DNA of 63,999 bases, the filler included, from an uncultured bacterium (GTDB taxonomy: Bacteria > CAZSTA01): NCBI GenBank assembly GCA_964609495.1. It is 6 parts of 6 records of this genome, joined end to end, with 100 filler letters (N's around TTAATTAATTAA, not from the genome) between each part and the next. Parts side by side here need not be neighbours in the genome. Positions count along the whole stretch, not along the records: positions 1 to 11,640 come from CAZSTA010000111.1; 5 more parts are not named here. The stretch is one strand, 5' to 3'. The stretch's first letter is position 1. Every line of letters starts with the position of its first letter. The position numbers were made by a program, and so were the translations under genes. Shown here one piece after another: positions 1-63,999 of this stretch. The notes under the pieces were generated by a model. That model did no database searches, was not told where the DNA came from, and saw nothing but the letters and a program-made list of their open reading frames with translations.

Positions 1-185
1 TCGATGGGAGGGGGATAGGGGGAGGGTGTAATACAAAGTAAATTAGATCTCAGATCCCAGATTTTATATGCTTCCCTTTCGCAGATCGCAGATTTTTGAA
101 AATTTAGCAATTCCTGCGGGTTCTTGCAGAGAGCATTGTCATCTCAAATGCTTATAGGGAGACCGGAATTATTAGGAGCAAAAAG

Positions 186-219
186 AAAAAGCACTTGTAA
201 CTATAAATAGGTTACAAGC
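186..219 (-). terminator. Probable intrinsic terminator of the tRNA operon
   Basis: CTTGTAAC/GTTACAAG hairpin followed on the minus strand by a T-run (A-run on +). Confidence 0.6.
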
Positions 220-243
220 ACTCGATATAAAATTTTATTTCGA

Positions 244-320
244 TGGTGGGCCGTGAAGGACTCGAACCTTCAACCGCCTGATTAAGAGTCAGATGCTCTG
301 CCAAATTGAGCTAACGGCCC
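244..320 (-). tRNA. tRNA-Lys(CTT)
   Basis: Reverse complement GGGCCGTTAGCTCA...CTGA-CT-CTT-AA-TCAG...GGTTCGAGTCC...ACCA; full cloverleaf with encoded CCA. Confidence 0.96.
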
Positions 321-388
321 AGACTGGAAGATGGAAAGATCTGCTAGCGATCTATCTTCCATCTTCAACTTTCCGATTTCAAAGATAT

Positions 389-465
389 TGGCACGCCCGG
401 AGGGACTTGAACCCCCAACAGGTGGATCCGAAGTCCACTGCTCTATCCAATTGAGCTACGGGCGC
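389..465 (-). tRNA. tRNA-Arg(TCG)
   Basis: GCGCCCGTAGCTCA...GTGGA-CT-TCG-GA-TCCAC...GGTTCAAGTCC...GCCA. Confidence 0.95.
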
Positions 466-470
466 ATGTA

Positions 471-548
471 TGGGGTGAGCGAGGGGACTTGAACCCCCAA
501 CAACTGGAGCCACAGTCCAGTGCTCTAACCGATTGAGCTACGCCCACC
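471..548 (-). tRNA. tRNA-His(GTG)
   Basis: Anticodon arm CTGGA-CT-GTG-GC-TCCAG; encoded G-1 and CCA end. Confidence 0.96.
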
Positions 549-558
549 ATTCGATAAC

Positions 559-634
<76 letters not shown>

Positions 635-644
635 CTAGTCCATA

Positions 645-720
645 TGGAGCGGGAGACGGGGGTCGAACCCGTAACACCCAGCTTGGAAGGCTGGTACTCT
701 GCCAATTGAGTTACTCCCGC
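645..720 (-). tRNA. tRNA-Gly(TCC)
   Basis: Anticodon arm CCAGC-CT-TCC-AA-GCTGG; CCA end. Confidence 0.96.
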
Positions 721-783
721 ATCTTGACCTACTCCCGATCCCCTGAGTGGAGATGGGCAGATGATACAACGAAACCATTATAT

Positions 784-812
784 AGTATAAGGTAAACACA
801 CGAAATTGTCAA
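784..812 (-). promoter_or_regulatory. Sigma70 promoter for tRNA Gly-Arg-His-Arg-Lys
   Basis: TTGACA-17bp-TATACT on the minus strand. Confidence 0.8.
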
Positions 813-863
813 GTATTTCTTAGCAAATCAATCCTCTAGTCTTCAAGCCATATTCTATAATTA

Positions 864-941
864 TGGTCGGGGTGCCCAGATTTGAACTGGGGACCTCCTG
901 CTCCCAAGGCAGGCGCGCTAACCAGGCTGCGCTACACCCCG
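864..941 (-). tRNA. tRNA-Pro(TGG)
   Basis: CGGGGTGTAGCGCAG...CCTGC-CT-TGG-GA-GCAGG...ACCA. Confidence 0.96.
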
Positions 942-954
942 TCTGCTCCTATAT

Positions 955-983
955 AGTATACAATAAAATCCTGAATTAGTCAA
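955..983 (-). promoter_or_regulatory. Sigma70 promoter for tRNA-Pro
   Basis: TTGACT-17bp-TATACT on the minus strand, 14 nt from the tRNA 5' end. Confidence 0.8.
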
Positions 984-1038
984 GACCTTCACTCCTGTTT
1001 TTCAAAATTTTTCGGGGGAGATAAGGAGGTGATAAAAC

Positions 1039-1064
1039 TGAAACTTTTCCTCTTCGAGAGCGTA
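1039..1064 (+). promoter_or_regulatory. ECF sigma (SigW-like) promoter
   Basis: TGAAAC-N16-CGTA, the Bacillus SigW consensus, 36 nt upstream of a membrane protein gene. Confidence 0.6.
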
Positions 1065-1100
1065 ATAGAGATAAAGCAATAACTGAAGAGGAAAAATAGG

Positions 1101-1961
1101 ATGAGATTCAAAACAACTCTTTACTTAACTCTATTATTTATATTCCAGTTGCTATTCCCCAATTCAGGGGAAGGAGGAGCAGAAGCTAAGCTCATTCGCT
1201 GGGGAGAGGATGTAGATCTTCTAAAGGATCAAATTGCTGAGGAGATAGTAATCATAGGTGGCGATGCGCTTATAGGCGGGGAGGTAAGGAAAAATGTGGT
1301 AGTTATCGGAGGTGATATTACTCTCAAATCCACCTCTGTAGTGGAGGGAGATGTGGTCGATGTGGGAGGAAGCATCGAGAGGGAGGAAGGAGCTCAGATC
1401 AAGGGAGAGGAGATCAGTTTGAGTGCCATTAGATTGGAGTTCCTCAAATCCTTATCCAAGATATCGATGGATATGAAGGGGTCATGGGGCTGGCTTCGTC
1501 TAATTTGGTTGTTAGGGGTGGCTATTATAACTGTTATCCTAATCCTTGCTCTACCTCGACCGGTGGAGGATACTTTACAAGCTTTAAGTCGCGATCCTCT
1601 AAGGGCGTTCTTAGTTGGATTGATCGCTTTTGTTGCCCTAATTCCCTTGACGATTCTGCTTCTGCTCTCTCTAATAGGAATACCCTTGATCCCTTTACTA
1701 TTCCTTGTTATCTTCGGGTTGAGTATCTTCGGTATAGCCAGTGTCAGCCTCCTGATCGGTAGAAGGATAAGGATAGCTTTTAATATCGAACGGTTATCCT
1801 CGGCTTGGGAGGTGCTAATAGGATTAGCTCTTATCTATTTTCTTCAGATAATACCCCTTATAGGATGGATAGTCTATTTTCTCATCAGCCTTCTGGGAGT
1901 AGGCGGAATCATAACTATTATTCTAGAGAGAAAAGGAGGGATTCAAAAGCAGGTTTTATGA
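1101..1961 (+). CDS. Membrane protein with N-terminal bactofilin-like beta-helix repeats and a multi-TM C-terminal domain
   Basis: Signal peptide, repeated V-V-I-G-G-D motifs, then about 5 TM helices. Confidence 0.75.
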   Translation: MRFKTTLYLTLLFIFQLLFPNSGEGGAEAKLIRWGEDVDLLKDQIAEEIVIIGGDALIGGEVRKNVVVIGGDITLKSTSVVEGDVVDVGGSIEREEGAQIKGEEISLSAIRLEFLKSLSKISMDMKGSWGWLRLIWLLGVAIITVILILALPRPVEDTLQALSRDPLRAFLVGLIAFVALIPLTILLLLSLIGIPLIPLLFLVIFGLSIFGIASVSLLIGRRIRIAFNIERLSSAWEVLIGLALIYFLQIIPLIGWIVYFLISLLGVGGIITIILERKGGIQKQVL

Positions 1962-2043
1962 TAACCTTGAGAGGTTAAATTCGGAATACTTTGTAAACCT
2001 TGTCAGGCTTTCTTGTAAAAAGCCCGATTTTTTTGTTTGAATA

Positions 2044-2073
2044 TTGACTCTTAAAGCTACCTTATGATATAAT
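2044..2073 (+). promoter_or_regulatory. Sigma70 promoter (extended -10) for the MCP gene
   Basis: TTGACT-18bp-TATAAT with TG at -15/-14. Confidence 0.65.
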
Positions 2074-2248
2074 ATAAGGCAGTATAAACAATATGGAAGT
2101 ATTTCTCAGTCGTAATTGAGACAGATGGGAAAATCATCGCTCTCAGACTATATTGGCTACTCCCTGATACTTTACTGGATGTCTTTACGCTTGGGGAAGG
2201 AGAGAGTGAAGTCGATTGAAGGGGATCTTACTTTAAGGAGGGAGCTAG

Positions 2249-4462
2249 GTGAGAATCGCCAGAAGGTTGATCTGGGCTGATTGTGTTATATTCTCGTTAT
2301 CGATGCCCATTGCAGTTTATTTCTATATCTTGAATTTCGAACTGACCCCAATTCAGCAGATCTTTGTCATTATCGCCGCGATAATAGGTAGTTTTATCTT
2401 AATAGCCATCGATTATCTCATTAATAGAGCCTTGAGCCTTCGCCCTCAAAGGATACTAGGTGCTTTATCTAGGGGAGAAGAGATAACCTCTGAAGAGAGT
2501 GCGATAGTTCATAGGTTTATCTTAAGCTATCCTCTAATTTTTTCTCTATTCGCTTTTCTCAGAACGGTGACTCTAGGGAATATAATTTATCTTCTGCTCA
2601 AGGTAGTCTTGGATATATCCCTAGAAGATATTGTTCCTGTTGAGGCAGGTTTTTTCATATTCGGAATTATGGTAGCCTTCCTCAACATTGTATTCTACAG
2701 CCTAAGGCTTCAACCTATTGCAGAAACTTTGGCTGGCTATGGGATGAAGTTAATTGGTGGAGAGAAAACACCTCGGTATATAGTCGGTAGTAGGTTTGTA
2801 TTAATATTATTATTCTTAGTATCAATGTTAGTTCCCATCTCTTTAAATGCTATAACTTCCAATTATCATATCGATCGGCTTTTGAGAAATAGACTTATCG
2901 AGAGGGCAGAAATTGCCAGAGAAGTATTAAGTGAGCTCGACGGAAGAGTAGAGATGGGGGAGATGTCTCTTGCTTCCGCTAAGGAGCTAGCCAAGATCAG
3001 ATTGGTCGGCCATTCCAAAGCTGAGGGGAGGGAGGTTTCTCTGGAGAATAGGGTTGGTGATACTGGTTTTTCCTTCATTATTGATATGCAAGGGAAATTG
3101 ATCGCTCATCCTACCAAAGAGGGAGAAATTATCGTGGGGAAACTTCTTCAGGAGATGCCTACTCTTAAGGATAATTGGTTAAAATATATTGATAGGGATA
3201 GAAACCCTCCCCGGAGACGATTGGTTGCTTATCGTTATTATCCCTCCTGGGACTGGATAGTCGCTTATGAAGGAGATATTCAAGAGATGAATGCAGAGAC
3301 ATCGGGCATTAAGCTGTCTTCGCTGCTCATGGTTCTCTTAGGAGTAGGATCGATGTCCGCGATAGCTTATGCCTATGCCTCGATATTATCCTTAAATATG
3401 ATCCGTTTAATTACAGTTGCTCAAAATATCTCGGAAGGAGATCTTAGAGTTGAGATCCCCTTAGCCTCTATGAATCAGAGGGAGATGCTAGTCCTTTATG
3501 AAGCGACGAGTAGGATCAGGGATAGTTTGAGTCGGATAGTCCGTCAGATCAATTCCTCCTCCAGCCAAGTGGCTGATACCGCGGATGAACTGTCGGGTAG
3601 TAGTCAGAAGATATCGGAGGAGGAAGAGGATATATCGGAATCCATCCAGCAGATAGCTTCTGGCGTTAGTCAGCAATTCACTGAGGCCGCAAAGGTGGCT
3701 TCCTTCTCCTCCGAGGTGGTTGAGGCCGCAAATCAAGTTTTGGGGAGCGCCGAGCATTCGGAACGGGTCGCTAATGACATAGCTGAAATTGCCTCTCAGG
3801 GGGAAAGTCTAGCCTCGGAAGCATTGATGCGTATTAATGCGATCTCAACAGCAAGTTCATCTACAGTCGAGGCAGTTGGGGAGTTAGATGAGAGATCGAG
3901 GATGATCGGGAAGATCGTGGAAGCGATATCGAATATCTCTAAACAAACGAATATGCTAGCGCTGAATGCCGCGATCGAGGCAGCTCGAGCAGGGGAAGCT
4001 GGACGGGGCTTCGCGGTTGTCGCTGAAGAGGTGGGAAATCTCTCCAAGCGAACGAGTAAAGCTCTGACTGAGATAAATGACTTGATCGAGGAGATTCAAG
4101 TGGCTATAGCTAGAACTGTAGGTGAGGCGGAAAGAGTTTCAGAGGAGGTCGCAATCAGTCAACAGGTGATCAACGAAGCTAGTAATTCTCTCCAAAATAT
4201 AGCTGAGCAGGTAGAAGGAGCGGTATCTGCTGGACATATCATCTCCACTGCCGCTAAATCTCAACAAGATGATATGGAGCAGTTATCTGCTTCCCTGAAG
4301 TCGATGGCCACATTAGCCGAGGCGAATGCCGCCGAATCTCAGGAAGCTTCAGCCTCCTTAGGGAGACAGACTAGCGCTCTCTTCGAGATGGCTTCCTCCG
4401 CTCAGAAACTCGCTGAGATGGCTGACGAATTGAGGAAGACTATAGAGAAGTTTAAGATTTGA
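2249..4462 (+). CDS. Methyl-accepting chemotaxis protein (multi-TM N-terminus, Cache, HAMP, signalling domain)
   Basis: QTNMLALNAAIEAARAGEAGRGFAVVAEEV hairpin tip; Cache-like FIID..GKLIAHP and WDWIV motifs. Confidence 0.93.
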   Translation: MRIARRLIWADCVIFSLSMPIAVYFYILNFELTPIQQIFVIIAAIIGSFILIAIDYLINRALSLRPQRILGALSRGEEITSEESAIVHRFILSYPLIFSLFAFLRTVTLGNIIYLLLKVVLDISLEDIVPVEAGFFIFGIMVAFLNIVFYSLRLQPIAETLAGYGMKLIGGEKTPRYIVGSRFVLILLFLVSMLVPISLNAITSNYHIDRLLRNRLIERAEIAREVLSELDGRVEMGEMSLASAKELAKIRLVGHSKAEGREVSLENRVGDTGFSFIIDMQGKLIAHPTKEGEIIVGKLLQEMPTLKDNWLKYIDRDRNPPRRRLVAYRYYPSWDWIVAYEGDIQEMNAETSGIKLSSLLMVLLGVGSMSAIAYAYASILSLNMIRLITVAQNISEGDLRVEIPLASMNQREMLVLYEATSRIRDSLSRIVRQINSSSSQVADTADELSGSSQKISEEEEDISESIQQIASGVSQQFTEAAKVASFSSEVVEAANQVLGSAEHSERVANDIAEIASQGESLASEALMRINAISTASSSTVEAVGELDERSRMIGKIVEAISNISKQTNMLALNAAIEAARAGEAGRGFAVVAEEVGNLSKRTSKALTEINDLIEEIQVAIARTVGEAERVSEEVAISQQVINEASNSLQNIAEQVEGAVSAGHIISTAAKSQQDDMEQLSASLKSMATLAEANAAESQEASASLGRQTSALFEMASSAQKLAEMADELRKTIEKFKI

Positions 4463-4601
4463 TATAGCCGTGAAAAATCAGAAAAATTTTTCTTAATCGA
4501 GAGGTGATTCAACACTTGGAAGAAAGAGGTGGGGGATAACCCTGTTTTGGCTGTTGGTGATTTGAATGTAAGGTAGTTGATCTAAAAAGGACAATAAATC
4601 A

Positions 4602-4630
4602 TTGACAACTCGCTATAATTCTGGTAGAAT
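4602..4630 (+). promoter_or_regulatory. Sigma70 promoter of the pur operon
   Basis: TTGACA-17bp-TAGAAT with extended TG. Confidence 0.8.
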
Positions 4631-4648
4631 ATATTCGGAAGATTCGCA

Positions 4649-4695
4649 TTCGTCTCGTATACTCTCATCGCCGAAAGATGTTGATTACGAGCGAA
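4649..4695 (+). ncRNA. Truncated purine-riboswitch-like element overlapping the ykkC aptamer
   Basis: CTCGTATA...CCGAAA...TGATTACGAG resembles P1, J1/2, L3 and J3/1 of purine aptamers; P2 and J2/3 are absent. Confidence 0.45.
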
Positions 4696-4842
4696 AGTGT
4701 GCCTAGGGTTCCGCCTATATTTATAGGGACAGGTCCGAGCGGCATTTGGTTATGAATTATGCTTACCTAAATCAATTTATTATGTGAGCATCGCTATGTA
4801 TTACACCGAAGGGATAAAAGCCCAGGCGGGTAAGTTTCGCTT
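4689..4842 (+). ncRNA. ykkC-family riboswitch, PRPP-sensing subtype (2b)
   Basis: GAAAGTGTGCCTAGGGTTCCG...GGTCCGAGCGGCA...TACACCGAAGGGATAAAAGCCCAGGCGGGTAAGTTTC; P0 pairing GAGCGAAA/TTTCGCTT; directly upstream of de novo purine genes. Confidence 0.88.
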
Positions 4843-4891
4843 ATGAGAAGCTCAACTCTACGCTGACTTACCTCCGAGGCTTTATTTTTTT
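4817..4891 (+). terminator. Riboswitch expression-platform terminator (ON switch)
   Basis: AAAGCCCAGGCGGGTAAGT pairs with ACTTACCTCCGAGGCTTT, followed by a T7 run; the stem uses the aptamer 3' end. Confidence 0.75.
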
Positions 4892-4928
4892 AGATGACTT
4901 TTTTAAGAAAAAGGGGAGAGGAAGATAG

Positions 4929-6227
4929 ATGAAAGTTCTCGTTATCGGTGGAGGAGGAAGAGAACACTGTTTAGTATGGAAAATCGGTCAAAGTTCTCGT
5001 GTCTCCAGCATCTATTGCGCTCCTGGAAATGCAGGCATATCTCAGATAGCTGAGTGCGTGGATATAAGGGCTTCCGATATAGAAGGGATCATCAAATTTG
5101 CAAAAGATAAATCTATCGACCTAACTTTAGTTGGTCCTGAAGTTCCTCTAGTCGAGGGGATAGTAGATCGCTTTCAAGGGGAAGGATTGAGGATCTTCGG
5201 TCCTTCCAAGAGGGCGGCGATGATAGAGGGAAGCAAGGTGTGGGCTAAGGAGCTTATGCGGAAATATGGGATTCCTACCGCTGATTATAGGATATTCTCC
5301 TCTCCCGAGGAAGCGAAGAAATATATTGAAGATAGAGATGATCCAGTAGTAGTGAAGGTTGATGGTTTAGCCGCTGGCAAAGGCGCCATCGTAGCTCACA
5401 ATAAGGATATCGCACTCGAAGCTATAGACCGAATTATGGTGGATAGAGCTTTTGGGAGAGCTGGAGATAGGGTAGTCGTTGAGGAGCTATTAAAGGGAGA
5501 GGAGGCTTCAGTCCTAGCTTTCACCGATGGTTCGAGTATACTCCCGATGATCGCCGCTCAAGATCACAAGCAAGTCTTCGCTGGCGATAGGGGACCTAAT
5601 ACTGGAGGGATGGGAGCTTATGCCCCTGCTCCGCTAGTTACGGAAGAATTGCATTATCAGATAGCTTGTGATATCCTCCTGCCGATCATTAAGGCCTTAG
5701 CTAGCGAAGGAGCGCCGTATAAAGGAGTTCTCTACACAGGCTTGATGATCAAGGATGGCAAAGCTAAAGTTCTGGAGTTCAACGCTCGCTTCGGAGACCC
5801 TGAGACTCAAGTTATCTTGCCGCTTCTGAATAATGATTTGATAGATATTATAGAGGCTATTGAGAAGGAGAGATTGGAGGAGATAAAGCTTGATTGGAAG
5901 GATAAGAAAGCGATCTGCGTAGTGCTAGCTTCAGGAGGATATCCGGGAGACTATGTTAAGGGCAAAGTTATAAATGGATTGGATAGATTCACAGATGAGG
6001 TGTTAATATTCCATGCGGGAACTGCCTTTAAAAATAGAGGAGGAGATTCTTCCCTCAGTAAGGGTGGAGATATAATAACTGCTGGAGGGCGAGTATTAGA
6101 TGTAGTCGCTCTGGGCGATAGTTATCAGAAAGCTATGGAGCGAGTTTATGAGAACGTGGCTAAGATCGACTTTGAGGATGTGTATTACCGCAAGGATATC
6201 GGAGCGAAAGCTCTTAGATATAGATGA
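4929..6227 (+). CDS. purD: Phosphoribosylamine-glycine ligase
   Basis: [23 protein letters not shown] and [10 protein letters not shown] motifs. Confidence 0.97.
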
Positions 6228-6238
6228 GGAGGAATGAG

Positions 6239-6742
6239 ATGTCCAAACCGCTGGTCAGCATCGTTATGGGAAGCGATTCCGATCTCGATATAATGCAGGA
6301 GGCCGCGAGTATCCTAGATGAGCTTCGGATAGGATATGAGTTGACGATAACTTCTGCACATCGCACTCCAGAGAGGACCTTCAAATATGCCTCTGCTGTT
6401 GAAGAGAGGGGGTTGGAGGTGATCATAGCTGGAGCTGGAGGGGCGGCTCATCTCCCTGGGGTTATCGCCGCTCTGACGACCATACCAGTGATCGGAGTTC
6501 CTATGCCCACCAAGGCTCTGAATGGAGTGGACTCCTTATACTCTATAGTTCAGATGCCCAGCGGAGTCCCAGTAGCCACTATGGCTATCGGCAGATCAGG
6601 AGCGAAAAATGCGGCTCTCTTAGCCGGGGCTATCTTAGGATTGAAGTATCCTGCGATCAAGGAGAAGTTGAAGAAGTATAGAGAGGATTTAAAGAACGAG
6701 GTAGAAAGAAAAGCGGATCTATTGAGTAGAAATTCACTATAG
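6239..6742 (+). CDS. purE: N5-CAIR mutase
   Basis: [22 protein letters not shown]; start moved to ATG 6239 after GAGGAGG. Confidence 0.96.
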
Positions 6743-6761
6743 ATAAACCGGGAGGTTAAAA

Positions 6762-7481
6762 TTGGATAAGGTTCAACTAGTTTATGAAGGGAAGGCTAAG
6801 ATCGTCTATTCGACTGAGGATCCTGATAAGTTGATAATAGAGTTTAAGGATGATGCTACCGCCTTCGATGGGGTTAAGAAGGCGAAGATAGCTAATAAGG
6901 GTTATTACAATGCGCAAATATCGGCGACTCTCTTTAAGTTCTTGGAGGATAGCGATATCCCGACTCACTTCATCAAGCTTATCAGCGACAGAGATATGTT
7001 GACGTGGAAGCTCAAGATATTGCTGGTGGAAGTAGTGATGAGAAACGTAGTCGCGGGGAGTCTATCCAAGAGATTGGGGTTGGAGGAAGGCACTGCTTTA
7101 AGCGAACCGATTCTGGAGTTCTATTATAAGAGCGATGAGTTGCATGATCCGATGATTAATGAATACCATATCAAAGCCCTCAATCTTGCTACACCTGAGA
7201 TGATGAAACAAGTCGCCGAATTAAGTTTTGCCATTAATGATAAGCTGAAAGATAGATTCGATCAAGCGGGCTTAAGATTGATAGATTTCAAACTGGAGTT
7301 TGGCGTCTTCAAAGATAAGGTTATCTTAGGAGATGAGATATCGCCCGATACCTGTCGCTTTTGGGATAAGGAAACGAACGAGAAGTTAGATAAAGATCGC
7401 TTCCGCCGAGATCTAGGGCGAATAGAGGAGGCTTACGAGGAAGTCTATAAGAGGGTTGTATTAGATGAGTACTCTCCGTGA
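6762..7481 (+). CDS. purC: SAICAR synthetase
   Basis: YEGKAK, DFKLEFG, DEISPDTCRFWD motifs. Confidence 0.97.
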   Translation: MDKVQLVYEGKAKIVYSTEDPDKLIIEFKDDATAFDGVKKAKIANKGYYNAQISATLFKFLEDSDIPTHFIKLISDRDMLTWKLKILLVEVVMRNVVAGSLSKRLGLEEGTALSEPILEFYYKSDELHDPMINEYHIKALNLATPEMMKQVAELSFAINDKLKDRFDQAGLRLIDFKLEFGVFKDKVILGDEISPDTCRFWDKETNEKLDKDRFRRDLGRIEEAYEEVYKRVVLDEYSP

Positions 7482-7537
7482 CTGAAAATCAGGAGCTTTC
7501 TTTTGATCACTTTGTGAACGAGGAAGGGAGAACATAT

Positions 7538-7786
7538 ATGTGGAAAGCTAAAGTGCATATAACGTTGAAGAAGAGCGTTTTGGATCCACAGGGTAAGACC
7601 ATCCAGCATGCTTTAACATCTTTGGGATATGATAAACTAAAAGAGGTGAGGATGGGTAAGTATGCAGAATTGATGCTTGATGCGGACTCCCAGGAGGAGG
7701 CTGAGAAACAGATCGAGGAGATGTGTGAGCGTCTGTTAGCTAATCCAGTTATCGAGGATTGGACGATTGAGGTGGAGTCTGCATAG
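7538..7786 (+). CDS. purS: FGAM synthase subunit PurS
   Basis: VLDPQG and LLANPVIE motifs; likely ATG 7538 after GGAAGGGAG. Confidence 0.94.
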   Translation: MWKAKVHITLKKSVLDPQGKTIQHALTSLGYDKLKEVRMGKYAELMLDADSQEEAEKQIEEMCERLLANPVIEDWTIEVESA

Positions 7787-7817
7787 ACCTTAATGTTTCA
7801 GGAGACAGGAGTGAACT

Positions 7818-8507
7818 ATGAAATTTGGAGTAGTTATATTCCCCGGTTCAAATTGCGATCGAGATGTTTATCACGTTATAAAGGATGTTCTCAAACAGCC
7901 CGTAGAATATATCTGGCATAAGGACGAGAAGTTAGATAGTTATGATTGTCTAGTTCTACCTGGTGGTTTTTCTTACGGAGATTATCTTCGGGCTGGAGCT
8001 ATCGCTAGATTCTCTCCAGTGATGAAGGCTGTGGAGAGATTCGCCAGGGAGGGGGGATTGGTCCTGGGGATATGCAATGGCTTTCAGATCTTGCTCGAGG
8101 CAGGACTTCTGCCTGGCGCTATGTTACAGAATAGAGATCTACACTTCATCTGTAAGTATGTTAATATAAGGGTGGAGAGCGTCAATTCTCCATTTTCTTG
8201 TGCTTGTTCCGAAGGGCAAGTATTGAGGATCCCTATCGCTCACCAAGAGGGGCAATATTATGCTGATGAGGAAACCCTTCAAGGATTGATAGATAACGAT
8301 CAGGTTATCTTCAGATATTGTGAGGCAGATGGCAGAGTGACTCTCAGGTCCAATCCTAACGGCGCCCTATATAATATCGCGGGTATCTGCAATCAAGAGA
8401 GAAACGTATTAGGAATTATGCCTCATCCAGAGCGATGTGCAGAAAAGTTATTAGGATCTAGTGATGGTTCGCTGATATTTGAATCTGTTTTCAGCTCTTC
8501 TCCTTAA
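7818..8507 (+). CDS. purQ: FGAM synthase glutaminase subunit
   Basis: [31 protein letters not shown]. Confidence 0.97.
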
Positions 8508-8550
8508 TAGCTTTTAAGTAATTTCAAAAAAGTTTCAAGGAGAATCGTTC

Positions 8551-8660
8551 GAATCACCCTCCCCTAAGCCCCTCCCATCAAGGGAGGGGAAATAAAGAGA
8601 GCAGGCTTATCTCAGTGTTCCCTCTCCCCTCGTGGGAGAGGGCTAGGGTGAGGGGGAATC
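8551..8660. repeat. REP/REPIN-like double-palindrome element
   Basis: Two inverted CCCTC(T)CCC..GGGAG(A)GGG hairpins; near-identical reverse-complement copy at 42334-42446. Confidence 0.85.
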
Positions 8661-8682
8661 ATATAAGAGGAGGATTCGAGAA

Positions 8683-10887
8683 TTGGAAGAAATTCCCATC
8701 ACCGAAAGGGTGATCTTAGAACATAATCTAACGCTTTCAGAATATGAGGAGATCAAGAGGATACTGAATCGAGAGCCCAATTTCACTGAGTTGGGGATCT
8801 TTTCCGTTATGTGGTCCGAACATTGCAGTTATAAAAGCTCTCGCCCTTTACTCAAGCTATTTCCTACCGAGGGGGAACGCATCTTGCAGGGACCAGGGGA
8901 GAACGCGGGAGTTATAGATATCGGAGATGGACTGGCGGTGGTGATGAAGATCGAGTCGCACAATCATCCCTCTTATATCGAGCCCTATCAAGGAGCGGCG
9001 ACTGGAGTGGGAGGGATCATACGTGATATCTTCACGATGGGGGCTCGTCCTATAGCTGGGCTTAACTCTCTGCGATTTGGACCTCTTGATGAACCTAAGA
9101 ATAGATATTTATTCTCTCGGGTTGTAGCGGGAATCGCTGGATATGCTAACTGTTTAGGTTTGCCAACCGTCGCTGGGGAGGTGAACTTCTCCGATTCTTA
9201 TAACGGCAATCCCCTAGTAAATGTGATGTGCGTGGGATTGGTGAAGAAGGATCGAATCTTCAAGGGGAGGGCGGGAGGAGTGGGAAACTCCGTTATGTAT
9301 GTTGGAGCTAGAACCGGTCGAGATGGGATTCACGGGGCGACCATGGCCTCCGAGGAGTTCGGTGAAGGATCGGAGGAGAGACGTCCAACTGTGCAAGTGG
9401 GTGATCCCTTCACGGAAAAGGTTTTAATCGAAGCCTGCCTAGAGGTGTTGGAGAAGGATTGTATAGTCGGTATTCAAGATATGGGAGCGGCAGGATTAAC
9501 TTGTTCCTCCTGTGAAATGGCGAGCAGAGGCGATTGTGGAATCGAGATCGATCTTTCCTTAGTGCCTCGAAGGGAGGAGGGAATGATTCCTTACGAGATA
9601 ATGCTCTCTGAATCGCAGGAGCGAATGTTGATGGTTGTGCAGAAGGGACGAGAGGAGGAGGTAAAAGAGGTCTTCGCCAAGTGGGATCTTCAAGCGGTCG
9701 TGATCGGCAGGGTTACCAACGATAAGATGCTACGCGTCAAGGACGGGGGAAGGACCGTCGCTGAGATGCCAGCCAAATCTTTAGCTGACGATGCTCCGTT
9801 CTATAATCGTCCTTCCACAAAGCCGGCTTATATAGATAAAGTCCAGAGACTTGATATCTTTATCCCGGAGCCAGCGGATTATAATGAGGTATTGCTGAAG
9901 CTCATATCCTCTCCGAACATAGCCAGCAAGAGTTGGGTATATGAGCAATATGATAATATGGTGCAGACGAATACGGTGGAAGGACCTGGGGCTGAAGCCG
10001 CGGTAGTTAGAGTCAAGGGAACTAAGAAGGCTCTGGGGTTGACCACTGATGGAAATGGAAGATATTGTTACCTCGATCCCCATCTGGGGGGGCAGATCGC
10101 GGTCGCGGAGGCGGCTAGGAATCTCTCCTGCACAGGTGCGACTCCTATAGCAGTTACCGATTGTCTCAACTTCGGCAATCCTGAGAAGCCAGAGTCCTTT
10201 TGGCAATTTGAAGGGGTAGTTAAAGGGATCAGTCTCGCTTGTGAGAAGTTCGCCACCCCGATTGTAGGGGGTAATGTCAGCTTTTATAACGAGACCGAAG
10301 GAGAGGCGATATATCCGACTCCCGTGATCGGAATGCTGGGGCTGATCGAAGATATAGAGCATCGCTGTTATAACGCGTTCGAGCAGGAAGGAGATATAGT
10401 AGTCCTTCTAGGAGAGACGAAGGAGGAATTGGGGGGGAGCGAGTACTTAGAGCGAATCCATTCCCTAGTTAAAGGAAAACCTCCCAAGTTGGATATCGAT
10501 CTGGAACTAAGGGTCCAAGCGTGTTGTCGAGAGGCTATTGCGAATGATCTTCTCAACTCAGCTTGCGATTGCTCGGAGGGAGGGCTAGCGATTGCGATCG
10601 CAGAGAGTTGTATCAGAGGAGATAGGGGAGCCAAGATCGAACTATCAACCGACTCTATCCGAAAGGATGCGCTTCTATTCGGGGAGTCGCAGAGCAGGAT
10701 AGTAGTCTCATTATCATCAGAGAAATTAGAATCTCTTATTGAATTAGCGAGGAAACATGATATCTCCTTAGAAGTTATAGGAAGAATCGAAGGGGATAGT
10801 TTAAATATAGATTCATTGGTGGATATACCAGTCAGGGAATTGACTGAGAAGTGGGGAGGAGTTATAAAATGCCTGATGGAAATATGA
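8683..10887 (+). CDS. purL: FGAM synthase subunit PurL
   Basis: [33 protein letters not shown] motifs. Confidence 0.97.
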
Positions 10888-11640
10888 GGTTTATAGCGGA
10901 TAAACCGGAGGCGGAATGCGGCATCTTCGGGATATACAACAGGGGAGAAGATGTCGCAGAATTGATCTATCTCGGCCTCTTCTCCCTCCAACATCGAGGG
11001 CAGGAGAGCGCTGGCATAGCGGTATCTGACGGACGACAGATCAGGATGCATAAGGGGATGGGATTAGTATCCACGGTATTTCCCCCTGAGCAGTTAAAAG
11101 ACTTGCCTGGCTCTATCGGTATCGGTCATGTTCGCTACTCCACAACTGGGTCGAATTATATCGATAATGCCCAACCGATCTCTGTCAAGCAACTCAGGAG
11201 ATCTATCGCCCTAGCGCATAATGGAAATCTTATAAATGCTAACCAGTTGCGCTGGAATCTGGAAGAGCAGGGGGCGATCTTTCAGTCAACCTCCGATAGC
11301 GAGGTGATAATGCATCTTCTAACTAACTCAAGGGAGGAGACGATCGAGGGGGCTTTGACGGAATGTATGTCGATCCTCAGAGGGGCTTATTCCCTGGTCT
11401 TGATAACGGAGAGGAAGCTCATTGGGATTCGCGATCCCCTGGGTATAAGGCCCCTCTGTCTGGGGAAGAAAGGGGAAAGTTATATCCTAGCTTCGGAGAC
11501 CTGCTCGCTCGATATAATGGATGCGCAGTTCGTCAGAGAAGTAGAGCCTGGGGAGATGGTGATCATTGATGAAGGAGGTTTGCATTCGATTCCGAACCCA
11601 GATCGCAGAAAGCAGGCTTTTTGTATCTTCGAGTTCGTTT
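10884..11640 (+). CDS. purF: Amidophosphoribosyltransferase (3' truncated by contig end)
   Basis: Propeptide then CGIFG, LQHRGQE, GHVRYST, HNGN; ATGA overlap with the purL stop. Confidence 0.95.
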
Positions 11641-11740
11641 NNNNNNNNNNNNNNNNNNNNNNNNNNNNNNNNNNNNNNNNNNNNTTAATTAATTAANNNN
11701 NNNNNNNNNNNNNNNNNNNNNNNNNNNNNNNNNNNNNNNN
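11641..11740. other. Artificial contig linker
   Basis: N44-TTAATTAATTAA-N44. Confidence 0.98.
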
Positions 11741-11833
11741 CTTGGACATAACTATATCATTATATACTGTTATTGTCAAGTATCAATGAGTAGCTATTCG
11801 ATAGTTTAATCTCAATATGAATATCACTGCGTA

Positions 11834-11862
11834 TTGACATATAGGCTATGAGATGATATAAT
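11834..11862 (+). promoter_or_regulatory. Consensus sigma70 promoter
   Basis: TTGACA-17bp-TATAAT with extended TG; a divergent TTGACA-17-TATAGT lies at 11751-11779 on the minus strand. Confidence 0.8.
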
Positions 11863-11894
11863 AAACTAAACCATAAAGCTAGAGAGGAGATAAT

Positions 11895-12377
11895 ATGGAA
11901 CTAAAAACAGTCGAAATCGAAAAGCCTGAGGAGATGAATTTCATCCTTGGGCAATCGCATTTTATTAAGACCGTGGAGGATATCCATGAAGCTTTAGTAA
12001 ACTGTGTTCCTGGTATAAAGTTCGGCCTAGCCTTCTGCGAATCCTCAGGACCATGCTTAGTTAGATTCAGCGGGACTGATGAGGAGCTTACGGAATTAGC
12101 TAAGAAGAACGCCTATTCTATAGCGGCAGGACATACCTTTATAATCTTCTTAGGAAATGCTTATCCCGTAAATGTATTAAATGCGGTGAAAAATGTGCCT
12201 GAGGTATGTGGTATCTATTGTGCGACTGCTAATGAAGTGGAAGTTGTAATCGCTGAGACGGAGCACGGAAGGGGGGTCTTAGGAGTAATAGATGGAATGA
12301 AGTCGAAGGGGATAGAGACTCAAGAGGATATTGAGGCTAGAAAAGATCTTCTGCGTTCGATAGGATATAAGTTGTAA
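11895..12377 (+). CDS. DUF355 / adenosine-specific kinase family protein
   Basis: NFILGQSHFIKTVED, FCESSG, AAGH, GRGVLGVIDG, IGYK motifs. Confidence 0.9.
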   Translation: MELKTVEIEKPEEMNFILGQSHFIKTVEDIHEALVNCVPGIKFGLAFCESSGPCLVRFSGTDEELTELAKKNAYSIAAGHTFIIFLGNAYPVNVLNAVKNVPEVCGIYCATANEVEVVIAETEHGRGVLGVIDGMKSKGIETQEDIEARKDLLRSIGYKL

Positions 12378-12457
12378 AACCAGAAAGCCATCTAAGAAAA
12401 AGAGAGCTGAGATGACTAGGTAGAAACCACATCGCAATTAAGAAAGGAGATAGAGCA

Positions 12458-13729
12458 GTGATTCAATCCGAATTGCTAAAGAGAATGACGGAGGAGGTAA
12501 ATAAGATCCCGATAGTCGATACTCACGAACATTTGATGTCTGAGGAGGAAAGATTAAAATCTAAGATCGATTTCTTCTATTTCTTCTCTCATTATGCCTC
12601 TTCTGATCTCGTTTCAGCAGGAATGTCGCAGGAGGTGTTGGAGGAGATTCGCAATCCAGATAATCCTTTGGAGGAGCGATGGGAGAAGTTCAAACCTTAT
12701 TGGGAGGATATGAAGAATACCGCATATGGACGAGCGCTTCTCATCGCCGCCAAGGATCTATTCGATGTAGTTGGGATAAACGATTCTACTTGGAGGGAGT
12801 TGAGCGAGAAGGTAACCGAGTCGAATAAGAAGGGTTGGTATAGATATGTCTTGAAGGAGAGGGGCAAGATCAGAGTATCGATCTACGATGCTGGTAAAAC
12901 CTATGCTCAGGTCGATCCAGATTTCTTCGCTCCAGTGATGCGTTTCGATCAATTCGTGACTGCTCGAACCAGAGAAGAGCTTAACGAGTTGGAGAAGCAC
13001 ACAGGTTGTGCTATCCATTCTCTCGATGATATGTTGACCGCTTTAGATAAGGATTTCGAGCGGGTAGTAAAAGAGGGGATAGTAGGGATTAAGACTGGTT
13101 TAGCATATCAGCGAATCTTGCGCTACGATAAAGTCCCTCGCTATTCTGCTGAGAGGTTATTCGATCGCATCTTCACTCATTTAGGAGAGGGAATATCATG
13201 GCAGGAGGCTAAACCCCTACAGGACTTCATAATGCATCAGGTGATCCAGCGAGCTATAGCCTATGGATTGCCGATCCAAATTCATACTGGTTTGCAGGAG
13301 GGAAACGGTAATATCATAACTAACTCCAATCCCACTAACCTGATCAATCTCTTCTTCGATTATAAGGAAGCCAAGTTCGATATCTTTCACGGAAGCTATC
13401 CTTACCAGGGAGAGTTAGCGGTCTTAGCTAAGAACTTCCCCAATGTTTATGTTGATATGTGTTGGCTTCACGTTATTTCTCCGAGCGTATCCAGAAGGGC
13501 TTTGCATGATTGGATCGAGACCGTTCCGGGGAATAAAATCTTTGGTTTTGGGGGCGATTATATCTTTGTTGAGGGAGCTTATGCTCACTCTCGGATGGCT
13601 CGACAAGGGATAGCTAGGGTGCTAGCGGAGAAGATCGAGGAAGGATATTTGGAGGAGGAAGAAGCCCTGCCACTGGCTAAGAAACTTCTGCACGATAATG
13701 CTGCGAAGCTCTTTAAGCTCGAAAAATAA
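12458..13729 (+). CDS. Amidohydrolase-superfamily protein (uronate-isomerase-like)
   Basis: VDTHEH, QIHTG, IFHGSYP, GGD metal-site motifs. Confidence 0.85.
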   Translation: MIQSELLKRMTEEVNKIPIVDTHEHLMSEEERLKSKIDFFYFFSHYASSDLVSAGMSQEVLEEIRNPDNPLEERWEKFKPYWEDMKNTAYGRALLIAAKDLFDVVGINDSTWRELSEKVTESNKKGWYRYVLKERGKIRVSIYDAGKTYAQVDPDFFAPVMRFDQFVTARTREELNELEKHTGCAIHSLDDMLTALDKDFERVVKEGIVGIKTGLAYQRILRYDKVPRYSAERLFDRIFTHLGEGISWQEAKPLQDFIMHQVIQRAIAYGLPIQIHTGLQEGNGNIITNSNPTNLINLFFDYKEAKFDIFHGSYPYQGELAVLAKNFPNVYVDMCWLHVISPSVSRRALHDWIETVPGNKIFGFGGDYIFVEGAYAHSRMARQGIARVLAEKIEEGYLEEEEALPLAKKLLHDNAAKLFKLEK

Positions 13730-13751
13730 ATTGTGTTTATGAAGATCCTGG

Positions 13752-13784
13752 GGCTGTCGGATCTTCAAGTCGGATCCGACAGCC
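13752..13784. repeat. Perfect 12-bp inverted repeat (REP-like or stabilising hairpin)
   Basis: GGCTGTCGGATC-N9-GATCCGACAGCC. Confidence 0.65.
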
Positions 13785-13827
13785 AACCCCTTTAAATTCC
13801 CTAATCTCTACGGAAGGAAGATGAGAT

Positions 13828-15960
13828 ATGTCAAGGCTAAGCATTAGGTTTAAGATTATTTTGGCGATAAGTGTAATATCAATTATCTTTGCCGGTATCT
13901 ATATAATGATACAAGCAGTAAGTGAGATGCAAATAATAGAGTTTTATGTTCGATTCGGGGTAGGGATTCTCATCCTTATATTAATATCATCCTTAGCAAC
14001 AATATGGCAGATTTCCTCTGTTCACAGATTTATGATTCAGGTTAAAAAGGGAGATAAAGATATAGATCCCGATCTGGCACTGAGGGCTAGAACTCAAGCT
14101 GTTTCCTTCCCTTTCAAGATATTTATCCTTATATCAATCTTAGGATTGATTATGGGTATTATAGCAATATTTATTTTATTTCGTCGCTATATTTCTCCGG
14201 GTATTAGCCCCAGTGGTCTTATCTCTAGCATCACTTTCGAGATAGTGATTATAATCACACTAGCTCTCTTTGTGTCCCTTCTTGCTCGCCGCATCCTTCT
14301 GCCGGTGATGGAGCTCACTGCTCCTTATGGAATCGCGGAGAAGGGCTTCCGCGTGAGCTTACGTTTCAAACTGATCCTCTCGATCTTTTGCTTGATCTTT
14401 ATAATAATATTTAGCTTTTACTCTATATCACTTCCTCAAATTCACTATTTTCACAGAGATACAACCTTAAAGTTTGGTATGAGCGTGATAAATAATGTGC
14501 TCAAATACTATCAGACTATTGAAGGTAGCGAAGGGAAGATAAGAGAGGAAAAACTCAGGGATTATTTGAAAGAAGAGAATTTAGAATTTGGAGAAGGAGG
14601 GTATATGACCCTTCTGGATAGGAGGGGGAAGCTAGTAAGAGGGGATAAGAGTATATCTTTTAACCTAGTAGGAAAGAGCGGTATTTTCACAAGTAATGAT
14701 GATAAAACCTGGGTGATTTACCAACTTCTTCCCAATAGTAGCGATCGTTATTTAGCTATAGTATATCCCCCTAAGGAGTTGGCAGAGAATAGGCGTAAAA
14801 TGGCTACTATGTTGGGTATCCTCACTCTAATAATGCTCATAATTGCCACATCTTTGAGTATCCTGATAACTGATGATATCTCCATCCCTTTGCGTAAATT
14901 GATCAATACCGCAGATGCTATATCTAAGGGAGAGTTGCGTCAAAAAGCCTTGGTCTTAACTAATGATGAGGTCGGAGATTTAGCTAGTGAATTGGATGAA
15001 ATGAGGATGAACTTAAATAATCTAGTAATCGCTATGATCAACACCTCCAACGACGTCGCGGCTACCGCAGAGGAGCTTTCCGCTTCCAGTCAGCAGGTAT
15101 CCGCTAGCATAGAGCAGGTTTCCTCCTCCATTCAGCAGATGGCAGAAGGGGCTAATCTCCAATCTGAGCAAATATCCTCTATTATGTCAACCTCAGAGAC
15201 GGTATCTGAAGCCACTACGGAAGTAACCTCGGCAGCGCAGGAGGCGGAAGGGAGAGGTGAACAAATGGCAATTTCCGCCTCGGAGGGAAGGGAATCCTCT
15301 GAAGATGCGGCAAGAAGGATTGATGAGATATCCATTGCTACCGCGGATATGGTTGGGGTAGTGAGCGAGTTAAGAGAGGCTTCACAGCGCATTGGACTGA
15401 TCGTTGAGGCGATAGGTGATATCGCCCGTCAGACGAATATGTTATCCTTTAATGCCTCAATTGAAGCCTCCCACGCAAGAGATTATGGTCGAGGATTCGC
15501 AGTTGTAGCCGAGCAAATTAGGAATCTCTCCCTCCAGACTAGGGAATCAATCGAAGATATCAGGACTCTGGTTGAGGGGGTCCAGCAATCAACGAAAAAT
15601 ACGATAGAGTCGATTGGTCGAGTAGCAGGGGAGATGAATAAAGGGCGAGGGGTAGTTGATTCGGCAGGAGAGAAGCTATACCAGATCGCCGATTCGATAG
15701 AGGCTAGCGCATCTCTAATGCAGAGTATCTTTAAAGCTGTGGCTTCTCAGAGACAACAGATAAATAACCTAGTTGATGCTATAAGAGGGGTGGCGGCGAT
15801 AGCTGAGGAGAATGCAGCTAGTTCGGAGGAGATAATAGCGGCAGTTCAGGAGCAGACCGCTTCTATACAGGAGATGACTTCCTCTAGCCAGAGTTTAGCG
15901 AATCTAGCTGAGAAGATGAGAGATTTGATAGGAAGGTTTAAAGTGGATGAGAAGGGATAG
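13828..15960 (+). CDS. Methyl-accepting chemotaxis protein (multi-TM N-terminus, HAMP)
   Basis: HAMP NDEVGDLA motif; QTNMLSFNASIEASHARDYGRGFAVVAEQI tip. Confidence 0.92.
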   Translation: MSRLSIRFKIILAISVISIIFAGIYIMIQAVSEMQIIEFYVRFGVGILILILISSLATIWQISSVHRFMIQVKKGDKDIDPDLALRARTQAVSFPFKIFILISILGLIMGIIAIFILFRRYISPGISPSGLISSITFEIVIIITLALFVSLLARRILLPVMELTAPYGIAEKGFRVSLRFKLILSIFCLIFIIIFSFYSISLPQIHYFHRDTTLKFGMSVINNVLKYYQTIEGSEGKIREEKLRDYLKEENLEFGEGGYMTLLDRRGKLVRGDKSISFNLVGKSGIFTSNDDKTWVIYQLLPNSSDRYLAIVYPPKELAENRRKMATMLGILTLIMLIIATSLSILITDDISIPLRKLINTADAISKGELRQKALVLTNDEVGDLASELDEMRMNLNNLVIAMINTSNDVAATAEELSASSQQVSASIEQVSSSIQQMAEGANLQSEQISSIMSTSETVSEATTEVTSAAQEAEGRGEQMAISASEGRESSEDAARRIDEISIATADMVGVVSELREASQRIGLIVEAIGDIARQTNMLSFNASIEASHARDYGRGFAVVAEQIRNLSLQTRESIEDIRTLVEGVQQSTKNTIESIGRVAGEMNKGRGVVDSAGEKLYQIADSIEASASLMQSIFKAVASQRQQINNLVDAIRGVAAIAEENAASSEEIIAAVQEQTASIQEMTSSSQSLANLAEKMRDLIGRFKVDEKG

Positions 15961-15996
15961 TATCTAAGCTAAGTCTCCAGATGAGATGAAGGGGGG

Positions 15997-17439
15997 ATGA
16001 AGATCGTGAAGAGATTGCATAAGCTAACCAGTAGCATAAGACAGGATAAGAACCTAACAGCTTCCAGTCGGCAAAGATCAGCCCTACCGACCTCCGTATT
16101 TTTCTTGGCTTTGATAATATTGGTTTTACAATCCTCTATTATGTGCGCACTGCCAGCGCCGCCTCAAGATTCGGGAAAAGTCTATTATGTTTCACCTTCA
16201 GGTAGCGACTCCGATCCTGGCACTGAGTCTCAGCCGTGGCGGACGATTCACAAGGCGGCTGAAGTAGTAGAAGCGGGGGACACGGTAATCATCAAGGACG
16301 GTGTTTATTCTGACGGGATTGAAATCACCAAAATCGGGACAGAGGCTGAACCTATCGTCTTCCGCGCCGAAGGCAGGGGGGCGATTATCGAAGGTAGCGG
16401 CGATAAACGAGATGCTTTCTTCATTAATGGTTTTGACATCAACGAAGAATGGTGGGAAGGTGGCGATATGTATATAGTGGTTGAGGGCTTGACCATCCAG
16501 AATGCTCAGCGAGCCGCTATTCGGATCAGTTGTGCCCACCATGTTACCATCCGCAACTGTATCTTGAAGGATAATGGGACCTGGGGTATCTTTACTGACT
16601 ATTCTGATTACTCGCTTCTTGAGCGCAATGAATGCCGAGGCTCACGAGAGGAGCATGGTATATACGTCAGTAACAGCAGTGATTATCCTATAATAAGAGA
16701 AAATACCGTCTATGATAATGCTGGTTGTGGCATCCAAATAAATGCTGATCCAGCGATGGAAGAGGGCGATGGCATTACTACTGGCGCACTGGTCGAGAGG
16801 AATATCATCTACCGTAATGGTCAAAATGGTGGTGCCGCTATCAATCTGGCCTCGGTGCGCGATTCGATCATTAGAAATAACCTTATTTATAATAACTATG
16901 CGGGTGGCATTGCTGGCTGGGGTGATGGCAACGGGCCAGCCTGGGGTTGTAAAAATAACAAGATTTATAATAATACCATCTATTTTGCGAGTGGTGAGGG
17001 CCGTTGGGCAATCTCACTTAAAGAGGGCAGTAGCGGTTGTAACATCCGTAATAACATCCTTTGTGGTGGTCGTAGAGGTGCATTCGAGCATAGTAGCGAT
17101 TCGCTAGTTGGACTGTCGATGGACTACAATGTGCTCTACAGCGCCGATCTCGATTCAGTCGTCACCAATGAAGATACGGACGTTTGGTATGCACTCAGCG
17201 AATGGCAGACCGCCTCTGGACAGGATAGCCATTCATTCACCGTCGGTCCAGAGGCGATTTTTGTCAATCATATAAAAGCTGATTTCCATCTGCGGACTGG
17301 TTCCCCTTGCATTGATGCAGGTGATCCAGCACCTGAGTATAACGATCCAGATGGCACTCGCAACGATATGGGCGCTTACGGCGGGTCATCTCAAGCTTCT
17401 ATGTCCACACCTGTTAAGAAGAAAGGAGGTGAAATCTAA
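15997..17439 (+). CDS. Secreted right-handed parallel beta-helix protein (pectin-lyase-like fold)
   Basis: YYVSPSGSD..PG..QPWRTI, repeated I.NN.IY.N, C-terminal DFHL..GSPCIDAG..DMGAYG; start codon uncertain. Confidence 0.85.
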   Translation: MKIVKRLHKLTSSIRQDKNLTASSRQRSALPTSVFFLALIILVLQSSIMCALPAPPQDSGKVYYVSPSGSDSDPGTESQPWRTIHKAAEVVEAGDTVIIKDGVYSDGIEITKIGTEAEPIVFRAEGRGAIIEGSGDKRDAFFINGFDINEEWWEGGDMYIVVEGLTIQNAQRAAIRISCAHHVTIRNCILKDNGTWGIFTDYSDYSLLERNECRGSREEHGIYVSNSSDYPIIRENTVYDNAGCGIQINADPAMEEGDGITTGALVERNIIYRNGQNGGAAINLASVRDSIIRNNLIYNNYAGGIAGWGDGNGPAWGCKNNKIYNNTIYFASGEGRWAISLKEGSSGCNIRNNILCGGRRGAFEHSSDSLVGLSMDYNVLYSADLDSVVTNEDTDVWYALSEWQTASGQDSHSFTVGPEAIFVNHIKADFHLRTGSPCIDAGDPAPEYNDPDGTRNDMGAYGGSSQASMSTPVKKKGGEI

Positions 17440-18017
17440 TGGTGCAGGAGATTAATAAGATATCCAGGAGGCAGTTCCTAAAGATAATCGGTGCAGGAGC
17501 GCTGACGTTCGGATTATCCTCTCTATTCCTGGAGGGTTGCGACAACGCAGATGAAATCGTGCAGGGAATGCTTACTACTCTCATCAATGACTACCGACAG
17601 CAACATGGGCTTCCAGTGATCCCGGTTTCCTCGAAGCTAACGACCGTAGCAATAGAGCACGTTATGGATCTCGATCAATACCATCCCGAGAACAATTGTG
17701 GGGGTAACTTGCATAGCTGGTCAAGTCATGGGAGCTGGACAGGCGGCTGCTATGATGGCAACAACTCCTCGACTTGGAGTATTATGTGGGACAAACCTAA
17801 AGAGATCACCGGCTATCCGACTAACGGCTACGAGATTGCCCACTGGTCCAGTGGCAGTGCGACCCCGGAGGGCGCCTTGAACTCGTGGAAAAGTAGCCCT
17901 GCTCATAACGATGTTATCCTCAATCAAGGCGTATGGGCGAACTATCCGTGGAAGGCGCTAGGCGCGTGGGTCGTAGGAAATTATGCTTGTGCGTGGTTCG
18001 GTGAGACCCCGGATTAG
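17439..18017 (+). CDS. Tat-exported lipoprotein with CAP/SCP domain
   Basis: SRRQFLK twin-arginine, LEGC lipobox, INDYR, W..SP.HN CAP motifs. Confidence 0.85.
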   Translation: MVQEINKISRRQFLKIIGAGALTFGLSSLFLEGCDNADEIVQGMLTTLINDYRQQHGLPVIPVSSKLTTVAIEHVMDLDQYHPENNCGGNLHSWSSHGSWTGGCYDGNNSSTWSIMWDKPKEITGYPTNGYEIAHWSSGSATPEGALNSWKSSPAHNDVILNQGVWANYPWKALGAWVVGNYACAWFGETPD

Positions 18018-18020
18018 GGG

Positions 18021-18172
18021 ATGCATATAAGATTGAGGACTTGGGAAATATCGGATATCACTTCTGACTCCTCTACTTGAAGGAGAGAGAGAACTGAAGT
18101 GCAGATGAAGGGATTAATTCTTTCTCTCCTCAAAGGAGGAGTTAGGTATCGGAGTCCCAATTTTATATGCAT
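18021..18172. repeat. About 150-bp imperfect fold-back element (MITE-like)
   Basis: Outer arms ATGCATATAAGATTGAGGACT / AGTCCCAATTTTATATGCAT; inner arms 18064-18093 / 18118-18145. Confidence 0.65.
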
Positions 18173-18190
18173 TCGAGATAAGAGAAGCTC

Positions 18191-18219
18191 TTGATTTTAA
18201 ACGATATTTGTGTTATATT
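18191..18219 (+). promoter_or_regulatory. Probable sigma70 promoter of the AOR cluster
   Basis: TTGATT-17bp-TATATT with extended TG. Confidence 0.5.
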
Positions 18220-18354
18220 TGATAATAGAGAATAATAGCATTTATCTTCATTAGGGGAGGAGGTGAAAAATCTAGTAAACGCAGGGGTTGATCTAAAAGT
18301 TGAGATCAATTCCTACGCATCAGAAGGTAATTTATAGGTAAGGAGGGCTATTCC

Positions 18355-18840
18355 GTGGAGAAATTATTGATAATAGATGAAAGCAAATGCACCGCATGCC
18401 GATTATGTGAATTGGCATGCTCGATGAAACACGAGGGAGAATTTAATCCAGTTAAATCCCGGATAAGCGTTGCGATATTCGGGGAAGAGGATTTCTACCT
18501 CCCGATGACCTGTATGCAATGTGAGGAGCCTTTTTGCGCGGAGATGTGCCCTACCAATGCTCTTGTCAGAGATGAGAAGACAGGTGGGATGGTATTAGTT
18601 GAGGAGCGATGTGTAGGGTGCAGAATGTGTATGATGGCTTGTCCCTTCGGCGCTATCAGTTACACTAGCGGAGAGAAGATAGTAATGCTATGTGACCTTT
18701 GTGATGGAGAGCCAGAATGCGTTATCTTTTGTCCTACAGGGGCTATAACTTATGAGAAGCTTGATACCTCGGCAATAGCTATGAGGAAGAAGATAGCTGG
18801 GAGGCTTCGTGATACCTATAAGAAGGAGGTGCAGTTATAA
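18355..18840 (+). CDS. 4x[4Fe-4S] electron-transfer subunit (AorA/DmsB-like)
   Basis: Four CxxCxxCxxxC-type clusters. Confidence 0.92.
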
Positions 18841-20642
18841 TGTTCGCCTGGACTGGAAAGATCTTAAGAGTTGACCTTAGCTCGGGAAAGGTGAGCAAGG
18901 AGGATTTGAATAGGGAATGGGCTGAGGAGTTCATCGGTGCGAGGGGATTGGGTTCTAAGTATCTATTTGAGGAGATAGATCCCCAGGTTGATGCTCTCAG
19001 TCCTGATAATGAATTGATCTTCGCTACCGGTCCTTTAACTGGCACCTATGCAGTTACGGGGGGACGGTATAATGTGATAACTAAATCCCCTCTGACGGGG
19101 ACGATCGCGGCTTCTAACTCGGGAGGACACTTCGGACCAGAGCTTAAATATGCTGGTTATGATATGATCATCATCGAGGGGAAGGCGAAGGAGCCGGTCT
19201 ATCTGTGGATAAATGATGACAAGGTTGAGATACGGAGTGCCGAGGAGATATGGGGTAAGACTACCCATGAGGCTACCGATATGATCTTAGAGGAGACCGA
19301 CGAGGAGGCTAAGGTATCCTGTATAGGTCCTGCTGGGGAGAAGCTATCCTTCATATCCTGCGTGATAAATGATAAGCATCGGGGTGCTGGACGCTCAGGG
19401 GTAGGAGCGGTGATGGGCTCTAAGAACCTGAAGGCTGTAGCAGTGAGAGGAACTGGAGGCATTAAGGTAGCTGATAAAGATAGATTCCGAGAGACAGTCC
19501 TAGAGATTACCAGAGATAAGATCAAAACTAATGAGACTACCTCAGAGAATTTGCCAAAATATGGCACCGCAGTTATGGTCAATTTGATCAATGAAGAAGG
19601 AGTCTTCCCAGCTCGTAACTTCCAAACAGGATTATTCCCCACTGCGGATAATATCAGTGGAGAGACTTTAGCCGAGACGCTTTTGACGAGGAAGAAAGCC
19701 TGCTTTGCCTGTCCGATCGCCTGTGGTCGTGCCTCGCGTGTTGTCTCGGGGAAATATAAGGGACAAGGAGAAGGACCGGAGTATGAGACTATATGGGCGC
19801 TCGGAGCTGATTGCGGAGTCGATAACTTCGAAGCGGTTGCTAAGGCTAACTATCTGTGCAACGAGTTGGGCCTCGATCCTATCTCCCTGGGATCTACGAT
19901 CGCCTGCGCTATGGAATTATATGAGATGGGAGTTATAACTAAAAAGGATACCGGGGGATTGGAGTTCGAATTCGGTGATCCGGACGTAGTTATAGAGGCG
20001 GCTAGACTCGCTGGATATCGAGAAGGATTCGGTGATACCCTAGCTGATGGATCTTATAGATTAGGAGAAAAGTATGGACATCCCGAGCTCTCGATAAGCT
20101 CGAAGAAGCAGGAGTTCCCAGCTTACGATCCAAGGGGTATCCAGGGGCTCGGTCTCAATTTTGCAACCTCGAACCGCGGAGCTTGCCATGTTCGAGGATA
20201 TACCGTAGCTGACGAGGTCCTAGGTGATGTAGATCGGTTCACCACTGAGGGTAAGGCTCAACTCGCTATAGATTCCCAGAATCGGACTTCGGCTGTTGAT
20301 GCTGCTGGTATATGCTTATTCAGCACTTTTGCCATCGACGTTGAGGATATTTGCGCAATGATGAGTTCAGCTACAGGATTGGATTGGACGGTTGATTCCC
20401 TGCTCAAAGCGGGTGAGAGGATATGGAACTTGGAGAAGCTATTTAATCTAAAGGCCGGGTTGACCAAAGCTGATGATACTCTACCACCTAGAATGCTCGA
20501 GGAGGAGATGCCTGAGGGTCCCTCCAAAGGACACGTGGTTGGGCTTGAGGAGATGCTGACCGAATATTACAAGCTCCGAGGATGGGATGAGAAGGGAGTT
20601 CCTACTGAGGAGAAGTTGAAGGAGTTGAATTTAGTAGCTTAA
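18840..20642 (+). CDS. aor: Tungsten-dependent aldehyde:ferredoxin oxidoreductase
   Basis: [39 protein letters not shown]-like, YDPRG, RGACH motifs. Confidence 0.94.
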
Positions 20643-20649
20643 TATAATC

Positions 20650-20705
20650 TAGCACCTCATTCTCTCCCCCTTCTCCTCTGAGGAGAGGGTAGGGGATGAG
20701 GTGCA
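20650..20705. repeat. REP-like hairpin variant
   Basis: GCACCTCAT...CTTCTCCTCTGAGGAGAGGG...ATGAGGTGC. Confidence 0.55.
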
Positions 20706-20788
20706 ATATATATATAATTTTCAAACGCCAAAATGCACCTTTCTTGACGGATTTGATACCATAGCTTAAGAAGATGACACTGTAATGG

Positions 20789-22048
20789 GTGATGATTATG
20801 AAACAGGTGATAATAGGTAACTGTGCGGCCGGAGTCAGCGCCGCAGAGGTTATTAGAAGTGTTGATAGCCTTTGTGAAATTGTTATAATTTCCGATGAGG
20901 AATATTCTGCTTATTCTAGGGTTGCTACTCCCTATTATATAGCTAGTGAGATATCCGAGGATAATATCTTCTTTCACCAGAAGAGAGATTTTTATTCCGA
21001 ACTCAACCTCAAGCCTATGCTTGGTCGGAAGGTGGCTAAAGTAGAGCCTGATGAAAATAGAATAATCTTCACCGATGGAGAGGAACTATCTTACGATAAC
21101 TTATTAATCGCTACTGGAGCCTCGGCTAATATTCCCCCCATAAAGGGGATAGAGTTAGAAGGGGTATCGGTATTGCGCACTTTAGATGATGCTAAGAGGA
21201 TCGCGAAGCGAGCTGAAGCGGGCAGAAAAGCGGTGACTATCGGGGGAGGGTTGGTTAGCTCATCCTCCGCTAAAGCTCTGGTTCCGAGGGGATTGAGGGT
21301 TACAATGGTAGTTACTTCAAGTCAGATCCTATCACAGGTGATGGATCCAGAAGGAGCATCTATAATTCAGCGTCATCTGGAGAGCAAGGGGATCGAGATA
21401 ATAACTGGGGCTAATGTTACCGAGATAGTGGGGGATAAGGAAGTGGAAGGCGTTATCCTTGATAATGGAGATAAGATAGAATGTCAACTGGTGATCGTGG
21501 GTAAAGGAATGAGTCCTAATGTCGATCTGATAGAGGGAACTGAGATCGAGAAAGGTTATGGTGTCTTTGTCGATGAGCATCTGCGAACTAATATCCCTAA
21601 TATCTATGCGGCTGGTGATATATGCGAGGTGTATGATATATCACGAGGAGAAAGATATATAAGTGCCATCTGGCCTAACGCGGTTAAACAGGGAAAGATA
21701 GCAGGATATAATATGGCTGGGGAGGAGAGACGCTATGAGGGCGGAATAAGGATGAACGCGGGAGATTTTCTCGGTTTATCCGTGATATCTGTGGGAATCA
21801 CTAGGACTAGGAGGGACCCCTCTCTATCCACTCTAGAGGCGAGGAATAATGGTAGTTATCGAAAGGTGATATTGCGAGATAATCTTCTCGTGGGAGCAGT
21901 TCTTATCAGAGATATCAGAAGCGCGGGTTTTTTGCGCTCGCTGATCGAGAAGAGAGCGGATATATCGAGGATAAAGAAATCTCTGACCGATTTCAATTTC
22001 GGAGTTGCCAAAAGGTATAATTACATCTTAGGTGGAGTTCATAGCTAG
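20789..22048 (+). CDS. FAD/NAD(P)-dependent oxidoreductase (AorC / NirB-N / rubredoxin-reductase-like)
   Basis: IIGNCAAG, LLIATGA, IGGG, TNIPNIYAAGD motifs. Confidence 0.9.
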   Translation: MMIMKQVIIGNCAAGVSAAEVIRSVDSLCEIVIISDEEYSAYSRVATPYYIASEISEDNIFFHQKRDFYSELNLKPMLGRKVAKVEPDENRIIFTDGEELSYDNLLIATGASANIPPIKGIELEGVSVLRTLDDAKRIAKRAEAGRKAVTIGGGLVSSSSAKALVPRGLRVTMVVTSSQILSQVMDPEGASIIQRHLESKGIEIITGANVTEIVGDKEVEGVILDNGDKIECQLVIVGKGMSPNVDLIEGTEIEKGYGVFVDEHLRTNIPNIYAAGDICEVYDISRGERYISAIWPNAVKQGKIAGYNMAGEERRYEGGIRMNAGDFLGLSVISVGITRTRRDPSLSTLEARNNGSYRKVILRDNLLVGAVLIRDIRSAGFLRSLIEKRADISRIKKSLTDFNFGVAKRYNYILGGVHS

Positions 22049-22105
22049 TTGATTTTGCAATGATACAAAGAGAAGTTAATAGCTTTATAAAAGGAGAGGA
22101 GAGAG

Positions 22106-23298
22106 ATGATGGCAAAACTAGCTATAAATGGTGGGGAGCCAGTTAGGACCAAGAAGTTTCCAGATTGGCCTATTCATAATGAAAGAGAAGTGGAATTAAT
22201 CACTGAGGTAACCAGAAGTGGCAACTGGTCATTTAATGGTCCTAAGGAATTGGAGTTCGCCCAAAAATTCGCGGATTATTCGGGGGCTAAGTACGGGGAG
22301 TGCGTAGCCAACGGAACAACTGCGCTTGAGATCGCCATCAGAGCTTGCGGAGTGAAAGCGGGAGATGAGGTGATAGTCCCTGTGCTGACTTGGATAGCTA
22401 CCGCTAGCTCCGCCTTGATGATCAACGCGATCCCGGTCTTCGTTGATATCGATCCCGAAACTTACTGTATCGATCCCAACAAGATAGAGGAGGCGATCAC
22501 TGAAAAGACGAAGGTTATAATCCCAGTCCATCTCTACGGTTGTATGGCTGATATGGACAGCATAATGGAGATCGCCGAAAAGCATAATCTAGTGGTGATA
22601 GAGGATTGCTCTCATACTCATGGATCACGATGGAGAGATAGGGGAGCAGGCTCTATCGGAAATCTAGGGATCTTCAGCTTCCAGCAGAGCAAAGTTATGA
22701 CCTGTGGGGAAGGAGGTATCATCCTCACTAGCGATAAGAGATTGACGGATCTGTGTTTCTCCTATAAGAACTGTGGCCGACTGCGAAACGAGGAGGAGGG
22801 AGGAGAGCGGGTGTTAGGCTGGAACTATCGTATAACTGAGTTCCAAGCGGCTATATTACTCGCTCAATTGGAGAGATTAGACGAGCAGGTCGATAAGCGC
22901 AATAAGAACGCGACATATCTGTCGGAGAGGTTAGCTGAGATAGATGGCATTCTTCCAATGAAGAGAAATCCTAATATTACCAGGCAATCTTATTATTATT
23001 ATGTCTTCCGCTACCAAGCGGAGAAATTCGGAGGGAAACCGGTAACTCGCTTCCGCGAGGCTTTGAATGCTGAAGGGATCCCCTGTGGGGGAATCTATGA
23101 TCCAGTTAATAAGAGTCCTTTATTTGCCCCTGACCCTAGAGATTATCCTCTACCTCCGGAGGTCTTCAAATATCGAGAGATGAGCTTCCCGATGGCGGAG
23201 AAGGCTAGCTATGAGGAAGCAGTCCTGCTCTATCATCCGATTCTCCTAGGAGAAAAGGAGGATATGGATGATATAGTCGAGGCGGTTAAGAAGATCAG
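22106..23298 (+). CDS. DegT/DnrJ/EryC1/StrS PLP-dependent aminotransferase (last codons lost at the gap)
   Basis: NGTTAL, PVHLYG, IEDCSH, FSFQQSK, GEGG, GWNYR. Confidence 0.93.
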
Positions 23299-23398
23299 NN
23301 NNNNNNNNNNNNNNNNNNNNNNNNNNNNNNNNNNNNNNNNNNTTAATTAATTAANNNNNNNNNNNNNNNNNNNNNNNNNNNNNNNNNNNNNNNNNNNN
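23299..23398. other. Artificial contig linker
   Basis: N44-TTAATTAATTAA-N44. Confidence 0.98.
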
Positions 23399-23512
23399 GG
23401 GATAGGGTGAGGGGGAGAATCATATTCCCCAGCACAAAGTTTTACATGCTTCGGTTAAGAAAGCATATAAAAGAGATTGTGGGTCCGAAGAACAAGATGA
23501 AATTTAAAACCG

Positions 23513-25963
23513 CTACTCCGAATAAGTCAGCCTCACCTCATAGTTCCCCTCGGTTAGTCCAGCAAAATAAATATATCCATCTTCACCCTTTCTTATCTTA
23601 ACAGTCTCCGTCTCCTCATCTACCTCTAAGCCATTCAATTCCAGCCTATAAGGCTTATCCTTAAGCTTAGGCACTGCCAGGGTGGTTTTTAACTCAGTGG
23701 GGACAGTAACTTCCATCCTAAAGGATTTATCCTCTTCTCCTCTCTCCCAGGATACCTCGATATCTCCTTTAGGAGTGGGAACTTTCCCCTTAGCCCATCT
23801 CAAATCCCCAACTCGAGGCTTTACCTCAAATTCGTTGAAGCCCGCTCTAGTAGGTATCACCCCTAAAACCCATTTGGGGAGGAGATAAGTAGGGCCTGCA
23901 GACCAGCCATGACAATAGCTCACTATCATTTGATCGAGGTAGGCAAAGGGAACAGTTACCTCGGAGGTCTGGCGATCGAACATCTCCCAAGTGGTAGTAG
24001 CTCCCCTTCTCATCATCTCTCCCCAATAATCTCGGATGAGATTTAACGCTTGAGTATCCTCCTTCTCCCCAAAGAGGAACTCTAAAATCATAGAATTAAA
24101 GAAGGGGGTCGAGGTGGGAGTTACCTTTTCCTCATCATAGATATAGTTGTGGATTCCAGACCATTTAGATTCCTCGGCGATGTTGTAGGCTATAGCTAAA
24201 GCATTAGTCTGTTGAGTCACGTGATTGCTCATCCCCTCCGAAGTGCGACAATCGACATATACTCCCAATTCCTCACTCCACAGGCGATCGTTGATAGCCC
24301 TCTTAACCTTATCAGCGGTGCTATCCCACTCCTTTGCCCTTTCTGATTCGCCCAATGCCTCGGCCATCCTCGCCGCACATCTTAGAGCTTCATAATATAG
24401 GCAATTCAAGGCGGTAACCTCATCCCGTTTGTCGATCTCAGCCCAATCGATGAAGCACCACCATCCCTCTCTATCCGCATTCCCTATTAATCCGTTCTCA
24501 TCTAAGTTGGAAGCGAACCAATCCATAACTCCACCTAGGTTGGGATATAACTCGGCTACCAGCCCAGAATCTCCGCTGTAGTTGTAGTAGTCATTGAGAA
24601 TTATCACCCAATAGGCACAGAAATCGGGCAGAAGATGACGATTTGCCTGAGGACCAGTTCCAGGTAACGCTCCATCCTCCCGCTGAATCCTAGCGATCTG
24701 ACGCAGGCACTTAGCAACTATCCGGATATCTCCAAAAGCGTAATAGTCTGCTAAGCTCATCACTCGCATATCTCCCACCCACAGGGCTCTTTCCCTCCAG
24801 ATAGAATCCTCATAATGATCCTGCGTTCCCAACAGAGTAGAGTATCTTCCCAACTGCCAGATATTGTCTAACTGCTCATCTGAACAGGAAAAATCACCTC
24901 TATACTCATAAGGATAGTGGATGAGATCTAAGGTTATAGATTCGACGAGAACTGGCTTGGGACAAGCATGGAAAGTGACCTGAAGATAGCGGAAAGCTCG
25001 CCGATCATAAGGCGACCATTCGGTGCTACCCGATCTCAAGACCAAGCGATCTACCGGTTTGGAGTAAAGGTCGAGCGATTCCCCATAGGAGAGCATAACG
25101 ATCCCTTCCTCAGCATCTCTGATCTTCAACCTTATATATCCCACCACCTCTCGGCCAAAGTCCAATACTAGGGAAGGAAATGATCCAGGGCGAGTCGCAT
25201 CTATTACCGCACAGCTTTCATTATCGGTTAACAGATTTTGGGTATAGCCGATCTTGCCTAAGTTATCATCGATTCTGAATACGCTCGCCGGTAGAATCTC
25301 GGTTGTTTGAAGGAATGGGATCTCTCGAGGTATAAGATTAGTCCAGGGCTCGACTGGAGGTGTCCCTAGAACCTCTGGTGCTAACCAATGGGAATCATCA
25401 TATCCAGCCTCTTGCCATCCATATTCCTCCTTCCCAGCATAATAAAGCTCCCTATATCCAACCCAATTATTAAGTCGGGGGGTATTCTGATACCAGGAGG
25501 GAGATTGAAGTAGCTTCCAACTCTCATCCGATAATATCTCCATAGCCTCCCCATTAGCTAGCTCTATCTCTCCTTGAAAGAGAAATCCGCCCCTTCCCTG
25601 AGTCTGATCGATCACGCTCTCCGTGCCTTCCCCATAGTTATAACAGATAAGAGAGATAACGTTCTCTCCCTTCTTAAGATATGGAGCTAGATCGTATTCA
25701 TCGTAATATTGCCAATGCGGATCGCAAGGAGAGGGACCGCGCCCGAGGTATTCGCCGTTCACATAGAGCTTATACTGATTACAAGCGGTGCAGTAGGCCT
25801 TAGCGCTTCTTAGATCAGCCTCTATATCTATCGTCTTCCGTCCATATAGATAAAAATTTTTCATATTATCCTTTTCAAGATGCCAAGTCCATTTTGCTTT
25901 CCATTTGTCCTTTTCAGGATGCCAAATCCATTTCGCCTTCCATTCGACTTCTCTAGGATTCAT
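23513..25963 (-). CDS. GH78 alpha-L-rhamnosidase family protein
   Basis: KWIW, LYVNG, DFGREVVG, D..RER..W.GD, GATTTWE, SYCHGWSAGP, TPKGDI motifs. Confidence 0.9.
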   Translation of the reverse strand: MNPREVEWKAKWIWHPEKDKWKAKWTWHLEKDNMKNFYLYGRKTIDIEADLRSAKAYCTACNQYKLYVNGEYLGRGPSPCDPHWQYYDEYDLAPYLKKGENVISLICYNYGEGTESVIDQTQGRGGFLFQGEIELANGEAMEILSDESWKLLQSPSWYQNTPRLNNWVGYRELYYAGKEEYGWQEAGYDDSHWLAPEVLGTPPVEPWTNLIPREIPFLQTTEILPASVFRIDDNLGKIGYTQNLLTDNESCAVIDATRPGSFPSLVLDFGREVVGYIRLKIRDAEEGIVMLSYGESLDLYSKPVDRLVLRSGSTEWSPYDRRAFRYLQVTFHACPKPVLVESITLDLIHYPYEYRGDFSCSDEQLDNIWQLGRYSTLLGTQDHYEDSIWRERALWVGDMRVMSLADYYAFGDIRIVAKCLRQIARIQREDGALPGTGPQANRHLLPDFCAYWVIILNDYYNYSGDSGLVAELYPNLGGVMDWFASNLDENGLIGNADREGWWCFIDWAEIDKRDEVTALNCLYYEALRCAARMAEALGESERAKEWDSTADKVKRAINDRLWSEELGVYVDCRTSEGMSNHVTQQTNALAIAYNIAEESKWSGIHNYIYDEEKVTPTSTPFFNSMILEFLFGEKEDTQALNLIRDYWGEMMRRGATTTWEMFDRQTSEVTVPFAYLDQMIVSYCHGWSAGPTYLLPKWVLGVIPTRAGFNEFEVKPRVGDLRWAKGKVPTPKGDIEVSWERGEEDKSFRMEVTVPTELKTTLAVPKLKDKPYRLELNGLEVDEETETVKIRKGEDGYIYFAGLTEGNYEVRLTYSE

Positions 25964-26053
25964 TAATAAATACCTCCTTTAACCATGATTCTATTAAGAA
26001 TATGGCTTGAAGTTCAGGGATCTTCAACCACATTCCTACAAAATTGGACAATA

Positions 26054-27379
26054 TTAACTAAATTGTGGCAACCACTCAGCTTCAGCCTCAAATAGCTCAT
26101 CGACCATCGAGTGGACTTCATCAATGCTACAAACAGCCGCAGTGAGAGGATCTTGGAGAACCGCTTGGAATACCATCTCTTTGTCTCCCTCGAGTCCACC
26201 TATAACCGCCAGCTCTTGCACCGAGGAGTTGCTTCGGCACAGAGCCGCACATTGAGGTGGCAGATCGCCAACGTAGCATGGATGTATCCCCAGCCTATCA
26301 ACGAAACAGGGAACTTCAACACAGGAATCCTCCTGCATATTGGTAATTAGACCGGTGTTACGAACATTGCCGTTGATGCGAGTAATACGACCGGTGACCT
26401 TGGCTTCTATTATATAAGAGCAGTATTCAGTTGATCTTGGAAGAAGCTTCGAGGGTTCTTCTGAGGATATCATTTTATTTATCTCCTCAAGATAGTGCTT
26501 GAGCGCTTCTTCACACATAGTGAGATATTCTCGGGTTTTACCAGTAAAGTCTCTTTTACCAGAGCCTTCGAACTCCTTCATTATATCGCCCTTGCGATAC
26601 CAGGGGATATACTCCGAAAGATGACCGCTTGATTCAGTCATAAAGTAGCCAAAGTTTTTAAACATATGATATCTAAGCTTTTCATTACCTTCGGCGATTT
26701 TATCGGGGGATTCTTCGGCAAATTTGCGGATAAGAGGATAAGCATCCCGGCCCTTCCACCTATATTCTAAGAACCACGCCATATGATTGATCCCAGCACA
26801 CCAGTAATCGATATCCTTCATATCAGCGCCTATATGTGAGGCTAACATTTCCGCGGTGTGCTGAACTCCATGGCATAATCCCACGAAGTTAGCTTTAGAG
26901 CTTTTGAAGACAGCCCAGGTATTCATCGCCATTGGATTGGAGTAGTTCAAGATGATAGCATCCTCTGGACAAGTCTCCTCAACATCCTTTGCCATGGAGA
27001 TAAGCGCTGGGAAGGTGCGCAATCCTCTGAATATCCCTCCTGGGCAAAGGGTATCGCCTACACACTGATCAACTCCATACTTCATCGGGATCTCATAGTC
27101 CAGACGATAAGCATCAAGACCGCCAACCTGGATCACTATAACAACGAAGTTCGAGTCCTTGATCGCCTCCCTTTGGCTGGTGGTGGCTTTTATAGTGGCC
27201 GGAAGTTTCTCATCCTTGATCAGCTTTTTGGCAAGCCTCTCCGCTAGGGATAGACGCTCTGGATCGATATCCATCAGATGGAAGGTGCTATCCTGTAATT
27301 CTGGCACGCTTAGTATATCGTTCATCAAGCGCCGCATAAATACTACTGAACCAGCTCCAAGCATCGCTATTTTCGTCAT
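26054..27379 (-). CDS. melA: GH4 NAD+/Mn-dependent alpha-galactosidase/alpha-glucosidase
   Basis: GAGSVVF, NYSNPM, GLCH, AGINH, TESSGH.SEY.PW motifs. Confidence 0.88.
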   Translation of the reverse strand: MTKIAMLGAGSVVFMRRLMNDILSVPELQDSTFHLMDIDPERLSLAERLAKKLIKDEKLPATIKATTSQREAIKDSNFVVIVIQVGGLDAYRLDYEIPMKYGVDQCVGDTLCPGGIFRGLRTFPALISMAKDVEETCPEDAIILNYSNPMAMNTWAVFKSSKANFVGLCHGVQHTAEMLASHIGADMKDIDYWCAGINHMAWFLEYRWKGRDAYPLIRKFAEESPDKIAEGNEKLRYHMFKNFGYFMTESSGHLSEYIPWYRKGDIMKEFEGSGKRDFTGKTREYLTMCEEALKHYLEEINKMISSEEPSKLLPRSTEYCSYIIEAKVTGRITRINGNVRNTGLITNMQEDSCVEVPCFVDRLGIHPCYVGDLPPQCAALCRSNSSVQELAVIGGLEGDKEMVFQAVLQDPLTAAVCSIDEVHSMVDELFEAEAEWLPQFS

Positions 27380-27467
27380 AGATGTTTCTCCCTTCTCCTA
27401 TTAGACTTTAATTACTGTAGAACGACGATATAGAGATCATCGCCTTCACTCAGATGAACACATCACC

Positions 27468-27496
27468 AGTATAACAAAATTAAAGCTCAGTGTCAA
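27468..27496 (-). promoter_or_regulatory. Sigma70 promoter for the GH4-GH78 operon
   Basis: TTGACA-17bp-TATACT on the minus strand. Confidence 0.78.
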
Positions 27497-27507
27497 ATGA
27501 TGGGAGT

Positions 27508-27537
27508 AAAAAAACTCCTCGGGAGATGAGGAGTTTT
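27508..27537 (-). terminator. Intrinsic terminator after the Rrf2 gene
   Basis: AAAACTCCTC/GAGGAGTTTT hairpin with a T7 run on the minus strand. Confidence 0.75.
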
Positions 27538-27660
27538 AAGTGCTGTTTTAATCAGTTCAGAAAAGTTTCTTGGTGTTTTATCCGAGATATTCGAGATCAA
27601 ATTATGCCTTGAACTCACGATTGGAAAACTAGAGATAGCAAATCATTTACTTGATCCTAC

Positions 27661-28116
27661 TTAAATATAGAATGTATATGAGTGATCTAACTCCTCTCCT
27701 TTTCTCAACTCTCGATCCTCTTTACAGAGATCTTCCAGAGTGGTAGAGTCTAAAACTTCAGCTATCTTATCTCTAACTTTCATCCACAAGAGCCTCGCTA
27801 CACAAATATCGGCTCTCTTACACTCGCCGTCCATATCCACGCAATAAACTGGAGCTATAGATCCTTCTACAACTCTAATGATATCTCCTATCCTGATATC
27901 GGAGGGAGGCTTATTCAAAAGATATCCTCCATTAGGTCCTCGCACACTGGTGATAAGACCAGCTCGACGCAATTTAACAAATAGTTGCTCGATATAGTGC
28001 AAGGAGATTTCTTGCCTCTCTGCTATGCTTTTAATGGATATAGGGCCTTGCCCATAATGGAGAGCTAAATCCAACATCCCTCGGACTCCATATCTTCCTT
28101 TAGTAGATAATCTCAA
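27661..28116 (-). CDS. Rrf2-family regulator (IscR/CymR-like, three Cys)
   Basis: MRLSTKGRYG, SVRGPNGGY, C-x6-C-x5-C. Confidence 0.93.
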   Translation of the reverse strand: MRLSTKGRYGVRGMLDLALHYGQGPISIKSIAERQEISLHYIEQLFVKLRRAGLITSVRGPNGGYLLNKPPSDIRIGDIIRVVEGSIAPVYCVDMDGECKRADICVARLLWMKVRDKIAEVLDSTTLEDLCKEDRELRKGEELDHSYTFYI

Positions 28117-28260
28117 TTTGCACCATCTCCTTAAAATACATAGTGTTCCTTGACAAATAGATTATGGAATTCCCCTCTCTACCAGATGAGGTAGAAAAGG
28201 GAACTTTTTTACCTTGAGTTTTGTTCGAGGCAAAAGTTCCCTTTTGAGAGAGGAAACTGT

Positions 28261-29463
28261 TTATCTCTCGATCGGTCTGATCTTCATCGGCTTGAACTTT
28301 ATTCCTGAATCGACCGAAGGAATAAGCTTCACTGGCTCACATAGGAGGAATTCCCCACTCTGAATCCACTCCTTTAATGTACTAGCTATCTCCCTAGCTT
28401 TGGGATAACTGGAGAGAGAAGCAGTGGGGACTTCCTTGCCCTGAATCGTTATCTTTCCGCTCTTGAGTTGCCTATAATTCGCCTCTCCTAAACTTTCGGA
28501 GATGCCCTGCGGATAAGCATTGCTATAGTCTGTGATCTGAGCATATATATCCTCGTCCTTAACCGCAACATACTTCACCATCTCCTCATCGAGGATCGGG
28601 ATCGGTATCCCCAGCCCTACAGTTAAAGTTACCCCATATCCTAGATAGCTAGTTCCTACCAGCCACTCGGGCTTCATCTGTTTCATATCACCAATTACCG
28701 CTATTGTTCCCGCCGAAGAGATCGGAACACCATTTTCCCCTCTCTCAGCGGTGGGATTATGCTGAGTGCCTTGCCAAGTTACATATCCTACTCCTCCACC
28801 TAAAAATATCTTGGTCCCCAAGCCGATACTACGATAAAAGGGATCATTCAGAAGGGGAGAAAGTTGTCCAGCGGTAGAATAGTTAGCGTTTCCCAAATTC
28901 GACTTTAGGATTCCCATATAGGTATAGATAGTCTTATCCGATAGGTTGACAGCTACATCGTAGTTCTGATAGCAGTTCCGCGGGTTATAGAGGATGGCCT
29001 CATTTAGATCCTTGATGTTAATCCAGGTCTCTAGTTCCTTGCGCGGGTAACAATCAGTTCCATAAGCGATAGCCTTCAACCTGATATCCTTGCCTGCTAC
29101 CAGATCCTGGATTACGTGTCCTCCTCCATACCTGAACTCTCCAGGGAAGATCTTATTAGCAGGATCGCCCTCCTGAAGCTCCCCTGCTCCGATATAGACA
29201 TCAACCGCGGCTATTCCAGAATAAGCACCCACATCATTCAACCAAGCCTTCTGAATCTTGATCTTTGGCTTAGGGTGTCCTACATTCAGGAAAGCCCCCG
29301 AAGAGCACATTGGCCCAAAGGTGCCAGTGGTAACTACATCCACCTCCTCGGCAGCTTTCTTCGTCCCCTTCTCCTCGACGATATCTATGATCTCCTCGGC
29401 GGTAACTACAACAGCTTCGCCCTTTCTGACTTTCTCATTTATCTCAGCGTAAGTTTTTGCCAC
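28261..29463 (-). CDS. DUF39 homocysteine biosynthesis enzyme (L-aspartate semialdehyde sulfurtransferase, MA1821-like, no CBS domains)
   Basis: KTY.EINEK..KGEAVV.TAEE, VDVVTTGTFGPMCSSG, YGGGHVI, GQLSPLLNDP motifs. Confidence 0.9.
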   Translation of the reverse strand: MAKTYAEINEKVRKGEAVVVTAEEIIDIVEEKGTKKAAEEVDVVTTGTFGPMCSSGAFLNVGHPKPKIKIQKAWLNDVGAYSGIAAVDVYIGAGELQEGDPANKIFPGEFRYGGGHVIQDLVAGKDIRLKAIAYGTDCYPRKELETWINIKDLNEAILYNPRNCYQNYDVAVNLSDKTIYTYMGILKSNLGNANYSTAGQLSPLLNDPFYRSIGLGTKIFLGGGVGYVTWQGTQHNPTAERGENGVPISSAGTIAVIGDMKQMKPEWLVGTSYLGYGVTLTVGLGIPIPILDEEMVKYVAVKDEDIYAQITDYSNAYPQGISESLGEANYRQLKSGKITIQGKEVPTASLSSYPKAREIASTLKEWIQSGEFLLCEPVKLIPSVDSGIKFKPMKIRPIER

Positions 29464-29612
29464 TGCCCAATGCCTCCTTAAAAATAAGTGATTTACCTGC
29501 TTTTTTAACTTTACCTACCCTTTTAACCCTTAAGCGGCACATATCACTTACATCCATAGAGAACCACCCCCTTAAACTAGCATTCAATATTGGAAAGAGA
29601 AACGATCCCCAT

Positions 29613-30548
29613 TTAATCAGATGGTTCTTGGAACAGATCGGTGCTCAGATACCTTTCCCCGGTATCGGGCAAGATAACTACCACGATCTTTCCCCTGCCT
29701 AATTTCCGAGCTACTTGAATAGCTGCCCAAGCCGCTGCTCCAGAGGAGATACCTACTAATAACCCCTCCTCCTTAGCTAAGCGACGAGAGGTAGCCGCAG
29801 CGTCTTCATCAGTAACCTGTATTATCTCATCCAAGATATCAACATTCAAAACCTTAGGAACGAAACCAGCACCTATCCCCTGAATCTTATGAGGACCAGG
29901 CTTCCCTCCAGAAAGTATCGGAGAATTGGCTGGCTCCACAGCAACTATTTTCGCCTTAACACCCTTTTCCCTCAGAATCTCCCCTACTCCAGTAATAGTC
30001 CCTCCAGTGCCTATTCCAGCTACAAAAGCATCAATATCAGTGCCTACCTGATCCAATATCTCCATCACCGTGGTCCTACGGTGAATTTCAGGATTAGCAG
30101 GATTCTTGAACTGCTGAGGCATAAAATAGCTAGGGTTATCAGATACTAGCTCTTCAGCCTTTTGCACAGCTCCGGACATTCCCCTATCGCCCGGCGTCAA
30201 TACTATCTCCGCTCCGTAGGCTTCAAGCAGACTTCTCCTCTCTATAGTCATCGTATCTGGCATAGTCAAGATCAACTTATATCCCTTTACAGCTGCAACC
30301 ATAGCTAAGCCTATTCCCGTATTACCACTGGTAGGCTCCACAATTGTCGCTCCCGGCTTTAACACCCCTTCCTTCTCAGCAGCCTCGATCATATTGAGAC
30401 ATATCCTATCCTTAATGCTTCCCCCGGGGTTAAAGGACTCGAGCTTCGCCCAAATCGTAGCATTCTCCTCCCCTACTACCCTGTTCAACTTAATTACAGG
30501 AGTCGCTCCGATAAGCTGTAGAACGTTGTCAACAATTCTATACTTCAC
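29613..30548 (-). CDS. cysK: Cysteine synthase A
   Basis: [42 protein letters not shown]. Confidence 0.96.
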
Positions 30549-30685
30549 TTGATATCCCCCTTCGGTCTTGAGATAATATTTCTAAACTTACTTTTAGAAG
30601 AAAATAGAAATTAATCATAAATAACTCCTATTTAATTCTTCTTAAAGATTATTAAAGAAAATTAGTATTAATATCTCCAGCTTAA

Positions 30686-30714
30686 ATTATATCATACTTA
30701 ACCAGAATTGTCAA
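30686..30714 (-). promoter_or_regulatory. Consensus sigma70 promoter for cysK
   Basis: TTGACA-17bp-TATAAT with extended TG on the minus strand. Confidence 0.82.
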
Positions 30715-30769
30715 TAATAATTTTAAAAAATTGGATATATTCGGATGCCTATAAAATTGGGGATCACAG

Positions 30770-30798
30770 TTGACTTTTGAGGAAATTTAAGTTATACT
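30770..30798 (+). promoter_or_regulatory. Sigma70 promoter for the MMPL gene
   Basis: TTGACT-17bp-TATACT. Confidence 0.7.
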
Positions 30799-30895
30799 TA
30801 TAATCAAAAGAATAAAATTGAAGTTTTCGAAAATGCGTCTAAATTAGTTGAACTGAGCTTTTCTAAGGTTAGCTTGCGTTGAAGGAGGGGAGAGC

Positions 30896-33775
30896 TTGCC
30901 TACTATAGGCGATACCAGGAGAAGGATCTTAAGAAATATAGGCATCATCTCGCATAGTCAACACAAGCGAGTCTTATTTATTGGGCTTATAATCACCTTG
31001 CTTTTAGGAGCTACAGCTATATTTAAGCTGAAAGCGAACGTAGATCTAATCCATCTCCTATCCAGCTCCTCAGTGGTAAAACGCTTCGACTATGCCCTGG
31101 AAGACTTCGATAGCACCAGCAGTCTAGCAGTAGTCATAGAATCCTCCTCACCAGATAATATAGAGAAAGCTCAGCAACTATCGGATTACCTCGCCTCTCA
31201 AATTCTAGAGCTAAAGGATGATAAATCGGAAAAATTAGTCAAGAGAATCGATTATAAGATAGATGCGGATTTCTTTCGAAAAAGAGGATTACTATACTTC
31301 TCCCCAGAAGATCTGGAGAAAATAAAGGATTTTCTCATCCAAAAGAAGGACCTTCTCCAATCCCTCCTCCCCGATTTTAATACCCCCAATTTCTATGAAA
31401 CTATAAATAGCATAATAGCAGGCTCGGTCGAAGATGCTCTCTCTATGACCGATGAGGAGATAAGCCAACAGTTAGATACCTTATTGAATATCCTCGTTCT
31501 CACCTCCAACTATATAGAGAAGGGAGATAAATTCGACTCCAAAGGGGAAGAGGTTTTAGATGCTCTCCAGAATTTCCTCCTTCAGGGAAAAAAGGTCGAG
31601 GGTATGGAGATGCTCCAAAGCCCCTATTTCCTGACCTCTCCTGATAAGAAATTCATTTTGATGCCAGTTCAACCAAATCAACCCCGTATGGATATGTCCA
31701 CCGTTGAAGGGAAAAGAAGACGGCAGGAACAACTCTATAGACTTACCGCCGCGGTTAAGAAAGTTATAGAGGAGGCTGAAAAGAAACCAGAATTCTCCTC
31801 CCTGAGAATAGGTTTAATTGGAGAACCAGCTCTTATCTACGAATGGGTAGCCGCTATTTGGAAAGATATGGGCTCCGCCCTATTAGTGGCTATAGTGGCG
31901 ATAGCTATACTTCTCTTAATTCTATATTATAGGAATCCCTTTAACTTCGTTTTGGCTATAACCCCGGTAGTGATGAGCGTTATCTGGATGCTGGGTATTA
32001 CAGCTTTGTTCCCAGGCTATCTTACGATCTTCACCGCTACCTGTGCCTCCTTAATCATAGCTCTAGGAGTGGATTTCGCAGTATATCTAATCCTCCGCTA
32101 CGAAGAGGAAAGGAGAGCGGAAAGGAATATTAAAGAAGCGATAGATATCACTATGACCACCACTGGTCAAACTATTCTCACCAGTGGTGCTACTATGGCT
32201 CTAGCCTTTTATGTGCTAATGATAACTGGCTTTCAGGGATTAGCGGAGATGGGATTCATAGTGGGAACCGGTATCCTGATATGTATTGCGGTGACCTTCT
32301 TCGTCGTTCCAGCACTTATCACCTGGTGGGAGACAAGATCTATAAGGATGAACAGAGCCTCGGTTTTAGCTCAAAGACGGCGTCTAGTTACCGGTGTATT
32401 CGATGATATGTCTTGGCATTTCGAGTTATTTATAGCTAAATATTATAAGCTCATTCTAGTGGTCCTAATATTAATCACCCTCTTCTTCGGATATCAACTG
32501 AAGAATGCTCAGATCAGCTATGACTGGGTAGATATGCAATCGGTGGGGGAAGCTATCAAGTGGCAACGGAAGGTTATGAAATCCTTCGATATGTCCTTGG
32601 ATTTTGGAATAGTCATCGCAGACGATATAAAGACCAATAGGGTTATGGCTGATAAGTTAAGCGGTTATGAGGATATCGCAATGGTTGATTCGCTCGTTCT
32701 CTTCTATCCCGATCGGCAAAAAGAGAAGTTACCAATGCTCAAGGAATTGGATGAGAATATCGGAGATCTAGAAGTTGACGCTCTCTCTCATCCTATAACC
32801 AGGAAGGATAAACCTAGGATAGAGGCTGAACTTGATAATTTAAGCGATAGTCTCCAAGAGTTCAGTCTCAACGCCTTCATCGGTGGATTAGATAGAACTG
32901 CGAATAAAACCGAGGAGATGGCTTCTTTTACAAAAGGTTTAAAAGAGCGGATAGCTGATGATGAAGGATCAATTGAGGCTTTAGCTCGTCTGGAGAAGAA
33001 TACCTACGCGCGAATGAAACAGCTAATTGGAGAATTTAAGGAGATGACGAAGGTCGAAGAGATCACCCTTGATTCCCTACCACCTGCTCTGATTCAGAAA
33101 TATACTGGTAAAGAAGATGATTATATAACCTTTGTCTATCCCGCTGAGGATATTTGGGGCAAAGAGCGACTCACTAACTATGTATCCGTTCTGCAAAAAG
33201 TAGATCCCGAGGCTACTGGCGTAGGTGCTCTATTCTCTCAACTTATGAGGGAGATAATGCCCTATTTCATAAGAACCAGCATCATCTCCCTTCTGATCAT
33301 CATTCAACTGCTTTACATCGACTTTGGAACTCTGAGAGCTACCTTATCCTCTATCATTCCTATGCTCATCGGCGCGATCTGGATGATGGGAATGATAACC
33401 TTATTGGGTATGAAGATAAATGCCGTCAATATAATAGCTGTGCCGATAATCTTCGGTATAGGATCCAGCTCAGGGGTTTATATCCTCCACCGTTATCGCA
33501 CCGATGGTGTGCCGATGGCAATTGCGATTAGCCATAGTGGTAGAGTGATCTTAATCTCGGCCTTAACCAGTATAGCTGGTTTTGGAAGTTTAGCTTTTGC
33601 CTCTCATCGGGGATTAGAAAGCTTGGGGAGGGTGCTGTCCTGGGGAATATTCTTCTGTTTTATGGCTTCCCTTATCGTATTGCCAGTAGTTATAAAGATG
33701 ATCTTACGAAGAGAGGAGGTTCCCACAGAAGTTAGTTCAGAGGAAGAGGAATTCGATATAGACGCCACTTTTTAA
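30896..33775 (+). CDS. MMPL/RND-family exporter
   Basis: Two (1+5 TM) repeats with large extracytoplasmic loops; LGVDFAVY..RY and SALTSIAGFGSL motifs. Confidence 0.9.
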   Translation: MPTIGDTRRRILRNIGIISHSQHKRVLFIGLIITLLLGATAIFKLKANVDLIHLLSSSSVVKRFDYALEDFDSTSSLAVVIESSSPDNIEKAQQLSDYLASQILELKDDKSEKLVKRIDYKIDADFFRKRGLLYFSPEDLEKIKDFLIQKKDLLQSLLPDFNTPNFYETINSIIAGSVEDALSMTDEEISQQLDTLLNILVLTSNYIEKGDKFDSKGEEVLDALQNFLLQGKKVEGMEMLQSPYFLTSPDKKFILMPVQPNQPRMDMSTVEGKRRRQEQLYRLTAAVKKVIEEAEKKPEFSSLRIGLIGEPALIYEWVAAIWKDMGSALLVAIVAIAILLLILYYRNPFNFVLAITPVVMSVIWMLGITALFPGYLTIFTATCASLIIALGVDFAVYLILRYEEERRAERNIKEAIDITMTTTGQTILTSGATMALAFYVLMITGFQGLAEMGFIVGTGILICIAVTFFVVPALITWWETRSIRMNRASVLAQRRRLVTGVFDDMSWHFELFIAKYYKLILVVLILITLFFGYQLKNAQISYDWVDMQSVGEAIKWQRKVMKSFDMSLDFGIVIADDIKTNRVMADKLSGYEDIAMVDSLVLFYPDRQKEKLPMLKELDENIGDLEVDALSHPITRKDKPRIEAELDNLSDSLQEFSLNAFIGGLDRTANKTEEMASFTKGLKERIADDEGSIEALARLEKNTYARMKQLIGEFKEMTKVEEITLDSLPPALIQKYTGKEDDYITFVYPAEDIWGKERLTNYVSVLQKVDPEATGVGALFSQLMREIMPYFIRTSIISLLIIIQLLYIDFGTLRATLSSIIPMLIGAIWMMGMITLLGMKINAVNIIAVPIIFGIGSSSGVYILHRYRTDGVPMAIAISHSGRVILISALTSIAGFGSLAFASHRGLESLGRVLSWGIFFCFMASLIVLPVVIKMILRREEVPTEVSSEEEEFDIDATF

Positions 33776-33808
33776 TCTAACACTTTAAGGAAAAGGAGGA
33801 TTTGTTCT

Positions 33809-34588
33809 ATGAATTCAAAGAGTGTTAAACCATCTGTGATCGTCGGGGTTCTCATTATATCGCTGTGCTTAGCGAATCTGTCCCTTGCCGCAGAGCCAAC
33901 AGCAGAGGAGATCATAAAGAGCGTAGATACCGCTCTAAGAGCAGGAGGCAATAATACCGCTTCCGCTGAGATGACCATTACCACCACTACGGGAGAGAAG
34001 AGAACTTTCGATCTAGATCTATATGTTAAACTTGATGAGACAGTGAAAACTTTAATCCGCTTCTTGGGTCCGCCTAAGGTAAAGGGAGTCGGGTATCTGA
34101 TCTTGGGAGATACTTTGAAGGTTTTCTATCCCACCACTGGGCGAATTCAAGCTTTGCCCTCCTCCATCATTCGCAAGGGGCTACAAGGAAGTGATTTCAC
34201 CCTTGAGGATATAATCCGTTCTAAGCCCTTCAGCGGGAATTATACTCCTAAGATATTAGGGACTGAAAAGCTGGAGGGGAAAGATGTTTACGTCTTAGAG
34301 CTTACCGCGGCTGGGAAGGACCTCGCTTATAGCAAACTTAAGATGTGGGTCGATGCGGAGAGCCTCACTCCAGCAAAGCAGGAGTATTATGATCTGGATG
34401 GTAAACTACTTAAAACTCTATATTATAAGGATATTAAAGATATGGAGGGTTTCTGGTCGCCGATGCTCTTGGTAGTGGAAAATGAGCAGACCGGTCATAA
34501 GAGCACTGTTGTTATAAAGAAGTATGACTTCACGACTGTGATCCCCGATGATACCTTCACTGAACGGAAGCTAAGGGACTGGAAATAA
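33809..34588 (+). CDS. Outer-membrane lipoprotein-sorting (LolA-like) protein
   Basis: Signal peptide; F..P..VKG..YL, GSDFT.ED, YSK..MWVD, YYD.DGKLLK, FT.R.L motifs. Confidence 0.85.
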   Translation: MNSKSVKPSVIVGVLIISLCLANLSLAAEPTAEEIIKSVDTALRAGGNNTASAEMTITTTTGEKRTFDLDLYVKLDETVKTLIRFLGPPKVKGVGYLILGDTLKVFYPTTGRIQALPSSIIRKGLQGSDFTLEDIIRSKPFSGNYTPKILGTEKLEGKDVYVLELTAAGKDLAYSKLKMWVDAESLTPAKQEYYDLDGKLLKTLYYKDIKDMEGFWSPMLLVVENEQTGHKSTVVIKKYDFTTVIPDDTFTERKLRDWK

Positions 34589-34623
34589 TATTTGGGTTCA
34601 AGTTGTCATTTCCCTTATTGATC

Positions 34624-34674
34624 TTTGCCAAATTAATAGGACTATTGAAGATTTTTCTCCTGTTAGATCTCGAA
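34624..34674. repeat. Dispersed about 52-bp repeat, reverse complement of 42455-42507
   Basis: TTTGCC(A/G)AATTAATAGGACTATTGAAGATTTTTCTC...AGATCTCGAA; degenerate third copy at 34705-34737. Confidence 0.8.
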
Positions 34675-34755
34675 TCCACCTTAAATCCCCCTCCCGTCCC
34701 GGTTTTTGCTGAATTAATAAGGCTATCAAAGAATCTTGTTAATTATCACCCTCCC

Positions 34756-34855
34756 NNNNNNNNNNNNNNNNNNNNNNNNNNNNNNNNNNNNNNNNNNNNT
34801 TAATTAATTAANNNNNNNNNNNNNNNNNNNNNNNNNNNNNNNNNNNNNNNNNNNN
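34756..34855. other. Artificial contig linker
   Basis: N44-TTAATTAATTAA-N44. Confidence 0.98.
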
Positions 34856-34857
34856 AG

Positions 34858-35961
34858 GAAGATCTACAACTGTTATCCACCTTCGCCTATCAGGCTAGCT
34901 TGGCTATCGAGAGCGCTCGATATTTGATAGATTTAGAGAAGGAAAAAGGGGAGTTGGAGGCCATCTTAAATAGCACTGGCGATGCTATCATCGCTGTTGA
35001 CGAACAGGGTAGAGTGTTAATGGCGAATCCCGCCTTTGGGGAAGCTTTTGATATTAAGGTCAAGGAGATCATAGGTCTGCCTATTCATAGTATCAAGAAC
35101 GATTCTTTACAAAAGCTATGTGCAATGGTTGATGAAACGGAAGGTTTGACCAAGGAGCTTACTTTAGATTCGGAGAAGACTTTCTTAGTCACCATATCTC
35201 CAGTGGAAGATAGTAAAGGAAATAAAATAGGCTGTATGGCAGTATTACAAGATATAAGCTATCTAAAGGAGTTAGATGAGATGAAAACAGAGTTCCTATT
35301 CAGCGCCTCTCATGATTTGAAGCTTCCTCTTTCCTCTATCATAAGTTATGCTGATGTATTGGCAAGCGGGATGATGGGCGAGTTGGATTATAAGCAGCGG
35401 GAATTCTTGGAGGTGATCATCAGATCAGCGGATAATATGTCAAATTTGATCACTGATATTCTTGATATCGTTAGAATCGAATCTGGGATTAAGATAACTA
35501 TGGAGCTGTGCCAGTTGGACCTCATTATCAAAGAAAGTATTTTGGATTTCAAACATCTGATTAGAGATAAGGGATTAGAGTTGAGAAGCTCTATACCGCC
35601 TCTACCAAAAGTATGGGGCAATAAGATTAGATTGAAACAGGCTATCAGCAACCTCCTCAGTAACGCTATTAGATATACCTCGAAAGGAACGATTTCTATC
35701 GAGGCTAAAGAGGAACAGGGATATATAACGGTTAGCGTTCGAGATACCGGGATAGGTATTGCGGCTGAGGATCAGCCATACATCTTCGATAAATTCTATC
35801 GAATCAAAGATAAGAAAACGCGTGATATAAAGGGAACCGGGTTGGGATTATCTATAGTGAAGTCCGTAGTGGAAAGGCATGGGGGGACAGTAGGAGCGGA
35901 GAGTAAAGTAGGTGAGGGAAGTAGCTTCTACTTCACCTTGCCAGTATATAAGGCTGACTAG
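34858..35961 (+). CDS. Sensor histidine kinase, 5' truncated (GAF tail, PAS, HisKA, HATPase)
   Basis: Open frame from the contig start EDLQLLSTFAYQASLAIE; SHDLKLP H-box, NLLSNAIRY, DTGIG, GTGLGL. Confidence 0.92.
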   Translation, partial: EDLQLLSTFAYQASLAIESARYLIDLEKEKGELEAILNSTGDAIIAVDEQGRVLMANPAFGEAFDIKVKEIIGLPIHSIKNDSLQKLCAMVDETEGLTKELTLDSEKTFLVTISPVEDSKGNKIGCMAVLQDISYLKELDEMKTEFLFSASHDLKLPLSSIISYADVLASGMMGELDYKQREFLEVIIRSADNMSNLITDILDIVRIESGIKITMELCQLDLIIKESILDFKHLIRDKGLELRSSIPPLPKVWGNKIRLKQAISNLLSNAIRYTSKGTISIEAKEEQGYITVSVRDTGIGIAAEDQPYIFDKFYRIKDKKTRDIKGTGLGLSIVKSVVERHGGTVGAESKVGEGSSFYFTLPVYKAD

Positions 35962-36021
35962 ACTTATCGTGCTAAAGGTGAAATTTCCCTTGTTAATAAC
36001 TACAAGAAGGGTGAATAGAGG

Positions 36022-37077
36022 ATGATCGATGAAAAACTTCTGAAAGAGTGTTATGACTCTGATGGAATATACGCTTTACAGCTTGAAATTAACGATAGTT
36101 GTCATCAATTCTGTGACTATTGCTATATGAAAGCGAAAACCATTACCTCCCAGGTATTATCATCTGAGCTTATTAGGGAGATATTAGATGACGCGAAGGA
36201 GTTGGAGGTCTCCCGAATAGAGTGGCTAGGAGGAGAGCCTCTTTTAAGAAGAGATTCTCTTCCGCTTATGGAATATAGTCAGAAAAAGGGGCTAATTAAT
36301 AATATGTGGACAGGTGGTCTTCCCTTGGCCGATCCTGAGATTGCAAAGGGAGTAGTGGAGTTTACTCAAGGTGGGCTAGTTGCATTTCACGTGAGCTCTG
36401 TGAATAAAGATACTTATATGAGATTACACCATGGAGGCTCTGAAACTGATCTTGGAGATATTCTGAAGGGTGTGGAGAATCTCCTTCGTTTCGGTAAAAG
36501 CACTGATATGATTCTCAACAGTATGACCTTCACTAAACCTCAAAGCGTGGAGGATATTTGTCAAACCATAGATTTCTTCTATGATAATTACGGGATATCT
36601 GCCTATGTAAACATCTACCAATTCTATGAACCAGTAAATCGTCTCGCAGAAGAGGATAGGGGGAAATATGCCCCTTCTATCCCTGATATTCGAAGGGTTC
36701 TGAATTACGCGGCTAAAAGGTCTGGTATGCGCTACGCTCTAGCCAACTGTGTAAATAAATATTATTGTAGTGCGACTGCAGCTATCCTTAACGATGGGAG
36801 TCTCACTCCTTGTGCTACTATAAGACCTGCCGATGCCCCGAAAATTTTCGAGGAGGGATTTAAAAATACCTTCTTAAGATATCGAGATGAGCTTATACTT
36901 AAAAAATTGAAGGATCCATCGAATCTGCCTGATGGTTGTCGTGATTGCCCATATAATAAGGAGTGCTGGGGATGTCGAGCAAGAGCTTGGGACTGTTTCG
37001 AGGATATATATGAGAGGGATCCCGCTTGCTTTAGGAATCCCCAAAATCGCTTGTCTTCAGGAGTATATTCCTCCTGA
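36022..37077 (+). CDS. Radical SAM protein with SPASM domain
   Basis: CHQFCDYC, GGEP, C..G.LTPC, CRDCPYNKECWGCRARA, DPAC. Confidence 0.92.
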   Translation: MIDEKLLKECYDSDGIYALQLEINDSCHQFCDYCYMKAKTITSQVLSSELIREILDDAKELEVSRIEWLGGEPLLRRDSLPLMEYSQKKGLINNMWTGGLPLADPEIAKGVVEFTQGGLVAFHVSSVNKDTYMRLHHGGSETDLGDILKGVENLLRFGKSTDMILNSMTFTKPQSVEDICQTIDFFYDNYGISAYVNIYQFYEPVNRLAEEDRGKYAPSIPDIRRVLNYAAKRSGMRYALANCVNKYYCSATAAILNDGSLTPCATIRPADAPKIFEEGFKNTFLRYRDELILKKLKDPSNLPDGCRDCPYNKECWGCRARAWDCFEDIYERDPACFRNPQNRLSSGVYSS

Positions 37078-37103
37078 TCTCTCAAGGGGACTGCTCTTCT
37101 TAT

Positions 37104-37144
37104 CCTCCCCTCCCTTGACGGAAGGGGTTAGGGGGAGGGTGATT
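37104..37144. repeat. Single REP-like unit
   Basis: CCCCTCCCTTGACGGAAGGGGTTAGGGGGAGGGTGATT matches half of the 42334-42446 element. Confidence 0.8.
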
Positions 37145-37191
37145 TAAGCAATTCTCCTTGAAACTGTTCTATAGAAGAGGAGAGATAAATC

Positions 37192-37914
37192 TTGAGAATT
37201 TCATCGCTCTTATATTGTTCTCTTATTATATTATTGGGATTGTTATTCGTAGGATGCCCTCCTCAGGAGAGCTCAAAACCAATCTTTAATCTCAAGGGGG
37301 AGAAGGGAGCTTTGCCTTATGAAGTCATTATAGTGCAGGATGTAAGTAGCTCCAATACAAAGAAAGCCAAGATGTGGATCACATCCACTTCCTCCACTCC
37401 AGAGCGAGTAGTAAGCACTATGCGGAAGGCGATCAGACTCTTCTATGAGGATGACCGGGATCTCGATGGTTTGGAATTATGGTTCTTCAGTGGACACCCA
37501 GAGAAAGCCGATCTGGAGTTGGATAGACGGTTTGTGGCTAAGTGCGTCTGGGCTCCTCAAGGGGAATGGGATAAAATAGATAATTTAGCTTCTAATCCCT
37601 CTCTAGCTAAGCAATATCTTATAAAGGGCGAGATCTCGGGAAGGATGTTTCCGAGTATAATGTATATCATCGAGAGCGCCGTTCCAACTCCAGATGAGGA
37701 TAGAATTTATGTGGCTTATGAGCGAGCCTATAATAGCTCGGCAGCCTCTGAGAATTGGGAGGAGGAGTGTAGGAGGAAAGTCGCTGAGAAATTCGGCATA
37801 ACCCCGGAGGAAGTATTCAAGATTCACAGGAGAGTCGCTTCCTGGTTGAGATCAATCCCTAACATCCCCTTTGAGCTCGATCCCTCTCAGACGGAGGTGA
37901 GATTTATAAAATAG
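37192..37914 (+). CDS. Hypothetical lipoprotein
   Basis: Hydrophobic signal ending FVGC; SD GAGGAG; 1-nt overlap with the next gene. Confidence 0.72.
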   Translation: MRISSLLYCSLIILLGLLFVGCPPQESSKPIFNLKGEKGALPYEVIIVQDVSSSNTKKAKMWITSTSSTPERVVSTMRKAIRLFYEDDRDLDGLELWFFSGHPEKADLELDRRFVAKCVWAPQGEWDKIDNLASNPSLAKQYLIKGEISGRMFPSIMYIIESAVPTPDEDRIYVAYERAYNSSAASENWEEECRRKVAEKFGITPEEVFKIHRRVASWLRSIPNIPFELDPSQTEVRFIK

Positions 37915-39452
37915 TGGTTAGCCCTGCTTCCTTGAATATTCTCTATACTATGCTCGTATTCATTTCATCCCTTATATTATACATATATACCCTCATCCCC
38001 TCTGTAGCTTGGGGAGATGGAGCTATCTTTCAGATAAGTGCTTACTTTATGAGGTTAAGCGTGGGAGCTATGGCTCACCCTCTCTATATAGTCATCGCTA
38101 AATTGTTCACCTTGTTGCCCATTCGCAATGTAGCTTATCGAGTAAATTTAGTCTCCGTCGTCTTTGGGGCTTTGACTGTTATGCTGGTATATCTCATAGC
38201 GGTGGAACTAACCCGAAGCCCCATCCTAGGCTTCGTCTCTGCCATCAGTTTAGCTCTGTCCCATACTTTCTGGCTCCACTCCGTCATCCCCGAGGTCTTA
38301 ACTCTAAATTCCTTCTTTGCGGTATTAGTGATATATCTTCTGATAATATACGAGCGAAAAGGCGATATAAGACTTATTTATTCTGCTTCCTGCGTCTATG
38401 GATTGAGTTTAAGCAATCATCTCCTGATGATTCTTCTTCTTCCTGCGATCCTATTTATGCTAGCGCTATGTAGCAGAAAGTATAAATGGAGAGCTAAAGA
38501 ATGGGGGCTAATTATAATCTTCTTCCTTCTAGGACTCTCCTTCTACCTTTATCTTCTAATCCATAGGGCGACGAAGGTTTCCTTATATCGTCTATTCGAT
38601 GAGGTGAGTGGAGGGAGCTTCAGGCAGGAGATGTTCACCTCTCCTCTCCAGGTGCTATTAAGGAGTATCGTAAAGTTTGGCGCATACCTGATGTATCAAT
38701 TCCCTCTTTTCGGCTTCATTCTAGGATTTATCGGATTATGGCACTCCTTTAAATCCGGCTGGAGGAGAGCGACTTTTCTCCTCCTATGTTTCTTAGGTAA
38801 TACGATCTTCACGCTCAACTACTCCGTAAAAGATCAATTTGTCTTCTATATAACCTCTTATGCTGTATTCGCGATATGGATAGGCTTGGGTGCCGACTGG
38901 CTTTGGCAGAAGATCAAATCGTTCTCTCCCGCGAAGATCATCACCATCCTTCTGTTAGCTTTAACTCCAGTATTATTATATCACTCCCTCCCTTGGGCGA
39001 TAAGGAAGTTCGATATCGATATCGGTTTCCTTCAAGGAGTTTCGCGAGGTCGAGAGACTGCCAAAGTTAGAGGATTACCTCGGGACGAGGAACGGTACTT
39101 CCTAGTTCCTAGCAAACTAGGTGAATATAGCGCAGCTAATTATGGGAGGGTGACTCTTGATAGCCTCGCCCCCGAGGCGATCATAATAGCTGACTGGAAC
39201 CCGAATGCAGTTCTCATCTATTTTCAACAGGTGGAGGGGAGGAGACCAGATGTAACTATAGTAAATAACAGCGGAGTGCCAACCTCCAAGCAGATGGAGA
39301 TTATAGCTGAGGCTTTCGAAGAGGGGAAGCAGGTATATCTTGCCTCGTTAGAACCTCAGTATTATAGCATTAAAGAGATAGAAGATAAATATAAGATAGA
39401 AAGTCAAGGATTTATACATAGATTAGTCCTTAAAGCGAGTGAAGGGAAGTAG
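37914..39452 (+). CDS. DUF2723 / GT-C membrane glycosyltransferase (TMEM260-like)
   Basis: TL.PSV.WGD, HPLY, AYRVNL.S, FW..S...EV..LN, Y.Q.VEG.RPDV motifs. Confidence 0.85.
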   Translation: MVSPASLNILYTMLVFISSLILYIYTLIPSVAWGDGAIFQISAYFMRLSVGAMAHPLYIVIAKLFTLLPIRNVAYRVNLVSVVFGALTVMLVYLIAVELTRSPILGFVSAISLALSHTFWLHSVIPEVLTLNSFFAVLVIYLLIIYERKGDIRLIYSASCVYGLSLSNHLLMILLLPAILFMLALCSRKYKWRAKEWGLIIIFFLLGLSFYLYLLIHRATKVSLYRLFDEVSGGSFRQEMFTSPLQVLLRSIVKFGAYLMYQFPLFGFILGFIGLWHSFKSGWRRATFLLLCFLGNTIFTLNYSVKDQFVFYITSYAVFAIWIGLGADWLWQKIKSFSPAKIITILLLALTPVLLYHSLPWAIRKFDIDIGFLQGVSRGRETAKVRGLPRDEERYFLVPSKLGEYSAANYGRVTLDSLAPEAIIIADWNPNAVLIYFQQVEGRRPDVTIVNNSGVPTSKQMEIIAEAFEEGKQVYLASLEPQYYSIKEIEDKYKIESQGFIHRLVLKASEGK

Positions 39453-39511
39453 CTCTTGGCGTATGAAATTAGACGGTGGTCGCAGAGCTATGAAGCTACG
39501 TAGGATGAGGG

Positions 39512-39553
39512 TAATTAGCACCTCACCCTTCGGATAAGGTGAGGTGCTAATTA
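39512..39553. terminator. Perfect 16-bp inverted repeat, probable terminator or REP-like hairpin
   Basis: TAATTAGCACCTCACC-N10-GGTGAGGTGCTAATTA. Confidence 0.65.
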
Positions 39554-39645
39554 TATGAAAGTTTATTGAAATCACTTGTTGAATATCGATTCGATATAAG
39601 ATCATATCTTAATCACCAAAAAAATTTATCAAGCGAAAATTTGCG

Positions 39646-39674
39646 TTGACAAAAATAGAGAAGTTTGTTATACT
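39646..39674 (+). promoter_or_regulatory. Sigma70 promoter for the FNT gene
   Basis: TTGACA-17bp-TATACT with extended TG. Confidence 0.8.
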
Positions 39675-39764
39675 AAGTTGAATTTTGACTTTTTTGGATG
39701 GAACTGGTAAAATATCAAAAAGTGTAAAATAGAACCTTTAAAAAAGAAAGAAGATGTCTATACA

Positions 39765-40592
39765 ATGATTGGTTTTATGCATCCAGAGGAAATCGCAGAA
39801 TATGTCGTAGGAATTAGTAAAAAGAAGTCCGAGCTTTGCATATTACCAACGGTGTTGCTTGGGATGCTTGCCGGGGTATATATTGGTTTTGGTGCTGAGC
39901 TAAGCACGATGGTTACCCACGACCTATCGAAATTCCTCGGGATAGGTTTCGCAAAGTTCATCGGGGGAAGTGTTTTTAGTGGGGGTCTGATGCTTGTCAT
40001 TATTGCTGGAGCTGAGCTTTTTACCGGAAATTGTTTGATTCTAGCCGGTGTCATGGCTCGCAATATTTCGGTGATAAGCATGCTCCGAAATTGGTCCTTT
40101 GTCTATTTTGCTAACTTCGCAGGGGCGATGTTACTCGTTATCATTATGTATTACAGTAACCTCTGGAAAACTGGGGACTTTGGAGTTGGTGCGGCGGCAC
40201 TCACAACTGCCGCGGGGAAGATGAACCTCTCCTTTCTAGAGGGTTTCTGTAGGGGGATCGGATGTAATTGGCTGGTCTGTCTGGCTGTTTGGATGTCTAT
40301 CGCTGGTAAGGACTCGGTGAGCAAGATTTTTGGAATTTATTTTCCTATTATGGCCTTCGTCGCCAGTGGTTTTGAGCACAGTGTGGCGAATATGTATTTT
40401 ATCCCAATGGGATTATTTCTCAAAGGAAATGCCGCCGTGGTTAATGCGGTGGGAGCCGAAACGATTAGTGGCCTTACCTGGTCAAAATTTCTTATCGGAA
40501 ATCTTATTCCTGTTACCTTAGGCAATATTGTTGGGGGAGCATTCTTTGTCGGAGGAATCTATTATTTAGCATATATCTGGAATCGCACCTAA
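39765..40592 (+). CDS. Formate/nitrite transporter (FdhC-like)
   Basis: GAELFTGN, CNWLVCLA, GFEHSVANM, LGNIVGG. Confidence 0.95.
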   Translation: MIGFMHPEEIAEYVVGISKKKSELCILPTVLLGMLAGVYIGFGAELSTMVTHDLSKFLGIGFAKFIGGSVFSGGLMLVIIAGAELFTGNCLILAGVMARNISVISMLRNWSFVYFANFAGAMLLVIIMYYSNLWKTGDFGVGAAALTTAAGKMNLSFLEGFCRGIGCNWLVCLAVWMSIAGKDSVSKIFGIYFPIMAFVASGFEHSVANMYFIPMGLFLKGNAAVVNAVGAETISGLTWSKFLIGNLIPVTLGNIVGGAFFVGGIYYLAYIWNRT

Positions 40593-40804
40593 AGATATTT
40601 AGGGTGGGAGGTCAGATTATAGGCGCAAAAGCTGTGCTAAATAAAGGTGATATCAGAGTTATGATCTTCTCCCCTTAATGCTATTCTTTATCTTCCTTCT
40701 TCTAAGGGAGATGTTCATAAAGAGGAGGTGGTAAAAAGAAGAAAAAAAGCTCAAAGCTGTTCTTTAGTAGCATAGAATATACTCTAAGATTAGGAGGGAC
40801 AAAT

Positions 40805-42190
40805 ATGAAAATTTCCAAGTGGGTTATCGCTGTAACAATCGTTGCTCTGTTGGTGAGTATGCCATTGGTGAGCTTTGCTAAAGGCAAAGTAGTAATTTGG
40901 GGATTGAACATTGCTACTCCCGGCCAGGCTAAAGGTCAATATGAGGCCTTCGTAAAGGCTAGACCTGATATCGAATTAGTTCCCGAGGCGATGGTCATCG
41001 GTGAGGGTTTCGGGGGAAAGCGAGCGATGAAGCTAGTTACCGCTATAGCCGCCGGGACTGCCCCCGATGTGGTCAATTTGAACAGGCCTTGGATCCAGAC
41101 CTGGGGATCAAGAGGAGTTCTCAGCTCCCTCAATGATTATATCGAGCGAGATAGCTTATCCTTCGAGGATAACTTCGAAGCTTTTGTCAAGGATGTCACC
41201 TGGGAGGGAAATATCTATGCTATGCCTATGGGCACTGATGATAGGGAGCTAGGATGGAATGTGGATCTTTTCGAGGCGGTGGGCCTTGATCCTAGCAAAG
41301 CTCCCGAAACTTGGGATGATATGCTGGAGTATGCTGAGAAGCTCACCCTCTATGATGATAAGGGTGATCTGAAACAAGTCGGCTTCTTCCGTAGGTATGC
41401 CGATGGTATGTATAGCTGGATGTGGGCCGCCGGAGCTCGCATTATGTCCGATGATAAAAGAAAGGTTTTGATTAATCAGCCGAGGAATGTGGAGACCTTG
41501 GAGTGGTTTACAGAGTTGCTCGATGCGTGTGGTGGTGCTGAATTATCCGCGGCTATGGCTTCAACTTATGAGACCGGGACCCCTGATGATCCGTTTGGGA
41601 CGGGTAAATATGCGATGGCGATCTTGGGAAGCTGGGAAGTCAACGCTGCAGCCCGCTTCTGGCCGAAGGATATGAGCTGGAACTCCGGGAGAACCCCCAC
41701 CCCCGAACCAGGGATGCCTCGTATCACCTGGGCAGGTGGATGGACCTGGGTTATACCTAGAGGAGTTGATAATCCCGAGGGGGCTTGGGAGGTAATCAAA
41801 TGGCTGGTGAGCGAAGAGTCTTATATGGCTGGAGCAGAGGCGGAGAACGCCTATAACCAAAGTATAGGCCGTATCTATGTTCCCGGCTATACTACTTGGA
41901 AGTCCATTGATAAAGCCCTACGAGATAAATACAGACCCGCCCTAGAGGAGTATGATCCCAAAGTTGCCGAGGCTTACGATAGGTATTATAATCTGTGGAG
42001 CGAGGCTATCGTCTATACCATTCCCGCCAGTCCCGTAGGAGCTATCCTTTGGGATGAGCTGGTGAGAGCTACTGACGATGGTGTATATCATAGGAAGAGC
42101 GCTAAGGAAGCTCTGGATGAGTCCGCTAACAAGATCCAGGCTGAGCTGGACGAGTTCTTCGCTGAGTATGATAAAGCTCACGGAAAGTAG
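40805..42190 (+). CDS. Sugar ABC transporter substrate-binding protein (CUT1)
   Basis: Signal peptide; AAGTAPDV, G.IYAMP, PETWDD, AWEVIKWL. Confidence 0.9.
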   Translation: MKISKWVIAVTIVALLVSMPLVSFAKGKVVIWGLNIATPGQAKGQYEAFVKARPDIELVPEAMVIGEGFGGKRAMKLVTAIAAGTAPDVVNLNRPWIQTWGSRGVLSSLNDYIERDSLSFEDNFEAFVKDVTWEGNIYAMPMGTDDRELGWNVDLFEAVGLDPSKAPETWDDMLEYAEKLTLYDDKGDLKQVGFFRRYADGMYSWMWAAGARIMSDDKRKVLINQPRNVETLEWFTELLDACGGAELSAAMASTYETGTPDDPFGTGKYAMAILGSWEVNAAARFWPKDMSWNSGRTPTPEPGMPRITWAGGWTWVIPRGVDNPEGAWEVIKWLVSEESYMAGAEAENAYNQSIGRIYVPGYTTWKSIDKALRDKYRPALEEYDPKVAEAYDRYYNLWSEAIVYTIPASPVGAILWDELVRATDDGVYHRKSAKEALDESANKIQAELDEFFAEYDKAHGK

Positions 42191-42200
42191 TCAAATTCAA

Positions 42201-42238
42201 TATAACCTCCACCCCTCTTTTGAGGGATGGAGGTTATA
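42201..42238 (+). terminator. Hairpin after the binding-protein gene
   Basis: TATAACCTCCA...TGGAGGTTATA. Confidence 0.65.
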
Positions 42239-42333
42239 GTTTCGCTTACTATTTGGTTTCTGAACTTCTAAACGGTAATATGAAGTATAGACTATATCAA
42301 ATTCTTAGTTTTCGCTAGGGAGTTCAAGATATA

Positions 42334-42446
42334 ATTCCCCCCTCACCCTATCCCTCTCCCACGAGGGGAGAGGGAACATCGAGATAGAGCTGATCTCTTT
42401 AGTTTCCCCCTCCCTTGATGGGAGGGGGTTAGGGGGAGGGTGATTC
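42334..42446. repeat. REP/REPIN-like double-palindrome element
   Basis: Reverse complement of 8551-8660, including a similar spacer. Confidence 0.85.
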
Positions 42447-42534
42447 AGAATGGCTTCGAGATCTGACACAAGAGAAAAATCTTCAATAGTCCTATTAATT
42501 CGGCAAAAACCAAATTAAAGAGGGAGGAAGAGAA

Positions 42535-43440
42535 ATGGCTCATAAGAGAAAAAGTCGTATGGCTCGTTCTGAGACTAAGGCTGCTTGGTTATTCGCCTCT
42601 CCTTGGATAATAGGCTTTATAATATTCACCTTGGGACCTATTGTCGCCTCTTTAGTATTAAGTTTAACTAAATATGAGATCTTTGCTGCGCCTAAGTATA
42701 TAGGCTTTAAAAATTATCAAACTTTGTTTTTTAGGGACAAACTGTTTATCAAGTCATTATACAACACCTTTTATATCACAGTGATAGGAGTCCCTCTGGG
42801 GGTGATAACCGGACTATCCATAGCCTTGCTCCTGAATATGAAGATAAGGGGAATGAGCTGGTATAGAACGATCTACTATCTTCCCGCTATAGTTCCCATT
42901 GTCGCTAGTTCGATACTGTGGAAGTGGATATTCAGGCCTCAAGTTGGTCTTATGAACTATGTGCTATCATGGTTTGGGATCAGAGGACCTATGTGGTTAG
43001 GAAGCATAGCTTGGGCTAAACCAGCTATAATCATTATGCAGACTTGGGCGGCTGGGGCAACTATGATAATTTATCTAGCAGGTCTTAAGGGGATCCCGGT
43101 CCAACTCTATGAATCCGCTGAGATAGATGGGGCTAGCTGGTTTCATAAATTCATACACATCACCCTGCCTATGATTACCCCAACTCTATTCTTCACTACG
43201 GTAATGGGAATGATCGGTTCTTTTCAGATATTCGCCCAAGCTTTCTTTATGACTCAAGGAGGTCCTGCAGATTCCACTCTATTCTATGTTTATTATCTCT
43301 TCAACAATGCCTTCGCCTATTTCAAGATGGGATATGCCTCGGCGATGGCTTGGATATTATTTTGGATAATACTTATCCTCACTCTACTCCAATTAAGTTT
43401 AGCCCGATACTGGGTCTATTACGAAGCCCCAGAGAGATAA
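42535..43440 (+). CDS. Sugar ABC transporter permease
   Basis: LAGLKGIP.QLYESAEIDGA EAA loop; MGYASAMAW. Confidence 0.95.
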   Translation: MAHKRKSRMARSETKAAWLFASPWIIGFIIFTLGPIVASLVLSLTKYEIFAAPKYIGFKNYQTLFFRDKLFIKSLYNTFYITVIGVPLGVITGLSIALLLNMKIRGMSWYRTIYYLPAIVPIVASSILWKWIFRPQVGLMNYVLSWFGIRGPMWLGSIAWAKPAIIIMQTWAAGATMIIYLAGLKGIPVQLYESAEIDGASWFHKFIHITLPMITPTLFFTTVMGMIGSFQIFAQAFFMTQGGPADSTLFYVYYLFNNAFAYFKMGYASAMAWILFWIILILTLLQLSLARYWVYYEAPER

Positions 43441-43455
43441 AGGAGGCTTTATCTA

Positions 43456-44340
43456 GTGAACGAGACAAGGAGTACGTCAAAGAGTCTAGCTAAGGGATGG
43501 AGGATGAGAAAGAAGACCAGGGTTTTTATAGGCCATTTTATAGCTCATATAGTTCTAATTATGGGAAGTATAGTATTCTTCTTCCCCTTCTTTTGGCTAC
43601 TTACCTCATCCTTAAAACTAGAAAGGCAGATGTTTCTCTATCCTCCTAAACTAATTCCCAATCCGATAGTGTGGAATAACTATGTAAGAATGGTAACCTA
43701 CCTTCCTTTCTTCTCCTTTCTTAGAAATACCGTCTATGTAACCGTCCTTTGTGTGATTGGGTCAGTTTTATCCTCCTCCTTAGTAGCCTATCCTTTTGCT
43801 CGGTTGAGGTGGTCGGGGAGGAACGTTCTCTTCATCGTCCTGTTAAGCACTATGATGTTACCCCCTCAGGTAACTTTGATCCCTCAATATCTAATATTTA
43901 AATATCTGGGTTGGTTAGATACGCTCAAACCCCTTTGGGTATGGTCTTTCTTTGGAGTCCCCTTCTATATATTTCTCCTTCGCCAGTTCTATATGACTAT
44001 CCCTTATGAGCTGGAGGATGCGGCTAAGATAGATGGATGTAGCTACTTCGGTATATATTGGAGGATACTATTACCTCTGATTAAGCCTGCTCTGGCTACA
44101 GTGGCGATCTTCAGCTTTATGGGAGCTTGGAATAACTTCATTGGGCCTCTAGTTTATATCAACTCGGTGAATAAGATGACCCTAGCTTTAGGTCTCAATC
44201 TCTTCCGAAATCAGTTTGGTGGCGAATGGGCTCTCCTTATGGCGGCTGCTACCTCGATGACTCTGCCGGTTGTTATCCTCTTCTTCTTCTGCCAGAGATA
44301 CTTCATCCAGGGGATAACTTTAACCGGATTAAAAGGGTAG
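43456..44340 (+). CDS. Sugar ABC transporter permease
   Basis: IP.ELEDAAKIDG, WNNF.GPL, FIQGI..TGLKG. Confidence 0.95.
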   Translation: MNETRSTSKSLAKGWRMRKKTRVFIGHFIAHIVLIMGSIVFFFPFFWLLTSSLKLERQMFLYPPKLIPNPIVWNNYVRMVTYLPFFSFLRNTVYVTVLCVIGSVLSSSLVAYPFARLRWSGRNVLFIVLLSTMMLPPQVTLIPQYLIFKYLGWLDTLKPLWVWSFFGVPFYIFLLRQFYMTIPYELEDAAKIDGCSYFGIYWRILLPLIKPALATVAIFSFMGAWNNFIGPLVYINSVNKMTLALGLNLFRNQFGGEWALLMAAATSMTLPVVILFFFCQRYFIQGITLTGLKG

Positions 44341-44568
44341 ACTTTTGGAGATGCTAAACTGAGAACTCCATCTCTAAGCGGAATTAAGTCTATACTTCAT
44401 ATAAGCTCTGCATATTTTTGAGCTGAAGAAGGATATGTGTAACAAATCCTGCAGAAATTCTTATTAATATATAAATGAGTTGGGCGAAATTGGCCACTTA
44501 TCTAGAATTATGTGAGTCAAAACAAGCGTCTATTCATTCAGAAAAAAATATTAATAGGAGGTGCGAAG

Positions 44569-45006
44569 ATGATAAAAAGAATTTCCCTGTATGTTCTGGC
44601 GATTGTTGTGCTTGCGATGATGGCGATAGGTGGGACGTGCACGTCTCCTGATGGAGGAGCTAAGCCAGACTTGATAGTGCAAAGCATTGACGATATTGAT
44701 GTAACCTGTACTACCAGTGGCTGCACCACTACCGTGACTGTCACCATTAAGAACATCGGGACAGCCAACGCTGGCCTGTTCAAGGTTCGTGTTAAAGCCG
44801 ACCCAGATCAGGCAGTATATAGGGGAGAGGCAGGCGTCACGGAGCTTGCCGCTGGCGCAACAAAAGTACTCACAATAACGACTACTCCTGCCGGTCCCAA
44901 CTGCTACAATCCTGACTGCACGGTGTGCGTCGAGGTGGATATAAGAAATGATGTGAGCGAATCCAACGAGGCAAACAACGAGAAGTGCGAGACCGAGATC
45001 GGATAG
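44569..45006 (+). CDS. CARDB (Ig-like) domain lipoprotein, cassette 1
   Basis: AGGAGG SD, signal peptide ending GGTC, PDLIV...KNIG...LAAG...V.ESNE.NN. Confidence 0.82.
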   Translation: MIKRISLYVLAIVVLAMMAIGGTCTSPDGGAKPDLIVQSIDDIDVTCTTSGCTTTVTVTIKNIGTANAGLFKVRVKADPDQAVYRGEAGVTELAAGATKVLTITTTPAGPNCYNPDCTVCVEVDIRNDVSESNEANNEKCETEIG

Positions 45007-45092
45007 CCAGAGTTGGCCTGCACACTAGTCGGTGCCTCGATCGTTGACTATACCCATCTTCTGGGAAACTAGAACAGTGGTGGCTGATTTTC

Positions 45093-45184
45093 ATCTAACA
45101 CGGGCTTCGCGGCGGGGCGCACACAGTGCCCTGCCCAACCCCCCCGCTTTGCTCAGGGCTTCGCAAAGCCCGAAATCGTTAGGC
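45093..45184 (+). mobile_element. Integron attC-like recombination site (92 bp)
   Basis: R'' ATCTAAC (RYYYAAC), R' GTTAGGC (GTTRRRY); inner arms CGGGCTTCGCG / CGCAAAGCCCG. Confidence 0.72.
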
Positions 45185-45619
45185 AAAAAGGAGAAATTCC
45201 AATTACTCATATTGCTGACGACGAGGAATAAAAGATTTCCCAAATTCGCTTACGGCGGACTTCTTTAAACTCAACTTTGGTAGATAACTCACCTATTCGG
45301 TGAGCATTCATATATATTATCCTAGACCAAAGGTAAGATAAGATTCTACTATAACCCAACTTTGACAGTTACGCGACTTTAAAAATGTTGTTATAATCAT
45401 CGTCTTCAAGGTTTACAAAATTTTAAGTAATTCCAAGTAAATACTTTGTTAATCTCAGATCTCGCCCTATCCAGAGGGATTTATATCTGAACTTTGCATA
45501 TGAATGAGTTAGACGGAATCGGCCACTTGTGATTGAGAGCCTATCCTAGAATTAAGTGAGTCGAAACAAACGTCTGTTCATTCAGAAGAACCAATGTTAT
45601 GTTAACAGGAGGTGCGAAG

Positions 45620-46045
45620 ATGATAAAAAAACTTTTCCTAATCGTAGCGATTCTTGTGCTCGCGTTTGTGATAACAGGTGGGGTATGCACCGAGCCTTCT
45701 AAGCCAGACTTGATAGTGCAAAGCATTGACAACATTGATGTAGCCCCTGGTCCCAGCGGAGGCTTTTTTACTACCGTGACTTTCACAATTGCCAACATTG
45801 GAGCGGCCAACGCTGGCCCGTTCAAGGTTAGCGTTATGGTCGAACCGGCTCCGGATAAAAAAGCAGCTACGGCAGACGTCACGGGGCTTGCCGCCGGTGC
45901 AACAAAGCAACTCTCAGTGACTCAGCCTACAAGTTCCAACTGCTATGATCCTGACTGCACTGTGTGCGTCATGGTGGATTCAGCAGGTGATGTGGGCGAA
46001 CCCAACGAGATAAACAACGAGAAGTGCGAGACCAAGGAGGGATAG
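45620..46045 (+). CDS. CARDB domain lipoprotein, cassette 2 (paralog of 44569-45006)
   Basis: Same SD context; KPDLIVQSID, NCY.PDCTVCV and NNEKCET shared with the paralog. Confidence 0.82.
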   Translation: MIKKLFLIVAILVLAFVITGGVCTEPSKPDLIVQSIDNIDVAPGPSGGFFTTVTFTIANIGAANAGPFKVSVMVEPAPDKKAATADVTGLAAGATKQLSVTQPTSSNCYDPDCTVCVMVDSAGDVGEPNEINNEKCETKEG

Positions 46046-46126
46046 CTAGTCGGCCTGAACACTAGTCGGTGCCTGGATCGTTGACTATGCCTGTCTTCTG
46101 GGAAAGTAGAACAATGGCTGACTTTC

Positions 46127-46205
46127 GTCTAACACAGACTTTGCGGCGGGGCGCACACAGCGCTCCGCCTAAACCATTCGCTTTGCTCAGGGCTTCGCAA
46201 AGCCC
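46127..46205 (+). mobile_element. Second attC-like site, truncated by the contig end
   Basis: R'' GTCTAAC, then GCGGCGGGGCGCACACAG...CGCTTTGCTCAGGGCTTCGCAAAGCCC shared with the first site. Confidence 0.68.
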
Positions 46206-46305
46206 NNNNNNNNNNNNNNNNNNNNNNNNNNNNNNNNNNNNNNNNNNNNTTAATTAATTAANNNNNNNNNNNNNNNNNNNNNNNNNNNNNNNNNNNNNNN
46301 NNNNN
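46206..46305. other. Artificial contig linker
   Basis: N44-TTAATTAATTAA-N44. Confidence 0.98.
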
Positions 46306-46306
46306 T

Positions 46307-46576
46307 TACTCTCCCGAAGAGGAGTTTTGCACCCCTTATCATGGCTTGACCGTCTATAGCGGAACGAAGGAATGGCGTTGGAAGGGAAAGAACTCTGTGT
46401 ATCGCTTCCATATCGAAGATCCCATCTATTTTGAGAAATCGATCAAGGTTACGATAGAGCATGGGCATGCGAATAACCTATCTAATGATTACTCAAGCAC
46501 CGCCTATTGGTATCAGACCGAGCCGCATAAACCCTTCCCCCCGATGTTGCCAGTGAAGGATAGATTACCTAGATAA
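46307..46576 (+). CDS. DUF2961 / GH172-like protein, C-terminal fragment
   Basis: PYHG, YRFHIEDPIYF.KSIKVTIEHGH.N...DYSSTAYWYQ.EPH. Confidence 0.88.
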   Translation, partial: YSPEEEFCTPYHGLTVYSGTKEWRWKGKNSVYRFHIEDPIYFEKSIKVTIEHGHANNLSNDYSSTAYWYQTEPHKPFPPMLPVKDRLPR

Positions 46577-46674
46577 GACTGGTAGATCGGGGAGGGCATA
46601 GGAATTAGGAGACTCCTCTCAAGGTTTTCCAATCTCGGAGAAGGAGAGGGGTCTTCAACTTAATATCAAGGAGG

Positions 46675-49600
46675 ATGATGATTTGCGATATGGACGATAA
46701 TACCAAGTTTCAGGAATCATTTCAACTTATGCTCGAAGCTGAAAAGATGATCTCAACTATCAAATTAGCGATGGAGGATCAGGGACAAAGCAAAATTCTT
46801 TCCTCGCTAGATGTTGAGTGGAGCGAATTGATAGGGGCTTTCGAGGAAGGGCGCAAGAATATGCGTTTCCTCAGATCTAATGAAGCTAAACCCTTCTTCG
46901 ATAAAGCTTTGCAGAGAGGTGAAGCGCTGATCTTAAAGTTCGATTCTCTACCCCCTAGAGTTGATTATTCGGCAGTCGAATTTGAGGAGGATTATGTTGA
47001 ATTTGAGGAAGCTCCGCTCGATAGACGATGGTGGGGAGATGGTGATAAGTGGCGGTGGCGCATCCCTTTGACGATCGGGAATCTCGGCGAGGTGAAGAGA
47101 GGTGATCTTCCAATAACGCTCAATTTGGCGGAGATCCCAGATCACAATAGGTATAATTGGGAGACTCTCCGAGTAGTTGACCAGTCAGTCAGCAGTGGAG
47201 AAGCGTCCTCTGGACATAGAGAGCTTCCTTATCAGCTCGAGGGAGATGAATTGATCTTCCAAGTCGATCTGCCTCCTAGAGGAAAAAAGAAAGTTTATCT
47301 TTACCTCTCCGATAGCGAAGTCCCTGCGGTTAAATATAAGTCCGAGTTATCGGCAATCCAAAAGGATGGATCGGTTGTATTGGAGAATAGATATTTCAAA
47401 TGGGATCTGCTTAGAGGGGATAAGGGATTAGCCTTTAAGGGAGAAGAGGAGCGTTGGATCGGGAGCAAAGAATACTTAAAATGGTGCGCCATAGAGGAAG
47501 GGGAATTGAAAGAACCTCGAAAGATAATGATTGAGGGGGTTGAGGTGGGCCCCGTCCGAGCCAGCGCCCTCCTTAGAGCTAAATTCGAGAATTTTGCTGC
47601 CTATGCCAAAGTTCAAATCTATGCAGGATCGAGGTTGATCCATATCAACTATTGGGGTGATAGGACGATAGATTCGGGGAAGATGTTGCTGACCTGGTGC
47701 TTCGCTCTACATCCAGAAGGAACGAGATATTTTGTATCAGGGATGTTCAATCGTCCTGCCTCCGAGTTTGAGGAGGATGAGACGATCGGTTTTCTTCCTA
47801 CGGATGCTCATCTCTTCTGGAATGATAGAACTGTTCAGGTTATCACCTCCCGTATGGTAGCTTTGGCGGAGATGTTCGAGGATAAAACTGTAGCCTATGT
47901 CTATGATAATTGGGATTTGTATCAGAAGGTAAGGAGAGGAGGTATCGAATCCCATATCAGGAAGGATGATATTGTTCAATATGAGCTTCCTCCCTCCGAT
48001 CAGATTTGGCTGGGAAATAAGGAGCGACAGGGGATAGGTGGTATCCTTCCCGTTGACGATCATCCCAGATGCGGATATATTCTCTTCTCTTATAAGGGGC
48101 TCGAGGATATCGAGAGAGTCCAACAGGAGTTGAAGTATCTACCGATCTCCGTTCCCGGTGAATGGGAGCGAAGATGCGGCAAGAAAGTGGCAGTTTCTCC
48201 TCGAGTTTTAGATCTCCTTCGCCTGGATAAGCAACGAGAGGATATCGAATTATCTTCCTTGGGGGAAGAAGCCGAGGTTAAGATCTCAGTTGCCGGAGAA
48301 TTAGACGGGGTAGAGCTGGAGTTATCCACTTCTGAATTGAAATTAGCCGCTAATAGTGCGACCGAAGTATCGCTCTATGCAACCGTTACGGGAGAACAGC
48401 CCGCGGGAACAAAGCAGGAGACAACGATGAAGATAGAAGTTGAAGGGGATTCGATAGATATTCCGCTAACTTTCACTTGGTATAAGCCTATTTACTACAA
48501 CTGGATACCCTTCTCCAACTATCTATACGCGGCCTTCAGGGATGAGTGGTTGAGCCACCTAATGGATAGAACTTATCTGCCCTGCCTTACGCCTTATAAG
48601 AGATTCCCCGAGGGTAAATATGACTTCGCCTCCACTGGCTTGACTATGGAGTTGATAGCTAAGGATGCTCCCCATATCTATAGCCTCCTCTATGAGCTGA
48701 TAGCTAGAGGTCAAATAATCATTGATATTAATACTTACTCCCCAGATACCTCTTGGTTCCTTCCCGAGGGACTTTATCGCCTGGCGCTGGAAAAATCGCT
48801 ATCCACTGTGGCAAGATACTATAGCTTCCTACCGAAGGGTTGTTGGCCCCCAGAAGTGATGATGATGCCCTCCGAACCTGATACGCTCCAAAGTGTAGGT
48901 TTCGACTACTATGTTGGCTTCAATACCTATCGCCCTCTCACCGTCCTCAAGGGTATAGATGGAGGAGGGATATTGAGCGCAGGGGAGAAGACCGATCTTA
49001 TTCCTATTAACAGCTTGATAGGAGTTTGGACCCGGGAAGTCATCAAGAGCAAGGAGGAAGCCCTGGAATACTTTGAGAAATTGGAGAAGTGGCTGCTCGA
49101 ACAACCTAGGGACCACTTCTATTACAACGGTGGGATGATCGACACCGAAGGAGCGTATCGCATCGCTGAGCAAGTTCTAACTTGGACCCTAGAGGCTATA
49201 CGCGAGCTTCCTTATGTTCGCTGTTCGACGATGATCGACTATATCAATAAATTCTCCCCCGTAGAGGAAAAGAAAGCTGATTGGATATATGTATGTGGTA
49301 ATGGGTTTATTCACTCTGGCTCTCCTCAAGATTTAGAGTTAAACGCTCAGAATCAACGTTTCTATGAGAAGATGTTTGCTATCGAGAAGCTCTTGGATAT
49401 ATCAGGCGACGAGGTAGAATCTCCGTTTCTATACTCTTTATACGCTAAAGCATGGCACGAGCTATTCCTGATAAGCTCAACGGAAACGAGGGGGTATTCG
49501 CCTTCTCCTGCTAGGGTCTATTACGGATACCAGCGGACGATCCGGGGCGAACTTTATGCCGATACGCTCTTAAATCTTCTGACTGCGAAATATATGAGAA

Positions 49601-51108
49601 GTAGATATCTCCAGCCCGGTTGGAGAATGAAGAGAAAGAACGATGATAAACAGATCGTTCTCCTGGAGACTGAGGGATTAACTAGAGAGGGAGAGGCTTT
49701 CGAGGTTAAAATTGAGTTTGAAGAAGGAAAGTATATTCGAGACTCCTTCAAGCTAGTTCGCGAGGACGGGGTAGTTGTGGAGCATCAGCTAGAGGATATC
49801 GAGAGGTATGCGGAGGGGACGATAAAATCCGCCACCTTAGTCTTTCTCGCTGAGGTCCCTCACGATTCCCATCGCACTTACTTCCTAGTCCATGGCGAAA
49901 ATAAGGAGGAGGATAATAGCCTCAAGTGGTATGAGGATACGCTAACTGCTGAGAACGAGTTCCTAACCCTGAGGTTCGATCCAGAGCGAGGGGGATTGAT
50001 CACCAGCTTGATCGATAAGCAAAGCGGTAAGGAAGTGATCGCTGAAGGGGGAGTGATGAGCAGAACCTTTATGTATGCCAATGAGCTCGATAAATATCTG
50101 ACAGATCAATATTCGAAAGGACAGGTCGCCCTCCTAACTTCTGGGCCGGTTAGGATTAGAGTCCTAAGTGAAGCGGATATCACTATTGATCCCTCTCTTA
50201 ATGAGGGTAGCGAGGCTTCTCCAGTCGAAGTTAAGCGAAGAAGTATATTTACCCTCTACAAAGGCAAGGACTTCGTCGAAGTTGATACTAAATTGATCTT
50301 CGATGGGGCGATCTCAGTTGGAGATAGGACGGATAAGACGATCGATAGAGATAAGCTGAAGGAAGTCGCGGAGGTAATGGATAGAACTGTGGAGGAGGTG
50401 ATAAACTCCATAACTGAGAGATTTGGCCCCGGAGGCCATCATCTCTCCGTCGGCGAGGTCGATCTAGCTGAGGAGTATTCTGGAGAGGAGATCATCCACG
50501 GTATGCCAGCTTCTGATAAGCATACTTGGACCAGAAAGATCACCAAGTTTCCATCCGATTATGAATTCCTAGGATGGGAGAATTGGTTTGCGGTCAAGAG
50601 AGATGATAAGTCCAAATTCGGAATGATGAGCCAGGGGATGGTAAGCGTTATGCACCATTCTAAAGCCTACTTCGACGATAACCTCATCTTAGGCTTCGAT
50701 GGAGGACATAACACTAAACAGGGAACTCACGGCGAGGATGAGAGACACGGTGGTTGGAAGAAGGTTTATCCCTTCCGGTATCGTTATTGCCCGGTAGAGA
50801 GGGATATCGAGGAGCTGCGAACTACCGCTAGGAAGTGGAATCATCCTCTAACCGTTGTTTCTCTACCTTATATCTCCGAGTTGGAGGATGGCCAAGCGAC
50901 GGTGACTAATCCTTCTCCCCATAAGATCGAGAATCTAACTTTGGAATGTCTATGGGTTGATGATGAGGATAATCTCTTAGACAGTGAGAGCTTGAGGATC
51001 GAGTCGATAGCCTCTCAAGAATCTGTCTCCTTAGGTTATGGCGTATCAAAGCCCGATATCATTAACTTGAGATGCAAGCGAACTCTACTCGATCAACTGA
51101 TAGTTTAA
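46675..51108 (+). CDS. Large multidomain protein with a divergent GH57-like catalytic barrel and flanking beta-sandwich domains
   Basis: Y.P...STG.T.E....P, L..RGQI, PKGCWPPE, DTE motifs; LENRYF and AENEFL.L.FDP.RGG.ITSLIDK sandwich starts. Confidence 0.62.
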   Translation: MMICDMDDNTKFQESFQLMLEAEKMISTIKLAMEDQGQSKILSSLDVEWSELIGAFEEGRKNMRFLRSNEAKPFFDKALQRGEALILKFDSLPPRVDYSAVEFEEDYVEFEEAPLDRRWWGDGDKWRWRIPLTIGNLGEVKRGDLPITLNLAEIPDHNRYNWETLRVVDQSVSSGEASSGHRELPYQLEGDELIFQVDLPPRGKKKVYLYLSDSEVPAVKYKSELSAIQKDGSVVLENRYFKWDLLRGDKGLAFKGEEERWIGSKEYLKWCAIEEGELKEPRKIMIEGVEVGPVRASALLRAKFENFAAYAKVQIYAGSRLIHINYWGDRTIDSGKMLLTWCFALHPEGTRYFVSGMFNRPASEFEEDETIGFLPTDAHLFWNDRTVQVITSRMVALAEMFEDKTVAYVYDNWDLYQKVRRGGIESHIRKDDIVQYELPPSDQIWLGNKERQGIGGILPVDDHPRCGYILFSYKGLEDIERVQQELKYLPISVPGEWERRCGKKVAVSPRVLDLLRLDKQREDIELSSLGEEAEVKISVAGELDGVELELSTSELKLAANSATEVSLYATVTGEQPAGTKQETTMKIEVEGDSIDIPLTFTWYKPIYYNWIPFSNYLYAAFRDEWLSHLMDRTYLPCLTPYKRFPEGKYDFASTGLTMELIAKDAPHIYSLLYELIARGQIIIDINTYSPDTSWFLPEGLYRLALEKSLSTVARYYSFLPKGCWPPEVMMMPSEPDTLQSVGFDYYVGFNTYRPLTVLKGIDGGGILSAGEKTDLIPINSLIGVWTREVIKSKEEALEYFEKLEKWLLEQPRDHFYYNGGMIDTEGAYRIAEQVLTWTLEAIRELPYVRCSTMIDYINKFSPVEEKKADWIYVCGNGFIHSGSPQDLELNAQNQRFYEKMFAIEKLLDISGDEVESPFLYSLYAKAWHELFLISSTETRGYSPSPARVYYGYQRTIRGELYADTLLNLLTAKYMRSRYLQPGWRMKRKNDDKQIVLLETEGLTREGEAFEVKIEFEEGKYIRDSFKLVREDGVVVEHQLEDIERYAEGTIKSATLVFLAEVPHDSHRTYFLVHGENKEEDNSLKWYEDTLTAENEFLTLRFDPERGGLITSLIDKQSGKEVIAEGGVMSRTFMYANELDKYLTDQYSKGQVALLTSGPVRIRVLSEADITIDPSLNEGSEASPVEVKRRSIFTLYKGKDFVEVDTKLIFDGAISVGDRTDKTIDRDKLKEVAEVMDRTVEEVINSITERFGPGGHHLSVGEVDLAEEYSGEEIIHGMPASDKHTWTRKITKFPSDYEFLGWENWFAVKRDDKSKFGMMSQGMVSVMHHSKAYFDDNLILGFDGGHNTKQGTHGEDERHGGWKKVYPFRYRYCPVERDIEELRTTARKWNHPLTVVSLPYISELEDGQATVTNPSPHKIENLTLECLWVDDEDNLLDSESLRIESIASQESVSLGYGVSKPDIINLRCKRTLLDQLIV

Positions 51109-51154
51109 TCGCTAAGGGATACTAGAGATTTTACGATCATCCCCAATTGAGAGG

Positions 51155-51183
51155 TTGACATATCTCGAATTATACGCTATAAT
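51155..51183 (+). promoter_or_regulatory. Consensus sigma70 promoter
   Basis: TTGACA-17bp-TATAAT. Confidence 0.8.
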
Positions 51184-51239
51184 TAATCCATAAAAATTCC
51201 AGATATATTTCTTTCTGAATTTATAACGCAAAGAAGGAG

Positions 51240-53096
51240 TTGATATTGTTGCCCAAAATAACTTATCAGCAATATGTGGATAAGGTCTTAGGAGGTTGGT
51301 TGGGGAAATTCATCGGAGGGACGATAGGTGGCCCAGTAGAGGGGCAGAGGAAGATACACAACTTCACTTATTATCAGGAGATCCCCACCGAGGCCGCCTA
51401 TAATGATGATACCGATTTCCAACTGGTGTGGTTGAAGGTGATGCAGGAGAAAGGCATCTATATCGATAGCGAGGATCTGATGGAAGCTTGGATGAAATAC
51501 ATAACCTATCCTTGGTGCGAGTATGGATATGCTATGGAGAACTTCAAGAAGGGTATTATGCCCCCGGACTCAGGCTGGTTCAATAACGACTTTTTTATGG
51601 AGTGTATGGGATGTCCGATTCGCTCTGAGATCTGGGGATTCGTCTGCCCAGGCAATCCTGCTTTAGCCGCCCAATATGCTCAGCAAGACGGAGTATTAGA
51701 TCACGCTTTGAATAGCGTCTGGGCGGAGATGTTTCTAGCGGCGATAGAAGCCTCCGCCTTCTTCGAGAGCGATCCTAAAAAGCTTTTGGAGATCGGATTA
51801 AATGAGATCCCCGAGGATTGCCGCTTAGCGGAGTGCATCAATGATGTGATGGAGTGGTGCGAGGAATATGACAATTGGAAATATACTCGCCAACTCATTG
51901 TGGATAAGTATGGAAGCCCTGATCCGACCTATTCGCTCCAGAATCAGGGATTTATCGCTATGGCTCTGCTATACGCTAACAATGATTTCGAGAAAGTGAT
52001 CCTCTTAACCGTGAATAGCGGTTACGATACCGATTGCACTTGTGCTACTGCGGGAGCGATCGTGGGAGTGGCGATCGGAGCAGAAGCGATCCCCGCTAGG
52101 TGGAAGGATCCTATTCACGATGACTTCGTTATGGGGTGGGGAATCGTGAATTTAGATCGAGTTAATAAGCTATCCGAGCTGACCAAGGAGACTTGTGAGG
52201 TTGGAGTAGCTATCGCTAAGACTCGTAATAAAGAGGTCGAGATAACCGACGTTCCCCAGGATATAAGGAAGATCAAGGCTGATATTCCCCGGGTAGATTA
52301 CGAGTTAGATATTGACTACTGTGGTAAACCCAGCATTCACGTGGGGGAGGAAAAGCAACTCGCTCTGATAGTCTGCAATAACACTTTAGATCCCCTGAGG
52401 GGGAAGGTAACCGTTAATCTTCCTCCCCAGTTGCAAATGGATGGGGTCTCATGTCCAATTGATATTCCCGCGGAGGACTGTGGGCGTTTGGAATTCTCCG
52501 TGACTATGGCTGAGGATTCAGAGGAGATATCGCCGGTAAATAAGATCGAGGCTGTGCTTACTCATAATGATGAGACTTTAGCTTCGCTCACCTTCGGATT
52601 ATCCGGAGCGCCAGTTTGGGCGGTGTTAGGGCCTTTTAATAATGATGATGGACAGGGGCTAGATGAAGCTTATCTACCCGAACCGAATGTGGATTTCGAT
52701 ACTCATCCCGATCCTGACAAGGAGCCTTTATTCGAGAGAAAATTGGTTATTTTCCCAGAGTATAATATGGATCTTGATAGTGTATTCGAAATACGCGGTC
52801 CTTTAGTTATATATCTAGTCCGCTATATCAATTCTCCTGAGCAACGTAAAGCTAGGTTCAGGATCGCAAGCGATGACGGATTTAAAGTATGGCTTAATGG
52901 TGAGAAGTTGATCTCCAAGCATATTCATCGCTTCCCAATGCCCTATAATGATATGGTGGAGGTAACCCTGAGAAAGGGTCTTAATAAGATCCTCATCAAG
53001 ACCTGTCGCTGTAGCAACCAATGTGAGTTCAGATTCTATATCACTGATCTCAAGGATCATGGGTTGGTGGACGTGACCACTGTAATTCCTAAGTAG
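51240..53096 (+). CDS. ADP-ribosylglycohydrolase-family protein with C-terminal PA14-like domain
   Basis: GGWLGK.IGG.IG.PVE, NDDTD, IRSE.WG..PG.P, GYDTDC..ATAG; C-terminal SDDG.KVWLNG..L.KG.N. Confidence 0.88.
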   Translation: MILLPKITYQQYVDKVLGGWLGKFIGGTIGGPVEGQRKIHNFTYYQEIPTEAAYNDDTDFQLVWLKVMQEKGIYIDSEDLMEAWMKYITYPWCEYGYAMENFKKGIMPPDSGWFNNDFFMECMGCPIRSEIWGFVCPGNPALAAQYAQQDGVLDHALNSVWAEMFLAAIEASAFFESDPKKLLEIGLNEIPEDCRLAECINDVMEWCEEYDNWKYTRQLIVDKYGSPDPTYSLQNQGFIAMALLYANNDFEKVILLTVNSGYDTDCTCATAGAIVGVAIGAEAIPARWKDPIHDDFVMGWGIVNLDRVNKLSELTKETCEVGVAIAKTRNKEVEITDVPQDIRKIKADIPRVDYELDIDYCGKPSIHVGEEKQLALIVCNNTLDPLRGKVTVNLPPQLQMDGVSCPIDIPAEDCGRLEFSVTMAEDSEEISPVNKIEAVLTHNDETLASLTFGLSGAPVWAVLGPFNNDDGQGLDEAYLPEPNVDFDTHPDPDKEPLFERKLVIFPEYNMDLDSVFEIRGPLVIYLVRYINSPEQRKARFRIASDDGFKVWLNGEKLISKHIHRFPMPYNDMVEVTLRKGLNKILIKTCRCSNQCEFRFYITDLKDHGLVDVTTVIPK

Positions 53097-53208
53097 TTAC
53101 GGCTATTACCAATTATAACTTGGAGGAGGTGATAAATAGAATAGCTATTTTTAAGGTTGGGATATATTTAATTCGACAAAATTAAGGTAAAATTAGGAGG
53201 TGTTTATC

Positions 53209-54495
53209 TTGAAGAAAGCTAGCTTCAAGATCGGAGTCTTGCTCGTGGCGGTAATTTTGCTGGGAACTTACTCGACAGCTTTAGCCGCGACCACTATAAG
53301 GTTCAACGTCAACCATGGAATAGAGGATGAGCCTCTCTTCGAGGAAGTAGCCGCTAATTTCGAGAAGGCGAATCCCGATGTAAAAGTGGAATTCCAGAAT
53401 ACAGCCTCTGGTGATGATTACTATCAGAAGCTGACGGTTATGGCCGCAGGAGGCACCTTGCCCGATGTCTTCTATATGCGTGGTGGCTCTGGCGATATGA
53501 GATACTATAAGAAGAACGTTGCCTATAATTTGGATGAATTGGTCGAAAGGGATAAGGATGAGATCAATTTCTCCGATTTCCTTGAATCTCAATTGCCCGA
53601 ATTGAAGTATGATGGACATTACCGAGCTTTGCCCTATGACTACTCCACTCTGGGTATATATTACAACAAAAGCCTCTTTGATGAAGCAGGAGTAGCTTAT
53701 CCCTCTGACGATATGACCTGGGAGGATGTGTTGGAGCTCGCCTTGAAATTGAGCAAGGACGATGCCAAAGGACGAAGGATTCAGTGGGGCTTAGCTATTG
53801 TTCCTAACTCGGGTAACCACCATTGGTACGAGGGCTTCATTATGACCGAGGGCGGAAGCATATTCAACGATGATTATACCAAATGTGTAATAGATTCTCC
53901 TGAGAGTATGGCCGTGGTTAAAATGTGGGCTGAATTTGTAACCAAATATAAGGTCACTCCAGCCCCGGGCGAAGTTGGTCAGGAGAATCCTTACTTCACC
54001 GGTCGAGCCGCTATGACGATAGATGGCTCTTGGGCGACGATGGTTCATAGGCGTCTATCTGGTTTCCCCTTCGATGTTGCTATGTTGCCCAAAGGAAAGG
54101 ATGGCGGGCGAGTGATAAGTGCTACCGGAGGTAGCTGGGCGATAGCCATCAATGAGAAGAACATTGAGGAAGCCTGGGCATTCGTTAAATACCTTACTGA
54201 TGTAGAGGCTACTCGGATCTTGATCGTCGAACCTATAAGAAGTCTGCCCTCCAGAAAATCTCTTATCCCGGAATGGACGGAGAAGATAGCGGGAGGAGGT
54301 TTAGATCCGAAGAATGCGGGGATCTTCGGAACTCAGGTGGTAGAATATGGGAGAAACTCCCCCACAGTGACCTATGATTATCTCTTCGTCCTAAACAATA
54401 AGTTGCCCCTGGCAAACACGGGTGAGAGGCCGGTAGAGGAGATAGTGAAAGGGATCGCTGATGAGATAAATAAGTTGATCGCTGAAGAGAAGTAA
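53209..54495 (+). CDS. Sugar ABC transporter substrate-binding protein (CUT1)
   Basis: Likely TTG start after AGGAGG; AAGGTLPDV, YYNKSLFDEAG, AWAFVKYL. Confidence 0.92.
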   Translation: MKKASFKIGVLLVAVILLGTYSTALAATTIRFNVNHGIEDEPLFEEVAANFEKANPDVKVEFQNTASGDDYYQKLTVMAAGGTLPDVFYMRGGSGDMRYYKKNVAYNLDELVERDKDEINFSDFLESQLPELKYDGHYRALPYDYSTLGIYYNKSLFDEAGVAYPSDDMTWEDVLELALKLSKDDAKGRRIQWGLAIVPNSGNHHWYEGFIMTEGGSIFNDDYTKCVIDSPESMAVVKMWAEFVTKYKVTPAPGEVGQENPYFTGRAAMTIDGSWATMVHRRLSGFPFDVAMLPKGKDGGRVISATGGSWAIAINEKNIEEAWAFVKYLTDVEATRILIVEPIRSLPSRKSLIPEWTEKIAGGGLDPKNAGIFGTQVVEYGRNSPTVTYDYLFVLNNKLPLANTGERPVEEIVKGIADEINKLIAEEK

Positions 54496-54507
54496 CAATT
54501 TAATCGG

Positions 54508-54538
54508 AGGGATATCGGAGCTAAGCTCTGATATCCCT
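54508..54538 (+). terminator. Hairpin after the binding-protein gene
   Basis: AGGGATATCGGAGC-TAA-GCTCTGATATCCCT. Confidence 0.65.
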
Positions 54539-54604
54539 TACCTTACACAATGTAGTTTAGCCGAAATTTAAGCAATTATATTAAAAATAAGGTAGGGAGA
54601 TAAA

Positions 54605-55510
54605 ATGGCTCTTATGAAATCTAAACTGGAGAGAAGAGAGGCTATGGTTGGTTATCTTCTCCTTCTTCCCTGGATCATCAGCTTCGTTATTTTTCTCTCC
54701 GGACCAATTTTAGTCTCCTTTGGTTTGAGTTTTTTCGAATACGATGTGATCAATCCTCCTAAGTTCATTGGTATTCAGAACTATAAGACGATGATATCTG
54801 ATGATCCCCTATTCTGGCAATCCTTCAAAGTGACAGCTATATATACTGTTACCTCTGTTCCTCTGAGATTAGTGGGAGCTTTAGCGGTGGCTATACTGCT
54901 GAATCAAAAGATAAGGGGAATTCCCTGGTTCAGAACTGTATTTTATCTGCCAGCAGTAGTCTCGGGAGTAGCGGTAGCGCTACTTTGGTCATGGGTGTTT
55001 AACCCTAATTTTGGCGTTCTCAATTATCTCTTAGATAAAATAGGAATTCAGGGCCCAGCTTGGCTGGGAAGTGAGAGATGGGCGTTACCAGCCTTTATCA
55101 TAATGAGTTTGTGGAGCCTCGGAGGAGGGATGCTCATCTTTTTAGCGGGTCTTCAATCCATTCCTACCCAGCTTTATGAGGCTTCGGAGATAGATGGCGC
55201 AAATTGGTGGAGTAAATTCTGGAAGATAACTATACCTATGCTCACCCCTACTATATTCTTCAACTTAGTGATGGGCATAATCGGCACCTGGCAGGTCTTT
55301 ACCGCCGCTTACGTTATGACTCAGGGTGGCCCAAACTACGCTACCCTGTTCTATATGTTCTATCTTTACAAGAACGCCTTTGTTTGGTTCAAGATGGGCT
55401 ATGCCTCGGCTCTCGCCTGGTTACTATTCTTAGTTATATTAATCTGCACTCTGGCAGTCTTCAAATCATCGCCGATGTGGGTATATTATGAGGCGGAGAG
55501 AAGGAGATAA
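54605..55510 (+). CDS. Sugar ABC transporter permease
   Basis: LAGLQSIP.QLYEASEIDGA; MGYASALAW. Confidence 0.95.
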   Translation: MALMKSKLERREAMVGYLLLLPWIISFVIFLSGPILVSFGLSFFEYDVINPPKFIGIQNYKTMISDDPLFWQSFKVTAIYTVTSVPLRLVGALAVAILLNQKIRGIPWFRTVFYLPAVVSGVAVALLWSWVFNPNFGVLNYLLDKIGIQGPAWLGSERWALPAFIIMSLWSLGGGMLIFLAGLQSIPTQLYEASEIDGANWWSKFWKITIPMLTPTIFFNLVMGIIGTWQVFTAAYVMTQGGPNYATLFYMFYLYKNAFVWFKMGYASALAWLLFLVILICTLAVFKSSPMWVYYEAERRR

Positions 55511-55512
55511 TT

Positions 55513-56376
55513 ATGGTTGGAGATAAACATGGTTATTTGTCTAGCAAGCGAAGATTGACTATTATGACTCGAACTTTAGCCTATACTTTGTGCATCATCG
55601 GTGGGGCTATATTGATGATCCCCTTTCTATGGATGCTCTCCACTAGCTTAAAGCAATCTCAGCAGATATTCAAATATCCGATAATTTGGCTACCTAACCC
55701 CATCGTTTGGCGTAACTATATCGACGCTTTCAATGCCGTCCCTTTTCTTCGTTATATTAGAAATACTATCGTTATCACCTTCTCCTCCATATTAGGAGAT
55801 ATAATAACCTGCTCTTTAGTAGCTTACAGCTTTGCCCGATTGAGATATCCTGGGAGGGATTTTCTCTTCATACTTCTCCTCTCCACCTTGATGATCCCCT
55901 ATCCAGTAACGTTGATCCCGACCTTTCTAATTTACAAATACTTGAATTGGATCGATACCTATATACCACTTATCCTCCCGGCATACTTCGCTTATCCTTT
56001 CTGGGTTTTCCTCTTGCGTCAATATCTTATGACGATTCCCCTGGAGTTGGATGACGCGGCTAAGATCGATGGTTGTGGATATCTCAACACTTACCTCAGA
56101 ATCCTCTTTCCCCTTTCCAAACCAGTCCTGACCACTATCGCTATCTTCTCCTTTATGGCTCACTGGAACGATTTCCTAAGGCCATTAATTTATATTAACA
56201 CTTCTTCCAAATACACCTTAGCATTGGGATTAAGATCCTTTCAGGGACTCTATTTAACCAGATGGGAATTGGTAATGGCGGCCTCGGTGATAGCGATGAT
56301 GCCCTGTTTAATTATCTTCTTTTTTGCTCAAAAGTATTTTATTCAAGGGATAGTGATCAGCGGGGTTAAGGGATAA
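55513..56376 (+). CDS. Sugar ABC transporter permease
   Basis: IP.ELDDAAKIDG, WNDFL.PL, FIQGI..SGVKG. Confidence 0.95.
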   Translation: MVGDKHGYLSSKRRLTIMTRTLAYTLCIIGGAILMIPFLWMLSTSLKQSQQIFKYPIIWLPNPIVWRNYIDAFNAVPFLRYIRNTIVITFSSILGDIITCSLVAYSFARLRYPGRDFLFILLLSTLMIPYPVTLIPTFLIYKYLNWIDTYIPLILPAYFAYPFWVFLLRQYLMTIPLELDDAAKIDGCGYLNTYLRILFPLSKPVLTTIAIFSFMAHWNDFLRPLIYINTSSKYTLALGLRSFQGLYLTRWELVMAASVIAMMPCLIIFFFAQKYFIQGIVISGVKG

Positions 56377-56405
56377 ACTCCTTCAGCTATATATCCAAAA
56401 TCGAG

Positions 56406-57636
56406 GTGATAATAGTTCGATCTAGGAAGCTAGTTAAGAAAACGAGAAGATTATTGGAGACCGAGATCGGGACCAAGTTCAAGGGCGAAGCTTTTATATC
56501 CTTCGCCCTTGTCTATCCTAACACCTATTATGTAGGAATGTCCAATCTCGGCTTTCAGACTATATACTCTATATTAAACAAGAGAGTGAACACTTATTGC
56601 GAAAGAGCATTCCTTCCTGATAGAGAGGATCTAAAAGAGTATATACGAACAGATACTCCCCTTTTTTCCGTGGAGAGCCGAAGGCCCCTTCACAAGTTTG
56701 ATATTATCGGCTTTTCCCTCTCTTACGAATTAGATTACTCCAACCTTCTTCAGATATTAACTCTCGCGAGAATCCCCTGGTTGGCGAGGGACCGAAATGA
56801 GAGTTATCCCCTGATTATCGCTGGCGGGGCTTGTGCAACCTTCAATCCCGAACCATTAGCAGAGGTGATCGATCTCTTCATCATCGGGGAGGGTGAGGAG
56901 GTGATCAATGATATCCTAGATATCTACTTTGACAAGGGACACGGGAAAAATCGAGATGAACTCCTGAACGATCTGGCTCAAATAAAGGGAGTTTATATCC
57001 CTCGCTTCTATCATATCGAATATGACTCGGAGGGGAGAGTTTCCAGGATAGCGACTAAGAGGGATGTTCCTCTTCCTGTAGAGCGTCGCTGGATCGATGA
57101 TCTATCCCGCTACTCGGCTACCTCCTCTATTATAACCCCTAATACCGAGTTCTCGAGTATGTATCTGGTGGAGATTACTCGCGGTTGTCCTCATGGCTGT
57201 CGCTTCTGTGCGGCAGGATATTGTTATCTGCCACCACGAAGGAGAAGCTTAGAACAGGTATTGGAGTTATGCCAAAGAGGACTTAAGATAACCTCGAGAA
57301 TAGGATTAGTCGGTTCTGCGGTCTCCGATTATCCTCAGTTAGAGGAGTTATATAGGGAACTGCTTAAACTGGGCGCTCAAGTCTCCTTAGCCTCCCTCAG
57401 AGCAGATTCTCTGACTGAGGGATTAATCTCCCTTCTTGCTGAAGGTGGACAGCGCACTGTGACCTTAGCGGCTGAAACTGGCTCCGATCGCTTGCGAAAA
57501 GCTATCGGAAAGAGGATGGAAACAGAACGCCTCCTCGAAGTTGTAGAGATGATTTATAAAAATGATATTCCTTATCTTAAGCTTTATTTTATGTTGGGCT
57601 TGCCGACCGAGGAGTGGGAAGATATCGAGGCTATTG
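56406..57636 (+). CDS. Radical SAM protein with B12-binding-like N-terminus (TIGR03960-like), 3' truncated
   Basis: YPN.YYVGMSNLG, CERAF.P, NPEP, RGCPHGCRFC, KLYFMLGLP. Confidence 0.88.
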
Positions 57637-57736
57637 NNNNNNNNNNNNNNNNNNNNNNNNNNNNNNNNNNNNNNNNNNNNTTAATTAATTAANNNNNNNN
57701 NNNNNNNNNNNNNNNNNNNNNNNNNNNNNNNNNNNN
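57637..57736. other. Artificial contig linker
   Basis: N44-TTAATTAATTAA-N44. Confidence 0.98.
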
Positions 57737-60323
57737 TGGTATGTCCTCCTTGGGGGAAGCCACCACTCCAGTTCCAATACATCGGTTGCTCGGCTACTAT
57801 CGGGGCACTCGTTGTTATCTTGGCACAGAAGGCATCTTCCAAGCCGGGGAGGAGATGAGCCGCTATCGTCTTTCGAGCATAGGGATTGATAAATCCACTA
57901 TCTACTACCATTCCTCCACCCTCCTTGAAGAAGGTAGCGGTGTATTTTATGGAAGAAGCACTAGAGTTAGTCATCATCACATAAGTTTGCCAGCCACTCT
58001 TTCCATATCCCTGTCCAAAATACCAGTTATATGTTGTCAAACCAAAGGTCTCTGCGCACGCCTCATTCGAGTAGCCAGTATATGTCGTTTCCCAGTAGGC
58101 TCTGACTTTATAGCAGTAGGTACTTTCAGAGAGGAGACCGGAGTCGGTGTAGTTGGTAACATTAGCTCCTACTGTTATTAACAGGGAATAATCCATCTCT
58201 CCTGGCCCTTTCCTCCATATCTCGAAGCCAGTCTCTCCATCGGAGTTATCGGTCCACTCTAGATATATCTCGCTATCTGAGAGCGCTGTAGCCTTGAGAT
58301 TCGTCGGGGGATCAAAGTCGGCAGTATATTTTAGTATTACTCCTCTCCAGCCGACTGCCCAACCACTGAACTTATGGATGAAATGAACGCTATATAATTC
58401 GCCTTTATTCTCATAAGGAAACTCTTGATTGTTGGTCCAAGTATTTCCTCCGTCCTCAGTATATAAGATAACCTCTGCCCCAGGATTCACTCCGCTTGCT
58501 TCCTGTCCTCCCACAACCCAACCAATGTTATCATCAGCGAAGTAAACACCATATAAGGATTTGGTGGTGCCTACATAAGGGGAGTAATTTCCGTCAGGCT
58601 CATTCCAATTCTCTCCTCCATCTGTACTCTTTTTAATAACTGCTTGAGGGCTCGTGCTTACCACCCAGCCGGTAGTCAAACTGGAGAAATGGACTCCTCT
58701 TAGTTCTTTTGTGGTAGCGGGATATAGGATCCAGCCACCAGTATCATAAACGTATACTGATCCAGATTTTGCCACTGCCCACCCATGGTCTGCATCGGCA
58801 AAGTAACATCTAAATAGGTCGGGAACTCCAGCAGTTGTGGCACTCCAATTACTACCGTTGTAATGAACAATGACATTTTTGCCCACTGCCCAACCATCGT
58901 TAGCAGCTAGGAAGAAGACATCCCGGAGATCTTCAGTAGTGTTACTAGTTTGATTTGTCCATGAGGAACCGCCATCGTTAGTATAGATAATTATACCTCC
59001 ATGTCCTACTACCCAACCATTGTTCTCATCTAAGAAGAAGACTCCCTCTAAGGGTTTATTAGTTTTGCTATCTTGGATATCCCAGTTATCGCCTCCATCT
59101 GTGGTGTGCAAGATGATCCCATCAGCACCCACTGCCCAACCATTATCATTATCAATAAAATGAACATCCAGAAGATCGTTGGAGGGGTCCTTTTGAAATT
59201 GCCAATTAAACCCTCCATCAAGTGTCTTCAGAATTACACCATACCAGCCTACGGCAAAACCGACTGTGGAACTTATAAAGTATACTCCCTCTAAGTTATT
59301 ATAAGTTGTTAAACCGGTTAAAGAGGAGTTAAGGACTTTAGTCCAATTGACTCCCCCATTTGAAGTCCAAAGGACAGTTCCCTGATCTCCTACAACCCAT
59401 CCCTTATTTGAGTCATAGAAACTCACACTCCTCAGATGTTCAGTCACTCCACTGGTTTGCTCTACCCATGGAGGAGTTCCATTGTAGTGAATAATTTTTC
59501 CATTATTCCCAACTGCCCAGGCGAGATAGCCAGAAGCAGTATCAATATATTCGACATCTTGAAGTGTGGAAAGATAAGAGATGCCGTGGAAAACCTCAGC
59601 CCAACTCGAACCATCATAGCGATATACTTTCCCGCTCTCCCAAACTGCTAAGCCATTCCATTTGCTGGTAGGAGTATCATAATCCATAGATAAACCCTGC
59701 AATCTGAAGGAAGGTGTTAATTCTAAGCTCCAATCGGGTGGGGTATTACCACTATTAACAGCTCTTACAATTCGTCCCCCACCAGACCCCTCAGTTACGA
59801 ACCAACCAGTTGTGGTGCTATCGCAGAAAACATCGTTAATATTGTCGTCACTTGGAATAATAGAAATTGGAGGATTCTGTTCCTGCCAGTTACTTCCTCC
59901 ATTGTCAGTGCGCAAGACAGTCGCGGTGTTACCTACCGCCCATCCTGTATATCCATAAATAGGCTCTGTAGCAAAGCTAATTGCATTAAGAGTTTCTGTG
60001 ACACTGGGGAAGGATGTTGATGGTTGCCAGGTCGATCCTCCATTTGTTGTATTTAAAAGTATTCCTCCATCACCCAGAGCAAATCCTCGATTTGAGTCTA
60101 AGAAGAACACATCTCTGAAGTGGGTCTTCCACATATCAGTTCTTTGCTCTGTCCAGCTTCCTATTCCTAGAACTAGGTCAGCTTTGAAGATCAGTATTGA
60201 TGTAACTAGAAACATTATTATCAAGAGATTTATTTTTCTCGTATTATTCACCCTCCACCTCTGGATAGATCGGTTATCTTTTTTTGAACTTTCATTACAG
60301 TTTTTTATAATTCCTTTTCTCAC
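57737..60323 (-). CDS. Secreted YCF48/BNR-repeat beta-propeller protein with FN3 and a WYF.G C-terminal module, 3' truncated
   Basis: Many V.F.D...GW.VG..G.I..T.DGG..W repeats; PPTNL.A..W.DNS..E.GF...Y.Y.VRAY FN3. Confidence 0.88.
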
Positions 60324-60459
60324 CTATATCACCTCGATTATTATCGTAGAGTTATTGTTAAGGAGCTTATATTAACTACTATATATTATACCCGCCATTT
60401 GAGGTCTTTAGACCATTCAGCGCCACTTTATAGGGCAACCCTACGCTAAATAAGGCAAA

Positions 60460-61698
60460 TTATATGCCAATATTTAGGAGTATTATCTCCGAAGGACCGA
60501 TGTTCACAGTATCCAAGGTAGTGGCTTTTTCAGCTCCCTTTACTCCGATTATGACATGCGAGTAGCGGGGGAGTCCCAATACGTTCCTACTAACACCGAT
60601 ACTCAGTAGGACTTCAAGCGCCCTTGCGTTTAGCTTTCCTGAAGCCTCATCCTTTACAGCAGCTACAACTATCTTACCCTTCGGGAGGGCCTCTATAAAT
60701 TTAATCATCCTATAAACGTCATCGTAAGAAGCACAGGTATCGAATAATGCCACCTCCTCGATCTTTCCAGTATCAGCGTCGAGGGTCGCTAAGTTGTAGC
60801 CTCTTTGGTTGGGAGATACGTCCACTCCATTTATATATATATGGGCGAAGTTCCCCGAAGTAAAGCCAGCGCTCTGGACTATAATATTGGCTGGGGAGAT
60901 AACATCGGTCCTTCCTATTTTCCCATCGGTTATAATCTTAACTCCCGCGAGCTTCAAAAAAGTTACTATTTGTTCTAGGGAAAATTTCTCTATAGCCCCT
61001 CGGAAGTCGGAAGGAACGATATCCATCTTGATCATCGAATCATAGATTAGCTCGGTAGTCCTCTCATCGATCTTAGAAGGATCTATGTCTAGTTTGAAGG
61101 AGGAAAGTTCAAGCGATTCTTCAAATTGGACTAAGGTCTCATCTAGCATATTCTTCTTAGCGTAAACTTCCCCTAGAAAGAAGTGCGCTTGGACATCCTT
61201 TGGATTCTTCGCTATAGCTTCTCGATATACTCTTAGAGCCTCGTCCCAGGTCTTCTTCACCTCAATGGATATCACTGTCCCCACTAGCTTAAGCTCAGGA
61301 GTCTCGACAGGCATTGTTATTCCCATCTTGATTTCCTCTTTGGGCTCGACTAACTTTTTTATATAGAAATCTTTATTCTCCGGATGAGGAATCAATTTTA
61401 TTTCACCCGTGGAAGAGATTAGAGGTATCTCTGTTGGCTTAGAAGTAGCGGAAGGAAATTCCTTTTCTATAATAGTTGCTATCTCTGGTCGAACATTTTC
61501 TATAACCAGGGTCAATAAAAACTCATTTTTGACTAGGTTCTGGGGAGGAGGAACAGGGGGACCAGCTCCCAGAAGCGGAGATAATACGATCAGCTTGTAT
61601 AGAAATATCAGCAATAATAAAATGAAGAAAAGAAAGAATATATCTATTATACTTATTCTGCCAAACAATCTTCCCTTTTTATCTATAAATGGCATCAT
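60460..61698 (-). CDS. Membrane-anchored DUF4330-like / TPR / ILEI-domain protein
   Basis: IDKKGRLFG.ISIID N-terminus, TPR (NPKDVQAHFFLGEVY), C-terminal SAG...RG.N...FDT...V.DEAS...IG.KG. Confidence 0.75.
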   Translation of the reverse strand: MMPFIDKKGRLFGRISIIDIFFLFFILLLLIFLYKLIVLSPLLGAGPPVPPPQNLVKNEFLLTLVIENVRPEIATIIEKEFPSATSKPTEIPLISSTGEIKLIPHPENKDFYIKKLVEPKEEIKMGITMPVETPELKLVGTVISIEVKKTWDEALRVYREAIAKNPKDVQAHFFLGEVYAKKNMLDETLVQFEESLELSSFKLDIDPSKIDERTTELIYDSMIKMDIVPSDFRGAIEKFSLEQIVTFLKLAGVKIITDGKIGRTDVISPANIIVQSAGFTSGNFAHIYINGVDVSPNQRGYNLATLDADTGKIEEVALFDTCASYDDVYRMIKFIEALPKGKIVVAAVKDEASGKLNARALEVLLSIGVSRNVLGLPRYSHVIIGVKGAEKATTLDTVNIGPSEIILLNIGI

Positions 61699-61746
61699 TT
61701 ATTTACTCCTGAGTTTTGTTGCCAGCGAAAGTTTCCTTATTAAAGA

Positions 61747-62802
61747 TTAATGAGTTAGCAAGCTCTCTACTTCCGTCAATAGAGCTTCCACTAGATCTTC
61801 CTCTTTCACTTTTCTGATGACTTTCCCTTTCCTGAATAGCGCTCCTGAGCCTCTTCCTCCAGCGATCCCTACATCCGCCTCCTTAGCCTCTCCTGGGCCA
61901 TTTACTACGCAACCCATAATTGCGATCTTAATAGGCTTCTTGATATTAGCGAGTCTCATCTCCACCTGTTGAGCGATTTTGAATAGATCGATCTCACAAC
62001 GACCGCAGGTGGGACACGATATCAAGGTTGCTCCCCTCTCTCTAAGTCCTAAGGACTTCAGGATCTCGAAGCCTACTCTGACCTCCTCTACCGGATCCGC
62101 GGTCAAGGAGACTCGCAGAGTATCACCGATTCCAGCGAGAAGAAGAGAGCCGATTCCCACTGCGGACCTTATCGTTCCTGACCAGGAGGTTCCAGCCTCC
62201 GTGATCCCGATATGGAAGGGATAGTCAACTTGAGAGGCGAGCAGGCGATTAGCCTCGATAGTTAATCCTATATCCGAGGCCTTCAAAGCAACTATGATAT
62301 CGTGGAATCCCAACTCCTCCAGGATTTTGATCTCCCACAAAGCACTTTCCACCATTCCCTCCGCGGTTACTCCACGATGTTTCTCGATAAGTCTTTTATC
62401 TAAAGATCCTGCATTTACCCCTACTCTGATAGGTATTCCTATCTCCTTAGCGGCTAGAACTATCTCTGAGATCTTGCTCTTATCGGTGATATTCCCCGGA
62501 TTGAGGCGGAGTCCATCTACTCCCTCCTCAATAGCTTCGAGTGCCAGCTCGGGATTGAAATGAATATCCGCGATTAGGGGGATCTTGATTCTCCTTTTTA
62601 TCCCTCGCAGAGCCCTCGCGGCTTCCATATCAGGAACTGCTACTCTTATTATCTCACAACCTGCTTCCTCCAATCGCTTTATCTGTCCAACTGTGGCGGA
62701 AACATCTCTAGTATCCGTGCAAGTCATAGACTGCACTGATATGTCTGCATCTCCGCCTATTATCACATCGCCTATTCTAACCGATCTTGTTTTTCTTCGC
62801 AT
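61747..62802 (-). CDS. ispG: HMBPP synthase
   Basis: [47 protein letters not shown] overlap with ispE. Confidence 0.97.
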
Positions 62803-63677
62803 TATAAACATTCCTCTTTAGTTAAAGTTGGTACTACGAATACCTCTTCTACTCCTGGATAACTTCTCAGCTTAGCGGCTATAACCTCCGCTCTATCCTT
62901 GTTATAGGTTATGCCGAATACCGCCGAGCCACTTCCCGCCATTAAAGCCCCTTCTGCAGAAGCCAAGATCAACTGCTCCTTCAATTCACCTATGAGGGGA
63001 TAGTTGGGGATAACAGCTCCTTCTAAATCGTTACTCAGATTTGCCACTATGCTATCTATATCATTTCTAGATAGAGCTTCCTTCATCAAATCGACTTTCC
63101 TCTCGTTGGATCTTTCCTCCAACAGATCAGATGTTTCATATACCCAACGGGTCGAAAAGGCTAACTTGGGCTTCACGAGGACTAACCATAAAGGGGGATT
63201 GGGAGAGGGCAAAGGAGTTAATATCTCACCTATCCCCTGCGCTAAAGCGGTGCCTCCTAATATACAAAAGGGGATATCCGCTCCTATCGTCCTTCCTAAT
63301 CGGCAAAGTTCATCTTCACCGAAGCCCAATTGCCAAAGCGAGTTCAATCCTCTCAGAACAGCCGCTCCATCAGCGCTTCCTCCCGCCAATCCCGCCTCGG
63401 TGGGGATGTGCTTGTCGATATTTATCTTCACTCCTCTTGTTATTCCCGTGGCTTCGATTATTAACTCAGCGGCACGATAGGCTAAATTACCTCTATCGAG
63501 GGGGATGTTAGGGACATTACAAACTATCTCTATTCCTCTCTCTTTCTCCTCTAACGAGATCAGGTCGTAGAGATCGATAGCCTGAAAGATAGTTTCAAGA
63601 TCATGATAGCCATCGCTCCTCTTCCCGATGATGTCTAGCACAAGATTAACTTTAGCGTTCGCCTTTATCTCAACCAT
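62802..63677 (-). CDS. ispE: CDP-ME kinase
   Basis: [31 protein letters not shown]. Confidence 0.96.
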
Positions 63678-63711
63678 ATCTTGTTAATATCTAACTGAGA
63701 TAATTCCTCCT

Positions 63712-63945
63712 CTAATTTTCCCAACTTTCTCTCTCCTGTCTGACATATTCTTGGGCTTCTATTCCTTCCCAAAGCTCAGATCCTACTCCTGCTAAATCCA
63801 TAAGCTTGTGTCTCCGTGTTCTCTCTAGAGCTTGATGACTTATATCCTCCGAAATTAAGCTGATTAGCTTAAGTTGATCAGCAACGGATAATTTTTTAGC
63901 CGCCTTTAGAACATACTCAAGAGTAACGACCTCTTTACTTTGCAT
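63712..63945 (-). CDS. Small hypothetical protein, putative type II antitoxin
   Basis: SD GGAG/AGGA; L..L.G.G.E.W.G..AQEYV..ER..W pattern typical of small genes preceding PIN toxins. Confidence 0.6.
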   Translation of the reverse strand: MQSKEVVTLEYVLKAAKKLSVADQLKLISLISEDISHQALERTRRHKLMDLAGVGSELWEGIEAQEYVRQERESWEN

Positions 63946-63999
63946 ATTTAATCCTTCTCCTTTCTTTATAACGTCTGACGTTATAAACTAGAATATTCC

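Follow-up and report, generated by a model that had tools for sequence, protein, structure and literature searches.

A candidate ligand-independent hairpin that may compete with the P0 helix of a PRPP-type riboswitch upstream of a bacterial purDECSQL operon

In the window, the 63,999-nt stretch of DNA from an uncultured bacterium that was analysed as a whole, the leader of a purDECSQL operon carries a PRPP-type aptamer with a candidate competitor hairpin directly 5' of it. We consider it somewhat probable that this leader is a transcriptional ON-riboswitch of the PRPP class that controls the operon, and that the hairpin, acting without a ligand of its own, competes with the P0 helix of the aptamer and raises the PRPP threshold. 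The arrangement recalls the tandem guanine-PRPP riboswitch, described as an IMPLY gate (Sherlock et al., 2018, PMC5912903), in which P0 and the guanine aptamer's P1 stem are reported to be mutually exclusive (Knappenberger et al., 2018, PMC6031431). How the two aptamers of this natural gate interfere was left open in 2018 and was later proposed to be P0/P1 competition; a leader that has a plain hairpin of matched stability in place of the guanine sensor is a ready-made control, isolating competition from ligand binding.

The leader lies in the first contig (positions 1-11640), downstream of a methyl-accepting chemotaxis gene that ends at 4462, and is framed by the following elements:

4602..4630, + strand: sigma-70-type promoter, with the -35 element at 4602-4607, a TG at 4622-4623 and the -10 element at 4625-4630
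4913..4921, + strand: purD ribosome-binding site, a purine-rich run 8 nt ahead of the ATG at 4929
4929..6227, + strand: purD, the first gene of the operon (TIGR00877, 543.6 bits)

The promoter hexamers match at 11 of 12 positions, with a 17-nt spacer and the TG ahead of -10, and the promoter was called strong; it predicts a transcription start near 4637. About 290 nt of leader separate promoter and purD, and the ORFs that follow match purE, purC, purS, purQ and purL, in the order purD-purE-purC-purS-purQ-purL. At gathering thresholds, Rfam reports six tRNAs and nothing else in the whole window. The riboswitch was recognized below these thresholds and is made up of the following parts:

4692..4830, + strand: ykkC-fold aptamer core, matched by RF00442 over its full length (1-107; 49.3 bits, E 5e-8)
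4747..4802, + strand: extended hairpin formed by a long insertion in P2 (52 nt by the Rfam alignment)
4826..4834, + strand: 3' tail, with a GGG run (4828-4830) that includes the PRPP-type marker G
4689..4696, + strand: 5' strand of P0, identical to the 3' strand of the hairpin basal stem and aligned with the conserved P0 strand of other PRPP-type loci
4835..4842, + strand: 3' strand of P0, the complement of 4689-4696
4816..4891, + strand: intrinsic terminator, with the stem 4816-4836/4865-4883 and the U tract 4881-4891 (-30.5 kcal/mol)

The RF00442 score is below the gathering threshold of 63, as are those of 31 of the 32 PRPP-type loci scanned (48.9-62.0 bits; the exception is L167, 71.7). 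Within the core, P1 is formed by 4699-4703/4741-4745, P1a by 4706-4707/4735-4736, P1b by 4711-4718/4723-4733, and P3 by 4811-4813/4821-4823 together with 4804/4825. P0, the helix in which the two ends of the aptamer pair according to the crystal-structure paper (PMC6031431), is predicted from complementarity to have 8 bp, including one G-U, with a duplex energy of -9.9 kcal/mol; with it, the aptamer region spans 4689-4842. The 5' arm of the terminator overlaps the 3' strand of P3, the tail and the first part of the 3' strand of P0 and is thus shared with the aptamer, so that aptamer and terminator exclude each other. A simple terminator scan misses this terminator because of its long apical region.

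The aptamer is of the PRPP type (ykkC subtype 2b), as judged from its sequence and gene context, because it has the S-turn G, a tail like that of Halanaerobiales and purine genes downstream. G96 in the S-turn (numbering of the T. mathranii aptamer) is described as conserved in PRPP aptamers and as not G in ppGpp aptamers (PMC6031431); the GGG run at 4828-4830, which was equated to G96 by our own alignment, is also present in the Halanaerobiales guanine-tandem leaders. Across the 3' core and tail, 28 nt are letter-identical to Halanaerobiales leaders that stand in tandem with full guanine aptamers before purD. PRPP is presumably the ligand.

What lies upstream of this aptamer? The element to which the original prediction had drawn attention is located at 4649-4695 and forms the core of a larger fold:

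4645..4699, + strand: candidate upstream competitor hairpin, with its core at 4649-4695 (folding energy -17.6 to -18.2 kcal/mol)
4666..4680, + strand: inner stem-loop of the hairpin, with a 4-bp stem (4666-4669/4677-4680) and a 7-nt loop (4670-4676)

The basal stem is built from 4649-4652/4692-4695 and 4654-4659/4686-4691, with U4653 bulged, and can be extended by pairing 4645-4647 with 4697-4699; the inner stem-loop by itself contributes -3.2 kcal/mol. Positions 4645-4700 fold at -18.2 kcal/mol (z -2.83; 4 of 200 shuffles are equally stable), and the minimum free energy structure contains the hairpin at all six co-transcriptional lengths sampled. Because the 3' strand of the hairpin covers all 8 nucleotides of the P0 5' strand (4689-4696), hairpin and P0 exclude each other. 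Three claims of the original prediction thus hold up: that the ykkC aptamer is PRPP-type (full-length RF00442 match, subtype G, pur operon), that the upstream 3' strand doubles as the P0 5' strand, and that this overlap is the one known from tandem guanine-PRPP riboswitches, in which the 3' strand of the guanine P1 occupies the same register in genuine tandems and P0 and P1 exclude each other (PMC6031431).

The P0 strand is sequestered more strongly than in most shuffled sequences. With the real upstream segment, 10.5 kcal/mol is needed to free this strand, as against 4.1 +/- 2.6 with dinucleotide shuffles of the segment, and only 5 of 300 shuffles reach the real value. Singlet PRPP leaders from a comparison set (see below) are at the shuffle mean, except L220 (8 of 300), in which a -10 box, by the promoter scan, lies 38 nt ahead of the aptamer and within the 48-nt segment that was shuffled. 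The segment is too short for larger upstream elements, and the control is uninformative for L193, L204, L194 and L238, in which the cost is 0. It is quite unlikely that the hairpin has no part in switching, being a neutral leftover or a 5'-proximal stem-loop that stabilizes the mRNA, with an incidental P0 overlap. Its start only 8-12 nt from the predicted transcription start would suit such a role, but an incidental overlap sits poorly with a 3' strand that spans P0 in full, with the rarity of equal sequestration among shuffles and with the conservation of the same overlap in an independent family of leaders from the order around genome G129.

The energies of the competing states are closely matched. 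About 10-11 kcal/mol is needed to open the basal stem (4649-4695 fold at -14.5, the inner part by itself at -3.2), and P0 gives back -9.9. When the aptamer core is imposed as a constraint, the P0 state is at -41.6 and the state that keeps the hairpin at -43.0 kcal/mol; since this gap is 1.4 kcal/mol, ligand binding could tip the balance. The net of cost and P0 is between +0.1 and +1.9 kcal/mol in the window and in seven other leaders (L210, L213, L219, L193, L204, L195 and L202), whereas 26 tandems in the apo state have a mean of -2.9 (sd 3.1; 5 of 26 above +0.9), a contrast between hairpin and tandem leaders that is descriptive, as the groups contain related sequences and the nearest-neighbour energies ignore tertiary structure, ligand and kinetics. 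Other hairpin-type leaders have net values of -1.2 (L238), -2.0 (L194), -3.6 (L222), -3.1 (L175) and -4.7 (L181), and L172 is at +3.6.

How could such a leader work? In the mechanism that we favour, the terminator at 4816-4891 would form without PRPP; binding of PRPP would stabilize the aptamer together with P3, the 3' tail and P0 and so withhold the 5' arm of the terminator. The hairpin at 4645-4699 would be made first during transcription and hold the whole P0 5' strand, so that P0 and a competent PRPP pocket could arise only by displacing it, and PRPP binding would pay for a nearly isoenergetic strand exchange. The hairpin would in this way mimic a guanine sensor that is permanently part-occupied: a higher PRPP level would be needed for read-through, and the OFF state would be tighter. 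We infer this tuning of the threshold from the modelled energies.

A different use of the same exchange should be considered. The hairpin could be a folding guide or insulator that keeps the purine-rich 5' strand of P0 out of the way until about 140 nt of aptamer have been synthesized, prevents it from mispairing with conserved pyrimidine stretches and hands it over by strand displacement, improving switching and not setting a threshold. The long P2 insertion delays the P0 partner by just this distance, a near-isoenergetic exchange suits a hand-over, and for ppGpp riboswitches, which share this fold, early non-native hairpins involving the conserved 5' purines were observed or predicted in a paper that also raised the folding-guide idea for early hairpins of one such riboswitch (PMC10687018). 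The leader also contains a segment that could receive the displaced strand:

4842..4848, + strand: complement (7 nt) of the hairpin 5' strand at 4653-4659, adjoining the 3' side of P0 (duplex -7.5 kcal/mol)

In the ON state, this segment could pair with the 5' strand once that is released; its complementarity may be due to chance and is not general among the other leaders compared by eye, which counts against the folding guide, as do the 12 true singlets (promoter 35-56 nt upstream) that manage without any hairpin. On this evidence, a role confined to guiding folding is improbable, and competition that raises the PRPP threshold is the preferred reading.

Is the hairpin then a purine aptamer? 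The original prediction had described it as a truncated one and proposed scans with the purine and ykkC models; RF00442 matches the leader, but RF00167 has no match in it at E<=10, nor in the whole genome at E<=1, and no Rfam family of any kind matches the hairpin at E<=10. Two further models were built from 26 tandem guanine aptamers: R1, a covariance model of the whole aptamer, and R2, restricted to its contiguous 3' half (J2/3-P3-L3-J3/1-P1'). R1 gives the hairpin 8.9 bits (E 3.3 in 38 kb with filters off), the level of random matches; R2 does not report it at E<=10. Both models recognize L222, a junction-altered purine-like aptamer that keeps P1, P2 and P3 and scores 28.5 bits with RF00167, below the gathering threshold of 37 (34.2 bits with R1, 20.6 with R2). 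The three-way junction P1-P2-P3 of RF00167, with its L2-L3 contact, is absent from the hairpin, which lacks P2, as originally stated, and also L2, and holds a single inner stem-loop between its P1-like strands. The conserved purine letters of J1/2, J2/3, L3 and J3/1 and the specificity pyrimidine are not found by RF00167, R1 or R2. That the hairpin is a guanine aptamer was rejected: the three models are negative, and its own genome lacks an RF00167 match.

The details of the purine comparison fare unequally. The position of the supposed truncated aptamer is right, because the hairpin shares slot and register with the tandem guanine aptamer, but its interior is invisible to RF00167, R1 and R2. 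Its P1-like letters do equal the commonest P1 among the 26 tandem guanine aptamers, but they are not independent evidence of descent, because the 3' strand is the conserved P0 5' strand, the partner of a conserved tail, and any hairpin that sequesters this strand must carry its complement. The L3-like motif claimed for the loop at 4670-4676 is not significant by R2, and an 'adenine-type U' is meaningful only within a three-way junction. The suggestion that the hairpin is a ligand-independent competitor fits both the energetics and a conserved family of analogous mini-hairpins. For annotation, the lesson is that a purine-like P1 beside a PRPP aptamer does not count as evidence for a purine sensor.

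The hairpin could nevertheless descend from a guanine aptamer that lost P2 and most of P3 and retained its P0-competing P1. This concerns origin and is compatible with the function proposed here as a competitor. We regard such descent as less likely than not. The hairpin sits where genuine tandems have the guanine P1, in both slot and register; the only R1 match in the window falls exactly on 4649-4693; an intermediate exists elsewhere in L222, with altered junctions and all three stems; and the ten aptamer cores nearest to that of the window include five from tandems, five from hairpin-bearing or other leaders and none of 12 singlets, with the best match to a tandem (L188, 65/76). A precedent is offered by the ghost aptamers of glycine singlets (PMC9481103). 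Against this stand the random level of the R1 match, which aligns P1 and UAUA and passes over the 24-nt interior by a local end, the silence of R2 and RF00167 at E<=10, the forced P1 letters, the lack of an RF00167 match in the genome at E<=1, and genome and metagenome searches that found no related leader with a fuller aptamer.

The original prediction had also allowed for a minimal aptamer with a different ligand, in which the internal loop and the 7-nt loop would bind a small molecule such as a purine base and stabilize the hairpin against P0, giving two-input logic. The slot is the input port in tandem riboswitches (PMC5912903), but this option is very improbable: no Rfam family matches the hairpin at E<=10, unrelated hairpins occupy the slot in different lineages, the window hairpin needs no ligand to be stable, and in the mini-hairpins of the G129 order the loops vary freely while the stems are kept.

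How common are such hairpins? For the comparison set, ykkC-fold elements were drawn from five named-locus genomes together with 151 genomes belonging to the phylum around a Peptococcaceae MAG; 90 of these 151 have a ykkC-fold match. Of 88 RF00442 matches below the gathering threshold, 80 were fetched, with the 8 weakest and the 37 at or above the threshold left out; a pattern search found no ykkC core in 16 of 95 loci, which stay unclassified. The 3' tails are of two types, one shared by the window and four Halanaerobiales tandems and another that lacks one S-turn G. Purine-metabolism Pfam families occur in 44 of 50 ORFs downstream of window-type tails, a count that covers 50 of 56 rows (five Halanaerobiales purD rows and L252 are left out). 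The upstream regions of 50 PRPP-type leaders, excluding the window and Halanaerobiales, fall into the following classes, the counts being a sample because at least 3 of the 37 strong matches left out (G170, G210 and G080) are also PRPP-type:

22 of 50: tandem with a full purine aptamer (18 by pattern and eye, 4 more by RF00167 at 64-85.7 bits)
1 of 50: degenerate purine aptamer (L222)
12 of 50: true singlet, with a promoter 35-56 nt before the aptamer and no hairpin
12 of 50: non-purine upstream stem-loop that reaches the P0 strand
3 of 50: unclear

Upstream of the PRPP aptamer, no other Rfam family matches at E<=1 in 32 loci. The fourth class suggests that the division of PRPP riboswitches into singlets and tandems hides a third class, and some of the 130 published PRPP 'singlets' may carry such hairpins.

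The leader closest to the window in architecture is L210, and its order (around G129, Bacillota) was searched in 14 genomes. A mini-hairpin in the P0 register is present in 12 of 12 PRPP leaders from 12 of the 14 genomes (L255, L259, L262-L264, L266, L269, L270 and L272-L275), and none of the 12 has a purine aptamer in the slot. Each mini-hairpin combines a P1-like stem (5-6 bp) with an inner stem of 4 bp and a short loop; the leaders have their own promoter, with purE or purine permease genes downstream. After realignment of these leaders to a model of their own, pairing is found in 89.1% of cells in register and in at most 66.7% when the partners are slid. In the inner stem, both sides change in three of the four pairs; the P1-like stem hardly varies, and the loops differ in both length and letters. 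The covariation score is 0.247 versus 0.185 +/- 0.031 for shuffles, 21 of 500 of which reach it, giving moderate covariation support. In the shuffle control for P0-strand sequestration, some members are within chance (L266, 68 of 300; L270, 72 of 300).

Like these mini-hairpins, the window hairpin stands in the same register relative to P0 and combines a P1-like stem, an inner stem and a short loop; unlike them, it has different internal loops and a longer basal stem (10 bp). A covariance model of the family, R3, scores its 12 members at 45.9-57.3 bits and has no match on the window hairpin at E<=10, so the analogy is architectural only and homology is not detectable. Within these bounds, the analogy supports reading the window hairpin as a ligand-free competitor.

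The slot 5' of PRPP aptamers is filled in several ways: by a guanine aptamer, by the junction-altered purine-like aptamer of L222, by ligand-free hairpins (the window, the G129-order family, L213 and L202) and by larger structured RNAs. L195, L202 and L238 form a lineage with a long covarying hairpin whose 3' strand runs into P0; their slots, like those of L193 and L204, hold larger conserved structured RNAs of no known family. A broader proposal is that the slot is a modular input port, filled differently by each lineage, that hairpin-gated leaders are an unrecognized third architecture beside singlets and tandems, and that some of the larger elements, or even the window hairpin, are sensors of unassigned ligands; taken as a whole, we regard it as doubtful. 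Within it, the ligand-free hairpins may have a stability matched to P0, as the modelled energies suggest. Under the preferred reading, that of a ligand-free competitor, hairpin leaders would illustrate how evolution tunes the PRPP threshold through one helix.

How does this leader compare with described systems? Like the guanine-PRPP tandem, it has a PRPP-type ykkC aptamer with P0, one shared terminator over P3 and the tail, purine genes downstream, and an upstream stem that has the 5' strand of P0 as its 3' strand, 6-7 nt before the ykkC P1; this spacing agrees with the 5-7 nt reported between the two P1 stems in tandems (PMC5912903). Unlike the tandem, its upstream element is a two-stem hairpin of 47-55 nt without a three-way junction, P2 or conserved junction letters, and its basal stem extends over the whole of P0 and needs no ligand for stability. 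With the singlet PRPP riboswitches of Facklamia ignava purC and Heliobacterium modesticaldum purB (PMC5912903) it shares class, ON logic and terminator platform; unlike the 12 singlets sampled here, it has a strong P0-sequestering hairpin. The glycine ghost aptamers follow the same idea, with a partner aptamer that has shrunk to a stem-loop and keeps a structural role, but the glycine ghost is described as supporting its aptamer by tertiary contacts (PMC9481103), whereas the window hairpin would compete with its own. Full-text searches of the literature found no account of PRPP riboswitches with ligand-free hairpins that compete with P0; subscription papers and the supplementary alignments of PMC5912903 may hold one.

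Relatives of the window's leader were sought in several ways. A comparison of the leader DNA with 61 genomes (same domain only) retrieved nothing related; the phylum is represented by the window genome alone (completeness 99.45%). Among PurD-guided loci in genome contigs (the best 80 of 258; top identity 58%), a ykkC core precedes purD only in four Halanaerobiales loci, which are standard tandems with full guanine aptamers. Among PurD-guided metagenome loci (the best 80 of 279), there is one close relative, L085 (94% PurD identity), in which the upstream region is unrelated. As no homologue of the leader was found in genomes or in metagenome loci and sequencing runs X1-X3 show no variants of it, the window hairpin is without covariation support of its own. 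Contigs of a further run, X4, contain the end of purD and unrelated pieces only. In contigs of X1-X3, which come from three studies, the leader is identical to that of the window, with 0 differences. The lineage of the window is present in marsh and sediment metagenomes.

A leader family that pairs a mini-hairpin with a PRPP-type ykkC aptamer is conserved in the order of genome G129: 12 such leaders occur in 12 of its 14 genomes, followed by either purE or a purine permease gene. Other leaders present different structures at the aptamer's 5' side (listed below; L-numbers denote loci in other genomes, except L002, which belongs to the window's own genome).

Elements upstream of ykkC-fold aptamers
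L255, L259, L262-L264, L266, L269, L270, L272-L275 (order of G129): mini-hairpin and PRPP aptamer leaders
L222:418-516 (G101:C1), plus strand: purine-like three-way junction adjoining the PRPP aptamer on its 5' side; purE downstream
L193:412-506 and L204:412-506, plus strand: element of about 50 nt closed by a 6-bp stem, ahead of a PRPP aptamer and purE
L195:387-506 (plus), L202:387-506 (plus) and L238:619-738 (minus): long hairpin of about 65 nt in three related leaders, followed by a ykkC aptamer and then purE

Several PRPP aptamers in the G129 order exceed the gathering score of RF00442, the guanidine-I/ykkC model; thus, at this threshold, RF00442 lumps PRPP-type RNAs with guanidine-I.

What might the other upstream elements be? 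The L222 junction retains P1, P2, P3, and the L2/L3 letters, with J1/2, J2/3, and J3/1 changed; it scores 28.5 bits against the purine riboswitch model RF00167, under the gathering score of 37, and 34.2 bits against the model built from tandem guanine aptamers. It is either a guanine sensor in decay or a variant of altered specificity. The L193 and L204 leaders are related to each other, and the 3' strand of their 6-bp stem extends into P0, the helix formed by the ends of the PRPP aptamer; the element matches no Rfam family (E ≤ 1) and could be a further hairpin gate or an unassigned aptamer. The long hairpin of L195, L202, and L238 shows compensatory changes among the three, keeps a motif conserved at its apex, and likewise continues through its 3' strand into P0; their tails lack the third S-turn G, despite the purine gene context.

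In L200 and L220, two leaders classed as singlets (PRPP aptamer standing alone), a stretch approximately 40-100 nt before the aptamer encloses the promoter; its flanks are complementary, and its 3' strand extends into P0. The L200 stretch matches the tandem guanine aptamer model weakly (8.4 bits, E 4.9). The promoter may have been born inside an erstwhile upstream element, or the arrangement may be due to chance.

In L085, the sole close relative found (PurD 94% identical), the region ahead of purD (1-459) is unrelated to the window leader, contains no riboswitch, and terminates in a GC-rich hairpin; therefore, the control region of the pur operon varies between close relatives.

Elsewhere in the window's own genome, a second, very weak RF00442 match lies at G000:C37:6592-6683 (L002; 18.5 bits, E 0.98), and six clustered tRNA genes (window 247-941, minus strand) lie upstream of a chemotaxis receptor gene. 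Directly 3' of the P0 3' strand, window positions 4842-4848 are complementary to the hairpin 5' strand at 4653-4659 (7 nt, -7.5 kcal/mol); the tandem leader L188 has a comparable complement of 5 nt.
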